A stretch of 64,000 nucleotides of DNA from Candidatus Latescibacterota bacterium (GTDB lineage Bacteria; Latescibacterota; UBA2968; UBA8231): contig CBDCDC010000002.1 in NCBI GenBank assembly GCA_965215195.1, positions 2,240,001 to 2,304,000 of the forward strand, read 5' to 3'. Below, one piece after another: positions 1-64,000 of the stretch (its first letter is position 1; each line of letters begins with the position of its first letter). The position numbers were made by a program, and so were the translations under genes. The notes beneath the pieces are model-generated. The model was given only the letters and a program-made list of their open reading frames with translations, was not told the DNA's origin and made no database searches.

Positions 1-1
1 C

Positions 2-838
2 CGCGCAAATGGCTATCTCGTGGTTGAGGACGTGTTGCGCCCAGACGAGTTGGAGGAGGCGTACGCCATTGTCGATGACTTCATCGAGCAGGCGCGGCAC
101 GTCTCCGAGCAGAGCGGGCACTTCGACCTAGAGCCGGACCACACCCCGGAAAACCCCAAAGTGCGCCGCTTGAGTGCGCCGGCGAGTTATCACCCCTTCT
201 TCGACAGCTTGATGCGCGACAGCCGCATCCTAGACCTCTTGACCCCCCTGATCGGCCCGGCCATCCGCGCCCAAGGCGACAAGCTCAACATGAAGCCGGC
301 CGACGGCGGCAGCCCGGTCGAGTGGCACCAAGACTTTGCCCATTATCCGCACACCAACGACGATTTGTGCGCCGTGGGCATTGCCCTAGACGACGCCACG
401 CGAGAAAACGGCTGCATGATGGTAGTGCCCGGCTCCCACAAAGGCCCGATCCTCGACCACCACCAAGACGGCTACTTCATCGGGGCCATCAGTCCCGGCC
501 GCGACTACATCGACCTCACGTCGGCCGTACCCCTAGAAATGAAGGCCGGTTCGCTCTCCATCCACCACGCCCGCACCTTGCACGGCTCGGCACTCAACCG
601 CTCGGGTAGGTCCCGGCGACTCTTGCTGTATCAGTACGCGGCCGTGGATGCTTGGCCTCTCAGCGGAGTGAGCAATTGGGATGCTTTTAACGCCAACATT
701 CTGCGCGGCGCACCCACCTTTGATTTTCGCCTCGCGTCGCTGACGGCTCGCACGCGCCTGCCAGCCGGGGCGCGCAGCGGCGGCGGCATCTACGAGCTGC
801 AAAAGCCGCTGCAAGAAAAAGTATTCGCCACCGGCTAG
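2..838 (+). CDS. Phytanoyl-CoA dioxygenase (PhyH) family Fe(II)/2-oxoglutarate dioxygenase, 5' truncated by window edge
   Basis: Frame open from position 2 (RANGYLVVEDVL); WHQDF (HxD) motif, GCMMVVPGSHKG, distal HGS..N....R motif. Confidence 0.9.
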   Translation, partial: RANGYLVVEDVLRPDELEEAYAIVDDFIEQARHVSEQSGHFDLEPDHTPENPKVRRLSAPASYHPFFDSLMRDSRILDLLTPLIGPAIRAQGDKLNMKPADGGSPVEWHQDFAHYPHTNDDLCAVGIALDDATRENGCMMVVPGSHKGPILDHHQDGYFIGAISPGRDYIDLTSAVPLEMKAGSLSIHHARTLHGSALNRSGRSRRLLLYQYAAVDAWPLSGVSNWDAFNANILRGAPTFDFRLASLTARTRLPAGARSGGGIYELQKPLQEKVFATG

Positions 839-846
839 GAGCTGCA

Positions 847-2133
847 TTGCCCGTACTCCGCATCGGGATCATTGCCGCGCTAGCCGTTGGGGCACTCTGG
901 GGCGTCCTCTCCATTCACTGGTACCCGGCCGAAGAAGTGCTGACCATGTGGGTATATGGCTCGCCGCAAGAGGCCGAGCTGTACCGCCATGTCGCCGCCG
1001 AGTATCGCCAACAGCACCCGGAAGTTCGCCTGCGTTTAGAGGTCGTGCCCGGCCGCAGCGTCGTGCAAAAGCTGCTGACGGGCATGGACGCCGGGCACGC
1101 CCCAGACATCTGCGTATTGCACTGGCGGCAGATGCCCCAAGTAGCTAGCACTGGGCAGCTTTTGCCGCTCGACGACTTGGTGCGGCGCGACCAGCTCGAC
1201 ACCAGCGACTACTATCCAGTGGGCCTGCAAGGGTACACCTACCACGGCACCCTCTACGGCCTCCCCGTCAAAGGCAGCACCATCACCTGCTTTTACAACA
1301 AGAACCTCTTCGACCGCTACGGCATCAGCTATCCCACCGACGACTGGACGCTCGACGACTTCCTAGCCAAGGCCAAGGCCCTGACCATCGACGCAGACCA
1401 AGACGGCCTGCCGGACATCTACGGCTGCACCCCGTACGACATTGCCAGCTACGTGTGGAGCATGGGCGGCGACTTCCTCCGGCTGGAAAACGGGCGCTAC
1501 GTCTCCAACCTCGACGATCCGCGAGTGGCCCAAGCGGTGCAGTTCTACGTTGATCTCTACTTTAAGCACAAGGTCAGCCCCCCCCGGCCCGGGGTGCGCA
1601 GCGACAATGCCATGAGCACCTTCACCTTTGAGGCCGGGCGCATCGCCATCGGCATCATGGGCCCGTGGATGCTGCCGACTTTTCAGCTCTTGGACCGCTT
1701 CGAGTGGGACGCGGCGCTCTTTCCCGAGGGGCCGGCCGGTCGGCAGACGCGCTACGCCAGCGTCGGTTTTACCATCTGGCAGGGTACGCGCGAGCCAGAA
1801 GTGGCCTGGGACGTACTCAAGCACATGGTCTCGGCCGAGGCCACGACCAAGATGGCCAAGTTGGGCAGCGACCTGCCGCCGCAGCGCTCGGTGGCCCGCA
1901 AGACCTATCCCCGGGCGTCAACTCCCTACGAGGAAGAGGTCTTCGTGCGCTCAATGGACTACGAGGTCCGGCTCTTCCCGCAAGAATTGTGGTGGGAGGA
2001 TCTCTACCGCCGGATGCTCGACGAGCTCGACGCCGCCCTCACCGGCCGCGAGAGCGTGGCCGAAGCCCTCGCCGAAGCCCACCAAGTGACCAATGCCTAT
2101 CTCCAGCGCATGTACGCCGAAGAAACTCCCTGA
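847..2133 (+). CDS. Carbohydrate ABC transporter substrate-binding protein
   Basis: N-terminal hydrophobic anchor, GHAPDI, LYGLPV, FYNKNLFD, WTLDDF motifs typical of sugar-binding proteins; followed by two permeases. Confidence 0.9.
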   Translation: MPVLRIGIIAALAVGALWGVLSIHWYPAEEVLTMWVYGSPQEAELYRHVAAEYRQQHPEVRLRLEVVPGRSVVQKLLTGMDAGHAPDICVLHWRQMPQVASTGQLLPLDDLVRRDQLDTSDYYPVGLQGYTYHGTLYGLPVKGSTITCFYNKNLFDRYGISYPTDDWTLDDFLAKAKALTIDADQDGLPDIYGCTPYDIASYVWSMGGDFLRLENGRYVSNLDDPRVAQAVQFYVDLYFKHKVSPPRPGVRSDNAMSTFTFEAGRIAIGIMGPWMLPTFQLLDRFEWDAALFPEGPAGRQTRYASVGFTIWQGTREPEVAWDVLKHMVSAEATTKMAKLGSDLPPQRSVARKTYPRASTPYEEEVFVRSMDYEVRLFPQELWWEDLYRRMLDELDAALTGRESVAEALAEAHQVTNAYLQRMYAEETP

Positions 2134-3077
2134 TGAAGAAGCAAAACAAAGCCGCGTTCTTCTTTCTGCTGCCCAATTTCGTCGGCTTTCTCATCTTCGC
2201 GCTCGGGCCGGTCGTAGTGGCTGCGGGCATGGGCTTTTACCGCTATCAGCTCGCCTCGGGCGCACCCGTCTTCATCGGCCTGGACAACTTTGCGGATCTC
2301 GTGCTCTTCAAAAAGATCGACGGCGAGTGGGTGGCGCACGACCCGTACTTCTGGAAGTACCTCGGCAACACGCTCTTTTTGATGCTCAACATCCCGCTCG
2401 CCATGGTCGGCTCCCTGCTGTTGGCCGTGCTGTTAAACAAAGAACTGCCCGGCCGCATCTTCTTCCGCACCCTGTTCTTTATTCCACACCTGTGTACGGG
2501 CATCGCCATCTACATGGTCTGGAAGATGCTCCTGACCTACGAACCCAACGTCGGCATCGTCAACGGGCTGTTGTGGCAAGTCTTTGGCGTTTTGGGCATC
2601 GCGCCCGAGCGGGCGGCCGCGCTCCTGCCGGGATGGCTAATTGACGCGGCTTGGGCCAAGCCCGCGTTGATCATCATGTTCATCTGGGCCAGCGTCGGCG
2701 GCTACAACATGGTTCTCTACTTGGCCGGCTTGCAAAACATTCCGCTCGAGCTCTACGAGGCCGCTGAAATGGACGGGGCCGGCTGGTGGTCGCAGCTCGT
2801 CCACATCACCGTGCCCCAGCTAGCACCCACGACCTTTTTCATCCTCGTCACCAGCGTAATCGGCGGCCTGCAAGGCGGCTTTGAGGCCGCTTATGTAATG
2901 ACCGGGGGCGGCCCCGAGGGCTCGACGACCACCATGAGTTACTACATCTACACCCAAGCTTACGAGCAGCTAGAAGTAGGGTACGCAGCCGCGATTTCCA
3001 TGGTGCTCTTCGCGCTGATTTTCGCGGCGACCTTGCTCAACTGGCGCTACGGCGGCAAGCGGCTGGAGGCCGTCTAA
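2133..3077 (+). CDS. Carbohydrate ABC transporter permease
   Basis: Start MKKQNKAAFFFLLP overlaps upstream stop (TGATG); EAA loop LYEAAEMDGA; multiple TM segments. Confidence 0.9.
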   Translation: MKKQNKAAFFFLLPNFVGFLIFALGPVVVAAGMGFYRYQLASGAPVFIGLDNFADLVLFKKIDGEWVAHDPYFWKYLGNTLFLMLNIPLAMVGSLLLAVLLNKELPGRIFFRTLFFIPHLCTGIAIYMVWKMLLTYEPNVGIVNGLLWQVFGVLGIAPERAAALLPGWLIDAAWAKPALIIMFIWASVGGYNMVLYLAGLQNIPLELYEAAEMDGAGWWSQLVHITVPQLAPTTFFILVTSVIGGLQGGFEAAYVMTGGGPEGSTTTMSYYIYTQAYEQLEVGYAAAISMVLFALIFAATLLNWRYGGKRLEAV

Positions 3078-3979
3078 TGGCGCGCTGGCGTCAGTACCAA
3101 TCAACCGCCTTGATCTATGCGATCTTGCTACTCGTGCTCAGCGGCATGGTGGTGCCGCTGGTGTGGACCCTGCTCACCTCCTTCAAGTACAACGTCGATG
3201 TGACGCTCGGGTGGATTCCGCCGCGCTGGACCACGGACAATTACGCCGGCGTGTTCCGCGCCTTTTCCTTCCTCCGCTACTACGCCAACTCCCTGCTCAT
3301 CGCCACCGCGGTCACCGCGGTCCAAGTTGCCACTAGTGCGCTGGCGGCGTACGCCTTTGCCCGCTTGCAGTTCCGGGGCCGCGACGTGCTCTTTTTAGGC
3401 TACTTATCGACGATGATGATTCCGGCCGATGTGCTGATGATCCCGCAATTCGTGCTGATGAAGAAAATTCCCGAATGGCTAAACGCGGTGTTAGCAACGG
3501 ATTTTTTCAGCGGTTTCCTCTACTTAGGGGGGCACTATATCGGCCATCCAGTGGGGCTAGACAGCTTTTTCGCGCTCATCGCACCGGGATGTTTCAGTGC
3601 CTATGGGACATTCATGCTGCGGCAGTTTTTGCTGGGCATTTCGCACGAGATCGAGGAGGCTGCCCTCATCGACGGATGCTCGGCGTGGGGCGTATTTTGG
3701 CACGTGGTGGTGCCGCTGGCCAAGCCGGCGCTGGGGGCCTTGGCGATTTTTACCTTCCTCGGGCGTTGGCGGGCCTTTCTTTGGCCGCTGATTATGACGG
3801 ATTCGGATTCCATGATGGTGCTGCCGGTGGGGTTGGCCAAGCTATCGGACCTGTACGTCAACGACTACGGGCTGATTTGCGCGGGGTCGGTGTTGATGCT
3901 CGTGCCGATGATCGCGGTTTTCGTCTTTTTTCAGCGCTGGTTTATCAGCGGGATTCAGCTAGGGGCGGTGAAGGGGTGA
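3077..3979 (+). CDS. Carbohydrate ABC transporter permease
   Basis: EEAALIDG EAA motif, C-terminal FISGIQLGAVKG; TAATG coupling to upstream gene. Confidence 0.92.
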   Translation: MARWRQYQSTALIYAILLLVLSGMVVPLVWTLLTSFKYNVDVTLGWIPPRWTTDNYAGVFRAFSFLRYYANSLLIATAVTAVQVATSALAAYAFARLQFRGRDVLFLGYLSTMMIPADVLMIPQFVLMKKIPEWLNAVLATDFFSGFLYLGGHYIGHPVGLDSFFALIAPGCFSAYGTFMLRQFLLGISHEIEEAALIDGCSAWGVFWHVVVPLAKPALGALAIFTFLGRWRAFLWPLIMTDSDSMMVLPVGLAKLSDLYVNDYGLICAGSVLMLVPMIAVFVFFQRWFISGIQLGAVKG

Positions 3980-4013
3980 CTACGCGGTAAAACGCCCTGA
4001 TTTGTAGCTTTCC

Positions 4014-4128
4014 GACCTCCTAGCCGGGTGAAGAAGGATAACCTGCACGGGGAAATCGACACCGGGGCCGCGGAGGGCAAAGAAATGTAGTGCGGTCGGC
4101 CGAGTACGTCTCAAAACGCGGCGAGGCA
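4014..4128 (+). pseudogene. Remnant of a mazEF-type toxin-antitoxin pair (antitoxin C-terminus plus toxin N-terminus)
   Basis: Translates as DLLAG/VKKDNLHGEIDTGAAEGKEM* (one frameshift; resembles MazE C-terminus) immediately followed by VRSAEYVSKRGE (resembles MazF N-terminus). Confidence 0.55.
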
Positions 4129-4266
4129 AAATGGTTGATCTTCAATCCTCAAGCCGGTCACGAGCTCAGGAAGATATGAACGAAACTTCTCAGACTCGTT
4201 GCGATACTTCGAGTACAGCATTTTGATCAGTTCGTCTTTTGAATTAGGCACTTTTTTCGCAGACAT
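4111..4266 (-). CDS. Short divergent ORF (51 aa), probably truncated N-terminus of a lost gene
   Basis: MSAKKVPNSKDELIKMLYSKYRNESEKFRSYLPELVTGLRIEDQPFCLAAF*, divergent from the island across an AT-rich spacer; runs into the mazEF remnant. Confidence 0.3.
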   Translation of the reverse strand: MSAKKVPNSKDELIKMLYSKYRNESEKFRSYLPELVTGLRIEDQPFCLAAF

Positions 4267-4454
4267 GGCACACTCTGTGTTCTCAATCTTTCGTTGTCAG
4301 GCAACCAGTACTGGAATGTTAAATAAAGTTATAAAATTATAGCGTTCCGTTCAGAAAATAGCGTATATTGGAGGGCAGTTGAGTCAGGTTCATCATTCTA
4401 CCTGTGGTTTTCAAATAGTTAGTACAGTTTACTTATCCTATACATCGCAACTGA

Positions 4455-5342
4455 ATGAAGGAGGTTTCCGAAATAGTCGTGAAGACGAGTACCGTAACGT
4501 ATCGCGCCCTAAGCCTAGGAGCGGGAGCGCAGAGTTCAGTCCTAGCGCTTCTCTTATCGCGGTCCGACCCTCACTTGGTCAAACTTGGTTATCCCAAGCC
4601 GGACGTCGCTGTCTTCGCCGACACCGGGTGGGAGCCGGATTATGTGTACCGTCACTTGGACTGGCTTGAGGAGCAACTTGAGTATCCGCTGCTCCGAGTG
4701 TCAGACGGCGATCTGAAGACCAACTTAAAAAAAGGACGCACGGTGTCGAACCATCGCTTTGTCGATGTCCCTTTGTTCATGGTCAATGAGGATGGCAAGA
4801 AGGGCATGCTGCGACGGCAATGCACCAACCACTACAAAATCAGACCCATCTATCGACGGATCAGGGCACTCGCTGGTGGACAGCGTGGCCGGCCATTCCC
4901 GAAGGGTACACATGCCGAAATGTGGCTCGGGATTTCACTGGACGAGGTGGGCCGCATGAAACCGAGCAGGGAACCTTGGGTTGAGCATCGCTGGCCTCTA
5001 GTGGACCTCGGCATGTCGCGCCGCGATTGCGTCGAGTGGTTTTCTGCTGAGTATCCAGGCCGCCACTTGCCTCGATCGGCTTGTGTCATATGTCCGTATC
5101 GGTCAGATGAACACTGGCTGGAACTGAAACGGTCTGAACCGACTAGCTTTGACGAGGCCGTAGAGTTCGACCGCTGGCTCCGCAGAAGCACTGAGACGCC
5201 AGTACGCAAGCTACTGAACGGTCGTCCATATCTGCACTCCGCCCGCCGCCCCCTCGCCAGTGTCATAAAAGAACGGGAGACGGAAAGCGCGAACAGTATC
5301 AACAACTTCAATAATGAGTGCGAAGGCCTCTGCGGTGTCTGA
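4455..5342 (+). CDS. PAPS-reductase-like adenine nucleotide alpha-hydrolase (PP-loop) protein with Cys motifs
   Basis: SLGAGAQSS (variant PP-loop), FADTGWEP, RRQCT..YKI, SACVICPY and C-terminal ECEGLCGV. Confidence 0.8.
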   Translation: MKEVSEIVVKTSTVTYRALSLGAGAQSSVLALLLSRSDPHLVKLGYPKPDVAVFADTGWEPDYVYRHLDWLEEQLEYPLLRVSDGDLKTNLKKGRTVSNHRFVDVPLFMVNEDGKKGMLRRQCTNHYKIRPIYRRIRALAGGQRGRPFPKGTHAEMWLGISLDEVGRMKPSREPWVEHRWPLVDLGMSRRDCVEWFSAEYPGRHLPRSACVICPYRSDEHWLELKRSEPTSFDEAVEFDRWLRRSTETPVRKLLNGRPYLHSARRPLASVIKERETESANSINNFNNECEGLCGV

Positions 5343-6582
5343 AACAGAGGCGGAGAAGGTCAGTCCCAAGTACCCGCTATATCCCTACCAGCGGCAGGTG
5401 CTGGCCGACATCGTCCGTGCCCTATCATTGCCTGAGCGTCGAGCCGTCGCTCATCTTCCTACCGGTGCCGGAAAGACCAGAATCGCAGCCCACACGGCCT
5501 GTCACCTGCTCAACGAGAAAGATACCGATGACTCCCTTGTCATTTGGTTGGCGGCTACAGAGGAACTTTGCGAACAGGCGGCAGACCAACTCTCAGACGC
5601 TTGGACTTATCTGGGACGGCGAGATGCCTGCATTCACCGACACTGGGGTAATCGGTCGCTAGAACTAAGGCGTCTCCCATCCGGGTTCCTAGTGACAGGT
5701 CTTGCCAAACTGCGCTCCGCTGCGTTCCAAGACAACACCCTCCTTGCACACCTTGCACACTGTGCCGCGGCTGTCATCTTCGACGAGGCTCATCAGGCAG
5801 TTGCGGAAACCTACTCCTTCATAACTGAGCAGCTATGTAGTGTAAGGCCGCCACTTCTCGGCCTTACGGCCACGCCAGGGCGCACTACCAATCTCACGGA
5901 CGCAGATTATCGACTTGCCAACATGTTCAATCACAAAAAGGTTTCAATAGACCCAAAGGGACACGATAGCCCCGTTACTTATCTGATCCAGAACCGCTAC
6001 CTCGCCGATCCACGTTTTGTACCAATCAGCTTCGACTCCGATGCTCCAATCTCCGACCCTCAACCCGGTATGGATTACAGCACGGATGACCTCGACAGTC
6101 TAGGCCGCGACCGCGACCGCACACTCAAGATCGTCGAACTCGCCGAGGCTGCGGCTACACGTCATCCTCGTACAATCGTATTCTGTCCCTCCGTGGAAGG
6201 TGCTATGGATTGCAACTGTCTCCTTCGAGCCAAAGGAGTTCTAGCTTACGTGGTTACTGCCAATACCCCCGGTGAAGACCGTCGGGCGATCATCGACGTT
6301 TTCAGAGGCGACAGTAGGAAGCATATCGTGTTGCTCAACTATGGCGTACTCACCGCCGGCTTCGATGCACCCCGTACCCGATGCGTCATAATCGCTCGCC
6401 CCACCACATCGCTGGTGCTCTACTCACAAATGGCGGGACGAGCACTGCGCGGCCCTAGGGCTGGTGGAAATTCAAAAGCTGAGATACTCACCGTTGCCGA
6501 TACGAACCTTCCGGGGTTTGGATCTGTAACTGATGCATTCACAAACTGGGAGGAACTATGGTCGACCAACTCGCCGAACTAA
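5314..6582 (+). CDS. SF2 DEAD/DEAH-box helicase (restriction-subunit-like)
   Basis: LYPYQ Q motif, LPTGAGKT, DEAH, TATPGR, LTAGFDAP, QMAGRALRG. Confidence 0.92.
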   Translation: MSAKASAVSETEAEKVSPKYPLYPYQRQVLADIVRALSLPERRAVAHLPTGAGKTRIAAHTACHLLNEKDTDDSLVIWLAATEELCEQAADQLSDAWTYLGRRDACIHRHWGNRSLELRRLPSGFLVTGLAKLRSAAFQDNTLLAHLAHCAAAVIFDEAHQAVAETYSFITEQLCSVRPPLLGLTATPGRTTNLTDADYRLANMFNHKKVSIDPKGHDSPVTYLIQNRYLADPRFVPISFDSDAPISDPQPGMDYSTDDLDSLGRDRDRTLKIVELAEAAATRHPRTIVFCPSVEGAMDCNCLLRAKGVLAYVVTANTPGEDRRAIIDVFRGDSRKHIVLLNYGVLTAGFDAPRTRCVIIARPTTSLVLYSQMAGRALRGPRAGGNSKAEILTVADTNLPGFGSVTDAFTNWEELWSTNSPN

Positions 6583-8414
6583 AAGATGAAGATCGCAGCT
6601 TATTTCCGGGCAATTTCACCATACGGGCTCTTCGAGACAGTAGGTATCACAACACCGCGTATGCCGTTGCCGAACTCATCGACAACTCAATAGACGCAAA
6701 TGCCCTACGGGTTGACCTCCTCTGTATGGAAGAGTTTCAGAGAGTAGGGTCGCGGAATCAGCGACGAGTTTCCGAAGTGGCGGTCCTTGACAACGGCGAC
6801 GGGATGGACGTGAAGACTCTCTTTGATGCCCTCAAATTTGGCGGAGGAACCCGTCATGATTCGGATAGAGGAGTAGGGAAATACGGGATGGGCCTCCCAA
6901 CCTCGTCAATGTCACAATGCAAAAGGGTGGATGTATGGACTTGGCAGGACGGCTTGGATTCTTCGGTATGGCACTCCAGCATCGACGCTGACGACATTGA
7001 GCGAGGGAACCATGAGGTTCCCATTCCTGATCAAGAGACGCCTATACCTGAGGTATGGATGTCCGCTGGCAGCGACGAGATCTATGAGAACCGCTCAGGT
7101 ACTCTCGTCGTCTGGACCAAACTGGACAAGATTCAGTGGAGAACCGGCAGCACTATCCTCAAACATACAGCACGGGAAGTCGGCCGGATCCATCGGCACT
7201 GGATTGATGCGGAGATGACAAGAATACGAGTCGGCTTTTTTCTTAATAACCGCCCTACCATAATTGAGGGCGAGGACTATATCGTCGCAAACGATCCTCT
7301 CTACTTGATGAAGCCTTCGTCTACTCCTGAGCCTTGGAATAACGAACCGATGTTTAGAGAATGGACCAAGAAAGAGTATACACCTATCGTGGACGGTAAA
7401 GAGGTCTCTATTGAGGTGAAGTACTCAATCGTTAAGCCTGAAGCCTTGCAGACGAACATGGTCACGCAGAATCCCGGTGCTGAAAAGCATGGTACACACG
7501 CTAGGCACAACATCGGCGTATCGGTTGTTCGAGAGGATAGGGAGATTGTGCTCGAAGACGCCTTCCTCAGAGAAGGTGGCAGTGCTGAGAACCCACAAAA
7601 CCGCTGGTGGGGTTGTGAGGTGCATTTCCGTCGCAGTTGCGATGAGTTGTTTGGCGTAGATCACAACAAGCAGATGGCTGCGAACTTCACACATGCTGCG
7701 AAAACGCTCGCCCGGGACGACCGTCCCAATCAGGTAATACTAGATGAGATGGGAGTCGACGACGACATAATCTACACCATAGTGGGAGATATCCGGGACC
7801 AAACGCGTACTATGATGCAAGCAATCAGGCAGATGTTTGCACAGCGACGCGATCCACAGAATGGAGGTGGTAGAAGAAGCCCGGAAAATAAGGCTGTGAA
7901 GACTGCCACCGACGCAGATCGAGACGCTATAGATGCAGGTATTGAGACGCCAACCAAGACTGATAGAGATCGTGAGCAAATTCCATCCCAAGAGCGGGAA
8001 GCGCGCCTTACGCAACAATTTATTGAAGCTGGTCAGGCCGATCAAGACGCCCAACGACTCGCGGAGCTGTTGGTAGAGGAAGATCTCTCATACCAGTTCA
8101 ACTCGGCTCAGCTTGACGGATTCCAGATTTTTAACGTGCGCTCGAACCAAGGAGTCCTGCACATCAATCTCAATACCGATCATCCGATCTATGACCTCCT
8201 CAAACACATTGAAGATGACCTTCCAGATGATGTCGACGAGAGCAACCCTGCGTTCCAAGCCAGTGTTGCGATCAGATTATTGCTGTCGTCGTGGGCTCGG
8301 ATGGAGGACCAGACCGAATCGCGAGAAGAGCGAACTCGCATTCAGGACATTGCCATGAACTGGGGGCGTCAGGTAGATAAGGCCATCAATCAACTGCGTG
8401 ATAGAGACGGATAG
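6558..8414 (+). CDS. MORC-type GHKL (HATPase_c) ATPase
   Basis: AVAELIDNSIDA (N box), VLDNGDGM (G1), GVGKYGMGL (G2), GTLVVW; long C-terminal region, no kinase HisKA domain evident. Confidence 0.85.
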   Translation: MVDQLAELKDEDRSLFPGNFTIRALRDSRYHNTAYAVAELIDNSIDANALRVDLLCMEEFQRVGSRNQRRVSEVAVLDNGDGMDVKTLFDALKFGGGTRHDSDRGVGKYGMGLPTSSMSQCKRVDVWTWQDGLDSSVWHSSIDADDIERGNHEVPIPDQETPIPEVWMSAGSDEIYENRSGTLVVWTKLDKIQWRTGSTILKHTAREVGRIHRHWIDAEMTRIRVGFFLNNRPTIIEGEDYIVANDPLYLMKPSSTPEPWNNEPMFREWTKKEYTPIVDGKEVSIEVKYSIVKPEALQTNMVTQNPGAEKHGTHARHNIGVSVVREDREIVLEDAFLREGGSAENPQNRWWGCEVHFRRSCDELFGVDHNKQMAANFTHAAKTLARDDRPNQVILDEMGVDDDIIYTIVGDIRDQTRTMMQAIRQMFAQRRDPQNGGGRRSPENKAVKTATDADRDAIDAGIETPTKTDRDREQIPSQEREARLTQQFIEAGQADQDAQRLAELLVEEDLSYQFNSAQLDGFQIFNVRSNQGVLHINLNTDHPIYDLLKHIEDDLPDDVDESNPAFQASVAIRLLLSSWARMEDQTESREERTRIQDIAMNWGRQVDKAINQLRDRDG

Positions 8415-8416
8415 GA

Positions 8417-9256
8417 ATGTACGGGCGGCCAGGAGACATATTGAGCAGTATTTGTTCAGGTGCTCAGCAGCTCATCATCGCGGCACCGTACGTCAAGGCT
8501 GATGCTCTTACTAAAGTTCTGGCCGACGTTAGTCCGGCAGCATCCCTCATCTGTATCACGAGGTGGAATTTACACGACTTCGCAGCAGGTGTGTCCGACA
8601 CCGAATGCCGCACTATTATAACTGAGCGTGGAGGCTCATTCAGGCTCCACCCGTCACTTCACGCCAAGTACTATCGAATCGATGATGTGATCCTCGTTGG
8701 GTCTGCGAACCTCACATCTTCCGCAATGGGCTGGTCACCCCATCCTAATTTGGAGATTCTCTGTCGTCCAAGAGACGACTTCGACGCGGATACCTTTCAG
8801 CAGTTCCTATTTGAAGGAGCGAGAGAGATTGGCGATAAGGAATTCGCACATTGGGAATCCATAGCTAAAATTGGCGCTCAAGACACGAGAAACGCAACTG
8901 GCGGCCAACCCCGGCTTGACACTTGGCGACCAGCGACTCGTGACTTTAGGAACTTAGAACTCTCCTATCAAGGCAGAGAAGACGAGATAGCTTCATTCGA
9001 TGAGCAGCGAGCGGCGCAGCGCGACATCCAAGCACTCCTAATCCCGTCGGGCTTGACCGATGAGCAGGTCCGAACGTGGGCATCGGCTTGTCTTCTCGCG
9101 GCACCTTTCACTAACGCCGTGATACGGCTACATGAGATGGAGGCACCAAGTGCTTCCCGCTCGCTCGCTGAGACCTATAGCCTCAGTTCTACCGAGGCAA
9201 GAAGAGACATGGAAACAGTACAGAATTGGCTCGCATCCCTCGTCCCTGAGACTTGA
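8417..9256 (+). CDS. Phospholipase D family nuclease-like protein (single HKD motif)
   Basis: IAAPYVK, HAKYYRIDDVILVGSANLT (HxK....D..GSxN), NLE. Confidence 0.85.
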   Translation: MYGRPGDILSSICSGAQQLIIAAPYVKADALTKVLADVSPAASLICITRWNLHDFAAGVSDTECRTIITERGGSFRLHPSLHAKYYRIDDVILVGSANLTSSAMGWSPHPNLEILCRPRDDFDADTFQQFLFEGAREIGDKEFAHWESIAKIGAQDTRNATGGQPRLDTWRPATRDFRNLELSYQGREDEIASFDEQRAAQRDIQALLIPSGLTDEQVRTWASACLLAAPFTNAVIRLHEMEAPSASRSLAETYSLSSTEARRDMETVQNWLASLVPET

Positions 9257-9442
9257 AGTTTTGCCAAACGAAAGAGAGAAATTTGATCCTGCCTGCGTAG
9301 CCGGGGCCGGTCGGCTTATCCCACCAAGCGTACACCGCTTCGGTATCGACGGAGATATAAAAGGACCTAGAGCGACTCCTCCAGACCAGCCCGCCTATAC
9401 GTTCACAGTCGTCTCTTGCGTCCCAGTACTCGCGCATCGGCG

Positions 9443-9559
9443 GAAACTACACGACACCAGCCCTCAGCCTGCCAAGGATCGAGGGCGTCCCGCCCTCGAT
9501 CCCGGACCCATCGGAAACAGCAGAAAATGCGTACTCTAAAGTAAGTGTCGTGTACTAAG
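9443..9559. mobile_element. MITE-like element, degenerate copy 1
   Basis: Inverted ends TACACGACAC (9448-9457) / GTGTCGTGTACTAAG (9545-9559); internal hairpin GGATCGAGGGCG-TCC-CGCCCTCGATCC; interior homologous to copy 2 in opposite orientation. Confidence 0.7.
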
Positions 9560-9572
9560 CTATCGGGTTACG

Positions 9573-9950
9573 CTAGCCCCAGCTCCCGTCCTTCCGCTTG
9601 TGGATGAAAATTGGATTTCCTCCAGGATCGCTGATCATGGCCACATGGCAGGCAGAGAGCTCATTCGGACCCCACTCAACCTCCACGCCTTTTCTACGCA
9701 ATTCTGCAATCGCCTCGTCAAAATCGCTCACGGCTAAGGAAAGACCGCTACCTCCTTTACCGTTTGCCAAAGGCGAGCCTTCATAAGTGCCAAACAGCAC
9801 TAATGTTATTGGAGGCACTGAAAATTCCGCCCAATTCCACTGCGGATTGTGCAGTTCCAGCTTGAGCTCAAGAGTATCCCGATAGAAGGAAACCGCTTCC
9901 TCCAAGTTATGCACATAATGTACTACGAAATCTACTCCGCGAATGTTTAT
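9573..9950 (-). CDS. VOC/glyoxalase family protein
   Basis: VHNLEEAVSFYRDTLEL and ISDPGGNPIFI motifs; frame extends to ATA at 9950 preceded by AAGGAGG (first conventional start GTG at 9914). Confidence 0.8.
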   Translation of the reverse strand: MNIRGVDFVVHYVHNLEEAVSFYRDTLELKLELHNPQWNWAEFSVPPITLVLFGTYEGSPLANGKGGSGLSLAVSDFDEAIAELRRKGVEVEWGPNELSACHVAMISDPGGNPIFIHKRKDGSWG

Positions 9951-10005
9951 ATTGACGACCTCCTTGAATGCACCTCAGAAGTTGAACTAGTCTGGGTCTC
10001 CCTTG

Positions 10006-10686
10006 TCATGCACCAGCGTCCCTCGGCACCTGAATCTTGATCCCCCAAGACAGAGTAGAGAACCTGATCGTCTCTACGGAAAAACCCAAACCGCGCAGAT
10101 AGCCGACGGACGCATCAACGTGCCAAAAAAACTCTTCTTCAATAGCGTCTGCTGTAGCGTCGTCGCCAATGGAACGATAGCGATCAATCAAAATCCGCTC
10201 CTCCTCTGCGCTCTCCAACATTAGATCCCCAAACAAAGCACACCCCCCAGGCAATAGCCGCTGCACAAGCTGATTAAATAGAAGTTCTTTCTCCTGCTGA
10301 GTAAGATGATGTGCGGCGTATGTACTAATCGCGACATCGAATGGAGGAATATCGGCGTCGAAGTACTCCAGTATATCTGCTTGCACATACGAGATATGGG
10401 ATGCTCCACGGAGCTTTTGTTGCGCAATTTTATTCATTTCAGCAGAGACATCTACACACACAAGAGACCGGCACGGCGGCAAGCGAGCGGTCAAATTTCC
10501 AGTCCCAGAGCCAAGTTCCACAACGGCCGAATCCTCGGTGATACCGGCGTTCTGCGCGCTCCAGTCAAGGACCTCGGCGTAGCCCTCTCGAATGGGATCC
10601 TCAGATCTAAGCACATCCTGATCATACGTGGCAGCATCCTCGTCGTGATTGTAGAGATCTACGTTTCTACTTCTCACCTCCGTCAT
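10006..10686 (-). CDS. Class I SAM-dependent methyltransferase
   Basis: VVELGSGTGNL motif I, VDVSAEM, FDVAISTYAAHHL, LLPGG. Confidence 0.88.
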   Translation of the reverse strand: MTEVRSRNVDLYNHDEDAATYDQDVLRSEDPIREGYAEVLDWSAQNAGITEDSAVVELGSGTGNLTARLPPCRSLVCVDVSAEMNKIAQQKLRGASHISYVQADILEYFDADIPPFDVAISTYAAHHLTQQEKELLFNQLVQRLLPGGCALFGDLMLESAEEERILIDRYRSIGDDATADAIEEEFFWHVDASVGYLRGLGFSVETIRFSTLSWGIKIQVPRDAGA

Positions 10687-10712
10687 CCTTTCACAGCGTT
10701 TTTGAATAACCA

Positions 10713-10981
10713 TCAAAGAAGCCCCTCCTCGCCGGGCGTCTCGTTTTCTACCGAAGAAGGGGACAACGCCCGGTGCTGTGCGCGGTTGATCGCCGCAAGA
10801 AGACGTTGGGCGTTTTTGGGCGATCTGAGGAGATGAGCCGTCGCGAGGAGGCTGGCTAATTCGTCGGCTGAAACCAGCGCGACGTCTTCGGCATTGCGCC
10901 GCCGTATAATCACCGGCTCGCGGGTGGAGGCGACTTTGTCGCAGAGGGATGCGAGTTTGGATCTGGCCTGAGTGTGGTCAT
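10713..10981 (-). pseudogene. Phd/YefM family antitoxin, frameshifted near start, no toxin partner
   Basis: SD AAGGAG then ATG at 10981 out of frame with TQARSKLASLCDKVASTREPVIIRRRNAEDVALVS...HLLRSPKNAQRLL. Confidence 0.7.
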
Positions 10982-10995
10982 TTGGTTCTCCTTAT

Positions 10996-11022
10996 AACAT
11001 GTACCTATTTAGCGTACATGTT
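10996..11022. promoter_or_regulatory. Inverted-repeat operator upstream of the yefM-like remnant
   Basis: AACATGTAC-N9-GTACATGTT perfect 9-bp inverted repeat; TGTAC core resembles YefM-YoeB operators. Confidence 0.55.
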
Positions 11023-11110
11023 GTGAAAATCTGATCAACCCCTCGGCATCGAAGAGCTCAACGACCCGCCTACAAGAGGCCGGGGCGACAGCGGACCACG
11101 CCCGCTTACT

Positions 11111-11139
11111 TTGACACGGTTTGCGAACATGTATAGTCT
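11111..11139 (+). promoter_or_regulatory. Putative sigma-70 promoter of ABC exporter operon
   Basis: TTGACA-N17-TAGTCT about 30 nt upstream of ATG 11172. Confidence 0.5.
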
Positions 11140-11171
11140 AAGTAGGGCCTTAGCGGCCCACCAAACAGCGC

Positions 11172-12905
11172 ATGAGCTTCAATCCCTTCAAACCGTTCGC
11201 CTCGTACCTCCGCCCCTATCGCTGGGCCTTGGCCATCGGCCTAACCTTTTTGCTGGGCGAACAGCTCATCTCCGTCTCCATCCCCCTCGTCCTCGAACGC
11301 GCCATTGACCAAGCCCATCAAGCCGCCCCGGACTTGGGCTTTCTCGCGCACTACGCCGCCCTCATCGTCGGCTTAGGTCTGGCGCAGTGGGGCATGGCCT
11401 TTGGCATGCGCTGGCACTTGGCCGCCACCTCGTACCGCGTTGAGCGCGACATCCGCCAGCGCTATTTCGCTCACCTGCTCACCTTGCCCTTGGGCTACTT
11501 CCAACAGGCCCGCACCGGCGATTTGATGGCCCGGGCGACCAACGATGTGGAAGCTGTACAGCGCTACCTCAGCCACGGCTTCCGCATGTTCCTAAGCGCC
11601 CTGCTCGGCTTCAGCTTGAGCATGGTGGCCATGTGCCTGTACGACTGGCAACTGACCCTCTACGCCCTGTTGCCCATGCCCATTATGACCGCAATTTTGC
11701 GCGTGGTGGGCGGCAAAGTGCGCCGGCGCTATCGCTTGGTCCAAGAGCAGTTTGCCGCCATTAGCACCTGCTTGCAGGAAAACCTCGCGGGCGTGCGCGT
11801 GGTCAAGGCATTTGCCCGCCGCCTCGGCGAGATCGACCGCTTCACCCGCCTCAACCACGAGTACGTTGAGCGCAACCGCCGCCTGATCTACATGTACAGC
11901 ACGTTTTTCCCCTTCACCTTCCTCATCAGCGGCCTGTCTATGGTGCTCATTCTGTGGCTGGGCGGCATCCGCGTCGTCGAAGGGACGCTTACCTTAGGGG
12001 CCTTTGTCGCTTTCAACGCCTACTTGATCCGCATGAGCCGACCCATGATGATGATGGGCCGCATTGTCGATGAATACCAGCGCGCCATGGCTTCCACGCT
12101 GCGCATTGAGTCCGTGCTCAAAGAAAAGCCTCAGACCGACCAGCACCGAGACGACGACTTGGCGATCAAAGGCGAAATCGAATTCCGCCGCGCCTCCTTT
12201 GCGTACAACGGCCAAGCCGTGCTGCGCGACATAGACGTCCACATTCCGGCCGGCAGCACCCTCGCCATCGTCGGCCGAGTCGGAGCGGGCAAGAGCACAC
12301 TGGCCCGACTCATCCCCCGGCTCATCCAAGCCGGCGAGGGCCAAATTCTCATCGACGGCAAACCCATTGAACAAATGCCCCTGCGCACCTTCCGCAACGC
12401 CATCGGCTACGTGCCGCAGGACACCTTCCTGTTCTCCGAAAGCATCCGCGACAACATCGCCCTCGACTTGGCCACCCCGGACGACGTCGCCCGCGCCATT
12501 GAGGTGGCCCAACTAGCCGCAGACCTCAAGACCTTTCCCCAAGGGCTGGAGACCATCGTCGGCGAGCGCGGCGTCACCCTGTCGGGCGGCCAGAAGCAGC
12601 GCACGGCCTTGGCCCGTTCGGTCGTGCGACAACCGAAAATCCTCATCCTCGACGATTCCTTAGCCAGCGTCGATACCCGCACCGAAGAGCAAATCCTCAA
12701 GCGCCTGCGCCAGATTATGGCCGAGCGCACCACCATTCTCATCGCCCATCGCATCTCCACGGTCATGGCCGCAGACCGCATCATTGTGCTCGACGAAGGG
12801 CGCATTGTCGAAGAGGGCACCCACGACCAATTGCTCAACCGCGATGGCCTGTACGCCGAGATGTACCGCCGCCAGCACCTCAGCGAGGAATTGAGCGACC
12901 TCTAA
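11172..12905 (+). CDS. ABC exporter, fused permease/ATPase (heterodimer subunit A)
   Basis: TM domain plus GRVGAGKS, LSGGQKQR, ILILDDSLASVD (degenerate Walker B). Confidence 0.93.
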   Translation: MSFNPFKPFASYLRPYRWALAIGLTFLLGEQLISVSIPLVLERAIDQAHQAAPDLGFLAHYAALIVGLGLAQWGMAFGMRWHLAATSYRVERDIRQRYFAHLLTLPLGYFQQARTGDLMARATNDVEAVQRYLSHGFRMFLSALLGFSLSMVAMCLYDWQLTLYALLPMPIMTAILRVVGGKVRRRYRLVQEQFAAISTCLQENLAGVRVVKAFARRLGEIDRFTRLNHEYVERNRRLIYMYSTFFPFTFLISGLSMVLILWLGGIRVVEGTLTLGAFVAFNAYLIRMSRPMMMMGRIVDEYQRAMASTLRIESVLKEKPQTDQHRDDDLAIKGEIEFRRASFAYNGQAVLRDIDVHIPAGSTLAIVGRVGAGKSTLARLIPRLIQAGEGQILIDGKPIEQMPLRTFRNAIGYVPQDTFLFSESIRDNIALDLATPDDVARAIEVAQLAADLKTFPQGLETIVGERGVTLSGGQKQRTALARSVVRQPKILILDDSLASVDTRTEEQILKRLRQIMAERTTILIAHRISTVMAADRIIVLDEGRIVEEGTHDQLLNRDGLYAEMYRRQHLSEELSDL

Positions 12906-14683
12906 TGCCGCCGACCATCCGCGACGAGCGGGAAATCGACAAAAAGTCCATTGACTTGCGCTTAGTGGCTAGGCTGTTGGGTTTTTTGCGGCCCTATTGG
13001 CCTTGGGCGGTCTCGACGTTGTTGCTCATCCTCGCGGCCTCGCTGGCCCGCCAGGCCGGTCCCGTGCTGACCAAAATAGCCGTTGACGAGCATATCGTGC
13101 CCGGCGATCTGGACGGCCTGAGTACCCTCGTCCTGCTCTTCGCCGCCCTGTTAGTGGCTCAATTCGCCGTCGGCTACGCCCAGAGCTGGATTACCAGCAT
13201 GGTGGGCCAGTGGACCATGCGCGACGTGCGCTTGAACATTTTCACCTGCCTACAGCGCCTGCCGCTCAAATTCTTCGACCGCACCCCCATCGGCCGGCTC
13301 ATGGCGCGCAATACCAGCGATGTCGATGCGCTCAACGAATTCTTCACCTACGGGGCCGTCTCCCTAGTGACCGAGGCCGTCACCATCGCCTCTATCCTGT
13401 TTTACATTTTCTACTACCTCGACGTCGAGCTAGGTTTGCTCACCTGCGCCTTTTTGCCGGTGGCCTTTGCCGCCACCCTGTGGCTGCAAAACCGCACCTA
13501 CCAAGCCTTCCGCCAAGCCCGCACCCGCTTTGCCCGCTTCAGCGCGGATTTGCAGGAAACCCTGTCGGGTATAGAAGTAGTAAAACTGTTCAACTGCGAG
13601 CCGCGCAGCACCCGCCGCTTTAATCAAGGCACGGACGAATACCTCGACGCTCGCTTGGTGCGCACCTTGTACCACTCGGCGTACTTCCCCTTTATGGAAT
13701 TGTGTGGTGCGGCCTTGATGGCGTTGGTGCTGTGGTACGGCGTGGGCCAAGTGCTGCGTGCGGAAATCGCTTGGGGCGTTTTGGTGGCCATGCTGCAATA
13801 CGTACCCCGCTTCTTCATGCCCATCCGCAACCTCGCCGAGGAATACGCCACCGTGCAGGTGGCCATGGCCTCTTCCGAGCGCATCTTTGAACTGATTGAC
13901 GCCGAGCCAGAGCCGATCGGCGGTCCCGTGCGCCGGGAGCGCATCGCCGGGGCCATTGAATTCCGCCGCGTGTGGTTTGCCTATGAAGGGAAAGAATGGG
14001 TCCTGCGCGACGTCTCCTTCTGCGCCGCCCCGGGCCAGAGCCTCGCGCTAGTTGGGGCCACCGGCTCGGGCAAGACCACTATCGTCAGCTTGCTGTGCCG
14101 CTTTTACGAGATTCAACGGGGGCAGATCTTGGTTGACGGCATCGACATCCGCGAGTGGGATGTGGAAGCCCTGCGGCAGCGCTTCGGCTTGGTGCAGCAG
14201 GACGTCTTTCTCTTTGCCGGCGACATTGCCAGCAACATCCGCCTCGGTGCCCCCGAGCTGTCGGACGACGCTGTCGCACAGGCGGCTCGCTATGTCAACG
14301 CCGATCGCTTTATCGACCGCCTGCCCAACACCTACCAGCACGATGTGCAGGAACGCGGCGCGTCCCTGTCGGCCGGTCAGCGCCAGCTCTTGTCCTTTGC
14401 CCGCGCCCTAGCTGCGGACCCGGACATTCTGGTGCTGGACGAAGCCACCGCCCACATCGACACTGAGACCGAAGGCTGGATCCAAGAGGCCGTGGAAAAA
14501 CTCATGCGCGACCGCACTTCCATCGTCATTGCCCACCGCCTGTCCACCATCCGCAGCGCCGACAAAATCCTCGTGCTGCACCGGGGCCAGTTGCGCGAAG
14601 AAGGCCGCCACGAAGAGCTTCTGGCCCGAGACGGCATCTACGCCCGCCTGCATCAATTGCAATACGACGAGGCCCTCGCCTAG
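12905..14683 (+). CDS. ABC exporter, fused permease/ATPase (heterodimer subunit B)
   Basis: GATGSGKT, LSAGQRQ, LVLDEAT; TAATG coupling. Confidence 0.93.
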   Translation: MPPTIRDEREIDKKSIDLRLVARLLGFLRPYWPWAVSTLLLILAASLARQAGPVLTKIAVDEHIVPGDLDGLSTLVLLFAALLVAQFAVGYAQSWITSMVGQWTMRDVRLNIFTCLQRLPLKFFDRTPIGRLMARNTSDVDALNEFFTYGAVSLVTEAVTIASILFYIFYYLDVELGLLTCAFLPVAFAATLWLQNRTYQAFRQARTRFARFSADLQETLSGIEVVKLFNCEPRSTRRFNQGTDEYLDARLVRTLYHSAYFPFMELCGAALMALVLWYGVGQVLRAEIAWGVLVAMLQYVPRFFMPIRNLAEEYATVQVAMASSERIFELIDAEPEPIGGPVRRERIAGAIEFRRVWFAYEGKEWVLRDVSFCAAPGQSLALVGATGSGKTTIVSLLCRFYEIQRGQILVDGIDIREWDVEALRQRFGLVQQDVFLFAGDIASNIRLGAPELSDDAVAQAARYVNADRFIDRLPNTYQHDVQERGASLSAGQRQLLSFARALAADPDILVLDEATAHIDTETEGWIQEAVEKLMRDRTSIVIAHRLSTIRSADKILVLHRGQLREEGRHEELLARDGIYARLHQLQYDEALA

Positions 14684-14708
14684 CGGGCACAACCCCTCGG
14701 CTTTACTG

Positions 14709-14945
14709 CTATAATCGATCATACACTTCCGGCTCTACGTCCGGCACGTTTGCCAAAACAGCTTCAAACTTCTGGCGGCTCCCTCGTTTAGCACGTTCTT
14801 CGAGATACTCAACCGTTATCAGAGCCGACACTTTCTCCGCGACTGCCAAGGTGATGAACTGATTCATTGAAACCCCCTCCCCCTCCGCCATTTGCTTAAT
14901 CCGCTTATGCAGCGAGTCGGGCAATCGAACGCTCAGCGTACTCAT
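14709..14945 (-). CDS. Ribbon-helix-helix (HicB-like) antitoxin, orphan
   Basis: MSTLSVRLPDSLHKRIKQMAEGEGVSMNQFI; paralog of 22717-22962; no adjacent toxin. Confidence 0.8.
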   Translation of the reverse strand: MSTLSVRLPDSLHKRIKQMAEGEGVSMNQFITLAVAEKVSALITVEYLEERAKRGSRQKFEAVLANVPDVEPEVYDRL

Positions 14946-14992
14946 GATATCGCAAAAAGTAAACCGATAGTGTTCAGCTCCAGTATAGTCCC

Positions 14993-15793
14993 TTAGTCCA
15001 AGACCATGCCGCCGCTGACGTTTATCGTCTGGCCGGTGACGTTGCGCGCCTCCTCGGAAGCGAGGAAGGCGACCATGTTGCCGATGTCCTCAGGCGACTG
15101 TTCCCGCTGCATCGGCGTTGAGTTGGCGATGAACAGGTCGAACACCTCGCGGGCACTTTTGCCGGCATAGGCGGGATCGACCTCGGCGAGCTTGGGCGCT
15201 AGCGTGTGCCAGAAGTTGGTCCACACGAACCCGGGGCATACGGCGTTTACGGTGATGTTGTGCGGCCCCAAGTCCTTGGCGGTCAGCCGCGTTAGGCTGA
15301 GCATCGCGTTCTTGGCGGCCGCGTAGGTCGGCAGGAAGGTCGGGTCGCGCTTGGCGGCCGCGGAAGAGATGTTGATAATTTTGCCGTAGCGGCGCTCGAT
15401 CATGTGCGGGGCGATCGCCTTGCAGAGGAAGAAGGGCCCCTTGACGTGTATGTCGTAGTTGCTGTCCCACTCCTCTCCGGTGAAATTGGTGAACGGGGCC
15501 CCGACGATGGTGCCGAAGTGGCCGGCGTTGTTGACGAGGATATCGATGGCACCGAAGCGCCCAAGCACCTGCGCGACGAGGTCCGCGCAGGCGGATTCAT
15601 CCGTTATGTCGGCGGTGATGGCGATCGCGGTGGCCCCTTCGCGCTCGAGCTGGTCGGCGGTAGCCTGCGCCCGGTCGCCATCGATGTCGGTCGCCACGAT
15701 GGCCGCCCCTTCGCGCGTCAGGCATTTCGATATGCCGAAGCCCATGCCGCCCCCGGCACCGGTGACGATGGCTGTCCTGTCTTTGAGTCGCAT
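14993..15793 (-). CDS. Short-chain dehydrogenase/reductase (SDR)
   Basis: TGAGGGMG, NNAG, YAAAK catalytic motif; start MRLKDRTAIV after GAGGGGAG. Confidence 0.92.
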   Translation of the reverse strand: MRLKDRTAIVTGAGGGMGFGISKCLTREGAAIVATDIDGDRAQATADQLEREGATAIAITADITDESACADLVAQVLGRFGAIDILVNNAGHFGTIVGAPFTNFTGEEWDSNYDIHVKGPFFLCKAIAPHMIERRYGKIINISSAAAKRDPTFLPTYAAAKNAMLSLTRLTAKDLGPHNITVNAVCPGFVWTNFWHTLAPKLAEVDPAYAGKSAREVFDLFIANSTPMQREQSPEDIGNMVAFLASEEARNVTGQTINVSGGMVLD

Positions 15794-15972
15794 GCTGGTC
15801 TCCCCTCGGTTTTTGGAACGCATAAAAAAACCTTGCTATATGTAGAAATTGCCGAAGCCATCTCCGTTTCGGCCGGAGAGCACAGGACGATCTCGTTGGC
15901 GGAAATTTCAGGCCGCAACACTCCGGCACTACGGTCATATCCCGCCAATGAACTGACGCGGCTAGAAAAGCC

Positions 15973-16785
15973 CTAGGGAGAGAGCATTGCGGCAATTTCA
16001 TCGAGATACATTTTAAGGGACAATCCGTGGCTTTTTGCCAAAATCGCTAGCGTATCAACCTTTGTTCGTTCCCCCTTTTCGATTCTCCGCACATGGCGTT
16101 CAGAAAGCCCTTGTATCTCGGCTTGCTTAAGCCCGTACTGCTTGCGCAATGCGGCAACGGCCTCTCCGAAACGGAGGTCGTACATTAGTCTTTCCCGATC
16201 CTTTTTTTCTCGCCATCTGTCGTCTTTTAGGCAGCGAACAGCATCTAGGTCAATATGTACATCAACCTCAGGCCAGTGCATATAACTGCCTTCACTCGAA
16301 ATGGTAAATGAAGAACGCTGTTGGGCTGGAATGCGCCCAAGGGCGGGCATTTCTGCAAAATCTACTCTGAACAAGGTGTGATCACAGGCCATGACAAAGA
16401 GTTCCTCAGCTACGACCTGTGCAGCGGCAATGAGTTGCTCGGGACATCCAAGACTCCAAGCCGTTAGCACGCGCTTGGGCACATCCTTAGTCGAATGCAC
16501 GAGAATATGTCGGCTGCTTTTGAGTTTTGCCTCGTAAAGCATTTGCGGCAAAAACTGAGCGTTGTCGTCTTCGCGGACGAAAAGGGTTCGAAGATGATTT
16601 CGATGATTGGCAGCACGGACAAACTCACTTACAGCAGGAAGGTCGGCAACAGAAGTTAATACGAAAACATCCCGCGCGTTTACCCTGCTCACATCTGGTT
16701 TCCGAAAAACAGTGAAAGAGGGCGGAATGATGTCATAGCTAAATGGGTCTTGGGCCCAGATGGCCATTTCAGCAGTCTTTGACAT
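15973..16785 (-). CDS. DUF2442 + XRE-type HTH protein, probable antitoxin with N-terminal extension
   Basis: FTISSEGSYMHWPEVDVHIDL (DUF2442-like), C-terminal LRKQYGLKQAEI...SERHVRRIEKG HTH. Confidence 0.7.
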   Translation of the reverse strand: MSKTAEMAIWAQDPFSYDIIPPSFTVFRKPDVSRVNARDVFVLTSVADLPAVSEFVRAANHRNHLRTLFVREDDNAQFLPQMLYEAKLKSSRHILVHSTKDVPKRVLTAWSLGCPEQLIAAAQVVAEELFVMACDHTLFRVDFAEMPALGRIPAQQRSSFTISSEGSYMHWPEVDVHIDLDAVRCLKDDRWREKKDRERLMYDLRFGEAVAALRKQYGLKQAEIQGLSERHVRRIEKGERTKVDTLAILAKSHGLSLKMYLDEIAAMLSP

Positions 16786-16787
16786 TT

Positions 16788-17066
16788 TTAGCTCCTTATA
16801 TCCACTTTGGCTTCCCACTCGGCATAAAGTGTGGCTCTATGCTGAAGCACCAGACCTAACAGTGTCCGCTGCTCTTTGCCCGAAGGGCCTGATCTCGAAG
16901 GGGGAAACTTCACATTAAAAACTAGATTGCCGCGTTTACATGTACTAAAAAAGACGCGTATCTCCCATTTGTCCGGTTTGCGAGCGTGAAAATGAGGTGG
17001 TTCGTGATCTGAGGAATTGAACCATAATTCCAAGCCCGCCAATTGAAAGCATTCCAACTTTCCCAA
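16788..17066 (-). CDS. DUF4160 family protein, probable toxin
   Basis: FNSSDHEPPHFHAR and LYAEWE motifs; TTG start after GGAG. Confidence 0.75.
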   Translation of the reverse strand: MGKLECFQLAGLELWFNSSDHEPPHFHARKPDKWEIRVFFSTCKRGNLVFNVKFPPSRSGPSGKEQRTLLGLVLQHRATLYAEWEAKVDIRS

Positions 17067-17222
17067 AAGATGGCTCCTCGCTTTCCACCAGAGAAAATGG
17101 CTAAAATCGGACAATAAATCAATTATATATAAATTAAAAATGTCCGGTTTGCGAACGCCTGCTCTTGTTGAGGACAGTGAGCATATTGCGGTGCGCTCTG
17201 CAATACCGCCCTCCGAAGATCT

Positions 17223-17933
17223 TCAACGCGGCCCAGCGCACCCCAAGCCCAGCAATGACAAGCACCTTTGCGTCAGCTCATCCACGCTAGCTGCACTTAC
17301 GTCCACACTGACCAGCCCATGCTGCCTAACTGCATCCATCATTTGCGCGTTGTAGAGCAGGCTGCGCTTCAGAAACTTATCCACCATCCTTCTTTCGCGC
17401 TGGGACTTCGTTCGATACTGACTTGCCGCGCAAATTCTCTGCTCAAAAACGGCGTCACTCGCTGTGAGCCAAATGGCAGCGAGGTTGGCAACCTCTAGGG
17501 TCGCTGCAAACTCTGGCCACAGAGCGGATCCCTCCACTATTATCCGCTCCTTAGAAGCGGTCTGAAAGCGGTCCTCTGCGGCCCCTAGATGGCTTGGCTT
17601 GCCCTCGCATGGGGGAGGGCGAGACGCCCTCCATCCTGCGGTCGCGGTCGCCGCGACGATCGCCTCAACTTGCGGCCATACATTGACCTTGTAGTGATGA
17701 AGCACGTCCTCAAGCAATGCGCACACCGACAGCGAGAGATAGTGATCGGCCACGTGGTCGGGCACCTGCTGCTGCGCCGGTTGCCACGGACGACCGGGAT
17801 GGCGGGCGAGTTTGTCCGTGGAGATTTGGGCCCACCCCAGTTTTGCTGCCAGCGCGGCGGCCAGTGTCGATTTGCCAACGTGGGACGAACCGCCGATGAG
17901 GATCACTCGCAAGTCAGCAGGTGCTTGGCGCAT
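17223..17933 (-). CDS. P-loop kinase (2-phosphoglycerate kinase-like) with in-frame hairpin insertion
   Basis: LIGGSSHVGKST Walker A, ISTDKLARHPGRPW, IIVEGS. Confidence 0.75.
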   Translation of the reverse strand: MRQAPADLRVILIGGSSHVGKSTLAAALAAKLGWAQISTDKLARHPGRPWQPAQQQVPDHVADHYLSLSVCALLEDVLHHYKVNVWPQVEAIVAATATAGWRASRPPPCEGKPSHLGAAEDRFQTASKERIIVEGSALWPEFAATLEVANLAAIWLTASDAVFEQRICAASQYRTKSQRERRMVDKFLKRSLLYNAQMMDAVRQHGLVSVDVSAASVDELTQRCLSLLGLGCAGPR

Positions 17934-17957
17934 TCTCGTTGAGCAGTAGGGAATCCC

Positions 17958-20399
17958 CTACTCATTGCGCAGGGCATTGACGGGATTTTCACGTGCGGCG
18001 CGGACGCCTGTGTACGCCACCGTGCCCAGTGCAATCGCAAAGGCGACCGTCCCGCAGAGGAGGTAGGTCGTCAGTCCCAACCCGAACTGATACGCGTATT
18101 GCGACAGCCATTGGCCTACCGCGAAGTGGGCCAGCGGAAACGCCAGCAGGCAGGCTAAGGCGACCATTTTCGCCAAGTCGCGCGACAAGAGCGCGAGGAT
18201 CTCTGCCACCGTAGCGCCGAGCACTTTGCGGACGCCGATCTCCTTGGTGCGCCGCTGCAAGACGATGGTCGCATGGCCAAACAAGCCCATGCCGGCGATG
18301 AGAACGGCGACGACGGATGCGAGGGTAACGGTGCGGCTGATCTCTTGGTCGCTCTCGTACTGACGGGCAAAAGCCCGGTCGAGGAACTCGTACTCAAAGG
18401 GTTGTTCGGGGGCCACCTTTTCCCATAGCTGCTCCAAGCCGGCGAGGGCATCGTTCACCGTGCGCACGTTCAGCCGCACCAGGGCCCGCTCAAAGGGCAC
18501 TTCCGGCCCATAGTGGAACACCGCGGGCTTGATCGGCTCCCTAAGAGAGCGGAAGTGAAAGTCCGGGGTGACGCCGATGACGGTAGGCGTTTTGCTCACG
18601 CCGTAGGCCCCGTACTCCGGTAGGAATTCGCCAACGGCATGTTCCCCCCAGCCGAAGACTTCCGCAAGGCGCTGATTGACGACGACACTTTCCGTCCGAT
18701 CCGCCAGCCGGCCGGCCGCAAACGAGCGACCAGATGCGAGGTCAATGCCGAGGGTGGTGAAGAAGTCCGGGTCAACGGCATACACGTACACGCTCACGCG
18801 CTCCCCGTCCGGCCGTTTGATGTAATTGGTGCTAGTGGAGAGCGAAAACTCGCGATCGGCCAAGGCCACACTAACCACCCCTGGCCGGGAAAGGGCTGCC
18901 TCCTTGAAGCGTTCGCCCAGCCGCGTGGGGTCCGCACCGCGCAGCTTGACGACGACGACCTGCTCAGCCGCGTATCCCAGGTCGCGCGACTGAGCAAAGT
19001 CCAACTGCTGGCGAATCGCGATGGTGCAGAAAATTAGGAAAACCGCCATGCCGTACTGCAAGATCAAGAGCGCACTCGTCACCTTACTTTTTCGCCACGA
19101 TCCTACCCCGCGGACGACAGACGAGGGCTGCATACGCGCCACGATTAGGGCCGGATAGGTTCCCGCCGCGACGCCGATCAGCACCGCCAACAAGACGCCT
19201 CCGCCGACGATAATTGGCAGACCCAGATCCCCGAGCGACAGCCCGGACCAGTGGTCAATGCCATAATGCGCGTTAAAGGCGGGCAGCCCCAACGGCACCA
19301 AAACCAGTCCGGCGATCAGGCAGAAGAAGGCCAGCAGGACCCCCTCTCCCAAAAACTGCAGGGCGATTTGTGCCTTGTTAGCGCCGAGCGCCTTGCGGAC
19401 GCCTACTTCCGCGCTCCGGCCCATGGAACCCGCTACGGCGAGGGTCGTGAAGTTGAGGCAGGCCACGGTCAAAATGACGCCAATCAGGGCGACGAGGGCG
19501 AGGATTGAGTCGATGTCAACGGAGTTTTCATAGCCGTAATAGGTCTGGACCTGCGGGTTGAGGTAGATCGTCCGCGCGTCTTGGAGTTCGAGTTGGAAGG
19601 CATTTGGATCGTCCTTCCAGCGAACGCCCTTGTAGCGTTCCCAGAGCGGGGCGATGAACTCGCGAGAAAACTCCGGGAGCTTCGCTTCGAGTGCCTTCCG
19701 CTCGGCAAGGGGCTGAAGCGCGATGTACGTACAAGCCGTAGCGCCCCAGTAACTGGCCATGAAATACTTGTTTCGGTTCTCAAAGCGGATCGCCGCATCA
19801 AAGTCCAAGCTCCGCTTTTTCGGCAGATCGGCGAAGACGCCAGAGATGGTGTAGGCCTCGGGGCCCTCGTTGCCGTGCAAGACGATCTGTTGGCCCACGA
19901 GCGCCGGGTAAGACTCGAATTCATCTCCGAACATCCGCTCGGCCAGTCGCTTGGAAATGACGACCTGATCGAGGCCATCTAGCGCCGTGGCCGGATTGCC
20001 GGCCGCGAGGGGGTAGTGGAACATCTGCAGAAACGGGGAATCAACCTCAACCACCCCGTGTTCGAGATGGCGCTCGCCGACCGTCATCAGGATACTCGTT
20101 TTGATGACGCGCGTGGTGCTGGCGATTTCCGGGAACGTCTCCGCGAGCGCGGCTGCGAGATCCTCACGCTGGTACGCCGGGCGCTGTACGTGACCCGCAG
20201 CGCTAATCTCGCGCGTCACCACGCGGAAGAGGCGGTCATCCTCGCGGAGGTTCCAATCCGCGGTCAGAGCGCCGTGTACGCCAAGACCGAGGATGACGCT
20301 GACTGCGATGGCGACGGACAAGCCCACGATGTTGATGCTGGCTATCACTTTGTCGCGCATCAGGTTGCGGAGTGCGATTACGACGTAGTTGCGAAGCAT
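17958..20399 (-). CDS. MacB/FtsX-type ABC transporter permease (duplicated domain, ~800 aa)
   Basis: MLRNYVVIALRNL, ACLNFTTL...EVGVRKALGA, RTKEIGVRKVLGA, NPVNALRNE. Confidence 0.92.
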   Translation of the reverse strand: MLRNYVVIALRNLMRDKVIASINIVGLSVAIAVSVILGLGVHGALTADWNLREDDRLFRVVTREISAAGHVQRPAYQREDLAAALAETFPEIASTTRVIKTSILMTVGERHLEHGVVEVDSPFLQMFHYPLAAGNPATALDGLDQVVISKRLAERMFGDEFESYPALVGQQIVLHGNEGPEAYTISGVFADLPKKRSLDFDAAIRFENRNKYFMASYWGATACTYIALQPLAERKALEAKLPEFSREFIAPLWERYKGVRWKDDPNAFQLELQDARTIYLNPQVQTYYGYENSVDIDSILALVALIGVILTVACLNFTTLAVAGSMGRSAEVGVRKALGANKAQIALQFLGEGVLLAFFCLIAGLVLVPLGLPAFNAHYGIDHWSGLSLGDLGLPIIVGGGVLLAVLIGVAAGTYPALIVARMQPSSVVRGVGSWRKSKVTSALLILQYGMAVFLIFCTIAIRQQLDFAQSRDLGYAAEQVVVVKLRGADPTRLGERFKEAALSRPGVVSVALADREFSLSTSTNYIKRPDGERVSVYVYAVDPDFFTTLGIDLASGRSFAAGRLADRTESVVVNQRLAEVFGWGEHAVGEFLPEYGAYGVSKTPTVIGVTPDFHFRSLREPIKPAVFHYGPEVPFERALVRLNVRTVNDALAGLEQLWEKVAPEQPFEYEFLDRAFARQYESDQEISRTVTLASVVAVLIAGMGLFGHATIVLQRRTKEIGVRKVLGATVAEILALLSRDLAKMVALACLLAFPLAHFAVGQWLSQYAYQFGLGLTTYLLCGTVAFAIALGTVAYTGVRAARENPVNALRNE

Positions 20400-20425
20400 C
20401 TTGAATCTCCTTCATACCTATGCCC

Positions 20426-22261
20426 CTATCTCACTTTCTCGATAACGATCTCGCCCGCCTCGCTTTTGAGCATAAAATCCGCCGTTAGTGCCTCCGGGCC
20501 GCTATGCGCATTCGATAGCACCATTACCTCGGAGTTGTTCGCTATGAGGAGAGGCTTTTCCGCATCCTTACCTTTGAAGGCAGTAGCCTGGATCCGTCCG
20601 CACAGCGTGAACGCCGTCAGGTGTACCTTGTCCAGCAATGCCTCTTTGAGCGAGAGGCGGATATCGCCAGCGCACGACTCCAGTTCGATGCGGCTGTCCG
20701 CGGTGAGTTGATCCTGATGTAGCTGCGTTTGGCCAAAGCGGTTGTAGATCCGCACCCGGCCCGCCAGCCGCGTAGCCTCGATATCCACGCCACCCACCTC
20801 AATATCCACGCCGCCACGAATATCCTCCAGACGACAATCTTCAGCCGCATGCCGCATGCCGCTCTCCCAGTTCACGCCGAGGTATCGGTAGTAGCGCTGG
20901 TAGAGTTTGCCGCGGACATTGCGTACTGTCTCCAGCATGCTGTCAAAGAGTTCTACATCGCCCTCGATATCGGCCACCTCCTCGCAGGTCGATTCGATAA
21001 AATCGATGGAGCCCTGCAAATCGTAAGCGCGAACCTGCTTCCCTTTGATGACGGTCACGCGTTTGCCGCTGGGCACCAGCAACACCAAGTTGGCGGAGCC
21101 CACCGGTCCATGGACACTTTCGGACGTCGACCTGTTGGGGCGAAAGACCTTTTGGACTTCCGCAGTAAGGGTCGAGGGCGGCAGGAATATGTCTTCGAGT
21201 TTTTCGCGATAGACCGTTATCCGTGTGGCCCGTCTCAGCTCCGTACGCATAGCAGTCGGCATATTGCCGACGTAGGCCTGCATCTGGGGAAAGGCATCCG
21301 TCGTCTTAACGCCGTTTGTCACGCCCCACGGATGAGGGCCTTCCTCCACGTAGGCTCGCCACACTTGTTCGCTACCCAGCGACACGGCCTCGGTTTGGCC
21401 GTTCTGTTCGTAGGTTCCCATAAACACCTCGCCCTCATGCGGACCGCTCTCGAGGAAATTGTCCACTTGGTCAGCCCCAATCTCGATCCCTTCGACGCTC
21501 TGACGGGCGTTTTCCAGCGTCAACCCGATCGCGCTGAGCGTCCCTTCGAGCACGGCGGCGGCGCCCGTGGCCGGGCGAATCTCGAGCTCCACGTCAAGGG
21601 CGCAGTAGAAGACGATATGCTCGGTGTCCTCCAGCGGGATCGTCTCCCGCACCTGTCGGGTGGCGATCTGGCACACCACCTCCTGAACCTGTTCAGTCAC
21701 GTTGATTGGCTTCATGGCAATCTCCTCGTGTTCGTCCAATAGCTGGCGCAGGCGGATGCGCCCTTGTTGCAGGCGGCCACACACCGTACTAAGGGGGATT
21801 TCCATCAACTCGGCGATTTCCCGATAGGACATGCCGCTCAGGTAGTACATCAGCACGGCCGAGCGGTAATGGTCGGGCAACTGATCAATGGCCTCCTGCA
21901 AATCTAGCCGCCGCATCTGGTCGGCGTGCTCTACCATCGCCACATTCTCCATAGCCGTCTCCGCTGACTCCAACGGCTGCGTCTGTGTCCGACTGCGATC
22001 GCGCAGCCAGTCCTTGCAGTGATTGGCTACGATGCGCATCAACCATCTCCCGAAGTGCTCCCTATCGCGCAGTTGCCCCAAGCGGCAATACGCCGCCACA
22101 AAGGCATCCTGCACGATGTCCTGAGCATCAAACCGTGAGCGCACGTAGCCCAGTGCCGTGGCAAAGGCCGCGTTCTGGTAGTGTCGGACGAGCGGCTCAA
22201 AGGCTTGCGCGTTTCCCGCCAAGCAGTGCTCGACGAAGTTTTCGGAATGGAAGTCGTCCAT
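20426..22261 (-). CDS. ECF sigma factor with ~430 aa C-terminal extension
   Basis: AFEPLVRHYQ, DAQDIVQDAF, FGRWLMRIVANHC (region 2); LPDHYRSAV...SYREIAELMEIPLSTVCGRL (region 4); glycine-rich beta-repeat C-terminus resembling DUF4097. Confidence 0.85.
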   Translation of the reverse strand: MDDFHSENFVEHCLAGNAQAFEPLVRHYQNAAFATALGYVRSRFDAQDIVQDAFVAAYCRLGQLRDREHFGRWLMRIVANHCKDWLRDRSRTQTQPLESAETAMENVAMVEHADQMRRLDLQEAIDQLPDHYRSAVLMYYLSGMSYREIAELMEIPLSTVCGRLQQGRIRLRQLLDEHEEIAMKPINVTEQVQEVVCQIATRQVRETIPLEDTEHIVFYCALDVELEIRPATGAAAVLEGTLSAIGLTLENARQSVEGIEIGADQVDNFLESGPHEGEVFMGTYEQNGQTEAVSLGSEQVWRAYVEEGPHPWGVTNGVKTTDAFPQMQAYVGNMPTAMRTELRRATRITVYREKLEDIFLPPSTLTAEVQKVFRPNRSTSESVHGPVGSANLVLLVPSGKRVTVIKGKQVRAYDLQGSIDFIESTCEEVADIEGDVELFDSMLETVRNVRGKLYQRYYRYLGVNWESGMRHAAEDCRLEDIRGGVDIEVGGVDIEATRLAGRVRIYNRFGQTQLHQDQLTADSRIELESCAGDIRLSLKEALLDKVHLTAFTLCGRIQATAFKGKDAEKPLLIANNSEVMVLSNAHSGPEALTADFMLKSEAGEIVIEKVR

Positions 22262-22443
22262 AGGTATTCAACCCTTCTATAAATAAAGACGTCCAGCGGA
22301 GGCAAAATTAAAAAAGCCCAGACACTTTTTTTAACGCGAGTTAGGGATAAACCATCTCTCCGGGCCCCGACCTGAGACTTCGGCGAGGCTTCGACGTTGA
22401 ACTCAGCCGAAGGGCGGGAATCCAAACGGAGGCGGTTGCCGAT

Positions 22444-22546
22444 CTAAGTACACGACACCCATAACTTGTCGTTGATGGCGATGAGTCCGGGAGCGAGGGC
22501 AAGATGCCCTCGATCCGAAGGTAAAGCCCTACTGTCGTGTACTTAG
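22444..22546. mobile_element. MITE, copy 2
   Basis: Perfect 14-bp TIR CTAAGTACACGACA/TGTCGTGTACTTAG; flanks GTTGCCGAT (22435-22443) and GTTGCTGAT (22547-22555) match 8/9; internal GAGGGCA-AGA-TGCCCTC hairpin. Confidence 0.85.
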
Positions 22547-22558
22547 GTTGCTGATTAA

Positions 22559-22720
22559 ATTTATTCATTGCGGCCCTGCTTATCGGACCCAAAGGACGAT
22601 CCTATTTTGGAGCTGGCGGTAGCTTCTGAGAAGGCCATTATCGCAACGCACAATGTCAAAGCGACCGCGTTTGGTGTCCGCGTCCTCACCCCGAGTCAGT
22701 TGTTGGAGGAAATAAGATGA
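22559..22720 (+). pseudogene. C-terminal remnant of PIN-family toxin
   Basis: IYSLRPCLSDPKDDPILELAVASEKAIIATHNVK..FGVRVLTPSQLLEEIR*, ATGA overlap with antitoxin; N-terminus missing next to the MITE. Confidence 0.7.
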
Positions 22721-22962
22721 GCGCCTTAAACTTGCGTTTACCAGACTCAATTCATCGTCACATCAAAGAGATCGCTAAACGCGAAGGGGTATCTATCAAC
22801 CAGTTCATATCCACGGCGGTTTCTGAGAAAGTCTCGGCTATTTTGACTGAAGAGTATTTGTTGGGTAGAGCGCGTAGAGCAAAGAAAGGGGCCTTGAGAA
22901 GCATACTGGATAAAGTCCCGGACCGGGCTCCCCTGCCAGAAGATACACTCATAGCTGCATGA
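22717..22962 (+). CDS. Ribbon-helix-helix (HicB-like) antitoxin
   Basis: MSALNLRLPDSIHRHIKEIAKREGVSINQFI; SD GGAGG. Confidence 0.82.
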   Translation: MSALNLRLPDSIHRHIKEIAKREGVSINQFISTAVSEKVSAILTEEYLLGRARRAKKGALRSILDKVPDRAPLPEDTLIAA

Positions 22963-22972
22963 CGACTGCCTT

Positions 22973-23179
22973 CTAAGGCCCGCACCGGCGCGATCCGGGC
23001 GAGGCAAAAGGCGGCTCGCCGTGCTTGTGAAAGCGGTCGGTCTCCAGTTGGCCGAGAACCCAGATGGCCATGAGCATACAGCCCGCCAGCCCAACCGCTA
23101 GGCCGCCGACGTTGATCAGCGCGTAGAGCCGGTGGCGGGTTAGATGGCGGGCGGCGATGTGCAGATAGCTCTTGAACAT
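22973..23179 (-). pseudogene. Truncated MacB/FtsX-type permease (N-terminal ~55 aa only)
   Basis: MFKSYLHIAARHLTRHRLYALINVGGLAVG...DRFHKHGE matches the starts of neighbouring permeases, then breaks off. Confidence 0.8.
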
Positions 23180-23218
23180 GGTTAGTACCTTCCTTCTTGC
23201 GCTAAATCGGTGCGATTT

Positions 23219-23336
23219 GTAGGGGATAACGATCGTTATTCCCTACTCGCTGTGCAGCGAGTGGAGCGTTTTTCGAGGGCGAGACGCCCTCGTTCCAAGC
23301 TAACGATCGTTATCCCCTACTCGCTGTGCAGCGAGT
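23219..23336. repeat. GTAG-type REP palindrome, second hairpin and 36-bp direct duplication
   Basis: GTAGGGGATAACGATCGTTATTCCCTAC; TAACGATCGTTAT(T/C)CCCTACTCGCTGTGCAGCGAGT at 23227-23262 and 23301-23336 flanking GAGGGCGAGACGCCCTC. Confidence 0.75.
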
Positions 23337-25668
23337 CCACTGGATTCGCCCGCGCCGCTCGAATCGCGTGGTATCCCGACACCAGCCAAGTCAGGCCCAA
23401 GGCGATCAGGCCGCCGGCCGAGTAGCTGAGCAAATCGAGTTCAATGCGGTTCACTTCGCTGCGGAGTAACAGTTCCGAGAGCCGGTAGGTGAGGGGCATG
23501 GCGATGACCACGGCGATCAGTACAAGCCGCGTGGACTGGGACGACAGCAGCACGGCCACACTCGCCGTCGAGGCCCCGAGGATCTTGCGCACGGCCACCT
23601 CCTTGGTGCGTCGGCTGATGGCGAGGGAGGCCATGCCGAAGACGCCGAGACAGGCGATCAGGGCCATGAACCCAGCCAGCCAGCGCAGCAGACTAGTGAG
23701 CCTAGAGTGAAAAAAGAAGCGCTCGGCAATATGGTCGTCGAGAAAGCGATAGCTGAAGGGCACCCCGGGCGACAGCCGGTCCCAAGCCGCGCGCAGTTCG
23801 GCGAGGGTCTCGGACACCCCCTCGGGCCGCACCCGCACCAGCACCGTCTCAATGGCACGATCCGGTCGGACACTGAGCACGAGTTCCGGTACGAAGTCGT
23901 TGGGATCATCGTGCTGGAAATCGGAGACCACGCCAATAATCCGCGGGCGGTGCATGCCTTCGAGGTGGGTGCCGACGACCGGTCCCTCCAGCTTGGCCGC
24001 TAGCTGCTGGTTGATGAGTGCTACGCGACCGCTGGCCAGCAGGTCCGGGGGGAAGTCCCCACCCGCGACCAGCTTTAGGCCGAGAGTGTGCAGGAAGTAC
24101 GGAGCCACCTCGATCTCCGCGGCATCTGGTCGCTTCCGGTGGTCGAAGCGAAAGTCACTGGATCTATGGGGGAACTGACTGGAGCCGGACACGGCGAGCA
24201 CACCCGAAAGTGGGAGCACCTCCCGGCGGAAAATCTCGAGAAAGTGCTGCGACTCATGTACGCCGTCTTTGGGCGAGTAGCCCGCAAACGTCGGGATGCA
24301 GACCACGAGCCGCGGGTCGTAGCCTTGGTCCAGAGACGCCCAGTGATCGACCTGCCGGCCCACGACGAGGGCCGTGGTCAAAAACACCGTGGCGGCCACA
24401 AACTGCACAACAACTAAGATGCGGCCGGCACGGCCTCGCACCTCAAGCCTGTCCTGCATAATCTCGACCGGCTGCATCCGCGACTGCACCAGCGCTGGGT
24501 ACGCACCCGCCACGAGCCCCATGACCACGCCGAACCCAGCTAGGGCCATCACCGTCCACGGGGTGTACTGTAGGTCGAGGCGCAGTTCAAACTCTCCGGG
24601 CACCGTCAGCAGACGGTTCAGACCCGGCAGCAAGGTCTCCGTCAGCAGCACGGCAAGCGCCAAGGCGGAGAAGCTGAGCAGAAGGGACTCGGCGAAGTAC
24701 TGGCGCATTAGCTGTCCCCGTCCGGCACCGACCACCTTGCGCACACCCACTTCGTACGCCCTAGTCAGCGACATGCCCGCGGCCAAGTTGGCGTAGTTTA
24801 TGCACGCCAGCAGCAGCACGAGGAAGGCGATGAATCCGACATTGTAGAGCATCGACCTCGCCCCCCTCCCCCCGCTGAGTTGGGGGTGCAGCCGCTTGTC
24901 GAACAGCGGCACGATAACGAGCCTATTGCCCTCCGGCACCTCCATGTACCGGGCCAGATCAAAGGCCAAGGCCGACTCCACGCCCGCGGCATCGGCGATC
25001 TGTAGGTAGGTCTCGCCTGGGCCGGCCCTGAAGTCGCTGGCATCCGCAGTCTGGATTTCCCGGTGGACGAAGGGAATCACCCAGTCGAACCCTAGGCTGG
25101 ACTCGTACGGCGCGTTCTCGGCGACCCCGGTGACGACGAAGTCCCCGCTGATAGCGCGGCCCCCCAGCAGCAAGGTCTGGCCCATGGGGTCGTCCGAGCC
25201 GAACAGCCGCTGCGCCAGCCGCCTCGATAGCACGATCGAGTTCGGCTCGTCGAGGGCCGTGCCCGGATCGCCCGCGATCAGCGGGAAGCTGAACAGCTCG
25301 AAAAATCCGGGGTCGGCGGACAGTCCTGTCGCCGCGGTCTCTTGCCCCCCGTAGCTCAGCAGTCCAGACTCATCTTCCGTACGCACCGAGTGCAGCACAG
25401 CGGGGAGTGTGGCCACCATCGCCGGGCCGAGGCCTCCCGGCACACTCGTCTGGGCCCTTTCCCCCCATTCGGCCGACCATATCATGCAGACTTGATAGAT
25501 CTGCTCGCCCTTGGCGTGGAAGCGGTCCCACGTCAGCAGGCTATGTACGTACAGGCCGACGAAGATGGTCACCGCGAAGGCTGCGGCCAGCCCACACACG
25601 TTGATGGCGGTGTACATCCGGTAGCGGCGCAGATTGCGCCAAGCGATGATCAGGTTGTTGCGAAGCAT
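23317..25668 (-). CDS. MacB/FtsX-type ABC transporter permease
   Basis: MLRNNLIIAWRNL, ACINYANL..EVGVRKVVGA, RTKEVAVRKILGA, NPVDSLHSE. Confidence 0.92.
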   Translation of the reverse strand: MLRNNLIIAWRNLRRYRMYTAINVCGLAAAFAVTIFVGLYVHSLLTWDRFHAKGEQIYQVCMIWSAEWGERAQTSVPGGLGPAMVATLPAVLHSVRTEDESGLLSYGGQETAATGLSADPGFFELFSFPLIAGDPGTALDEPNSIVLSRRLAQRLFGSDDPMGQTLLLGGRAISGDFVVTGVAENAPYESSLGFDWVIPFVHREIQTADASDFRAGPGETYLQIADAAGVESALAFDLARYMEVPEGNRLVIVPLFDKRLHPQLSGGRGARSMLYNVGFIAFLVLLLACINYANLAAGMSLTRAYEVGVRKVVGAGRGQLMRQYFAESLLLSFSALALAVLLTETLLPGLNRLLTVPGEFELRLDLQYTPWTVMALAGFGVVMGLVAGAYPALVQSRMQPVEIMQDRLEVRGRAGRILVVVQFVAATVFLTTALVVGRQVDHWASLDQGYDPRLVVCIPTFAGYSPKDGVHESQHFLEIFRREVLPLSGVLAVSGSSQFPHRSSDFRFDHRKRPDAAEIEVAPYFLHTLGLKLVAGGDFPPDLLASGRVALINQQLAAKLEGPVVGTHLEGMHRPRIIGVVSDFQHDDPNDFVPELVLSVRPDRAIETVLVRVRPEGVSETLAELRAAWDRLSPGVPFSYRFLDDHIAERFFFHSRLTSLLRWLAGFMALIACLGVFGMASLAISRRTKEVAVRKILGASTASVAVLLSSQSTRLVLIAVVIAMPLTYRLSELLLRSEVNRIELDLLSYSAGGLIALGLTWLVSGYHAIRAARANPVDSLHSE

Positions 25669-25670
25669 GG

Positions 25671-26345
25671 TTAGTACCTCCGTTCCTGCTCTATCTTGCC
25701 GTCCAACAGATGCACCACTCGGCTGCCGTAGCCAGCGTTCTTCTCCGAGTGCGTCACCTGCACAATCGTCGTGCCCTCGTCGTTTAGCTCTCGCAGCATG
25801 GCCATCACCTCTTCCCCCTGCTTGGAGTTGAGGTTGCCCGTAGGCTCGTCGGCGAGAATGAGCGTTGGCTGGCCGATTAGGGCGCGCGCCACGCCCACGC
25901 GCTGCTGCTCGCCGCCGGAAAGCTGGTGCGGGAACAGGTCCTTTTTGGCCACCATCTGGAAGCGGTCGAGCAACTCGCTCACCCGCCCCTTGCGCTCGGC
26001 ACCTTTTACCTTTTGGTAGAGCAGTGGCATCTCCAGGTTTTCGTACACCGTCTGCTCGTCGATCAGGTGATAGGCTTGAAAGACGAAACCAATGTGCTGC
26101 CGATGCACTTCCGTGCGCTCCTTCTCCCCCATCCCGCTGACCTCTTCGCCGAGAAACCGATACGAGCCGGCCGTCGGCTCATCGAGCATCCCCATGATGT
26201 GCAGCAGCGTCGATTTGCCCGCGCCGCTCGGCCCCATAATCGACACGAACTCGCCCTCGGCGACGTTCAGGCTTACGTACCGCAGCACGTAGGTCTTGCG
26301 GGGACCGGATTGATAGTACCTCTCGATGTCGTGCATTTCGATCAT
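25671..26345 (-). CDS. ABC transporter ATP-binding protein (LolD/MacB type)
   Basis: [26 protein letters not shown]. Confidence 0.95.
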
Positions 26346-26365
26346 GATGTGCCTCCGCGTCTTGG

Positions 26366-28711
26366 TTATTGGGTGTGCAGCGTTTCTATCGGATTGGTCA
26401 GGGCCGCCCGCATCGCTTGGTGACCCACCGTCAGCCCGGCGATCAGGAAGGACAGAGCACCCGACACCAAGAACAGGCCCACGCCGATTTCCACGCGATA
26501 GGCAAACTCCTGTAGCCAGTAGGTGGCCAAGCCGTAGGCAATCGGCACACTGAAGAGGAAGGCGACGGCAACGGGTTTGGCAAAGTCGCGCACCAACATG
26601 GCGGTGAGGCCGCCGGGAGAAGCACCGAACACCTTGCGGATGCCGATTTCCTTGGTGCGCTCTTGGGCAGCGTGTGCCGCCATGCCTAAGAGCCCCACCG
26701 AAGCGACGGCGATAGCTAAAAAGAGGAAGACCGTGAGCGCACGCCCCATCATCAACTCCTCGGAGTAGAGGCTGGCGGCGATCTCTTCAAGGGAATGGCA
26801 CTGGATGGGGCGGTAGGGCGCGATAGCGGCCCACTTGTCGTCAATTACCTCGAGGGCTTCGTCGAGGTGCCCGGGGCGCACCCGTGCGATAATGACGCCC
26901 ACCCATTCAGCGACCTGTTCTATAACGAGGGGCTCTACCTTACTTCGCGGACCGTCGAAGTGGAAGTCCTCGATCACGCCCACAACGTGCGATTCTCCTT
27001 TAGAGGCGGCGATTATCTCGCCCAGCGGCTCCTTCAACCCCAGTATCCTCGCTGCGGTCTCGTTGATGACGACCGCTTGGGCATCGGCTGGTTCGTCGGT
27101 CAGGGCGCGTCCTTGAGCCATGCGCAAGCCCATGATTGCGACGAAGTCGCCATCTACTTGATACGTTCTTATCGTTTGTCCTTCCGCTGTATTATACGCC
27201 ATTTTCGTACCCTCACCTGGTACTGTCATAGAGAGGCTCACCCCAGCGATGCGGCTGTCCTGAAGCAACTCCGTCTTGAAGGACCAAGCCTGATCCACGG
27301 TCAGACCGCGGTTATTGATCACCACAACCTGTTCTGGCGCCGACCTCAAGATGGAGTCCTCGCGGAGGAGGTTCTGGATGTAATCAAGCTGATGCCATAT
27401 CAGCAGCGTCATCGTCAGCAACGCCGTGGTGGCCGTCAACTGCGTCACCACCAAACCCCGACGCAGGCGCACACCGCCCACGCGGCCTCCCCGCACTACG
27501 GTCGCCGGTTGAAAGCGCGCCACGACCCACGCCGGGTACGCACCCGCGACCAGTCCGACCCCCACCGCCAGCACCGCAGCCCCGGCGTAAGTCGAAATCG
27601 TCCAGTGCAAGTAAGGCAACTCAAAATCGGACCCTGTAATGACGGGCAGAAGCAGGCTTATGACCTCTGCCATGGCAACGCCCAGCACCGTCGCCGCAGT
27701 ACTCAACAGCACCGACTCACTCAGGAGTTGGCGCATGAGTTGGCCGCGATGAGCACCGAGAGCTTTGCGTACGCCGATTTCATGAATCCGTCGCCCGGCC
27801 CGCGCTGTCGCCAAGTTCACATAGTTGACGCCGGCGATCGTTAGGACCACCACCGCCAAGATGGCACACAGAGCGAGGTACATGAGGTTGCCCTTTGGGC
27901 CGATGGTGCTGGGCACCTCCGTGTCGAAGTAGATCGATTTCAGGGGTTGCAGCGCGTAGGAATCGGTCGCTTCGGGCAACTCCCTAACCTCCTTGACGAT
28001 GCCGGAAATGCGTGCAGCTACCGCAGCCGCGTCGGCACCGGGCGTTAGCTGCACAAAGGTCTTGAAGGCAGAAGCGTTCCAGCCCATCATTTCCCGGTTT
28101 TCCTTGTAGTTCGTGGCAAAGGAGAGCAGCGCTGAGAACTGGAGCAATGAGTTGGCGGGCGGCTGGCCGACGATGCCGGTGACCTCGCAATCGAATTCCT
28201 CGCCGACGTGGACGACCTGTCCGATGGGATCGCTCTCGCCGAAGAGCCTGTGGGCCAACGGTTCGGTCAGTACCATGGTGTAGGGACGCGACAGGGCCGT
28301 CTTGGGGTCGCCGCGCAGCAGCGGCAAGCTAAACATGTCGAAAACGCCCGTCTCCACCCCACTAACCTTTTCATATATTCCTTCCTTGTCCCTGACCCGA
28401 AGCAGACGCGGCCAAACCGAGCTAAAGCGGATCGCCTCCTCGACTTCGGGCAATTGCTCCTCGAGGGTCGGCCCCAGCGGTCCCGGCAGTGATCCTGTGT
28501 ACTGGGCCCCACCCCAGAAGTCAGGTCCCAGCACGCGGTAAACCCGGTCTTTTTTCTCGTGGAAGTCGCCCACCGCGAGCTGATAGGCGGCGAGCTGGAT
28601 GACCAGTAGGCACAGGCAAAAGCCAATGGCCAAGCCGAAGATGTTGATCGCCGCGTACCCGCGCTCTCGCCACAGGAGGCGCAGCACTGTCGTCAGATAG
28701 TTGCCCAGCAT
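26366..28711 (-). CDS. MacB/FtsX-type ABC transporter permease
   Basis: MLGNYLTTVLRLL, VNYVNLATA..EIGVRKALGA, RTKEIGIRKVFGA, NPIETLHTQ. Confidence 0.92.
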   Translation of the reverse strand: MLGNYLTTVLRLLWRERGYAAINIFGLAIGFCLCLLVIQLAAYQLAVGDFHEKKDRVYRVLGPDFWGGAQYTGSLPGPLGPTLEEQLPEVEEAIRFSSVWPRLLRVRDKEGIYEKVSGVETGVFDMFSLPLLRGDPKTALSRPYTMVLTEPLAHRLFGESDPIGQVVHVGEEFDCEVTGIVGQPPANSLLQFSALLSFATNYKENREMMGWNASAFKTFVQLTPGADAAAVAARISGIVKEVRELPEATDSYALQPLKSIYFDTEVPSTIGPKGNLMYLALCAILAVVVLTIAGVNYVNLATARAGRRIHEIGVRKALGAHRGQLMRQLLSESVLLSTAATVLGVAMAEVISLLLPVITGSDFELPYLHWTISTYAGAAVLAVGVGLVAGAYPAWVVARFQPATVVRGGRVGGVRLRRGLVVTQLTATTALLTMTLLIWHQLDYIQNLLREDSILRSAPEQVVVINNRGLTVDQAWSFKTELLQDSRIAGVSLSMTVPGEGTKMAYNTAEGQTIRTYQVDGDFVAIMGLRMAQGRALTDEPADAQAVVINETAARILGLKEPLGEIIAASKGESHVVGVIEDFHFDGPRSKVEPLVIEQVAEWVGVIIARVRPGHLDEALEVIDDKWAAIAPYRPIQCHSLEEIAASLYSEELMMGRALTVFLFLAIAVASVGLLGMAAHAAQERTKEIGIRKVFGASPGGLTAMLVRDFAKPVAVAFLFSVPIAYGLATYWLQEFAYRVEIGVGLFLVSGALSFLIAGLTVGHQAMRAALTNPIETLHTQ

Positions 28712-28729
28712 GATAATTCCTTTCGCTTC

Positions 28730-28755
28730 GTAGGAGCGGTTCGCGAACCGCCCCT
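28730..28755. repeat. GTAG-type REP hairpin
   Basis: GTAGGAGCGGTTCGCGAACCGCCCCT intergenic palindrome; related GTAGGG elements at 17946, 23219 and 29546. Confidence 0.55.
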
Positions 28756-28778
28756 CGCTGCAACGCGGGATTCGCCGC

Positions 28779-29504
28779 TTACGACGCTTCCTGCTCCCGC
28801 TCGATGTTTTCGCTCACGATCCTGCCGTCGAACAGGTGGATGATCCGGTGGGCAAAGTCGGCGTAGGCCGGCGAGTGCGTCACCATCACCACGGTCGTGC
28901 CGTTGCGGTTCATCTCGGTGAGCATCTCCATGACCTCGTCGCCGTGGCGCGAGTCGAGGTTGCCGGTCGGCTCATCCGCCAGCACCAGCTTAGGTTCCGC
29001 AACCAAGGCCCGGGCCACGGCCACGCGCTGCTGCTGGCCGCCGGAAAGCTGGAGCGGAAAGTGCTTCTCGCGGTGGGTGATCTGCATGTGGTCGAGGATC
29101 GACCGCACCCGCTGCTTGCGCTCTTTGACCGGCAGGCCCATGTAGAGCAGAGGCAACTCCACGTTTTCGTGGACGGTCAACTCGTTGATTAGGTTGAACG
29201 ACTGAAAGACAAAGCCGATCGTCCCCTTGCGCAGGTTCGCCCGCATGCGCTCCGAATAGGTGGCCACCTCCTCGTCGAGCAGGTAGTATTCCCCCTCGGT
29301 CGGGTTGTCGAGCAGGCCGAGCAGATTGAGCAGCGTTGACTTGCCGCAGCCCGACGGCCCCATGATGGCGGCAAATTCGCCTTCGGCGATCTCGAGATTG
29401 ACGTTGTCCAAGGCGGTCGTCTCCACCTCCTCGGTCGTGTACAGCTTGCGCAGCCCGACCGTGCGGATCAGGGGCGCGTGGCCGTTTTCAGTGTGCTCAG
29501 TCAT
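28779..29504 (-). CDS. ABC transporter ATP-binding protein (LolD/MacB type)
   Basis: [26 protein letters not shown]. Confidence 0.95.
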
Positions 29505-29580
29505 GATTTTCGCTCCTTGTTAAGCTGTCCGGTTGAATGGGCCGCGTAGGGGCAACCCTCGTGGCGGCCACGGATCTTTG

Positions 29581-30921
29581 CTAGCGCAACACCAACACGT
29601 CCATGTTTTCGCCAAAGGTCTCGTAGCTCGAAGTAATGACCTGCTCCCCCGGCTCAAGCCCCTCCAGCACTTCGTACACGCGGGGATTCTGGCGTCCGAG
29701 GGCGATAGAGCGGCGCGTGGCCCGGTCGCCAGCAGGGTTGAGCACATAGGCCCAGTGGCCCCCGGTCGCCTGATAGAATCCGCCCCGCGCCACTTGCACG
29801 GTTTCCTCCAGATCGCCCAATTCGAGGCGGATGTGCAAGGTTTGGCCGCGCCGGATGCCCTCGGGTGCCGCCCCCTCAAATACCAGATCCACCTCAAACC
29901 GGCCCTCCTTTACCTCGGGATAGACCTTGCCGATTACCAAGCTGTACGACTCGTCGTCGTTCTGGCCGCGCTGGCCCTGGCCCACGCGGTCGATGTAGTG
30001 CTCGTCAATGGTGGCGCGCACCTTGAAGCCGTCGATCATGTCGATCTGGCCGAGGCGTCCGCCCGCCCCCTTGCTCTCGCCGACCTCGGCTTTGAGCATG
30101 GTTAGCTGCCCGGACACCGGGGCCCGCACCGTCAGGTTGTCGAGCCGGCGGCCGACGATTTCCAAGTTGCGTTCCATGCGCTCCACAGCCGAGACGAGCT
30201 GCACCACTTTGCTCGCCGCCAGCAGCGAGTCTTGGGTCTGGGTCTCCTCGGTCAGGGCCATGCGGCGGACGCTGTACTGGTATTCGTCGCGCAGCCGCTC
30301 GTACTCCTGCCGCGACAGGATGGCCGTCAAGTCTTCCGCCGACAGGCTCTCGTAGCGCTCGAAGTTGCGCTTGTTGACGGCGAGCTGGTACTCGATCTCC
30401 ATCAGTGCCTTGCGCGAGCGCAGCAGGTCCTGCTCCATGGTTAGCTGGCCATCGCGCAACGCCTCCCGGCTGCGCTCCAGTTCGGCTTCTTGTTGCAGGA
30501 CGGTCAGTTCCAGATCCGGGTTGGCAAGCCGCAGCAGGGGATCGCCCGCGGCCACCGAGGCCCCCTCTTCGACAAACACCTGCTCCACTTGGCCGCTCTC
30601 CAAAGCGTCGAGGTACACCGTGTGCAGCGGCAGCACGGTGCCGCGCACCGGGATGTACTCCTGAAACGGACCGGACTCGACCGTTGAGATCGTCAGCCGG
30701 TCGCGCTCGACATTCAGCTTGCGCACCCCTAAATCCGCGAGCAGGGCGTATCCAACGAGCGCACCCAACAGCAACACAGCCGCGCCTAGCCCGATGCGCT
30801 TGGGCGTGAACCGCGGCTTTTCGATTTTGCGGTCCATGCCCGCGCCGCCGCCGGGACGGGTGCTACCGGGGTTGGATTCGGGGGGGTGGTCTTTGGAGAG
30901 CACTTGGACATTTGTGGTCAT
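29581..30921 (-). CDS. Efflux periplasmic adaptor (HlyD/MFP) subunit
   Basis: N-terminal TM, lipoyl-like GQVEQVFVEEGASVAAGDPLLRL, coiled coil, VRAPVSGQL, EVLEGLEPGEQVI. Confidence 0.92.
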   Translation of the reverse strand: MTTNVQVLSKDHPPESNPGSTRPGGGAGMDRKIEKPRFTPKRIGLGAAVLLLGALVGYALLADLGVRKLNVERDRLTISTVESGPFQEYIPVRGTVLPLHTVYLDALESGQVEQVFVEEGASVAAGDPLLRLANPDLELTVLQQEAELERSREALRDGQLTMEQDLLRSRKALMEIEYQLAVNKRNFERYESLSAEDLTAILSRQEYERLRDEYQYSVRRMALTEETQTQDSLLAASKVVQLVSAVERMERNLEIVGRRLDNLTVRAPVSGQLTMLKAEVGESKGAGGRLGQIDMIDGFKVRATIDEHYIDRVGQGQRGQNDDESYSLVIGKVYPEVKEGRFEVDLVFEGAAPEGIRRGQTLHIRLELGDLEETVQVARGGFYQATGGHWAYVLNPAGDRATRRSIALGRQNPRVYEVLEGLEPGEQVITSSYETFGENMDVLVLR

Positions 30922-30964
30922 GGCTAGTTGCGTCCTTGTCTTGTTATGGCCTTATCTCCGAGAT

Positions 30965-31084
30965 AGCAAGATGTATGCCATATTCTATATGCTATTGAAA
31001 AACAATGAGATACGTTGAATCGGCCTCTTGGCCGACTCAAGATAGGTGTCCGCTGGCGGTACAGGGGTGTCCGCTGGTGATACA
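30965..31084 (-). promoter_or_regulatory. Sigma-54 promoter module 1 (-24/-12, IHF site, tandem enhancer sites)
   Basis: Minus strand TGGCATACATCTTGCT (30965-30980); IHF-like AAACAATGAGATA (31000-31012); TGT-N11-ACA sites at 31047-31063 and 31068-31084. Confidence 0.85.
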
Positions 31085-31329
31085 CTTGGGAGAGGCTTCC
31101 CATTGCTGGGGGGCATCGAATACGCGCTTACCGGGCATAATGACGGAGCACCAATAGCCGCCGAATAGGTTGCCAGAACGATTTAGGAGCAGTGTGGATC
31201 GGCTTTATTAGGCTCCGCCGGGGGTATTGGCCCTATTTGATTGGCAAACTGCGGCACCACTCGTCTAGGCCGAACTAGGCTCTCAGGACCTCGGTCTCTG
31301 TCGTCCTCGCCCATCCGTCGCCCTGTAAT

Positions 31330-31449
31330 TCCAAACACCAATTGAACGCAGGTAAGGCCGACAGCCTCTAACCGATGCGCTAGGTGGTCGCGACTCCCCT
31401 GCATGATCGGTATTCCGCGACGCCACCTGCACAGCGAAACTAGCAGCAT
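31330..31449 (-). pseudogene. Fragment of MraY/WecA-type (glycosyltransferase family 4) gene
   Basis: DMLLVSLCRWRRGIPIMQGSRDHLAHRL resembles the conserved DxxHxxHRL region of WecA-like enzymes; rest of gene absent; left boundary approximate. Confidence 0.6.
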
Positions 31450-32546
31450 ATCGCTTCTAGGTTTTTTTTGCTATCGTCGCCCGACATGCCAGCGAGCTCG
31501 TGCCTGTCTCTTATCAAAGGATGGAGATCAAGCATTAACGAACGCTCGATCATCTCGCCGCTCGAAATGGTCTGATGGGTTTCGTGAAACGCCATCAGGC
31601 TATGGAGACGCATCTCCTCCGGTATTAAGGGATCCGGCCATATAGAGGCGAGCCAAAATTCGATTAGACACAGTCGGGGATCCTCGTTCTTTTTTACCAT
31701 GTGGGATATAGCCCTATGCCGTTTTTGCGATTCTGCAAACAGATTTTTTGGGTTAAAAAAGTCGTGGTGGTGATACAGGTGATAGCTCTGCGCCTCGGCG
31801 GCAAAGCGCATCTTATACCCATTCCGCATGAGGCGATAGGCCAAATCCCATCCTTCAGAATGGGGCATCTCTTCGTCAAATCCACCGACCTCCTCAAGGG
31901 CGACACGCGGGGCCGACGCATTGTGCGGAGAAAAACTGGTCCAACCGATCGGCGAATCGGGCACTTGGTCAAAGAGCACTTGTACTTGGTCTTGTATCAA
32001 TTTTAATTCCGGGAAAGGATATCCACCTTCTTGGGCCAGTCGATCAATCGCACCAAAATCGGACTGTATCATAGCCTCGGTCACCCGAAATTCGTCTGGG
32101 TGCGTACGCATAATATGAACAACTGCTGCCGGAGCCTCCTCCCAAGGAAGGCCACTGTGCGGGTCTTGGACGTATTCCAAGCGGGGCAAGCAATACTGGA
32201 ACCCGCTCGTTACGCCGTTGTAGCACTCAAATAGATGCCAATGGTGAGCTAACCAATCGGGACCCGGTAGCGCATCTCCATCCAAGAAAGCGACTACCTC
32301 TCCCCGCGCTTCCGCTATACCGATATTCCGCGCTCGACAGCGTCCTACATTGGTATGCAAGGGAATGACTTTTATGGGAATGTGCTTGTACGCACGTAGA
32401 AAATCGCCCGTTCCGTCCGTGCTACCATCGTCTACCACGATAACCTCAAACTGGCCCTCGGAGAATACTTGAACGGCCAAGCCACTTAAAACAAGCCGCA
32501 ACCGATCGCGCTGGTTATGTGCGGCGATGACGACAGAAATATCCAT
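31440..32546 (-). CDS. Glycosyltransferase family 2 protein
   Basis: MDISVVIAAHNQ, EVIVVDDGSTDGT, ARNIGIAEARGEVVAFLDGD, VGGFDEE..EGWDLAYRL. Confidence 0.9.
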   Translation of the reverse strand: MDISVVIAAHNQRDRLRLVLSGLAVQVFSEGQFEVIVVDDGSTDGTGDFLRAYKHIPIKVIPLHTNVGRCRARNIGIAEARGEVVAFLDGDALPGPDWLAHHWHLFECYNGVTSGFQYCLPRLEYVQDPHSGLPWEEAPAAVVHIMRTHPDEFRVTEAMIQSDFGAIDRLAQEGGYPFPELKLIQDQVQVLFDQVPDSPIGWTSFSPHNASAPRVALEEVGGFDEEMPHSEGWDLAYRLMRNGYKMRFAAEAQSYHLYHHHDFFNPKNLFAESQKRHRAISHMVKKNEDPRLCLIEFWLASIWPDPLIPEEMRLHSLMAFHETHQTISSGEMIERSLMLDLHPLIRDRHELAGMSGDDSKKNLEAICC

Positions 32547-32559
32547 ATAGCTAGCTCCC

Positions 32560-35034
32560 TTATATACATTCAAAAACCAAGCGGCACTCTTCTCTCAGAG
32601 AATCTGGCCGATGAACGTGAGGAAGGCCATTATCTGTATTTAACAATATAAGGACTTGTGGCACTTCCTTGGCGACAGCATTTGAGCATACGATATGGAA
32701 GCAGTCCAAATGGCCAAAGAAAAAATCAAAATACGGCTCGCTATTATCTAAAACCTTATGGCGTAATGTCTCACTTTGCACATTAGCCGCCGTCAGTGCT
32801 GGCGTACCAATACTGATACCGTGAAATTCAATGGGAACCCATCCCAGACCCGAGATGAAGATCTCTGCCCACGTGTGCCCAAATACCACTTCGTTATACG
32901 TTCGGTTCTCGTATGTACTCGGCCCCAGCGGATTGACCGCTATGGCTCCGGCTTGCTCGCGGGCTGGTATTTTTAAGAGACGACAAAGAGCAATAAAGGC
33001 ACGAGATAACGTAATACAATGTCCGCCGTCGTCCGTCAGTGTTTTTAGGGTGCTACACTGATAACATTGGCAGCTATCCTTGGTTTTCTTGAAATGCTTG
33101 TTTTTGGCCAAATAGTAGTATAACGAACGAGCTTTTTCTATGTCGCTCAACGTTCCGTCTATGCCCACATCCTCCCAACAACGGCGAACGAGCGAATGTT
33201 CTGCCAAGGATTCGTCAACGATCGTATAGAACTCGAACATTTCGGGTGTGAGCACCTCTGTTGCTCGACCCATCGCTCTCGAACAAACCGTCAATTCGCA
33301 CACGTACGAAAACGTATATACCTCACCAGAGCTAAAATTACAAACGGCAGGATAGCCGTAGAAAAAACCCGCGTGTGGCAAAAGGTGTTCTTGCATTTCC
33401 ACAGGATGGCAAGATAGCAGCTTTATATTCGTCTGAAAGTCGGTAGCTATTGGGTACGGCAGAAATATCCGCGCATGGTGTGTTGTATCCTCGGCCGCAG
33501 ACAGAGTGAAGGTATAAGTCAGACGCAACTGCTGGCTCTCCATAGCCGAATGGAGTGCATCATTGTTTGGGCGAATGAAGAACGAACGCATCTCCTCACG
33601 CGCCACGTAATCACACTCAAAAAAGCGAGCGTCGTTGTCGTACAGCCAGTTCCACGAATCGAGGCGATCGTACCAGATACCGTCTGGTCTCACTTCATGC
33701 GGCATCTGGCACTTTCGCCCGTTCTCGAGCATCTCTTCAATTTGCTCGTCACGGAGTACCGTACTCAACGACAACTGCCGGGCAAAATCGCGGTGGCTCA
33801 TCTCGTACTGCGGATCGAGCTGGTCTTCTTCAGCCCGACTCATCCAGTACCCATCGACTATATCCGCGACGCGATTCGCGTCCTGCCATTCCGGTATATC
33901 GATAGCAAAAGCACAGCACCGTCTAGCGAATATCGCATAGTGGTTTAACAGTCCCTCGATGCTTTGAACCAGAGCTGTCGGGCGAGCGAAGTCTCGGTGG
34001 CTCAACTTGACACCCAACCCCAGTGCTTGCAGGCGGTCGATGAAATACTCTTGCGTACCATTCGTGGGCAGCCCAATAACTGGTATGCTCTTAAACAGAG
34101 CTTGGTAGAAGAAATCGTGATCTCCGCCGCCGGCGAAGACGGCCGCTTGGGAGGCGGCCTGCGGCAAAAAGTTAGAATCGACGATCTCGCCGCTCTTTAT
34201 TAGGTCAATACGCGCCCCAACAGGCGGAACCACCCACTGCCGAATCCCTTTCACCCCCAGCTTTTGCATGGCCCCTTGAATGGAGGACCAATCAGCCCTC
34301 AACGTTCTGAGATCCCAGTACACCCCCTCCCGCTCCACCTCACCTTGCGCCTCTGCATTGAGCCCTTCAAGTAGTGGTCCTACAAAGAAGTAGTTGGCAG
34401 GCGTCTCCGGTCCCAGTGGATGAACCGCTGGAATATCACAGAGCAGATACAGTTCCCTACAAGTCGTCCCATAAGTACATTCTCGATGTGCGGTACGCTT
34501 AATTATGCCATCCCAAGTACGCACGAACTCAGGTGAGTGAATCGGGTATGAGTATTCGGGCATCGTATAGGCCGACGTTATCCAAACCACATCAATCCCT
34601 TCCAACGCCGCCGTTAAACGCATCGTGGGACGGGAATCGACGATAGCGAGGTCGGGTTTCAAGCGGCCAACTAGCGCTCGCTCGGCTTCCACGCTCTGAT
34701 GGATGGACGAGTCGCAGTCCGCCTCATTCGTACCAAAATCCAGTACTGCTCCCAAGTCTTGTATCGGCGTGTCGAGGTCGTGCAGTGGGAACTCCGCTTG
34801 CCGGACTGGGTCCGCAAACGAACCCGTGCCCGCAAATTCGACGCTGTATCCTCGGCGACGCAGCGTCGTACCCACCACCAAAGCACGGTGTGCGGAAATG
34901 CTATCAAAACCGTGAAAAAAGATCAGTATGGACACTTTGTCTCGCTTTAGACGACATGAGCGTTCCTTTTCCTCAAAGTATCTGATGACCTTGAGGAGTC
35001 CGGCTGCTGTCCGCTGCCGTATTGCGTTGAACAT
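32560..35034 (-). CDS. Fusion of GT-B fold glycosyltransferase-like domain and transglutaminase-like domain
   Basis: N-term SAHRALVVGTTLRRRGYSVEFAG, LKPDLAIVD, IPVIGLP...Q....RLQALGLG; C-term GGHCITLSRAFIALCRLLKIPAR, GHTWAEIFISGLGWVPIE. Confidence 0.8.
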   Translation of the reverse strand: MFNAIRQRTAAGLLKVIRYFEEKERSCRLKRDKVSILIFFHGFDSISAHRALVVGTTLRRRGYSVEFAGTGSFADPVRQAEFPLHDLDTPIQDLGAVLDFGTNEADCDSSIHQSVEAERALVGRLKPDLAIVDSRPTMRLTAALEGIDVVWITSAYTMPEYSYPIHSPEFVRTWDGIIKRTAHRECTYGTTCRELYLLCDIPAVHPLGPETPANYFFVGPLLEGLNAEAQGEVEREGVYWDLRTLRADWSSIQGAMQKLGVKGIRQWVVPPVGARIDLIKSGEIVDSNFLPQAASQAAVFAGGGDHDFFYQALFKSIPVIGLPTNGTQEYFIDRLQALGLGVKLSHRDFARPTALVQSIEGLLNHYAIFARRCCAFAIDIPEWQDANRVADIVDGYWMSRAEEDQLDPQYEMSHRDFARQLSLSTVLRDEQIEEMLENGRKCQMPHEVRPDGIWYDRLDSWNWLYDNDARFFECDYVAREEMRSFFIRPNNDALHSAMESQQLRLTYTFTLSAAEDTTHHARIFLPYPIATDFQTNIKLLSCHPVEMQEHLLPHAGFFYGYPAVCNFSSGEVYTFSYVCELTVCSRAMGRATEVLTPEMFEFYTIVDESLAEHSLVRRCWEDVGIDGTLSDIEKARSLYYYLAKNKHFKKTKDSCQCYQCSTLKTLTDDGGHCITLSRAFIALCRLLKIPAREQAGAIAVNPLGPSTYENRTYNEVVFGHTWAEIFISGLGWVPIEFHGISIGTPALTAANVQSETLRHKVLDNSEPYFDFFFGHLDCFHIVCSNAVAKEVPQVLILLNTDNGLPHVHRPDSLREECRLVFECI

Positions 35035-35045
35035 CGTCCCCTCCT

Positions 35046-36251
35046 TTACATTCGGCCACTCGTCCTCAGCAGCTCTTCTACAAACTCAACCTTGTCGTCT
35101 CGCTGGAGTTCGCGGTATAGTTCCAGTGCTTGCCGCCACTGAAGCAAGGCATCAAAAGGAGCCTGATTCGATGTATAGGCCATCCCCAAGCGAACTCTAA
35201 CGTCGGCTACGGCCTCCAAGTCCGATACTTTCTCAAACAGTTGCACGGCCTGCCGATACGCCTCCTCTGCCGCATGAAAGTTTTCAACGTTCATATAGTT
35301 ATCGCCCAAAAGAGCCGCTTGTACTGCCCGGCCTTTGTTGTCCCCAATCGCGTCAAACAGTTCCCTAGCCTGATGGAATAACGCCGTGGCTTCTCGCAGG
35401 TCGCCTTTCTCCCACAGCACCTGCCCAATACCATCTAGGGTACGAGCCTCAAACTGTTTATTGCCTAATTTTCGTTGGGTGGCCAGCGTCCGACGATACA
35501 TTTCTTCTGCCTCATCAAATCGACCCATCTGGCTATAGACGCCTCCCAAGACGCTATAATGAGGAGCCAAGCCCTCGTCGCGCTGGAGCCGCTCCTCGAT
35601 CGCAAGGCCCTTTTTGAGGATGGCTTCGGCGTCGGCTAAACGTTCCTGTCCAAGATAGACCATACCCAAGCCCTGATAGTGGCCGGAAACACCCGGTAGA
35701 TCGCCGAGTTCTTGGCACACTTCTAGTCCCTGCTGGAAGTAGCCCTCGGCCTCTTCCGGTTTGTTCTGTTGGAGCACCAACCGTCCCAAGTTGCCGCATT
35801 CTTCCGCCCAATAGGCCCTATTGCCCAACGCCTCGTGAAGTTGCTGAGCGCGGATGTGCAATTCTCGTGCCTCTGCAATTTTTCCTTGGAGATGGGCGAC
35901 AAAGCCTCTATTGCTATAGTTGACGGCCAGACGCTCGTCATCGCGGCGTTGGCTATTGATCGCAAAGGCTTTATTGAGATAGTCAACCGCCTCGTCCATC
36001 CGTCCCATGACTTGGTACATCAGTCCCAAGCCGCTGCACGCATCAGCTTCCATCTCCCGGTCCTGCCACTGCCGTGCCTTCGCAAGGGCTCTTTTATATA
36101 GGGCTTCGGCTCTGTCGAGTTCTCCTTGTTCCTTGTAATAGCGACCCAAAAGGAGACAAGCCTTCGCTTGGGTGCGCATATCGCGGTCTTGTGCGACCCG
36201 TGCCCGCTGGATCGCTACGTCGCGTTCAGCAATTAACGGAATGATTTCCAT
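35046..36251 (-). CDS. Tetratricopeptide repeat protein
   Basis: About nine ~40 aa helical repeats of pattern LG..Y...G..DEA..Y..AL. Confidence 0.9.
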   Translation of the reverse strand: MEIIPLIAERDVAIQRARVAQDRDMRTQAKACLLLGRYYKEQGELDRAEALYKRALAKARQWQDREMEADACSGLGLMYQVMGRMDEAVDYLNKAFAINSQRRDDERLAVNYSNRGFVAHLQGKIAEARELHIRAQQLHEALGNRAYWAEECGNLGRLVLQQNKPEEAEGYFQQGLEVCQELGDLPGVSGHYQGLGMVYLGQERLADAEAILKKGLAIEERLQRDEGLAPHYSVLGGVYSQMGRFDEAEEMYRRTLATQRKLGNKQFEARTLDGIGQVLWEKGDLREATALFHQARELFDAIGDNKGRAVQAALLGDNYMNVENFHAAEEAYRQAVQLFEKVSDLEAVADVRVRLGMAYTSNQAPFDALLQWRQALELYRELQRDDKVEFVEELLRTSGRM

Positions 36252-36303
36252 ACCTCGCAGTGCCCTCCTCGGTTACAGCTTTTGCACGGCTTCCCATAAA
36301 CCA

Positions 36304-38697
36304 CTATTCGCTCTTGAGTGTCTGAGTCGGGTTGGTCTGCACCGCTTTGCTGGTTTGCAAAACGACGGTGATTATAACGGTCAAGGCCTGAATCAGACTC
36401 CCCAGCAAAAATGCCCACCCAGCGGAATCGATTTGATACGCAAAATGCTGTAGCCAGACTTGATTGGTCATATAAGCGACAGGCCAAGCAATCAGATTGG
36501 CGACGACCAGCCAAGCCAAAACGGGTCTCATCAGCAAGTACACCAGACCCGCTGAAGAGGCCCCCAGCACTTTGCGAATGCCGATTTCCTTCAGGCGCTG
36601 CTCAACCGAAAAAGAGGCCAGCCCCAACACACCCAAGCAAATGATCACAATAGACAGAGTGCTGAAAAAGCCGATCAGACGAGATATCCGCTCTTCTTCG
36701 TGGTAGAATTGAGCGAACACTTCGTCAAGAAAATAGTATTGAAAGGGCTCGTCGGGCACGAACTCGTGCGTCTTGGCTTTGAGAAACGCCAAGGCACCGG
36801 ATATGTCGCCCGGGTCGATTCTGACCGTGAGATGTTTGATAGCAAGCACGTTCTGCATATTCCACCGCAGACCAATTACCAGCGGTTCGATAGAATGATG
36901 CAAAGACTGGTAGTGAAAATCCTTGACTACGCCGATAACCTTGCTCGAAGCAGACTGACGCTGTGACCAAGTGCGTACCAAGCGTTTACCGACCGGGTTT
37001 TTCCATCCAAAGAACTTGGCGGCCGATTCGTTGATGATGAAGGCGTCATGCTCATCCGAGGGGAAATCTGCTGAAAAATTGCGCCCGGCGATCAGCTCCA
37101 AACCCATGGTTTCCAAGTAGGTATAACCGACATCAATAGTATTTATATTTACCTCATCCTGTCCCTGCGGAGTAAATATGCCCTTCATATCCGAGACACC
37201 GGGTGATCCAAAAGTACCTGATACGTTCAAAATTCTCGGATCCTGCAAATACTCGGCAATGCTCGCTGGCTGTAAGGTCTGCGCAGGAATTACGACCACC
37301 TGTTCCCTATCAAACCCCAAGTCGTGACTTCTCATAAATGCCAATTGATTGTGCAAGGCAAGCGTGGTGATAATGAGGACGATGGAGAGCGCGAATTGGA
37401 AAATGACCAACGTTCTTCTCAGGAAACCGGCCGTGACCCCACCTTGAGTGTGCCCCCCCAAGGTGGCCGCAGGGTTGAACTTGGCCAAGAAAAAGGCGGG
37501 ATACAAACCAGAAATTAGACCGATGCACACGATAGAAGCGATCAGCCAGAGACCATAGTCTATCGCAAGGCGAAAAGCATCTACCTCTACATCCGCAAGA
37601 AATCTACTTACATAAGGCCATGAGCACAGTACTAGCACTAGACTGACCAGAAATGCAAGGAACGTCAAAAGAAGCGTTTCACCCAAGAACTGCTGAACTA
37701 GTTGTGATTGCACACCGCCCAGTGCTTTCCGCAGCCCCACTTCTTTTGCCCGTTGGGTAAACCGAAAAGTTGAAACATTGACATAATTGATACACACAAT
37801 AAGCAAAATGACCAGTGCAATACCCATCAAAAGGTACAGGTACCGGACATCTCGGTTGGAACTCAGTTCATCCTCGAAATGGGAATAGAGGTGGATGTCT
37901 TGTAAAGGTTGTAGAAAAAGTTGCATCCTCCGTTCTTCCAAATGGTATTTATATCGTTCCAAAAACGAAGGAAATTTGTTCTCCAAAACTTCCGGAGAGG
38001 CGTTTTCGTCCAGCCGAATGTAGGTGTAGTGCCAAGAGTCATTTATGTCCCTGCGGAGTTTGAATTCCTTTATCGACGCGACAAAATCAAATTTGAAGTG
38101 GGTGTTAGATGGGAGATCTTGGACCACGCCCGTAACTAGGTATTCATGTGTACTATTCTGACCTATTCCGATGTGCAGGGTTTTACCCATCGGACTATCG
38201 ATCCCGAAGTACTTCGAGGCGGTCTGTTTCGTCAAAACAATGGAATAGGGTTCCTCTAGTACCGTTTGTGCATCACCTTCTGTCAGGGGAAAGGAGAAAA
38301 AATCAAAAAACATCGGGTCTGCAAAGTAAACCTGATCCTCCAAAAAGTGTTTGTCCTGATAGTGAACGGACATGACAGGCTCGCCGTAGTAGCCGCGACA
38401 GACGCGTACAATATCTTCGATTTCTGGAAAATCACTTTTCAATAAAGGGGCCATGGAGTGCCCAATCGAAGCACGACCATGTCGGATGCCCGTCCGTTTT
38501 TCGATTATATCCTTTCTAACTCGATACAGACGTTCCGCGTTTTCGTGGAAGGCATCGTAGCTCATCTCATGCACAATAAAGACAAACGCGATAATGAAGC
38601 AGGCAAAACCGATCGCGAGTCCCGACACACTGATCGACGAGTGCATTTTGTGTCGAAATAGGCTTCGCAGTGCCAACGTCAAGTAACTTCGCAGCAT
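36304..38697 (-). CDS. MacB/FtsX-type ABC transporter permease (lower GC than neighbours)
   Basis: MLRSYLTLALRSL, LQPLQDIHLYS, RAKEVGLRKALG, KEIGIRKVLGA, NPTQTLKSE. Confidence 0.92.
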   Translation of the reverse strand: MLRSYLTLALRSLFRHKMHSSISVSGLAIGFACFIIAFVFIVHEMSYDAFHENAERLYRVRKDIIEKRTGIRHGRASIGHSMAPLLKSDFPEIEDIVRVCRGYYGEPVMSVHYQDKHFLEDQVYFADPMFFDFFSFPLTEGDAQTVLEEPYSIVLTKQTASKYFGIDSPMGKTLHIGIGQNSTHEYLVTGVVQDLPSNTHFKFDFVASIKEFKLRRDINDSWHYTYIRLDENASPEVLENKFPSFLERYKYHLEERRMQLFLQPLQDIHLYSHFEDELSSNRDVRYLYLLMGIALVILLIVCINYVNVSTFRFTQRAKEVGLRKALGGVQSQLVQQFLGETLLLTFLAFLVSLVLVLCSWPYVSRFLADVEVDAFRLAIDYGLWLIASIVCIGLISGLYPAFFLAKFNPAATLGGHTQGGVTAGFLRRTLVIFQFALSIVLIITTLALHNQLAFMRSHDLGFDREQVVVIPAQTLQPASIAEYLQDPRILNVSGTFGSPGVSDMKGIFTPQGQDEVNINTIDVGYTYLETMGLELIAGRNFSADFPSDEHDAFIINESAAKFFGWKNPVGKRLVRTWSQRQSASSKVIGVVKDFHYQSLHHSIEPLVIGLRWNMQNVLAIKHLTVRIDPGDISGALAFLKAKTHEFVPDEPFQYYFLDEVFAQFYHEEERISRLIGFFSTLSIVIICLGVLGLASFSVEQRLKEIGIRKVLGASSAGLVYLLMRPVLAWLVVANLIAWPVAYMTNQVWLQHFAYQIDSAGWAFLLGSLIQALTVIITVVLQTSKAVQTNPTQTLKSE

Positions 38698-38753
38698 ACC
38701 AACCTCACTTTCCGGAGCCAGTCTGACTCCTAAAGAAAGAGGACGCTAGGAAC

Positions 38754-38891
38754 TCAGTCTCGATAATAATTCAAAGCAAATTTTACAATCGATGGATAAA
38801 AATTAAACATCCAAGCGGCGAGTGCCATCATAATGCCCAAGCTGACAGCCAATAAGCCCACAGCCGCTTTTGTAGAGTAATTGTGTCCCAT
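38754..38891 (-). CDS. Small hydrophobic protein (45 aa)
   Basis: Strong SD GAGGAGGAG before ATG; MGHNYSTKAAVGLLAVSLGIMMALAAWMFNFYPSIVKFALNYYRD, one predicted TM helix. Confidence 0.55.
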   Translation of the reverse strand: MGHNYSTKAAVGLLAVSLGIMMALAAWMFNFYPSIVKFALNYYRD

Positions 38892-38935
38892 CGCGAATCT
38901 CCTCCTCAATCTAGTTTCCGGCTCTACCCGCGCTC

Positions 38936-39722
38936 TTACTTCAGCTTCCTGATTGCCCGCACTAACTGCGGGCAACCCCCTTCCAATTTTTCGGATAACC
39001 GCATACGGCGCACCCAAGCCGACGATACCCAATTGTGCAGCCGATCCCCCTTGCCCCTCAACTTCGCTATTGCGCCTTGAAAATCGTCGTGTTCGTACAG
39101 CTCGCGCCGCCTGAGAAAATGCGGATCCGATTGATTCGTGTTGGTCCCCGCGACCGTGCTACAGGCCCCGGCATAACCGCACTCAACCACCACGCGCCGC
39201 ACACGTGCCGTCGCCAGCCCTCGCGGGTACGCGAAATACCGCACCGCACTCCACGACAGCGGCTTTCAGATATTTGGCCGACCCGCGGATGTCCATGGAC
39301 CGCTTATCGACCAGTTCGGTAGGACTCCACATCACTAATTTTTGCCAGTCCACCGCCGACATTGCAGTACAGTAGAGCGCCACCCAAGCACCAAAGCATT
39401 GGGCCACACACGAGACCTCGTCGATATCCACTTCGCTTTCCAAGAAGCGGACGCTCTTTACACAATCGCCAACCGGAGTGAATTTGTCGCCAGCTTCGCT
39501 GTTGCCCCGTCCCCCGAAATCGAACCGGAGACAGTGGAAGCCGGCACGCGCCAATTGGCGCGCCCCGTACACGTACATGCTATGGTCTCCGAACAGGAAA
39601 TCCGGTTCGCCGGGGACGAAGAGCACGCCTTGCCGCAGGTCGCGCCCGGGACTGGGCCGATGCAATACGCCGAGGAGTTGGCTGTTTTCTCCTTGATAGA
39701 CAACAGGTTGCTCGTTGGTCAT
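38936..39722 (-). pseudogene. Alpha/beta hydrolase (exosortase-associated hydrolase-like), frameshifted
   Basis: LLGVLHRP, ARQLARAGFHCLRFDFGGRGNS, nucleophile elbow AQCFGA; C-terminal half split over other frames. Confidence 0.65.
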
Positions 39723-39783
39723 GGGTTGCCCCTTTGTTGCGAACCTAGTTTTTGCCGAATCTTCGGTCCTCCGCTAGCCTTTC

Positions 39784-42267
39784 CTACTCCCTCTGCAAGC
39801 CCTTGGCGAGCGGTTCCCGCATCAAGGCGACCGTGTGCAACAACACCCCCGCCCCGGCCGTGGCCGCCGCGGCCAAACTTCCCAACCCCAAGAACACCCA
39901 CACATCGTCTATCCGCTGCGAGAAATGGCTCAGCCACTCTTCGACGCCCAAATACGCCAAGGGCCCTATCAGCAAGCACCCAGCCAACACCAGCCACAGT
40001 AGCCGCCGCGCCAACAGACTGGCCACATGCCGACCCTGTGCGCCCAAGGTCCGCATGAAGGCGATATTGCGCCGCTGATGGGACACCGTGATCGCCGTCA
40101 GGCCGTAGGCTCCCAGCGCAGCGATGAGCACGGCCAAGAGGGCTGATCCGCCGACGACCCATAGCCAGATCAGGTCGTCTCGGTAGTACGCGGCCGAGTG
40201 GTCATCGAGCCACGACAGGTACAGTACTTCGTCGTCTGGGGAGACAGCTTTCCACTCGCGCTCAATGTGCTCAAGGGCCTCATTACCCGCCTTGGGGTCA
40301 AGGCGTATGAAGAGTAATTCATGATCTTTTATGTTGGAGTCGAGCAAGAGCACACCTGGTTCGACGTCGCTTTTTAACGAATAGAAGTAATAGTCGCTCA
40401 GCACACCTACGACGCGGCCCTCTCCATTGGGCATCCGGCGGCCTAGCCGTTTAGTAAACTTCACGACTTGACCGATGGGTTGGTCCCAACCGGCGCGGGC
40501 TACAAAGGTCTCATTGACCAATATGTCCGCTTGGTCCGGGCCCAAATCTGCGCCCTGCACGAGTTGGAGGCCGAGCGTCTCGACAAAACTCGAGTCCACC
40601 CTTAGACACTGCGCCTCGATAGTACGATCCTCAGCGGGCAATATCGCCTCTCGCAGCCGCGGCGTTCCCGTCTCTAGGAAATGATCCTCACTCAGAGCCA
40701 CCGACTTGATTCCACTATGGGCGAGCAGCCCCTCCTTGAGTAGATGCCGGAGCCTGCTGTCGATGGCCTCCGGCAATGCATCAGTGTTGAGCATCAGCAC
40801 ATCATCGGCCGCAAAGCCCAGATCGAGGGCGTGCAGGTGGTGCAGTTGCCGAGCCATCACCAAGCTCGTGCCCGCCAGCCCAGCACAGGCGGCGAACTGC
40901 ATCACCACCAAGGCACTGCCCAAAGCCGAATTGCGACTGAGCAAACTGGTCCCGCACAGGGCCTCACTGGGATTGGTCCGCGCAAGAATTAGACTGGGAT
41001 AGGCAGCAGCCAGCAGACTGGTGAGCACCAACAGGACTAACCCGCCAACGATGAAGGGGGGGTCAAGGTAGGAGAGGCGCAGGTCTTGACCCAACATCGC
41101 GTTGAACGCCGGCAGCAGCACCTCGCCGAGAGCCAAGCTGATCACCAGCGACACGCCACACACCACCACCGTCTCCATCCAGAACTGCACAGGCAGTTGC
41201 CAACGGGTGGCTCCCAAGGCGACGCGTACACCGACTTCTAGCCCGCGAGCACTCGCCCGGGCCGTGGCGAGGTTGACGTAGTTGACTACGGCGACGGCCA
41301 GTAGGAGCACGGCGATGGCCAAGACGATATAGGTTTCCAGCGGGTCGCGTGGCGGTGCGATACCCTCGTATCCTTTACTCTGCGTCACGTCGGTGCCTAT
41401 GTGCATGGCCGACAGGGGTTGCAACTCCACGCTAAATTCCACCTTGCGGGCTCTCATTCTGCCGATTGATTCGGGGGGGGTGTTTTCAAGCATCAACTGC
41501 CGCATCAACGCTTCAGCCTGCTCCCGGTCATCGCCGTTGGCGTCTTCCCGTAGCCGGACAAATAGGATGCACTTTCGGTCCCAGAAGTCATCAATCCAGC
41601 GCCACAGGATCTCCGAGTTGTGAAAGGGCAACAGGATATTCAACTGGATCGATGAGTTAGCTGGCGACGGAGCAACCACTGCTTGGATGGTGTATCCCTT
41701 GAGCTCATGTTTGGGCCACCCTACCTCAATCTGCACCACCTGCCCCACCGCTGGCTCGTCGCCGAAGTAGCGGCGAGCGAAATCGCGGCTGACGACGATG
41801 CCGTCTTTTACCCTCAAGGCTGTTCGCGGATCGCCCGCTTCAAAGGCGAAAGTGAACATCTCAAAGAAATTTTCGTCCACGAGCAAAAACGGCTCGTCGT
41901 TCCACGTATCGTCTCGTCGCACGCGGATTCGCCGAAGTTCCAAGCTTGTGCCTCGGCCGGAAACTAACCGGACTGTTTCCTCAACTTGGGGCACGGCGTT
42001 CTGGATCGCCTCGGCCATGGCGACCGGGGTGTAATCTCCCATCTTTCTACGATCCTTGCCCGGGTATTTGGAGTTGAGCACCACTCGGTACAGGTGCGCC
42101 CCGTTCTCGTGGAAGCGGTCGTAGGTCCACTCGTGCGACACCAGCGTATAGGCTAAGATGCAGAAGCCAAAGGCCAGCGACAGACTGCACACTTCAATGA
42201 AGCTCAGTAGCTTGTGCCGTCGCAGGATGCGCATGGCGATCTGTAAGTAATTGCCGATCATTCGCAT
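39784..42267 (-). CDS. MacB/FtsX-type ABC transporter permease
   Basis: IGNYLQIAMRIL, VVNYVNLATA..EVGVRVALGA, REPLAKGLQRE. Confidence 0.92.
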   Translation of the reverse strand: MRMIGNYLQIAMRILRRHKLLSFIEVCSLSLAFGFCILAYTLVSHEWTYDRFHENGAHLYRVVLNSKYPGKDRRKMGDYTPVAMAEAIQNAVPQVEETVRLVSGRGTSLELRRIRVRRDDTWNDEPFLLVDENFFEMFTFAFEAGDPRTALRVKDGIVVSRDFARRYFGDEPAVGQVVQIEVGWPKHELKGYTIQAVVAPSPANSSIQLNILLPFHNSEILWRWIDDFWDRKCILFVRLREDANGDDREQAEALMRQLMLENTPPESIGRMRARKVEFSVELQPLSAMHIGTDVTQSKGYEGIAPPRDPLETYIVLAIAVLLLAVAVVNYVNLATARASARGLEVGVRVALGATRWQLPVQFWMETVVVCGVSLVISLALGEVLLPAFNAMLGQDLRLSYLDPPFIVGGLVLLVLTSLLAAAYPSLILARTNPSEALCGTSLLSRNSALGSALVVMQFAACAGLAGTSLVMARQLHHLHALDLGFAADDVLMLNTDALPEAIDSRLRHLLKEGLLAHSGIKSVALSEDHFLETGTPRLREAILPAEDRTIEAQCLRVDSSFVETLGLQLVQGADLGPDQADILVNETFVARAGWDQPIGQVVKFTKRLGRRMPNGEGRVVGVLSDYYFYSLKSDVEPGVLLLDSNIKDHELLFIRLDPKAGNEALEHIEREWKAVSPDDEVLYLSWLDDHSAAYYRDDLIWLWVVGGSALLAVLIAALGAYGLTAITVSHQRRNIAFMRTLGAQGRHVASLLARRLLWLVLAGCLLIGPLAYLGVEEWLSHFSQRIDDVWVFLGLGSLAAAATAGAGVLLHTVALMREPLAKGLQRE

Positions 42268-42341
42268 GGTTTCTGCTCCTGTGTTTCGCTACACTCGCTG
42301 TGCTCACTTGACGAAAACCAGCACACCCCCGTCAGCCTCTC

Positions 42342-42412
42342 TCACTCGCTCCGCAAGCCTTTAGTGAGCGGTTCCCGCTGTGCAATACCGCCGCAGCCAA
42401 ACTTCCCAACCC
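42342..42412 (-). pseudogene. Internally deleted 3' end of another permease copy
   Basis: GLGSLAAAVLH / REPLTKGLRSE* closely matches the C-terminus of 39784-42267 at nucleotide level. Confidence 0.65.
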
Positions 42413-42460
42413 GAGCTCCTTTCCGCCCAAGTTGGATTCGACCCTTTTACCCAAAAGGAA

Positions 42461-42580
42461 TGCAAGATGTGTGCCATATTCTATATGATATTGGAAAACA
42501 ATAAGATACGTTGAATCGGCCTCTTGGCTGACCTAGGGCGAGTGTCCGCTGGTGATACAGGGGTGTCCGCTGGTGATACA
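42461..42580 (-). promoter_or_regulatory. Sigma-54 promoter module 2 (duplicate of module 1)
   Basis: TGGCACACATCTTGCA (42461-42476), IHF-like AAACAATAAGATA (42496-42508), TGTCCGCTGGTGATACA twice (42543-42559, 42564-42580). Confidence 0.88.
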
Positions 42581-42715
42581 CCTGTTGTTCGCTAGCTTTC
42601 AGAGGATGGTTAGCGGGATCTGTTGCCTAGATATGATGTTGCTAATGGGCCGGAATCACTGTATCGTATCAACGTCGCGGGCGAGGCATCCGAATAAGGA
42701 AATTGCGGAGGCACC

Positions 42716-42866
42716 CTAAGTACACGACACCTCCTGTAGGTACGTTAGTACTTGATGGTAGGACGCCCTTGAATGCGAATGCGTTGATAAATTTGATAAA
42801 CCATAGCCTCTGTTGGCGGGCAAGCTGCCCGCGTACCCAGCGGCAACCTTAGTGTCGTGTACTAAG
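42716..42866. mobile_element. MITE, copy 3
   Basis: TIR CTAAGTACACGACAC / GTGTCGTGTACTAAG; perfect 9-bp target duplication GGAGGCACC (42707-42715, 42867-42875); internal hairpin GCGGGCA-AGC-TGCCCGC. Confidence 0.88.
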
Positions 42867-42945
42867 GGAGGCACCAATTAATGCAGAATCGGCAGGATGG
42901 ACGGTCTCCATTGCAATTCCACCAAGGCGACTGAGGAGCCCAAGT

Positions 42946-44010
42946 GTGGCCATTAACGAAATCACCATCAAAGGCTTCAAGAGCATCCGCTCGGTAGAAA
43001 AGCTAGCTCTTGCACCGATTAATGTTTTAATAGGTGCCAACGGTTCGGGCAAGTCCAATTTCCTCGGCATATTTTCCTTTATTCGCGCCATTCGGCTTGG
43101 CAACGAACGCCGCTACGTCGCCCGCGAGGGCGGCGCGGAACGCGTACTACATTACGGGTCTGGGCAAACTCGGCGGCTCAGCCTGCACATTCGATTTTCG
43201 GAGCCTTTTAGCTATCGAGTAGATTTGCGGCCCACCACGAGTGACAGGCTTTTTGTGGACGAGGAATGGCTGGAACTTGCACGGCGTCGAGTGCGCCTTG
43301 ACACTGTTGACCTCAACGGAGACGAGGACACTGCCGCGCTGGATTGTCGCCTATCCAAGTGGCGCACCTATCAGTTCCACGACACCAGTCAACGATCGCC
43401 CATGCGAAAGACCGCGGAAATCGGCGACAATCGCCGGCTGCGCGATGACGGTGCGAACCTGCCGGCATTCCTGTACTTTCTAAAGAAAAAACACCAGCGC
43501 GAGTATCGACGTATCCGAGATATCGTCCGACTAATTGCGCCGTTCTTTCGCGACTTCGTGCTCGAGCCGGACGAGTTCAACGAAGACACCATTCGCCTTG
43601 AGTGGCAACACCGCGGCGTCGATGCGTACTTTGACAGCTCATCAATCTCCGACGGTACGTTGCGCTTCATTGCCTTGACCACATTGCTGCTCCAGCCCAA
43701 GGAGTTACGCCCTGATATCATACTGCTCGACGAGCCGGAACTCGGGTTACACCCCATGGCGATTTCGCGGCTTGCTTCCATGGTGCGGATGACGGCGGCG
43801 CACTCGCAGATTATCTTGGCGACTCAGTCGCCCATTCTCCTAGATCACTTCGACCCGGATGACGTTTTGGTTGCGGAACGTTCCATGGGCGAGACTCAGC
43901 TCACGAGGTTGGATGGCTCCGACTTGGCGGAATGGCTGGAAGACTACAGCCTAGGTCAACTTTGGGAGAAGAACGAGATTGGCGGCCGACCAATGTCGGA
44001 GAGGGCGTAA
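42946..44010 (+). CDS. AAA_21/ABC-type ATPase
   Basis: GANGSGKSN, SISDGTLRF, LLDEPELGLHP, ATQSP, YSLGQLWEKNEIGGRP. Confidence 0.9.
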   Translation: MAINEITIKGFKSIRSVEKLALAPINVLIGANGSGKSNFLGIFSFIRAIRLGNERRYVAREGGAERVLHYGSGQTRRLSLHIRFSEPFSYRVDLRPTTSDRLFVDEEWLELARRRVRLDTVDLNGDEDTAALDCRLSKWRTYQFHDTSQRSPMRKTAEIGDNRRLRDDGANLPAFLYFLKKKHQREYRRIRDIVRLIAPFFRDFVLEPDEFNEDTIRLEWQHRGVDAYFDSSSISDGTLRFIALTTLLLQPKELRPDIILLDEPELGLHPMAISRLASMVRMTAAHSQIILATQSPILLDHFDPDDVLVAERSMGETQLTRLDGSDLAEWLEDYSLGQLWEKNEIGGRPMSERA

Positions 44011-44021
44011 AAGGACCTACA

Positions 44022-44714
44022 TTGGCTCGTCTTCTCGTGCATGTCGAAGGAGATGCCGAAGAACTGTTCGTCAACGAGCTCCTCGGCCCGCATCTCTACG
44101 AGCATGGCTACAGTAGCGTCGTTGCCCGAATCGTCGGAAACGCGAGACAGCGTACAAAACGCGGTGGCATTGTCTCGTGGTTAGTAGTTCGACGAGAGAT
44201 CGTCAGGCAGCTAAAGAAGGATCGAGCCTGCTTGGCAACGACGATGGTTGACTACTATGGGTTGCCCCGAGCATGGCCGGGAAGGGCTGTCGCACACTGC
44301 TTGTCGGGGCTACGGAAAGTGGAGTATGTGGAACAGGCACTCCTATCAGATATGCAGGGCACCATGCCGGATGGTAGTAGGCGCTTCATCCCCTTTGTGA
44401 TGCTGCATGAATTCGAGGCACTGCTTTTCAGCGACTGTGGGCGATTTGCAGAAGCAATTGACCCGGCTCTGACGCCGCGGTTTCAGGCTATCCGCGACCA
44501 ATTTAGCACACCCGAGGAAATTGATGATTCGCCGCAAACAGCCCCATCAAAGCGGGTCTTGAAACTGTGTCCGGACTACGAAAAGCCCATAATGGGCGTT
44601 CTCGCCGCTTTGGAGATCGGATTGGAAACGATGCGCCGCGAATGCCCGCACTTTGCGAATTGGCTGCGGCGACTGGAAAATTCGGCAATCGTCCATTGGG
44701 CTGGTATTCCCTGA
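44022..44714 (+). CDS. DUF4276 family (Toprim-like) protein
   Basis: LLVHVEGDAEE, TTMVDYYGLP, HEFEALLFSD, TAPSKR, CPHFANWL. Confidence 0.82.
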   Translation: MARLLVHVEGDAEELFVNELLGPHLYEHGYSSVVARIVGNARQRTKRGGIVSWLVVRREIVRQLKKDRACLATTMVDYYGLPRAWPGRAVAHCLSGLRKVEYVEQALLSDMQGTMPDGSRRFIPFVMLHEFEALLFSDCGRFAEAIDPALTPRFQAIRDQFSTPEEIDDSPQTAPSKRVLKLCPDYEKPIMGVLAALEIGLETMRRECPHFANWLRRLENSAIVHWAGIP

Positions 44715-44776
44715 CCTCTTGAAAGGAAAGAAGATGCGTCGAATCGCCTCCTTGATCGGCCCGGTACTACTACTCC

Positions 44777-46153
44777 ATGCCTGCTGACGCCCCCCGCATC
44801 CTCGTCGTGGACGACGACCCAGACGTCCTCGTGGCCGCCCGCTTGCTCCTCAAGCAGCAGGGCTACCAAGTCCGCACCGAGACTTATCCCCAAGTCATTC
44901 CGAGGGCCCTCAAGCAGGAGTCGCCGGCCGTCGTCCTCCTCGACATGAACTTCACGCAGGAAGCGACCAGCGGTAGAGAGGGCTTCTACTGGCTCCAGCA
45001 AATCGGCGAGCTAGACCCGACCGTCGTGGTCCTGCTGATCACCGCGTACGGCGATGTGGAGATGGCCGTGCGCGCCATCAAGGCGGGGGCCGTCGATTTT
45101 GTGCTCAAACCTTGGCAGAACGAAAAGTTGCTCGCCACTGTGTCCGCGGCCGTGGAATTGCACCGTGCGCGCCGGGAAGCCCACAACCTGCGCTCCCGCC
45201 AGCAACGGCTGTCCGAAGACCTCGACCAGCCCTTTGGCGACCTCATCGGGGAGGCCGCGGTCCTACAGAAGGTTTTCCAAGCGATGGCCAAGGTGGCCGC
45301 CACCGACGCCAGCGTCCTCATCCTCGGCGAGAACGGCACGGGCAAGGAGCTGGTGGCGCGCGAGATTCACCGCCGCTCGGCGCGCGCCGACGAAGTCTTC
45401 ATGGCCGTGGATATGGGTTCCCTCAGCGAAACCCTGTTTGAGAGCGAACTCTTCGGCCACGTCAAGGGGGCTTTCACCGACGCCCGCAGTGACCGCGCCG
45501 GCCGCTTTGAAATCGCCTCCGGGGGCACCCTGTTCCTCGACGAGATCGGCAACCTGCCCCTGTCCTTGCAGGTCAAGCTGCTCGCGGCCCTGCAAAACCA
45601 GCAGGTCGTCCGCGTCGGCGCCAACAAGCCCGTGCAAGTAGATGTGCGCCTTATATGCGCCACCAACCAACCCATCCACGAAATGGCCACGGCCGGCACC
45701 TTCCGCCAAGACCTCCTCTACCGCATCAACACCGTGGAAATCCTCCTGCCCCCCCTGCGCGACCGCCCGGAGGACATCGCGCTGTTGGCCCGCCACTTCC
45801 TCGAGCTGTACCGGAAAAAGTACCGCAAGGCCCTGACCGGCCTGACCGCCGAGGCACTCGCCCACTTGCATGCGTACGCTTGGCCGGGCAATGTGCGGGA
45901 ATTGCAGCACGCAGTGGAGCGCGCCGTCATTATGAGCGAAGGGAAGCGCTTGGCCGCGGCCGATTTCCCCCTGACCGCGACTCCGTCGCCCGAGGAGACC
46001 ATCGCCTTTGACAGCTACAATCTCGAAGACGTCGAGCACGAGGTCATTGCCCGGGTGCTGCGCAAAAACCAAGGCAACGTCAGCCAAACCGCACGGGAAC
46101 TCGGGCTCACCCGCACGGCCCTCTATCGCCGCATGGAGAAGTATGGCCTTTAG
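44777..46153 (+). CDS. Sigma-54-dependent response regulator (NtrC family)
   Basis: Receiver (VVDDD, LLDMNF, KPW), GENGTGKE, GAFTDA, FLDEIG, WPGNVREL, Fis-type HTH. Confidence 0.95.
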   Translation: MPADAPRILVVDDDPDVLVAARLLLKQQGYQVRTETYPQVIPRALKQESPAVVLLDMNFTQEATSGREGFYWLQQIGELDPTVVVLLITAYGDVEMAVRAIKAGAVDFVLKPWQNEKLLATVSAAVELHRARREAHNLRSRQQRLSEDLDQPFGDLIGEAAVLQKVFQAMAKVAATDASVLILGENGTGKELVAREIHRRSARADEVFMAVDMGSLSETLFESELFGHVKGAFTDARSDRAGRFEIASGGTLFLDEIGNLPLSLQVKLLAALQNQQVVRVGANKPVQVDVRLICATNQPIHEMATAGTFRQDLLYRINTVEILLPPLRDRPEDIALLARHFLELYRKKYRKALTGLTAEALAHLHAYAWPGNVRELQHAVERAVIMSEGKRLAAADFPLTATPSPEETIAFDSYNLEDVEHEVIARVLRKNQGNVSQTARELGLTRTALYRRMEKYGL

Positions 46154-46164
46154 ACGCAGTACCC

Positions 46165-46263
46165 TCAGGCCTGCTCGTGGGCTTTTTTATACGCTTTCAG
46201 AAGCGCATTGACCCGCGTCTGGTAGCCTTCGCCTTGGTTGCGGAACCATTCCAGTTGAAGCAT
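46165..46263 (-). pseudogene. C-terminal remnant of BrnA-family antitoxin
   Basis: LEWFRNQGEGYQTRVNALLKAYKKAHEQA* matches the GYQTRxN motif of BrnA. Confidence 0.65.
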
Positions 46264-46311
46264 TGCAGAGTACGTTCAATTGTGGCGAGTGGGAAGAGCT
46301 CAGGAGGAATT

Positions 46312-46515
46312 ATGACCGATCTACAGACTGAACCCGTAGCAAGACTGGCAGTACGCACAAACGACAAGACTCAGCATCAGGGCAATACTAAGGCACAACA
46401 GCTATTGGCTGCTTGGTTGGCCGACGAATCCGGCTATGACGAGGCAACGTGGCCCAACCTCAAGCAAAATTTGGAGGCCAACCGCTCTGGTCATAGAAAG
46501 CTATTTAGTGCCTGA
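46312..46515 (+). CDS. Small putative antitoxin (67 aa)
   Basis: SD AGGAGG; LLAAWLADESGYDEATWPNLKQNLEANR; overlaps PIN gene start. Confidence 0.65.
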   Translation: MTDLQTEPVARLAVRTNDKTQHQGNTKAQQLLAAWLADESGYDEATWPNLKQNLEANRSGHRKLFSA

Positions 46516-46920
46516 CGTATTCTTGTTCGATACCGGCGTCCTAGGACAGGTGTCCCATCCACGGCGGAATCCCGCGTTCGCTCAGTGGTTTGACCAACTG
46601 TTGACAACTGAGACAACGATTATGATTCCCGAAATTTCTGACTATGAAGTGCGTCGTGAGTTAATCCGCGCCCAACGCACGGAGGGCATTCGTCGCCTCG
46701 ACCAGCTCGTACTTGCCTATTACCACCGCCGTTATGCTGCGCGCCGCCCAGCTATGGGCTACGCGGTCGCCCAACTGCCGATCCCAAAGAACGGGACTGC
46801 GATGTGATTCTTGCAGCTCAGGCTCGGGAAGTCGGAGCCACTGTCGTCACAGACAATATCGGACATCTTTCGCTGTTTGTGGAGGCTAAGAGTTGGCGCG
46901 ATATCCGGGTAGCAGAGTGA
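46508..46920 (+). pseudogene. PIN-domain toxin, frameshifted
   Basis: FLFDTGVLG, IPEISDYEVRREL, then other frames LPITTAVMLRAAQLWA and DVILAAQA..VVTDNIGHL. Confidence 0.75.
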
Positions 46921-46978
46921 AATAGGAAGACCCACTCTCGAAAATCCCGCGTGATCCCTACCGCCGCCTCGCTCAATT

Positions 46979-48331
46979 ATGACCTTTAAGAACGTCCTAC
47001 ATCGCCTAAGGCGAGGAGCCCGCGCCTTCCGCACGCGGGTCGTGCTGCGCGTCGCCTTCCTCGGTGCCACCTTGTGGCTGCTGTTCTATACAATAGTGGA
47101 AGGCTGGAACCATTTAGCCGTCCTCGTCGTCCTCGTCCTCGCCCTGCTCTACCAGCTCTACGCCCTCGTCCACTACGTCGAGCGCACCAATCGCGACCTA
47201 GCGCGCTTTTTGAACGCCATCCGCTACTCCGACTTCTCGCAGACGTTTGTCACCGGCGGGCTCGGCTCCTCTTTCGACGAACTCAAGGCCGCGTTCAACG
47301 AGGTCCTCGACGCGTTTCGCCGAGCGCGGGCCGAAAAAGAGGAACAAGCGCGCTACCTGCAAACGGTCGTGCAGCACATTGGCGTCGGCTTGATCGCGTT
47401 CGACAACGCTGGCGAGGTGTCCCTGATCAACAACGCGGCCAAGCGCCTTTTGGGAGTGCCCCGCTTGGGCCACATCGCCGACCTCAGCCGCGTCAATCCC
47501 ATCCTAACCACCACCCTGCAAAGCCTCGGTCCTCGGGGCCGCGACTTGGTGCGCTTTGACGAGATTCAGCTCGCCCTATACGCCTCGGTGTTCCGCCTGA
47601 GCCACCGCGAGCACACCCTAGTGGCCCTCCACGACATTGGCCCGGATCTCGACGAAAAGGAAATGGAGGCCTGGCAAAACCTGATCCGCGTACTGACCCA
47701 CGAAATCATGAATTCCATCACCCCGATCGCTTCGCTGGCCGCGACCGCGGACGGAATGCTAAAAGACGACGGGCTCGATGCCGAAACTACCGCAGACATC
47801 CGCATCGCCGTGAGCACCATCCAGCGCCGCAGCGAGGGCCTGCTGCACTTTGTCGAAGCCTACCGCAACCTCACCCGCGTACCAGCGCCCTCCTTTGAGA
47901 TCGTCTCGGTGGCCGGCCTGTTCGCCCGCGTGGAGCAGCTAATGCGGCCGCAGTTCGCCGAGTCCGCGGTTGAGTTGCACATCCGCGTTGATCCGCCCAG
48001 CCTCGAATTGACCGCGGACCCGGAGCAAGTTGAGCAGGTCCTCATCAACCTGCTGAGGAATGCCCGCGAAGCCACGGCCAACCGCGCCGGGGCCCGCGTT
48101 GATTTGACCGCTCGTCTGGCGCACGACAAGGTCGTCGTCGAGGTTGCGGACAATGGGCCGGGGATCGTGGAAGAAGCGCTCGGCAAGGTTTTCATTCCCT
48201 TTTTTACGACCAAGCGAGACGGCTCCGGCATTGGGCTGAGCCTGTGCCGCCAGATCATGCGGCTCCACCGAGGCGCCATCTCCGCCCGCTCGGAACCGGG
48301 GGTGCGGACGGTGTTTGCGTTGCGGTTTTGA
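46979..48331 (+). CDS. Sensor histidine kinase (PAS + HisKA + HATPase)
   Basis: Two N-terminal TMs, LTHEIMNSITPI, QVLINLLRNA, DNGPGI, FFTTKRDGSGIGL. Confidence 0.95.
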   Translation: MTFKNVLHRLRRGARAFRTRVVLRVAFLGATLWLLFYTIVEGWNHLAVLVVLVLALLYQLYALVHYVERTNRDLARFLNAIRYSDFSQTFVTGGLGSSFDELKAAFNEVLDAFRRARAEKEEQARYLQTVVQHIGVGLIAFDNAGEVSLINNAAKRLLGVPRLGHIADLSRVNPILTTTLQSLGPRGRDLVRFDEIQLALYASVFRLSHREHTLVALHDIGPDLDEKEMEAWQNLIRVLTHEIMNSITPIASLAATADGMLKDDGLDAETTADIRIAVSTIQRRSEGLLHFVEAYRNLTRVPAPSFEIVSVAGLFARVEQLMRPQFAESAVELHIRVDPPSLELTADPEQVEQVLINLLRNAREATANRAGARVDLTARLAHDKVVVEVADNGPGIVEEALGKVFIPFFTTKRDGSGIGLSLCRQIMRLHRGAISARSEPGVRTVFALRF

Positions 48332-48346
48332 GGGGATTGGCATTCC

Positions 48347-49486
48347 TCAATACTGGCGGTAGATTTGGCCGCCCTTGACCACAATCAGCGGTTCCAATTG
48401 CCGTCGGCCAGTGCGCCTTTCCCCGCTTGAATCGGCCAACTCGAACTGACCCTCGCGCACGTCGAGCACTACGGCGTCGCCCCAAGCACCTACTGCTAGG
48501 GTGCCGATCTCGTCCGGCATCCCAATGACTTGGGCTGGCACTGCGGTGACTTTGGCCAAGGCCGCGTCGAGATCCATGCCCAAGTGGAGGAATTTGGATG
48601 CGACGTTGACCAAGTCATATACAGGCCCATTGAGGTTGTACACGTGCAGGTCTGAAGAAATGGTATGCGGCGCAAGGCCAGCGCTCAGGGCGGTCTCGGC
48701 TACCGCCCAGGAAAAGGAGCCCGCGCCGTGCCCCACATCAAAGAGCACGCCCCGCGCCACGGCCTCGCGCACCGCAGGGCGCACTTGGCCCGCTTCGTCG
48801 AGGATGCCGCACTTCATGCCGTGGAAGCAGTGGGTGAGGATGTCGCCCTGTTTCATAACGGCCAGCACATCATCGAGGCTGTCGCACCAAGCGTCTTGGG
48901 GATGGACCATAATGGGTAGGCCGGCTGCATCCGCGGCCTCGCGGGCCCGGTGCAGGGGCAGCATCCCGGCGCGCTGGCTGACGATGCTGTTGCGGGTGAG
49001 CCGCACCTTGACCCCCAAGATGAGGTCGCGGTGTTGTTCGATCATGCGGCAGGCTTTGCCCACGTCTGCGTATTCCGGGATCTCGAACTCGCCGATTTCG
49101 CGCGTCAACATGCCCTGCGAGGAGATATTGAGCTGAGCCAAGATGCGGGTGGCGCTGACGTCGATGATGAACTTGCGAAAGCCGGGGAAGGTATCGGCCC
49201 CGGCCGAGCCAGCATCGACCGCGGTGGTGACGCCTCGGGCCAAGCAGGTGGGGTCCGGCTCAATGCCGAAGTGGCTGACCCCCCAGAACACGTGGACATG
49301 CAGGTCGATGAGGCCGGGACCTACCACATAGCCTGTGACATCGAGCGTTTGGCGCGCCTCGTTTGCCGGCAGGTCGGCCCCGAGTGCAGCGACTTTGCCG
49401 TCGGCGAAAGCCACGTCCAGCACTGTGTGCAGTTTTTGGGCTGGATCGACTAGGGTGCCGCCTTTGAGGAGCAGGTCGTAGAGCAT
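48347..49486 (-). CDS. Amidohydrolase/deacetylase family metallohydrolase (dihydroorotase-like)
   Basis: PGLIDLHVH, GVTTAVDAGSAG, THCFHG, DVGHGAGSFS, ISSDLH. Confidence 0.9.
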   Translation of the reverse strand: MLYDLLLKGGTLVDPAQKLHTVLDVAFADGKVAALGADLPANEARQTLDVTGYVVGPGLIDLHVHVFWGVSHFGIEPDPTCLARGVTTAVDAGSAGADTFPGFRKFIIDVSATRILAQLNISSQGMLTREIGEFEIPEYADVGKACRMIEQHRDLILGVKVRLTRNSIVSQRAGMLPLHRAREAADAAGLPIMVHPQDAWCDSLDDVLAVMKQGDILTHCFHGMKCGILDEAGQVRPAVREAVARGVLFDVGHGAGSFSWAVAETALSAGLAPHTISSDLHVYNLNGPVYDLVNVASKFLHLGMDLDAALAKVTAVPAQVIGMPDEIGTLAVGAWGDAVVLDVREGQFELADSSGERRTGRRQLEPLIVVKGGQIYRQY

Positions 49487-49573
49487 GGGATCCTCCGAAA
49501 AGGTGTTGGGGCGCGGTTCGCCGAGGGTTTGCAGACCGCTTCTTAGGAAGCCTGACCGCTTGGCGTTTTTCAG

Positions 49574-50428
49574 CTATGGAGCAGCGGTCTCAAACAAAGC
49601 CAACCAGTCGTCCACGCTTTGCGCCACCGATTCGGGGTGAGCTTGGCTGCGGGCGACAAAGCCGGGGACGCCGTCGCGGCCGCTGGGCTGCGTCGGGTCG
49701 CTGTAGCGCAGGTCGAGGCTCCAGCGGATGTGGTCGGAGTGGTTGGGGATGGAGCGGTGGATGGTCTTGTGCTGGATGAGCAACGCGCTGCCGACTTTGA
49801 CTGGGCAGCTAACTTGCTCGCCGGGGGGCAGGTACTGATCGGTGATGCCTTTGAAGTTGGCCCCGGGGCCCAAGCCGTGCTCGTGGCCGATGAGCGGAGC
49901 GCGGTGGCTGCCGGCAATGACCTCCATGCAGCCGTTTTCAGGCGTGGCATCGACCAAGGGGAGCCAAAAATTGACCATGAAGGTCTCTTCGGCGTCGGGC
50001 TGCAAATAGCCCAAGTCTTGATGCCAAGGCACCACGGTGGCGTTTTGGTTGGGCAATTTGGCGCGCAGGTTGAATTGCGGATGAGCCAGTATTTCGGGGC
50101 CGATTGCGGATTCGACAATGTCGAGCAGGGCCGGTTGGGTCAAAACGGCGAACATGCCCTCGGTTTTGAGCTTGCCGTTGACTTGGCGCAACAGCGGGGC
50201 CGGGTCGGCCAACTGGGCGTGGATGTGGATCAGGCGCTGGGCAAAGGGTAAATCTGCGTACAGGTCGGACAGTTCGCCGGCCGCGTGGGCCTGCTGGGCG
50301 GCCGCATCGACAATCGCGTCGATTTCGGCGATGAGGAGGTCAAAGACCGAGGGGCTGAGGACGTCCTCGACGAGGAGGTAGCCTTCGCTGCGGTAGAAGT
50401 CGAGTTGGTCGGAGGTGAGGCCGCTCAT
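49574..50428 (-). CDS. PhyH family dioxygenase
   Basis: EGYLLVEDVL, PWHQDLGY, NGCMEVIAGSH, HRSIPN..RWSLDLRY. Confidence 0.9.
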   Translation of the reverse strand: MSGLTSDQLDFYRSEGYLLVEDVLSPSVFDLLIAEIDAIVDAAAQQAHAAGELSDLYADLPFAQRLIHIHAQLADPAPLLRQVNGKLKTEGMFAVLTQPALLDIVESAIGPEILAHPQFNLRAKLPNQNATVVPWHQDLGYLQPDAEETFMVNFWLPLVDATPENGCMEVIAGSHRAPLIGHEHGLGPGANFKGITDQYLPPGEQVSCPVKVGSALLIQHKTIHRSIPNHSDHIRWSLDLRYSDPTQPSGRDGVPGFVARSQAHPESVAQSVDDWLALFETAAP

Positions 50429-50898
50429 GGGAATCGTCCTTTTGTTGGGGGGCTGACTGAGATTTGGCTATCAACGGGTGCGGTGAGCATGCCAAGCTGG
50501 GCGGCCGCATCGACTTGTCGCCGGTCGAAGGACCCGAAGGTTATCGGCACTCCGAGCGAGGCTTGCAAATACTCAGCTCCCGCAAGGTGAACGCTGTCGT
50601 AGGCACGGACGCCGAGTTGTTCGCTCAGCGCACCGGCTCGTCGCAGAAGGGTCTGGGTGACCGCGACGCGGTGGTATCTCTCCCAATCCTGCTCTAGCGC
50701 CTTCTTGCATGTCGCCAGCTCTGCATCGGACAGGTCGCCCAAGCGCCGTTTAGCAGCCAAAGCGGATCGCGCCTCCACGTATGCGAGCCACTGGCAGGCG
50801 ATTTCCTCGGCCACGTCCACCCAGCCACGCACCACATCGGAGTCGGCCTCCTCGACGTACAGCTTGACGAGAGCCGATGTGTCGAGAAAGAGGATCAC
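50425..50898 (-). CDS. vapC: VapC PIN-domain toxin
   Basis: FLDTSALVKLYVEE, VRAYDSVHLA, SFDRRQ. Confidence 0.88.
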   Translation of the reverse strand: MILFLDTSALVKLYVEEADSDVVRGWVDVAEEIACQWLAYVEARSALAAKRRLGDLSDAELATCKKALEQDWERYHRVAVTQTLLRRAGALSEQLGVRAYDSVHLAGAEYLQASLGVPITFGSFDRRQVDAAAQLGMLTAPVDSQISVSPPTKGRFP

Positions 50899-51161
50899 CG
50901 CCGCTCTTCCACCACGATGTCCGCAACGCTTTTCTGTCCGGGTTTGACGCGCACCGGGCGCGTGGCACCTTGCGGTTTTCCCCCGGTCCCAGCATTGATC
51001 CCCGGCAAAATTGCCAGCCGCTGTTCCAACGGAAGGGATGGCAGCGGCACGAGGCGAGCGATGGGCTTGCCCCTAGAAGTTACGACGACCGTCTCTCCCC
51101 GCTGGACTTGCCGAAGATAGCGCGACAACCTGCTCTTCAGGTCGCGTACGGATGCGTTCAT
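50895..51161 (-). CDS. Phd/YefM family antitoxin
   Basis: MNASVRDLKSRLSRYLRQVQRGETVVVTSRGKPIARLVP; SD AAGGAG; GTGA overlap with toxin. Confidence 0.88.
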   Translation of the reverse strand: MNASVRDLKSRLSRYLRQVQRGETVVVTSRGKPIARLVPLPSLPLEQRLAILPGINAGTGGKPQGATRPVRVKPGQKSVADIVVEERR

Positions 51162-51382
51162 TGCGTTCTCCTTGTAACTACTATTGAGACAACTGTAGTC
51201 ACAGTAGAGTATCGAGGCAAGCGCACCGGGCCCTAGAAGCCTCCTCGCGATCGCGTCCCACTCGGTCATCAGAGCCGACCCGCAATACGCCCACACTACA
51301 CCCCAAGCCCATCCTTGACATTGTTCAAGGCGACGGGGAACCTTGAAGTCTAAGTTAATCCCACCCTTGACTAGGAAGGACG

Positions 51383-53905
51383 ATGCACAGATTTGCTGCC
51401 ATGCTGGCTGCTTTCCTCATCGCCGGCGCAGACGACGCTGGAGGCGATGAGCAACCCTCCCGTATCGACACTAGCGATGCCCAGATGCAGTTTTGGATGA
51501 CGCACCCCCAGCGCACCGCCCACGCCGTGCGGGCTGAGGTGCCGCCGCGACTCGACGGCGTCATCGACGACGCAATCTGGCTGCGCGCACCCGTACACGA
51601 GGGGTTCACGCAGAACGACCCGGACAACGGCGAGCCTTCGACGCAACGCACCACCTTTCAGGTGGCCTACGACGACGCGGCACTCTACATCGCCGGCATC
51701 TGCTACGACACCCGTCCCGACAGCATCACCGCACGCCTATCGCGGCGCGACGAATGGCGCGAGCGCGACCTGTTCGAGATCAACCTCGACCCCCACCACG
51801 ACCACCAGACGGGCGTTTACTTTACCGTGGGGCCCTCCGGCTGGATCGAGGACGGGATCATCTACAACGACGACGACTTCGACGATAGCTGGGACAGCGT
51901 GGCCGAGGTGGAGACAGCGCGGCGCGCCGACGGCTGGAGCTTGGAGCTGAAGATCCCGTACCACGTCTTGCGCTTCGGCGAGAAGGAGAGCTACACCTGG
52001 GGGATCAACGTCTTCCGCAAAATCTCCCGCCGCGCCGAGTGGTCCCAGTGGAGCTTCAGACCTCGGGGCGTCAGCGGCTACGCCTCGCGCTTCGGCCATC
52101 TCGAAGGCATCGAAGGCATCCGGCCGCAGCGCAGCCTCGAGATATTCCCCTTCGCGCTAGGCCGCAGCACCCTGTCGCCGGGAGACAGCGGCAGCGAGCA
52201 CGACCTATTCTCCTCGGCCGGCCTCGACCTGCGCTACGGCCTGTCGTCGAATATCTCCCTCAACGCCACCATCAACCCGGACTTCGGCCAAGTCGAAGCC
52301 GATCCGGCCGTGCTCAACTTGGGCGTCTTTGAGACCTTCTTCCGCGAGCGCCGGCCCTTCTTTTTGGAGGGCATCCAGATCTTCGAATCGCCCCGACCGT
52401 GGATCGTCGGCATCCGCCGGCCCTCGCGCCTGTTCCACTCGCGGCGCATCGGCCGCCCGCCCTCGCGCTTTGACCTGCCCGAGGACAGCGACGAGGTGAA
52501 CCGTCCCGACAACACCACGATCCTCGGGGCCGTCAAGGTTTCGGGAAAGACCGCCGGCCGCACGGCCTTCGGCCTGCTCAACGCCGTCACTGGCCGGGAG
52601 GAGGCGCGCATTGACCAGCGCATCACCAGCACCGAGACGGGCTTGGCCGACACGCTGCGCCGCGACTTCGAGGTTGAGCCGCTCACCAACTACTTCATCG
52701 GCCGCGTGCAACAGGACCTGCTCGCCAACTCCACGGCCGGGGCCCAGCTCACCGCGGTCAACGGCCGCGGCTTTGACCCGGCCTACGTCGGTGCCGGCGA
52801 CCTGCACGTGAAGTGGTGGGAAAACGCCTACCGCCTCTACAGCCGGCTGGCCGTCAGTCGCGCTGGGCAGGCCGAGGAGCGCGACAGCGGTTGGGAGGGC
52901 GTACTCTATTTTCAAAAGTCGGGCGGTGCCTTCGGCGGCCAAGCCTATGTGGACGCGCAATCACCCGACTTCGAGACCAACGACCTCGGCTTCATGCGGC
53001 GCAACGACCGCATTCAGACTGGGATCCACATCCGTTACGAGAAGCTCGACCCCTACTGGTTTGCCCGCCACTCCGGGTTCAACTTCAACGCGTGGAACCA
53101 CTGGAACTTCGCCGGCGAGCGGCTGGCCCGCGGCCTCAACTTCAACACCTGGCACGAGCTGCACAACTACTGGGGATTCTGGATGGGCCTCAGCCGCAGC
53201 CTCGCCGCCTTCGACGACGTGGTCACCCGCGGCGGACCGCTCATGGCCTCACCGGCCAGCACTTGGATCGGCATGGACCTGTGGAGCGATGGCCGCAAAC
53301 CCATCAGTAGCTGGCTCGGCTGGAACGTCCACTGGAGCCAAGGAGGCGACAACTTGGGATCGTGGGTCGGCTTTGAGCTCGAGCTGCGCCCCATATCCCA
53401 GTTCGAGCTGGAAATTGAGCCGGGCTACAGCTTCAACCGCAACTTTACCCAGTGGGTAGAGAACGAAGACGAGGACGGCGACGGCGAGGATGACCGCTTC
53501 ATCTTCGGCGAGCTCGAGAGCCGCGTCTTCGAGATCGGCGTACGCGGCGCTTGGGCCTTCACCCCGAGCCTGAGTCTGCAACTGTTTGTGCAACCCTTTG
53601 TGACAACTGGCGACTACGGTGCCATCAAGGAGCTGGCACGTCCGCGGTCCTACGAGTTCTCGCCCTACGCTGGTCTCGAGGAAAACCCGGACTTCCACCG
53701 CCGCGCCCTGCGCTCCAACGTAGTGCTGCGCTGGGAGTACCGGCCCGGCAGTACGCTCTTCGCGGTCTGGCAGCAGAGTCGGGACCGCGACTTCGACGAC
53801 GCCCGCGACCCCAAGTTCCGCCCCGCAGACGACTTGAGCCGCGCCTTCGCCGATGACGGCGACAGCATCTTCCTGATCAAGCTCAACCGCTGGTTCAGGC
53901 TGTAG
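51383..53905 (+). CDS. Secreted/outer-membrane protein with CBM9-like domain and DUF5916-type beta-barrel
   Basis: Signal peptide, PRLDGVIDDAIW, GWSLELKIP, TINPDFGQVEAD, FFRERRPFFLEG, LRWEYRPGSTLF. Confidence 0.8.
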   Translation: MHRFAAMLAAFLIAGADDAGGDEQPSRIDTSDAQMQFWMTHPQRTAHAVRAEVPPRLDGVIDDAIWLRAPVHEGFTQNDPDNGEPSTQRTTFQVAYDDAALYIAGICYDTRPDSITARLSRRDEWRERDLFEINLDPHHDHQTGVYFTVGPSGWIEDGIIYNDDDFDDSWDSVAEVETARRADGWSLELKIPYHVLRFGEKESYTWGINVFRKISRRAEWSQWSFRPRGVSGYASRFGHLEGIEGIRPQRSLEIFPFALGRSTLSPGDSGSEHDLFSSAGLDLRYGLSSNISLNATINPDFGQVEADPAVLNLGVFETFFRERRPFFLEGIQIFESPRPWIVGIRRPSRLFHSRRIGRPPSRFDLPEDSDEVNRPDNTTILGAVKVSGKTAGRTAFGLLNAVTGREEARIDQRITSTETGLADTLRRDFEVEPLTNYFIGRVQQDLLANSTAGAQLTAVNGRGFDPAYVGAGDLHVKWWENAYRLYSRLAVSRAGQAEERDSGWEGVLYFQKSGGAFGGQAYVDAQSPDFETNDLGFMRRNDRIQTGIHIRYEKLDPYWFARHSGFNFNAWNHWNFAGERLARGLNFNTWHELHNYWGFWMGLSRSLAAFDDVVTRGGPLMASPASTWIGMDLWSDGRKPISSWLGWNVHWSQGGDNLGSWVGFELELRPISQFELEIEPGYSFNRNFTQWVENEDEDGDGEDDRFIFGELESRVFEIGVRGAWAFTPSLSLQLFVQPFVTTGDYGAIKELARPRSYEFSPYAGLEENPDFHRRALRSNVVLRWEYRPGSTLFAVWQQSRDRDFDDARDPKFRPADDLSRAFADDGDSIFLIKLNRWFRL

Positions 53906-53934
53906 GGGCCAGCAAGCGCGGCCTAGCCCAATTC

Positions 53935-53997
53935 ATGATGACTCGTCACAACGACCGCACGCACAATAATCCGCTGGTCCCATTGCGCGCGTTCTGA
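53935..53997 (+). CDS. Putative Asn/Asp-rich attenuator leader peptide of aspS
   Basis: MMTRHNDRTHNNPLVPLRAF*; its 3' end can pair with the downstream terminator stem; no obvious SD. Confidence 0.55.
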   Translation: MMTRHNDRTHNNPLVPLRAF

Positions 53998-54026
53998 CGA
54001 CTGATTCCAACCCAATCCAAGCATTC

Positions 54027-54068
54027 AAAACCCGTCGCGAACGCACATCGCGGCGGGTTTTTCATTTT
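54027..54068 (+). terminator. Intrinsic terminator/attenuator hairpin upstream of aspS
   Basis: AAAACCCGTCGCGA-acgcaca-TCGCGGCGGGTTTT followed by T-rich tract, ~25 nt before aspS ATG. Confidence 0.75.
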
Positions 54069-54089
54069 CATCTGCAACTGGAGGCTATC

Positions 54090-55850
54090 ATGCACCTTTA
54101 TCGCACCCACACCTGTGGCGAGCTCCGCAAGCGCCACGCCGGCCAAACCATTCGCCTGAGCGGCTGGATACACCGCAAAAGAGACCACGGGGGCGTCCTG
54201 TTCCTCGATCTGCGCGACCACTACGGCATTACCCAACTCGTGATCTGGCCGGAAAACGACGCTGCGACAGCCGCGGCAAAAGTCCCCCGCGAATCCGTGA
54301 TCCGCGTCGTAGGCGACGTGCGCAAGCGGTCGCCTGCGACCATCAACAGCGCCATGAAAACCGGGGAGGTGGAAATCGCCGTCGGCGAGTTAGAAGTGCT
54401 CTCGCCGGCCGAGTCGCTCCCCTTTTCCGTAGCCGATGAACCCGAAGCAGGAGAGAGCACCCGGTTGTCCTATCGCTTCCTCGACTTGCGCCGGGCCGGG
54501 CTACATGGCCGCATTCAGCTCCGCTCGGAGGTGATCGCCAGCATCAGACAGCGCATGACCCACATGGGCTTTGCCGAGTTCCAGACGCCCATTCTCACCA
54601 GCAGCTCGCCCGAGGGTGCGCGCGATTACCTCGTGCCGAGCCGGCTCTATCCCGGCCACTTCTACGCACTGCCGCAAGCGCCGCAGCAGTTCAAGCAGTT
54701 GCTGATGGTGGCTGGCTTTGATCGCTACTTTCAGATCGCACCCTGCTTCCGCGACGAAGATGCCCGCGCCGACCGCTCCCCCGGCGAATTCTATCAGCTC
54801 GACCTCGAGATGGCCTTTGTCGAGCAGGAGGACGTCTTCGCCGTGGTCGAGGAGCTCTTTTGCGGTCTCTTTCGCAAGTTCACCGCTTGGGAAGTGACCG
54901 CGCCGCCGTTCCCGCGTCTTTCCCACGCCGACGCCATGCTGCGGTTCGGTACGGACAAACCAGATCTGCGCTTCGGACTCGAAATTCAAGACCTCTCCGC
55001 GATCTTCGCCGGCTCCTCGTTCAGGCTGTTCAGGGCCATCGTCGCCGCAGGCGGGGTCGTCCGCGCTCTGTGCGTTCCCGAGCTGGAGGCGCAGCCGCGC
55101 TCGTTCTTCGACAGCCTCGAAGTATTTGTCAAAGAAGCGGGCGGCAAGGGGCTGGCGTACCTCATCAACGGAGCGCAGGCCACAGGCTCTATCGCCGCGG
55201 CCTTAGAACAGAGCGTACGCAGTCGCATTATCGAGGCGTGTGCAGCCGCCCCGGGGTCCGCCATTTTCTTTATCGCCGGACCGCCAGCCGAGGCAGCGGC
55301 CCTAGCCGGACGATTGCGCCTGCACTTGGCGGACCGGCTCAATTTGCGCCGGGAGGGGTGCTATGAATTCTGCTGGATCGTCGATTTTCCCATGTACGAA
55401 TGGGACGCGGAACGCGCTTGTGTGGCCTTTTCGCACAACCCGTTCTCCATGCCGCAGGGCGGTATGGCTGCGCTGGAGACGCAACCGCCGCTGGAGATCA
55501 AGGCGCATCAGTACGACATCGTCTGCAACGGCCTCGAACTGTCGAGCGGTGCCATCCGCAATCACAGACCAGACATCATGTACAAGGCATTTGAGATTGC
55601 CGGGCACTCGCGCCGGGAAGTGGATCGCAGGTTCGGAGGCCTGATCCGCGCCTTTGGCTACGGCGCTCCGCCCCACGGCGGCATTGCGCCCGGCATCGAC
55701 CGCATCGTCATGCTGCTGGCGGACGAACCGAACATCCGGGAGGTCATCGCCTTCCCCATGAACCAGAATGCGCAGGATCCGCTCATGGGCGCGCCAAGCG
55801 AGGTGTCGCCGGAGCAATTGCGGGAGCTGCACATAGCGGTTCGGGGGTGA
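54090..55850 (+). CDS. aspS: Aspartate-tRNA ligase, probably non-discriminating (Asp/Asn)
   Basis: YRTHTCGELR, RDHGG, PEGARDYLVPSR, QIAPCFRDED, GAPPHGGIAPGIDR, IREVIAFP. Confidence 0.96.
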   Translation: MHLYRTHTCGELRKRHAGQTIRLSGWIHRKRDHGGVLFLDLRDHYGITQLVIWPENDAATAAAKVPRESVIRVVGDVRKRSPATINSAMKTGEVEIAVGELEVLSPAESLPFSVADEPEAGESTRLSYRFLDLRRAGLHGRIQLRSEVIASIRQRMTHMGFAEFQTPILTSSSPEGARDYLVPSRLYPGHFYALPQAPQQFKQLLMVAGFDRYFQIAPCFRDEDARADRSPGEFYQLDLEMAFVEQEDVFAVVEELFCGLFRKFTAWEVTAPPFPRLSHADAMLRFGTDKPDLRFGLEIQDLSAIFAGSSFRLFRAIVAAGGVVRALCVPELEAQPRSFFDSLEVFVKEAGGKGLAYLINGAQATGSIAAALEQSVRSRIIEACAAAPGSAIFFIAGPPAEAAALAGRLRLHLADRLNLRREGCYEFCWIVDFPMYEWDAERACVAFSHNPFSMPQGGMAALETQPPLEIKAHQYDIVCNGLELSSGAIRNHRPDIMYKAFEIAGHSRREVDRRFGGLIRAFGYGAPPHGGIAPGIDRIVMLLADEPNIREVIAFPMNQNAQDPLMGAPSEVSPEQLRELHIAVRG

Positions 55851-56058
55851 TACAAACAGCGCTGTCGTTGTTGGGCATCATCTCCGCTCCCCAGACCCAA
55901 ACCCTCACTTGCTGGCCGATTCCGGTTGGGCGTTATTGGAGGAGTATAGCTCATCGCCTTGGCCGAAAATCTGGCATACTGTGTCGGAGGAAACGACCCG
56001 ACCATGCCCATAATGTGCGCCATCCATCGCTCAGTAACCCAAGAAAGTGAGCCCTGCC

Positions 56059-57000
56059 ATGAAAACACAACGCTACCAACTCCGCATCAGCGGTCTGAGA
56101 GAAGACGAAGGTCAAATCAAGATGGCGACTCTCCGGCGTGTTATGGACGCCCTTCTCACGACAGCAGAGCGGACCACCCGCTTGCTCGCCACGGGTGCAG
56201 GCAGTGGGAGGGGGGCGAGGCCTCAGTGGCTGGACGCCACCATTGACTTCACGATAACTGGATTGAAATCCGGGTCTACGATTTTTGACATAGAGGCTCC
56301 CCAGCTCGGTGAGACTGCCTGCGAGCAATTTGCCCGAGCGGACTTATGGAGCAAGCAGCCTAGCCTAGACGAAACGGCGCTCGATCTGGTCGCTCAAGCG
56401 ATCAACGAGACCCAGATGGACAACCCTGTGGGAGACTATTTCGATAGTTCGGTTCTCGAGGCGATTCTCAAGTTCAGGCAAGCGGCCGGAGTTGCCGGTG
56501 TACGCTATGAAATGATCCCTCATGGCACGGCGCATGGACAATTCGCACTGGACGACAGTACTTGCACATACGTCAAAGAGCGGTTGAATGACATCCCGGC
56601 TCCAAGATCCTTCATCGTAAGTGGCAGGCTTGACGAGATCAAACATGGCAACGGCCGCTTTCGCCTTTTGGTGAGCCAGAAGTCAGCACTCTTTGGACAG
56701 CTGGACGCTGCGTCATTGAGCGTAGAGGCTTTGCGTCCCCTATGGGGCAAGCAGACCACTGTTGAGGGGATGGTACATTTCAAGGCCAACGGCCAGCCGC
56801 GCTTGATCGAGGCTCGCCGGATTGGCGGTCGGCTGGAAGGGGATAGCGTTTTCGAAGAAATGCCATCAGTAGAGGGCCAGAAATCGCATGATCGGTTTCC
56901 GGCACAACGCAAGCAAGTCGGGGCCTTTGACCCTATTGGTCTTGCGGGCGCGTGGCCTGGCGATGAACCCATTGAGGATCTCCTAGCCCAACTCGATTGA
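56059..57000 (+). CDS. Hypothetical protein (313 aa), large putative antitoxin partner of downstream PIN protein
   Basis: Long ORF in lower-GC patch, C-terminus LAGAWPGDEPIEDLLAQLD resembles antitoxin tails; adjacent to PIN gene. Confidence 0.65.
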   Translation: MKTQRYQLRISGLREDEGQIKMATLRRVMDALLTTAERTTRLLATGAGSGRGARPQWLDATIDFTITGLKSGSTIFDIEAPQLGETACEQFARADLWSKQPSLDETALDLVAQAINETQMDNPVGDYFDSSVLEAILKFRQAAGVAGVRYEMIPHGTAHGQFALDDSTCTYVKERLNDIPAPRSFIVSGRLDEIKHGNGRFRLLVSQKSALFGQLDAASLSVEALRPLWGKQTTVEGMVHFKANGQPRLIEARRIGGRLEGDSVFEEMPSVEGQKSHDRFPAQRKQVGAFDPIGLAGAWPGDEPIEDLLAQLD

Positions 57001-57011
57001 GCGATATTTTT

Positions 57012-57509
57012 GTGACACGCTTCCTCCTAGACACGAGTCTGTTGCTCGGTTTCGCCCGGAAAGCACCGTGGGCTATCCGGGCTCGCGCAGAATTCAATCT
57101 CGGAGATCCAGAAACAATGGTCTTTACTTGCGTTATCTGCCAAGGAGAGATTCTCGCGCTTGCGGAGAAGAATGGTTGGGGCAGCAACAGACGAACTCAC
57201 CTTGAGCAACTTCTTAACGAAGTGCCGACGCTTGACATCAGCAGACGAACGATTTTGGGCGCGTACGCTCGGATCGATGCTTGGACCCACGGTAAGCCTG
57301 TGACTTCTCCTCAAAATGCGCCGCCGCCAAAGCCGGCTGTGCCGATGAAACAAAATGATCTCTGGATCGCCGCGACAGCTCACGTAAGCGGAGCTGCACT
57401 CCTGTCAACAGATACAGACTTCAGACACTTGGACAATATATGGTTCAAATTCGTCCATGTAAGCCAGAAAGACCATCTTCCCGAGCACCCAACGCGAGTT
57501 GAACCATGA
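57012..57509 (+). CDS. PIN-domain (VapC-like) nuclease
   Basis: FLLDTSLL, CQGEI, QNDLWIAATA, LLSTDTDF. Confidence 0.85.
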   Translation: MTRFLLDTSLLLGFARKAPWAIRARAEFNLGDPETMVFTCVICQGEILALAEKNGWGSNRRTHLEQLLNEVPTLDISRRTILGAYARIDAWTHGKPVTSPQNAPPPKPAVPMKQNDLWIAATAHVSGAALLSTDTDFRHLDNIWFKFVHVSQKDHLPEHPTRVEP

Positions 57510-57799
57510 TTAAGAACAAGAACTGCCAGACTTGACCCTTAAACAGGCCATGAAGATGGAGGACATTCTGATTGCAGCGGCGACAGGTGCTCCTTATGAC
57601 GAGATCGCTATCAATCCGGAGATGGGAAGCATATCTCCTTCACCCGGTCTTGGGATAGCGAAGAAGAGAGAACGCTATGGAAGACATACTCGCTAAAGAA
57701 AAAGCCTATCTCGCCGCCGATTTTACTCATGCTTTCCTCCATCGAATGCTTTCAATCTGACTTCTCGCGGCGGTTAGTTCGCGCCACCCGTCCAACCTA

Positions 57800-58711
57800 T
57801 CAACGCGCATACCCGTCGGGGTTGTCCCGGCGCCAATTGGGCTGGTAGCCTGCCGCGGCGTCAAAGCCATGCGATGGCCCGATCTGGTTTTCGGTCTGCC
57901 AAGGCCAAGCCTGGCCGCCGATGATGCGGAACTGGTCCCCTTTGCCGCAGAGCCAATAGAACATGTGGGCGTAGTAGCGCGCCGTGCCGTGCCCGCCGTA
58001 ATACGCTCGCTGGAAATCGAAGTCCTCCTCCACGACCCAGTTGCGCGCCGGCGGCGTGGTGCGCCAGTAATTGTACTTGAGCATCCGGCGGAGGCCCTTG
58101 GCAGTGGACTTGCCGCGGCGGTGGAGGATGCTCTGATGGTGGATCCCGATGGTGCCGGCCGGGCCATCGCAAAACACGCCTCCTTCTTCGCTGTCGCGGG
58201 ATGCCGGTTGGATGTGCGAGCCAGGCACCAGCTCGGTCGGCCCCAGCTCCACGGGCGTGTCTTGGGGAAAGTAGAAGACCTCCAAAAAGCGGAGCTCCGG
58301 GCCGAAGATGTGGTCGGCGTCTTGGTGCCAGCCTTGGGATTCCATTGGGCATTCGGCTCGGTGGTGGCTGGCTAGGACCGGCAGGCCAACGTTGGGGCCT
58401 AAAAGCGAGCGCATGGCACCGGCTAACTGGGGATTGAGCAGGACGTACTCGACGAACCAGGCCTCCAAGAAGATGGAACTCGGCTCGTGGGTAGAGCGGA
58501 TGCGGTCGAGGTCGGCCTTGGTCAGGCCATCGGGGATGTAGCTTGGATTGGCCGGAATATCGCCATCAAGCCAAGCGCAGGTGCGCTGGTTGATCTCGTC
58601 GGGCACGACGCCTTTGAGCAAAAGATGGCCCTCGCGGCAGAATTCGAGGACCTGGGAATCGGTGAGCGTTGGCTCGCAGTCAAAGGTGCGTTGGCATGTG
58701 TCGTAGTGCAT
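57800..58711 (-). CDS. PhyH family dioxygenase
   Basis: EFCREGHLLLKGVV, GWHQDAD, GPTELVPGSH, ILHRR..RRMLKY; SD CAGGAGG before ATG 58711. Confidence 0.85.
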   Translation of the reverse strand: MHYDTCQRTFDCEPTLTDSQVLEFCREGHLLLKGVVPDEINQRTCAWLDGDIPANPSYIPDGLTKADLDRIRSTHEPSSIFLEAWFVEYVLLNPQLAGAMRSLLGPNVGLPVLASHHRAECPMESQGWHQDADHIFGPELRFLEVFYFPQDTPVELGPTELVPGSHIQPASRDSEEGGVFCDGPAGTIGIHHQSILHRRGKSTAKGLRRMLKYNYWRTTPPARNWVVEEDFDFQRAYYGGHGTARYYAHMFYWLCGKGDQFRIIGGQAWPWQTENQIGPSHGFDAAAGYQPNWRRDNPDGYAR

Positions 58712-58891
58712 GGTTTCCTCCTGCAAGGGCGTTGTCTTTTGTTGGCACTTGGGGACCAATCTAACCAAACGGCGCGGCAGCGGCAGGGCGCGCTTTGCTC
58801 GCCGCCTGCCGTTTGGTATGTTAAGCCGGTCCCCGCGCCTAGGCGGGGAGCGACGAATTTCACTGGCGCGATTAAACGCGAGGAGGGCATT

Positions 58892-59257
58892 TTGGTCATT
58901 CGCAATTGGCGCAACGCAACGCCCGTCGTCGGGCATCAATCCAAGCTGATCTGGTCGATCTTCCGCGCCCAAAGCGCCGAGGGTCTAAGCGCGGACGAGG
59001 CAGTACTCGAAGGGTTTTCTGGCCTGACGCTGCATCGCCTGCAAGGGGGGCTGGAAGGCGATTACCACGAACACGAGGCCACCGAGCAGGTGTACTACTT
59101 CCTCAGCGGCGAGGGGCGGATGAAGATCGACGGGGCGCTGTACGAGGTGCGCGCGGGGGATGCAGTACACATTCCGCCGCAGGTCAAGCACCAGCTTTGC
59201 AACCCTACGGACGATTGGGTCGAGCACTTGATCATCAGCGCCCAAGTCGCAAGATAG
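58892..59257 (+). CDS. Cupin domain protein
   Basis: [17 protein letters not shown] and [14 protein letters not shown] cupin motifs; SD GAGGAGG before TTG. Confidence 0.85.
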
Positions 59258-59265
59258 GACGCGCA

Positions 59266-61452
59266 GTGACAGACCGAGAGAAAAAAGTCGCCAAGGGCGG
59301 CTTGCACATCGACGAGCGCATATACGCACTCGTTGCCGAGCAGATCGCGCCGGGAACGGGCGTGTCCGTCGAGCACTTTTGGGCCTCGCTGGGCCGCATC
59401 GTGGAGGACTTGGCCGCGAAAAACCGCACGCTGTTACAGCGGCGAGACGCCTTGCAAGCGCAGATTGACGACTGGCATCGGGCGCGGCGTGGCGAGCCGT
59501 TGGACGCGGCGGCCTATCGCGCCTTTCTCGCGGAGATCGGGTATTTGCTGCCGCAAGGGGCACCGTGCCAAGTCCGCCCGGAAAACGTCGATCCAGAAAT
59601 TGCCACCATCGCCGGGCCGCAATTGGTGGTCCCCGTGGACAACGCGCGCTATGCGCTCAACGCGGCCAATGCGCGCTGGGGGAGTTTGTTCGACGCGCTC
59701 TACGGCACGGATGCAATTCCCGGCGCGGCCAGCGCCGAGTACGACGCTGCGCGCGGTGCCCAAGTCATCGCCCGCAGCGAGGCGTTTCTCGACCAAGCGG
59801 TCGGCCTAAAGCGAGCCACCTACGCCGAGGTGGTGGAGTTTTGCCTGCGCGAGACGGCCGGCCGCCGGGCCCTGTGCGCTCGCCTCGCCCGCGGCGACGA
59901 GGTGGGCTTGGCCCACGAGAAGCAGTTCGTCGGCTATAGACGCGAGGGCGGGCGGCTGAGCAGCGTCTTGCTGCGGCACAACGGGTTGCACATCGAGCTC
60001 CAGATCGACCGCGCCCACCCCATCGGCCAAGCCCACCCGGCTGGAGTCAAAGACGTGCTCTTAGAAGCGGCGATCACCACCATCCAAGACTGCGAGGACT
60101 CGGTGGCGGCAGTAGATGCCGAGGACAAGGCGCTGGTGTACGGCAACTGGAACGGCCTGATGCGAGGGACCCTAAAGGCGACCTTTGCCAAAGGCGGCCA
60201 AACCCAGACGCGCCGGCTCAACGCGGACCGCGCATTTACGGCCCCAGACGGCAGCGACCTTGTGCTGCCGGGGCGCAGCTTGTTGCTGGTGCGCCACGTG
60301 GGTCTCCACATGTACACGGACGCGGTGACCACGGCGGCGGGCGCGGAAATCCCCGAGGGCTTTCTCGACGCCATGGTCCTCAGCCTAGCGGCAATCCACG
60401 ACCTCAAGGGCCGCGGCCGCTACCGCAACAGCAGGGCCGGCAGCGTCTATGTGGTAAAGCCCAAGCTGCACGGGCCGGACGAAGTGGCAGCGACCGTTGA
60501 GCTATTTGGGCGGGTGGAGGAGGCGCTGGGGCTGAGTAAAAACACCCTGAAGATCGGCATTATGGACGAGGAGCGCCGCACCACCGTCAATCTCAGCGAG
60601 TGCATCCGCTGCGCTGCCGAGCGGCTGGTCTTCATCAACACGGGCTTTCTCGACCGCACCGGGGACGAGCTGCACACCAGCATGGAGTTGGGGCCCATGT
60701 TGCCCAAGATGGAAATCAAAGACCAGCGCTGGCTCCGCGCGTATGAGGACTGGAACGTGGACGTCGGGATCGCAACGGGCTTGGTGGGAAGGGCGCAGAT
60801 TGGCAAGGGGATGTGGACCATGCCCGAGCGGATGCGCGAGATGGTAGAGAGCAAAATCAGCCATCCGCAGGCCGGGGCGACCACCGCTTGGGTGCCCTCG
60901 CCGACAGCGGCGACCCTCCATGCGCTGCACTACCACCAAGTCGATGTGTTCCAGCGCTTAGACGAGCTAGCGGGCCGGGGCCGTGCCCATCTGGGCGACA
61001 TCTTGCGTCCGCCGGTGCTGGATCGCCCACCGAGCGCGGAGGCTATTCAGCAGGAGTTGGACAACAATGCCCAAGGCATACTCGGCTATGTGGTGCGCTG
61101 GATCGGCCAAGGCATTGGCTGCTCTAAAGTGCCCGATATCAACCACATTGGGCTGATGGAAGACCGGGCGACCCTGCGGATTTCCAGCCAGCACATCGCC
61201 AACTGGCTGCACCACAAAATCGCCAGCGAGCAGCAGGTGCGGGCGACATTTGCGCGCATGGCGGCCGTGGTCGACGCGCAAAACAGCGGCGACCCGGCGT
61301 ACTGCCCCATGGCACCCGACCTCGACGCCAGCGTCGAATTCCAAGCCGCGCTGGACCTAGTATTCAATGGCCGCACTGAGCCGAACGGATATACGGAAAA
61401 CGCGTTGCACAAGCGGCGGCGAGAGGTGAAGGCCGCCGGCCGAATCGCCTAG
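59266..61452 (+). CDS. glcB: Malate synthase G
   Basis: [85 protein letters not shown]. Confidence 0.96.
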
Positions 61453-61482
61453 CACCCCCATTCAAATTCAAGGAGACGACAA

Positions 61483-62238
61483 ATGGAGTCCCGTGCAAAA
61501 GTCGCCCTCGTAACCGGCGCCGGCAGCGGCATTGGTCGCCACAGCGCCTTGGCGTTGGCCGAGGCCGGCTATGCCGTTGCCCTAGCAGGACGGCGTCAAG
61601 AGGCCCTAGCGGAAACGGCCGCGCTGGCGGGAACGGATGCCCGCATGTTGCCGGTGCCTACTGATGTCGGCGATCCCCAAGCTGTTGCCGCACTGTTTGC
61701 CCAGATCGCCGAGCACTTTGGTCGGCTTGACGTGCTCTTCAACAACGCCGGGGCCGGCGCGCCGGCCGTGCTGTTGGAGGACCTGACATACGATCAGTGG
61801 CAGAAGGTCGTCGCCGTCAATCTGACCGGTGCCTTCCTCTGCACCCAAGCGGCCTTCCGAATTATGAAGGATCAAAATCCGCGCGGCGGCCGGATTATCA
61901 ACAACGGCTCGGTCTCGGCCGCGGCCCCGCGGCCCAATTCCGCCCCCTATACCGCCACCAAACACGCCATTACCGGACTCACCAAATCGACCTCGCTCGA
62001 CGGGCGCAAATACGACATTGCCTGCGGTCAGATCGACATTGGCAACACGGCCACCGATATGACGCAGCGGATGAGCGACGGCGTACCGCAGGCCGATGGC
62101 TCCAAGCTCGTCGAGCCGCGCTTTGCCGTTGAGCACGTGGCCCACGCCGTAGTGCAAATGGCCGAGCTGCCGCTGGACACCAATGTGCTGTTTATGACGA
62201 TCATGGCCACGAAAATGCCGTTTGTCGGGCGGGGTTAG
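61483..62238 (+). CDS. Short-chain dehydrogenase/reductase (SDR)
   Basis: [25 protein letters not shown]. Confidence 0.92.
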
Positions 62239-62249
62239 AAGCGACCGCC

Positions 62250-62984
62250 ATGACCATCGACGACGCCAAGGCCCAGCTCGACGAATGCGGGTACGTCGTG
62301 CTCAAAGGAGCGTTGACTGCGAATCAGGCCGACGCCCTGCGCGATCGCTCGGCCGAGCTGATCGCAAAGGAGCGGGCCGCCGGGGGAGAGCACATCTACC
62401 TCGACGGCCGCGCGCAGCGGGTGTGGAACCTAGTCAACAAGGGCCGCATTTACGAGGAGATGATCCAGCTCCCGCAGGTCCTCGCGCTCCAGGAGCACCT
62501 GTTGGGCGACAACTGCATCTTGAGCAGCTTCACCGTCAATCTCATCGGCCCGGGTGCGCCGGCCGGCCGCCTGCACCTCGACTTTCCGCTGGGCAGCTTT
62601 CCCCAGCCGCCGCCATCCATTGCCCTCTGCGCCAACACCATCTACGTGCTCGACGACTTCGCGCCTGAAAACGGGGCTACGCGGATCGTGCCGGGCAGCT
62701 ACAAGCGCGGGTGTCCCCCCGACCCGCAAAAAGAGTACGCCGACGTCATCCAGCTAGCCGTCCGCAAAGGCGATATTGTCGTCTTCCACGGCGCGACGTG
62801 GCACGGCAGCGGTGCCAACCACACCGCGCAGGCGCGGATGATTCTATTGGGATTCTTCTGCCGCTCGTTTGTGAAGCCGCAGCAGGACCAGTTCAAGCTG
62901 GCGCACCCCGAGGTCGTCGCGCGGGCGACGCCAACCTTGAAGCGATTGCTGGGCTTCGAAGCGCAGTCGGGGATGCGGACCTAG
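62250..62984 (+). CDS. PhyH family dioxygenase
   Basis: ECGYVVLKG, LHLD, DDFAPENGATRIVPGS, WHGSGAN. Confidence 0.88.
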   Translation: MTIDDAKAQLDECGYVVLKGALTANQADALRDRSAELIAKERAAGGEHIYLDGRAQRVWNLVNKGRIYEEMIQLPQVLALQEHLLGDNCILSSFTVNLIGPGAPAGRLHLDFPLGSFPQPPPSIALCANTIYVLDDFAPENGATRIVPGSYKRGCPPDPQKEYADVIQLAVRKGDIVVFHGATWHGSGANHTAQARMILLGFFCRSFVKPQQDQFKLAHPEVVARATPTLKRLLGFEAQSGMRT

Positions 62985-62989
62985 GGCCA

Positions 62990-63255
62990 ATGGACTGCCC
63001 GGCACTCAACCACCGCAAGCGCCTCTTCGTCGATATGGACGACATCGAGCGGGTCTTCCACCAAGCCGAGAAGTACGGTGTGCATCCCGTGCTCAAACAG
63101 GAAGCCCCGTGGAAAAAAACGGCGGCACGACCGCATTGGCTTGGCCATGCTCCGCCTCGACAGCTTCGCGTCGCTCAACGCCAGTTTTGACGGCGGGCAG
63201 ATAACGACCCGGCCCTTCGCGCTGGCCGGGGATGAATTGTTAAACCTCAACAACG
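62990..63255 (+). pseudogene. Internally deleted remnant of a glycoside-hydrolase-like beta-propeller gene
   Basis: N-terminal KRLFVDMDDIE..HQAEKYGVHPVL joined to C-terminal IGLAMLRLDSFASLNA..GGQITTRPF..GDELLNLN. Confidence 0.5.
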
Positions 63256-63266
63256 GGAAAAACGCC

Positions 63267-63515
63267 ATGAAGACGACCATTGAAATCCACGATGACCTAC
63301 TAGCCCGGGCAGAGCAGTACGCGAGGAAGACCGGACGCCCGTTGTACGCCATAGTGGAAGAGGGGCTGCGCCAAGTGCTTCCTGCGTCCCCTTCCAGCAG
63401 TCCCTACCGTCTGCCCGACCTGAGCGAGGGGAAGCCCGGCGCGTCCGATCCATTAAAAGCGTACTCTTGGCAGGAACTGCGCGGGATAATCTACGGAGAA
63501 GCAGAAGAGCTGTAG
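63267..63515 (+). CDS. VapB-type RHH antitoxin, orphan
   Basis: MKTTIEIHDDLLARAEQYARKTGRPLYAIVEEGLRQVL; no PIN gene follows. Confidence 0.78.
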   Translation: MKTTIEIHDDLLARAEQYARKTGRPLYAIVEEGLRQVLPASPSSSPYRLPDLSEGKPGASDPLKAYSWQELRGIIYGEAEEL

Positions 63516-63539
63516 CGCAAGACTGATTGGCCAAAAGAA

Positions 63540-63570
63540 AACCCCAAGTCGCTGTAGCCGACTTGGGGTT
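63540..63570 (-). terminator. Intrinsic terminator downstream of tRNA-Glu (possibly bidirectional)
   Basis: AACCCCAAGTCG-N7-CGACTTGGGGTT perfect stem with T-rich tail on minus strand. Confidence 0.75.
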
Positions 63571-63576
63571 AATAAT

Positions 63577-63652
63577 TGGTAGCCCGTACGGGATTCGAAC
63601 CCGTGTTACCGGCGTGAGAGGCCGGCGTCCTAGGCCTCTAGACGAACGGGCC
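63577..63652 (-). tRNA. tRNA-Glu (anticodon CTC)
   Basis: GGCCCGTTCGTCTAGAGGCCTAGGACGCCGGCCTCTCACGCCGGTAACACGGGTTCGAATCCCGTACGGGCTACCA: cloverleaf, GTTCGAAT T-loop, encoded CCA. Confidence 0.97.
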
Positions 63653-63681
63653 AAAGTTCGTTTTGAGCCTGACAGCTTCAA

Positions 63682-63710
63682 AAAATAGAATCCGCAAACT
63701 GTATTGTCAA
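63682..63710 (-). promoter_or_regulatory. Sigma-70 promoter of tRNA-Glu
   Basis: TTGACA-N17-TATTTT on minus strand. Confidence 0.6.
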
Positions 63711-63729
63711 GGTGCTGCCGCAGGGCCGT

Positions 63730-63758
63730 TTGACAGGCGCGGACGGGCGTGGTACTGT
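63730..63758 (+). promoter_or_regulatory. Putative sigma-70 promoter, divergent from tRNA
   Basis: TTGACA-N17-TACTGT. Confidence 0.5.
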
Positions 63759-63866
63759 TGCTCTGCACGAAAGCGGCGCGTGGTCTGGGAGCGGTGCGCC
63801 GGCGATTGTGGATGCTCATCTGGAGCAACTTGGCTCGGTGGTTCAAATAACGAGGAGAAGCAACAC

Positions 63867-64000
63867 GTGAACGAAATCGAAACCTTTGCATTCGACCGAG
63901 AGGGCTACATCGTCATTGAGAAGCTGCTGAACGAGACCCAAGTGGCCGCGCTGGCCGAGGCCGTGGATGAGCTGGAGGAACACGCACTCGCGCACGTGGC
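63867..64000 (+). CDS. Probable PhyH family dioxygenase, 3' truncated by window edge
   Basis: SD GAGGAG, GTG start, MNEIETFAFDREGYIVIEKLLNETQVAAL typical PhyH N-terminus. Confidence 0.7.
   Translation, partial: MNEIETFAFDREGYIVIEKLLNETQVAALAEAVDELEEHALAHV

Follow-up and report, generated by a model that had tools for sequence, protein, structure and literature searches.

We propose that a four-gene locus of Candidatus Latescibacterota (assembly GCA_965215195.1, contig CBDCDC010000002.1) is, with somewhat better than even probability, a mobile and self-contained defence cassette of the restriction-modification (R-M) type: a minimal phosphorothioate (PT)-type system in which the product of gene A would mark DNA and the products of genes B, C and D would restrict. 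The window analysed here is a 64,000-nucleotide stretch of the forward strand (contig positions 2,240,001 to 2,304,000), and all coordinates refer to it.

Organization of the cassette

The features of the locus are as follows.

4267..4454, + strand: AT-rich upstream spacer, presumed promoter/leader of the operon
4455..5342, + strand: gene A, 295 aa; SspD-like enzyme of the PAPS-reductase/PP-loop fold, proposed modification (sulfur-transfer) subunit
5314..6582, + strand: gene B, 422 aa; SF2 (ResIII/DEAH) helicase-translocase
6558..8414, + strand: gene C, 618 aa; MORC-like GHKL ATPase
8417..9256, + strand: gene D, 279 aa; single-HKD PLD-family nuclease, proposed effector
9446..9556, no strand: MITE/REP-like dispersed repeat that flanks the cassette as a boundary marker and lies outside it

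The four ORFs are co-oriented and closely packed, with a 29-nt overlap at A/B, a 25-nt overlap at B/C and a 2-nt gap at C/D. These coordinates, orientations and junctions are exactly those given in an earlier note made from the DNA sequence alone, and the lower GC that it reported is likewise present (0.539 in the cassette versus 0.600 in the flanks). Its bounding MITE is a repeat of approximately 110 bp with an internal palindrome and at least 40 copies in the genome at 77-95% identity; it is not conserved beside the cassette in other loci. The TA scrap that was said to bound the other side did not hold up, as the 51-aa ORF concerned (4111-4266, minus strand) matches no Pfam family even at E<=1. 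GC falls to 0.45 in the bin 4001-4500, and the spacer sequence is unique in the genome and not conserved in other cassette loci. A sigma-70 consensus scan found no site within 4267..4454 and no excess over shuffles; promoter and terminator scans also gave no excess over shuffles.

Distribution, mobility and selection

The four-gene arrangement recurs far beyond chance, and the cassette is a horizontally mobile accessory element. The synteny search suggested by the earlier note found A, B, C and D in this order in 24 of 28 related loci; of the four exceptions, two extend past a contig end and two are truncated. Cassette loci derive from at least five phyla, with Latescibacterota, Chloroflexota, Binatia, Bacteroidota (Rhodothermaceae) and Spirochaetia MAG records, and cross-phylum cassette identity is 70-91%. 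DNA similarity is confined to window positions 4446-9254 and never reaches the flanks (27 loci), where the neighboring genes are unrelated and mostly housekeeping (25 loci scanned). Presence is patchy: the cassette occurs in 1 of 24 other genomes of the same genus and, counting the genome of the window in both cases, in 4 of 41 relatives and 12 of 168 genomes of the phylum. The same-genus copy occupies a different chromosomal site, and the site in the window is a variable hotspot. As in the window, GC is lower than in the flanks at 20 of 21 loci. A nearby class-I SAM methyltransferase (10006-10716, minus strand) is also encoded by same-genus genomes that lack the cassette and thus belongs to the host backbone.

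Purifying selection acts on each of the four genes (dN/dS 0.05-0.26 across A-D in six pairs; 0.05-0.09 for A). Gene C is the fastest-diversifying component among pairs with near-identical A: its identity is 40-47% where A is 93% (pairs L023-L024 and L006-L010), and two cassette copies in a single genome (G111) share 84% in C versus 98% in A. In the pair L006-L007, A is 97%, B 58% and D 48% identical. B-C-D alleles have been exchanged while A stayed constant, a pattern not expected if mark and reader were tightly co-adapted.

Gene A and its clade

The domain calls of the earlier note for A-D hold in Pfam, PADLOC and NCBIfam profile matches (for D also in a structural model), and the key motifs that it considered intact show full or near-full conservation (at least 90%) in 16-21 homologues. 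A matches the PADLOC SspD model (E 1.5e-13, 49 bits, model positions 4-221 of 277) and is the sole match to that model in the host genome; its Pfam PAPS_reduct match (E 1.7e-3) is under the curated cut-off. It shares with canonical SspD the motifs FxDTxxE, RxCTxxxKxxP, IxxDExxR and SxCxxC and a C-terminal Cys, and four of its cysteines align with those of SspD. A variant P-loop (S20-L-G-A-G-x-Q-S-S) and six Cys are invariant or at least 90% conserved across homologues. The P-loop reads G-A-G-x-Q-S, versus S-G-G-K/R-D-S in canonical SspD, so ATP pyrophosphatase chemistry is not assured. The structural model (pLDDT 65) resembles PAPS/APS reductases (Z 10.2-11.5), effectively tied with GMP synthetase, TilS, NcsA, LarE and TtuA.

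Two identities for A were considered and rejected. A is not a full canonical SspD, despite the common core motifs: the SspD model gives 303-457 bits for canonical proteins of nine plasmid loci, and A is only 24-28% identical to them. Nor is it an assimilatory PAPS/APS reductase (CysH), given the subthreshold PAPS_reduct match, the lack of a match to any NCBIfam family, metabolic ones included, and a Cys pattern (QCT...CxxC...ECEGxCG) that differs from the classical one (CC...CxxC...ECGLH). The host encodes a separate CysH with the classical pattern. At E<=0.01, A matches neither the PADLOC DndC model nor BrxP, which canonical SspD proteins match at 1e-8 to 1e-14.

Homologues of the A clade also occur in phages and conjugative plasmids, with 30-45% full-length identity and a shared C-terminal ECEGxCG tail. 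These genes stand alone, neighbor ArdC, methylases or replication genes, or form fusions with DUF6339; contexts include a gene abutting a complete ArdC anti-restriction gene, a fusion to part of a C5 DNA-methylase domain and phage replication modules. B-C-D partners were found only with the tight cassette clade of A homologues. Such phage and plasmid homologues are often taken for sulfur-metabolism genes. We tentatively suggest, as a possibility well short of even, that A-clade proteins are autonomous single-protein modifiers of the DNA backbone, by phosphorothioate or another sulfur; the occurrence of these genes alone in phages leaves room for a substrate other than DNA.

Genes B, C and D

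B is a helicase by Pfam (ResIII 8e-19, DEAD 5.7e-14, Helicase_C 7e-14), and its Walker A (GAGKT), DEAH, TAT and QxxGR motifs are invariant in 20 sequences. Its best PADLOC match is PbeA, in the helicase region only (1.9e-18, model positions 238-431 of 672). C matches HATPase_c_3 (2.3e-21), with MORC2 (1.3e-7), MORC4 and MORC3 as its best relatives of solved structure (PDB), and conserves the GHKL N, G1 and G2 boxes (N43, DxGxG, GKxGMG). The C-terminal region of approximately 420 aa (residues 200-618) matches no Pfam family at E<=1 and shows no Morc6_S5 match.

D falls below the Pfam cut-off for PLDc_2 (7.3e-5), and a model with pLDDT 92 confirms the PLD fold. Its motif is a single, intact HxK(x)4D...GSxN, with H82, K84 and G95-S-A-N98 invariant in 21 sequences and D89 present in at least 90%. 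In the model, the PLD domain (residues 1-150) matches SauUSI (Z 14.8), Nuc (12.5) and BfiI (12.5) and is closest to restriction nucleases, and a helical C-terminal domain (166-279) gives weak fold matches to BrxA (Z 5.4), SspB (4.7) and FokI (4.6). We also considered DrmC of DISARM (PADLOC 8.1e-10) and rejected it, as the match reaches 21.9 bits versus a 133-bit NCBIfam cut-off and no DrmA or DrmB was found.

B-C-D orthologues beside ssp genes

Plasmids of cultivated bacteria yielded 14 full-length C matches among 22 records, and 11 of these loci were inspected. B and C orthologues are adjacent in all 11, and a PLD gene D follows in nine; in the other two, D is replaced by a different endonuclease of 359 aa. 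Canonical SspD (PADLOC 6e-91 to 5e-138) is encoded in the flanks of nine loci, accompanied by SspB, SspC and SspA where checked, and a tenth carries SspF and SspG beside the B-C-D orthologues. Cultivable Trichormus, Roseobacter, Pannonibacter and Mesorhizobium plasmids all link the triad to canonical sspBCD. B is 40-44% identical to the Ssp-linked plasmid helicases that adjoin a PLD gene (L077-L085) and 27-28% to those of L086 and L087. This recurrent neighborhood suggests that the triad is a regular partner of PT modification. Furthermore, Pannonibacter and Pleomorphomonas feature the order sspB-sspC-sspD-helicase-GHKL-PLD in one direction, which places A of the cassette in the position of sspD. 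The triad is distinct from SspE, SspFGH, DndFGH and PbeABCD; B, C and D have no SspE, SspF or SspG match at E<=0.01 in PADLOC, and the same models fire on the plasmid controls.

Profile searches of the cassette, its flanks and the genome agree with the earlier note that no DndC/D/E, SspB/C or DNA methyltransferase lies in the cassette, and PADLOC, which it had recommended, and NCBIfam assign the locus to no named system. The host genome (95% complete) gave no match to SspB (PDLC02780) or SspC (PDLC02769), with one model each and controls that also went unmatched; both are absent from the cassette and from 97 flanking ORFs of 25 loci. The genome likewise has no DndC (TIGR03183) match. Cysteine desulfurase family proteins (PF00266) have 17 matches elsewhere in the genome (best E 1.7e-148) and none in the cassette; the Ssp cysteine desulfurase can be supplied in trans, as iscS. 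In the window, a single divergent PP-loop enzyme appears to stand in for sspABCD.

Proposed mechanism and alternatives

The earlier note suggested that the PP-loop enzyme marks self DNA and that helicase, MORC and PLD proteins attack unmarked DNA. The plasmid loci in which B-C-D flank sspBCD and sspA support this division of labor, with the chemistry of the mark and the direction of discrimination as its more conjectural parts. Under the proposed model, A, which is a divergent representative of the SspD/DndC branch and carries cysteines of the Fe-S type, would mark host DNA, most likely with a phosphorothioate or related sulfur mark, using sulfur from a housekeeping cysteine desulfurase encoded elsewhere in the genome. 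B would act as an SF2 translocase and C as a MORC-like ATPase that probably clamps or senses DNA. D would be a PLD nuclease of the kind that is active as a dimer, and its helical domain may bind DNA. Together, B-C-D may form a module, powered by ATP, that surveys DNA and nicks or cuts DNA without the mark.

Several observations run against this model. Known PT installation needs a sulfur transferase, an ATPase and a DNA-recognising nickase (PMC12707154), and the cassette has no dedicated ATPase or nickase of this kind. A is distant from SspD (24-28% identity), with a variant P-loop and a model pLDDT of only 65. PbeABCD does not cleave DNA, B-C-D alleles are exchanged around a constant A, and A-clade genes occur alone in phages.

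Alternatively, the logic could resemble that of SspE: A marks host DNA, and B-C-D, stimulated by the mark, act on invader DNA or stall its replication without cleavage, as PbeABCD does. PT stimulates SspE, and viral DNA stays intact under the PT-dependent PbeABCD (PMC8092258, PMC6459918); the best PADLOC match of B is PbeA, and PT marks occupy only a minority of sites (PMC12914056), a poor fit to cutting every unmarked site. We nevertheless regard such mark-dependent action as rather unlikely, since D is a nuclease-type PLD protein closest to restriction enzymes with an invariant HKD, and 2 of 11 plasmid loci have a different endonuclease as the third gene, so that nuclease activity appears to be under selection. 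Similarly low is the probability we give to a reading in which A leaves DNA unmodified and its substrate is instead a protein, a nucleotide, tRNA or a sulfur metabolite. A would then regulate, make a signal or play an accessory part, and B-C-D would be a helicase-nuclease defence independent of modification. The non-canonical P-loop, the tie in fold among PAPS/APS reductases, tRNA thiolases and other PP-loop enzymes, the independent swapping of B-C-D alleles and the presence in the fold list of Cap9 (entry 9nto), a PP-loop relative that modifies a protein, are all consistent with this reading. However, 9 of 11 plasmid loci link B-C-D orthologues to canonical DNA-PT genes, and A takes the position of sspD; A-clade genes lie beside ArdC, DNA methylases and phage replication genes; the host has its own CysH; and A matches no NCBIfam metabolic family.

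Less probable still is a machine for modification only, in which all four proteins install the mark: D would replace SspB as nickase, B/C would replace SspC as ATPase, and there would be no restriction function. The core PT set of sulfur transferase, ATPase and DNA-recognising nickase (PMC12707154), the weak resemblance of the C-terminal domain of D to SspB and the 83.9% of sspBCD clusters that lack a known restriction partner (PMC8092258) could be read this way. Yet the plasmid triad coexists with complete sspB, sspC and sspD and is therefore not needed for modification there; elsewhere, sets of MORC, SFII helicase and HKD proteins are the predicted restriction components beside methylases (PMC2292703); and rapid turnover of B-C-D alleles is typical of components that face invaders. 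Finally, a housekeeping operon for DNA repair or chromosome maintenance with no role in conflict is highly improbable: the top NCBIfam match of B is RadD (104 bits, far under the 720-bit cut-off) and MutL-type GHKL proteins act in repair, but patchy presence, cross-phylum transfer at 70-91% identity, differing insertion sites, low GC and linkage to ssp genes all oppose it.

Significance

According to Wang et al. 2021, 2,211 of 2,678 sspBCD clusters lack both SspE and SspFGH, raising the question of further restriction partners (PMC8092258). The helicase-GHKL-PLD triad is a concrete and testable candidate for such a partner. If A-clade proteins do modify the DNA backbone by themselves, the triad would be one of the partners missing from the clusters that have neither (PMC8092258). 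If A alone marks DNA, the cassette would be the smallest PT-type R-M system known, with far less machinery than thought necessary, and thousands of phage and plasmid genes annotated as PAPS reductase or cysH-like (4769 clusters at 50% identity) would encode anti-restriction DNA modification rather than sulfur metabolism. A 2026 preprint still describes prokaryotic MORC/paraMORC systems as only "proposed" to be R-M-like; a compact four-gene MORC-type system whose mark does not come from a methylase would offer a tractable model of them.

Comparison with known systems

We did not find this four-gene combination described in the literature. Two named systems were set aside: BREX type 4, as A has no BrxP match and no BREX genes were found in the flanks, and Dnd, as the genome lacks TIGR03183 and A has no PADLOC DndC match. 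In the comparison with SspABCD plus SspE or SspFGH, a defence based on single-strand DNA phosphorothioation, SspD is the PADLOC model closest to A; A has core motifs and cysteines in common with it but forms a separate clade with a variant P-loop, and the cassette lacks the SspB nickase and SspC ATPase. SspF is a protein with a Walker A motif and SspH resembles FtsK (PMC8092258). The orphan phage and plasmid PAPS reductase-like genes are of the same clade as A but lack B-C-D.

PbeABCD, which acts with DndCDEA in PT-based exclusion in archaea and bacteria, is the closest PLD-helicase partner of PT, and it does not cleave DNA (PMC6459918). PbeA combines PLD, ResIII and Helicase_C (PMC6459918), the same domains as D and B, and both systems are four-gene, PT-linked cassettes spread by horizontal transfer. 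They differ in that PbeA is fused whereas PLD and helicase are separate in the cassette; C, a GHKL ATPase with no AAA_23/SMC match, contrasts with PbeC, an AAA protein of SMC-like type; the small PbeB and PbeD are absent from the cassette; and dndCDEA contrasts with a single modification gene. Among individual nucleases, SauUSI and D both pair PLD with an SF2 motor, the helicase being a separate protein in the cassette, and BfiI and D both carry an additional C-terminal domain, that of D being helical rather than B3-like.

Iyer et al. 2008 assigned MORCs to predicted R-M systems that also contain SFII helicases, HKD nucleases and methylases (PMC2292703). The MORC/paraMORC systems of that study share with the cassette a GHKL ATPase, an SFII helicase, an HKD or other nuclease and lateral mobility, and the cassette has their features in C, a GHKL ATPase of the MORC radiation, and in the adjoining helicase and nuclease B and D. 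Those systems carry DNA (mostly cytosine) methylases, whereas the cassette has none, and the terms PAPS-reductase and PP-loop are absent from the text of that paper (PMC2292703). The parts of the cassette belong to known themes, namely R-M systems of MORC, SFII helicase and HKD nuclease, and SspD-type sulfur transferases, and it is therefore not a new category.

Architecture of the four-gene cassette

Genes A to D lie exactly where the earlier note had placed them, all on the + strand, with a 29-nt overlap at the A/B junction, a 25-nt overlap at B/C and a 2-nt gap at C/D.

A, 4455-5342, + strand: SspD-like PAPS-reductase-fold enzyme; PAPS_reduct (Pfam E 1.7e-3, under the curated cut-off), PADLOC SspD 1.5e-13
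B, 5314-6582, + strand: SF2 helicase; ResIII/DEAD/Helicase_C (Pfam)
C, 6558-8414, + strand: MORC-like GHKL ATPase; HATPase_c_3 2.3e-21, with an MzaB match confined to the N-terminal part
D, 8417-9256, + strand: single-HKD PLD nuclease; PLDc_2 7.3e-5 (under the cut-off), DrmC/ZacB matches

The catalytic motifs, previously read as intact, vary little or not at all (at least 90% conserved) across 16-21 aligned homologues. The cassette's GC content is indeed lower than that of its flanks (0.539 versus 0.600), as it is in 20 of 21 other loci. Its reported match to no named system also stands: Pfam, PADLOC and NCBIfam matches together make none, and every protein stays below the curated equivalog cut-offs. 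Of the two elements said to bound the cassette, the 3' MITE is borne out by a dispersed repeat of ~110 bp at 9446-9556, which has at least 40 copies in the genome; it is MITE/REP-like with an internal palindrome, and its copies are 77-95% identical and present on both contigs. The 5' TA scrap had to be dropped, as the 51-aa ORF at 4111-4266 (- strand) finds no Pfam match at a threshold as loose as E<=1. A promoter/terminator scan of the cassette gave no excess over shuffles, and att-like or inverted repeats around it did not rise above chance-sized matches. A search of sequencing runs listed no RNA run that contains it.

The SspD-like enzyme and its family

By sequence, the profile of A has 0 matches in the PDB. 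Its AF2 model, at pLDDT 65, matches PP-loop enzymes, with the Fe-S tRNA thiolase TtuA, CysH and GMP synthetase as the top Foldseek results; a Foldseek-independent search places PAPS/APS reductases at Z 10.2-11.5, effectively tied with GMP synthetase, TilS, NcsA, LarE and TtuA. An exhaustive profile search yields a family of 4769 clusters (50% identity) at E<=1e-3 and 1519 at E<=1e-30. All 20 family representatives match PADLOC SspD, modestly (E 1.8e-22 to 4.5e-8); DUF6339 occupies the N-terminus in 6/20, and 7/20 match the corresponding PADLOC candidate component PDC-M33C. The subset with N-terminal DUF6339 (P0123-P0130, P0143 and P0244) is ~530-575 aa long, and the terms DUF6339 and PDC-M33 are absent from the searchable literature.

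Common to A, its phage and plasmid relatives and eight canonical plasmid SspD proteins are FxDTxxE, RxCTxxxKxxP, IxxDExxR, SxCxxC and an extreme C-terminal Cys. They differ at the PP-loop, which reads G-A-G-x-Q-S in A and its phage and plasmid relatives, whereas canonical SspD has S-G-G-K/R-D-S. The host's own CysH shows the classical CC...CxxC...ECGLH pattern, so the cysteine scaffold is common to the superfamily. The absence of SspB and SspC, noted for the locus, extends with the models used to the host genome (95.2% complete), which also has no DndC-family match. There, A alone matches the SspD model, and 17 cysteine-desulfurase-family matches lie elsewhere.

The GHKL ATPase and the PLD nuclease

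The profile of C ranks MORC2 (1.3e-7), MORC4 and MORC3 above Topo VI-B, PMS1 and SMCHD1, and its residues 200-618 (the last ~420) match no Pfam family. D has a single, insignificant match when its profile is compared with the PDB by sequence, and its C-terminal domain has no Pfam match. In the D model (pLDDT 92), residues 1-150 resemble the PLD domain of SauUSI, an ATP-dependent restriction enzyme (Z 14.8, rmsd 2.6, 140 aligned), followed by Nuc and BfiI (12.5 each). The helical domain at residues 166-279 weakly matches BrxA (Z 5.4), SspB (4.7) and the FokI recognition domain (4.6), modelled resemblances that the tool's own calibration makes a lead rather than a finding. Protein Atlas matches fall in generic HATPase_c_3 and PLDc_2 clusters only, and viral contigs hold just 4 distant relatives of C, at 27-30% identity.

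Distribution, selection and modular evolution

With one genome searched per species, close relatives of A turned up in 28 loci. By record title, these come from MAGs of Candidatus Latescibacterota, Chloroflexota (Dehalococcoidia, Caldilineaceae, Anaerolineales and Tepidiformaceae), Binatia, Rhodothermaceae and Spirochaetia. With the four window proteins as tblastn queries, the order A-B-C-D is found in 24/28 loci, so that the four-gene synteny on which the earlier reading depended does recur in other genomes. Imperfections mark three of the 24: tblastn leaves the N-terminus of C unmatched in L007 and that of B in L019, and the third is L017. In this last locus, from a Spirochaetia MAG, a 698-aa ORF without a Pfam family lies between C and D (L017:13879-15975). 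Among the incomplete loci, L009 and L028 end at contig edges, a DDE transposase interrupts L013 after C residue 141, and L021 breaks after B residue 136.

In all 27 loci with a blastn match, nucleotide similarity starts at 4446-4587, ends by 9254 and never enters the flanks. We scanned 97 ORFs with Pfam, comprising the two nearest per side in 25 loci and the inserted ORF of L017; the near-copies of L001/L003 (L002 and L025) and L028 were omitted. Flanking ORFs are mainly unrelated housekeeping genes, with defence-type neighbours (AbiEii, GmrSD-HNH, DNA methylases, Uma2, NYN) in 7/25 loci, and the cassette therefore travels alone rather than within a fixed island. A fifth conserved gene was considered and rejected: the ~300-aa ORFs 3' of D in some loci are lineage-specific, that of L006 being a NERD protein with no family in common with that of L001. 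The NERD ORF (2.9e-5; L006:14853-15749), with equivalents in L007 and L010, sits directly 3' of the cassette at the one insertion site common to these three Chloroflexota loci, and is absent after the cassette elsewhere.

The 21 cassette A proteins form one tight clade with phyla intermixed (SH-aLRT 96-100, quick IQ-TREE), and the A proteins of one Rhodothermaceae and one Latescibacterota copy are 95% identical. Over six pairs, dN/dS is 0.05-0.09 (A), 0.09-0.24 (B), 0.10-0.16 (C) and 0.15-0.26 (D), which shows that selection maintains each of the four genes. Mean pairwise identity is highest for A (75%), followed by B (68%), C (58%) and D (55%).

Sequence comparisons indicate that the parts of the cassette recombine. 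L006 and L007, at a common insertion site, are 97% identical in A, 58% in B and 48% in D; L023 and L024 are 93% identical in A and 40% in C; and between the window's copy and that of L005, dS is 1.14 for A, 0.21 for B, 0.69 for C and 0.29 for D. One genome (G111) carries two full cassettes (L070, L071) with identities of 97.6% (A), 94.7% (B), 84.4% (C, the most diverged) and 93.5% (D), and another (G112, locus L072) retains a second-copy remnant, A aa 76-113 plus B aa 2-82, ~2 kb from the intact copy. That B-C-D turn over quickly and A stays constant is expected if B-C-D face invaders or carry specificity; the same contrast weakens the claim of tight co-adaptation between A and B-C-D.

Insertion site and relatives

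Whole-genome searches found A as a single copy in the window's 6.13-Mb genome and in 1/24 other genomes of the genus. With the own genome counted, A occurs in 4/41 relatives and in 12/168 genomes of the phylum, one of the 12 holding a fragment only. In the same-genus carrier, the cassette occupies another chromosomal place than in the window. At the window site, the interval from a sugar-ABC permease gene to ABC exporter genes is different in every genome compared, and in one relative just ~396 bp separate the permease and methyltransferase genes. Window 3980-11109 is a variable hotspot in the genus, with distinct content in each of four relatives (L051-L054). In two of these, G009 and G021, the final 53-121 bp of the permease gene (window 3857-3977) recur 1.2-1.4 kb downstream, a pattern suggestive of site-specific insertions at the gene's 3' end.

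The methyltransferase at 10006-10716 (- strand) was weighed as the cassette's modification gene and rejected, being a generic class-I SAM Methyltransf_25 protein kept in cassette-free relatives; it has a PADLOC mad2 match (1e-16) and is probably not defence-related. Further along, a 281-aa ORF with DUF2442 and HTH_3 (15973-16818, - strand) lies inside a second low-GC patch (~16000-17500) and may represent a further small insertion, of mobile or toxin-antitoxin type.

The triad beside canonical ssp genes

Against plasmids, C has tblastn matches in 22 records, 14 of them full-length. We inspected 11 of these 14 loci, omitting a second Trichormus strain and two matches at 24-27% identity. B and C orthologues are adjacent in all 11, with identity to the window proteins of 40-44% (nine loci) or 27-28% (two) for B and 33-38% for C, and a PLD orthologue of D comes next in 9/11. 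In the other two, on Agrobacterium pAtCFBP7129b and Aminobacter pUSP2, a 359-aa endonuclease replaces D, an effector swap. This protein (L086:9028-10107, L087:9786-10865) has no Pfam family, and its first ~95 residues match the PADLOC 'Effector endonuclease' model.

Canonical SspD (PADLOC 6e-91 to 5e-138) lies within the retrieved flanks in 9/11 plasmid loci, accompanied where checked by SspB, SspC and SspA/DndA. DndB-like proteins occur in four loci (PADLOC, Pfam or record annotation) and SspE in one. As for the loci without SspD, that of Agrobacterium has SspF (2.8e-237) and SspG (5.9e-219), and that of Cyanobacterium HL-69 only an annotated cysteine desulfurase. On Pannonibacter p.BB_2 and Pleomorphomonas pSM30-2, the order sspB-sspC-sspD-helicase-GHKL-PLD runs in one direction, so that A in the compact cassette sits where sspD sits there. 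Among the cultivable carriers of the triad with ssp genes are Trichormus variabilis ATCC 29413 (plasmid A), Roseobacter litoralis (pROLI83) and Pannonibacter phragmitetus (p.BB_2).

A 2025 review gives DndFGH/SspFGH, SspE and PbeABCD as the only phosphorothioate (PT)-linked restriction branches, and the triad corresponds to none of them. B-C-D are not SspFGH, since the PADLOC SspF and SspG models fire on the plasmid control and not on B, C or D, and since SspF is a Walker-A protein and SspH FtsK-like (PMC8092258). SspE was likewise rejected. So was PbeABCD: PbeA is a PLD, ResIII and Helicase_C fusion, but PbeC is SMC-like (PMC6459918).

Homologues of A on mobile elements

Full-length homologues of A (<60% identity, tblastn) occur in 171 plasmid records (105 from Agrobacterium; many of the plasmids conjugative) and 44 phage records, among them Pelagibacter phage HTVC034P, Geobacillus phage PK5.1, Thermus phage P23-77, Salisaeta phage 1 and Mycobacterium prophages. 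Four contexts were inspected, two in plasmids and two in phages. On an Agrobacterium pAt plasmid (L074:4051-5843), a complete ArdC anti-restriction gene (ArdcN 5.7e-42 plus zincin peptidase) comes first, and the A-family gene starts at its stop codon. On a Mesorhizobium plasmid (L073:4485-5804), the A domain follows the first ~115 positions of a C5 DNA-methylase domain in a fusion that adjoins an N6/N4 methylase. In the two phages, the homologue lies within replication/recombination modules. All four contexts are DNA-centred, but the searchable papers hold no characterisation of them.

Proposed mechanism and relation to known systems

The earlier note had a PP-loop enzyme marking self and helicase, MORC and PLD proteins attacking unmarked DNA. 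In the mechanism that we propose, a housekeeping desulfurase would charge A with sulfur and A would mark host DNA; B would translocate; C, like other GHKL clamps, would capture or sense DNA and license D; and D, presumably dimeric, would nick or cleave DNA without the mark. The interest of the cassette is threefold: no restriction partner is known for 83.9% of sspBCD clusters (PMC8092258), bacterial MORC systems are still just proposed (2026 preprint), and confirmation of a single-gene modification module would alter the reading of A's many phage and plasmid homologues.

The searchable literature, which excludes Xiong et al. 2020 (Nat Microbiol, SspABCD-SspE) and the supplementary tables of the Ssp, Pbe and MORC papers, where a prior mention is possible, neither describes the four-gene set nor ties ssp genes to the GHKL/MORC-helicase-PLD triad. 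Tested for membership of Ssp, Dnd, Pbe, BREX-4, DISARM and CysH, the cassette qualifies for none. It is predicted to operate like a PT-type restriction-modification system and like the MORC-SFII helicase-HKD systems predicted by Iyer et al. 2008 (PMC2292703).
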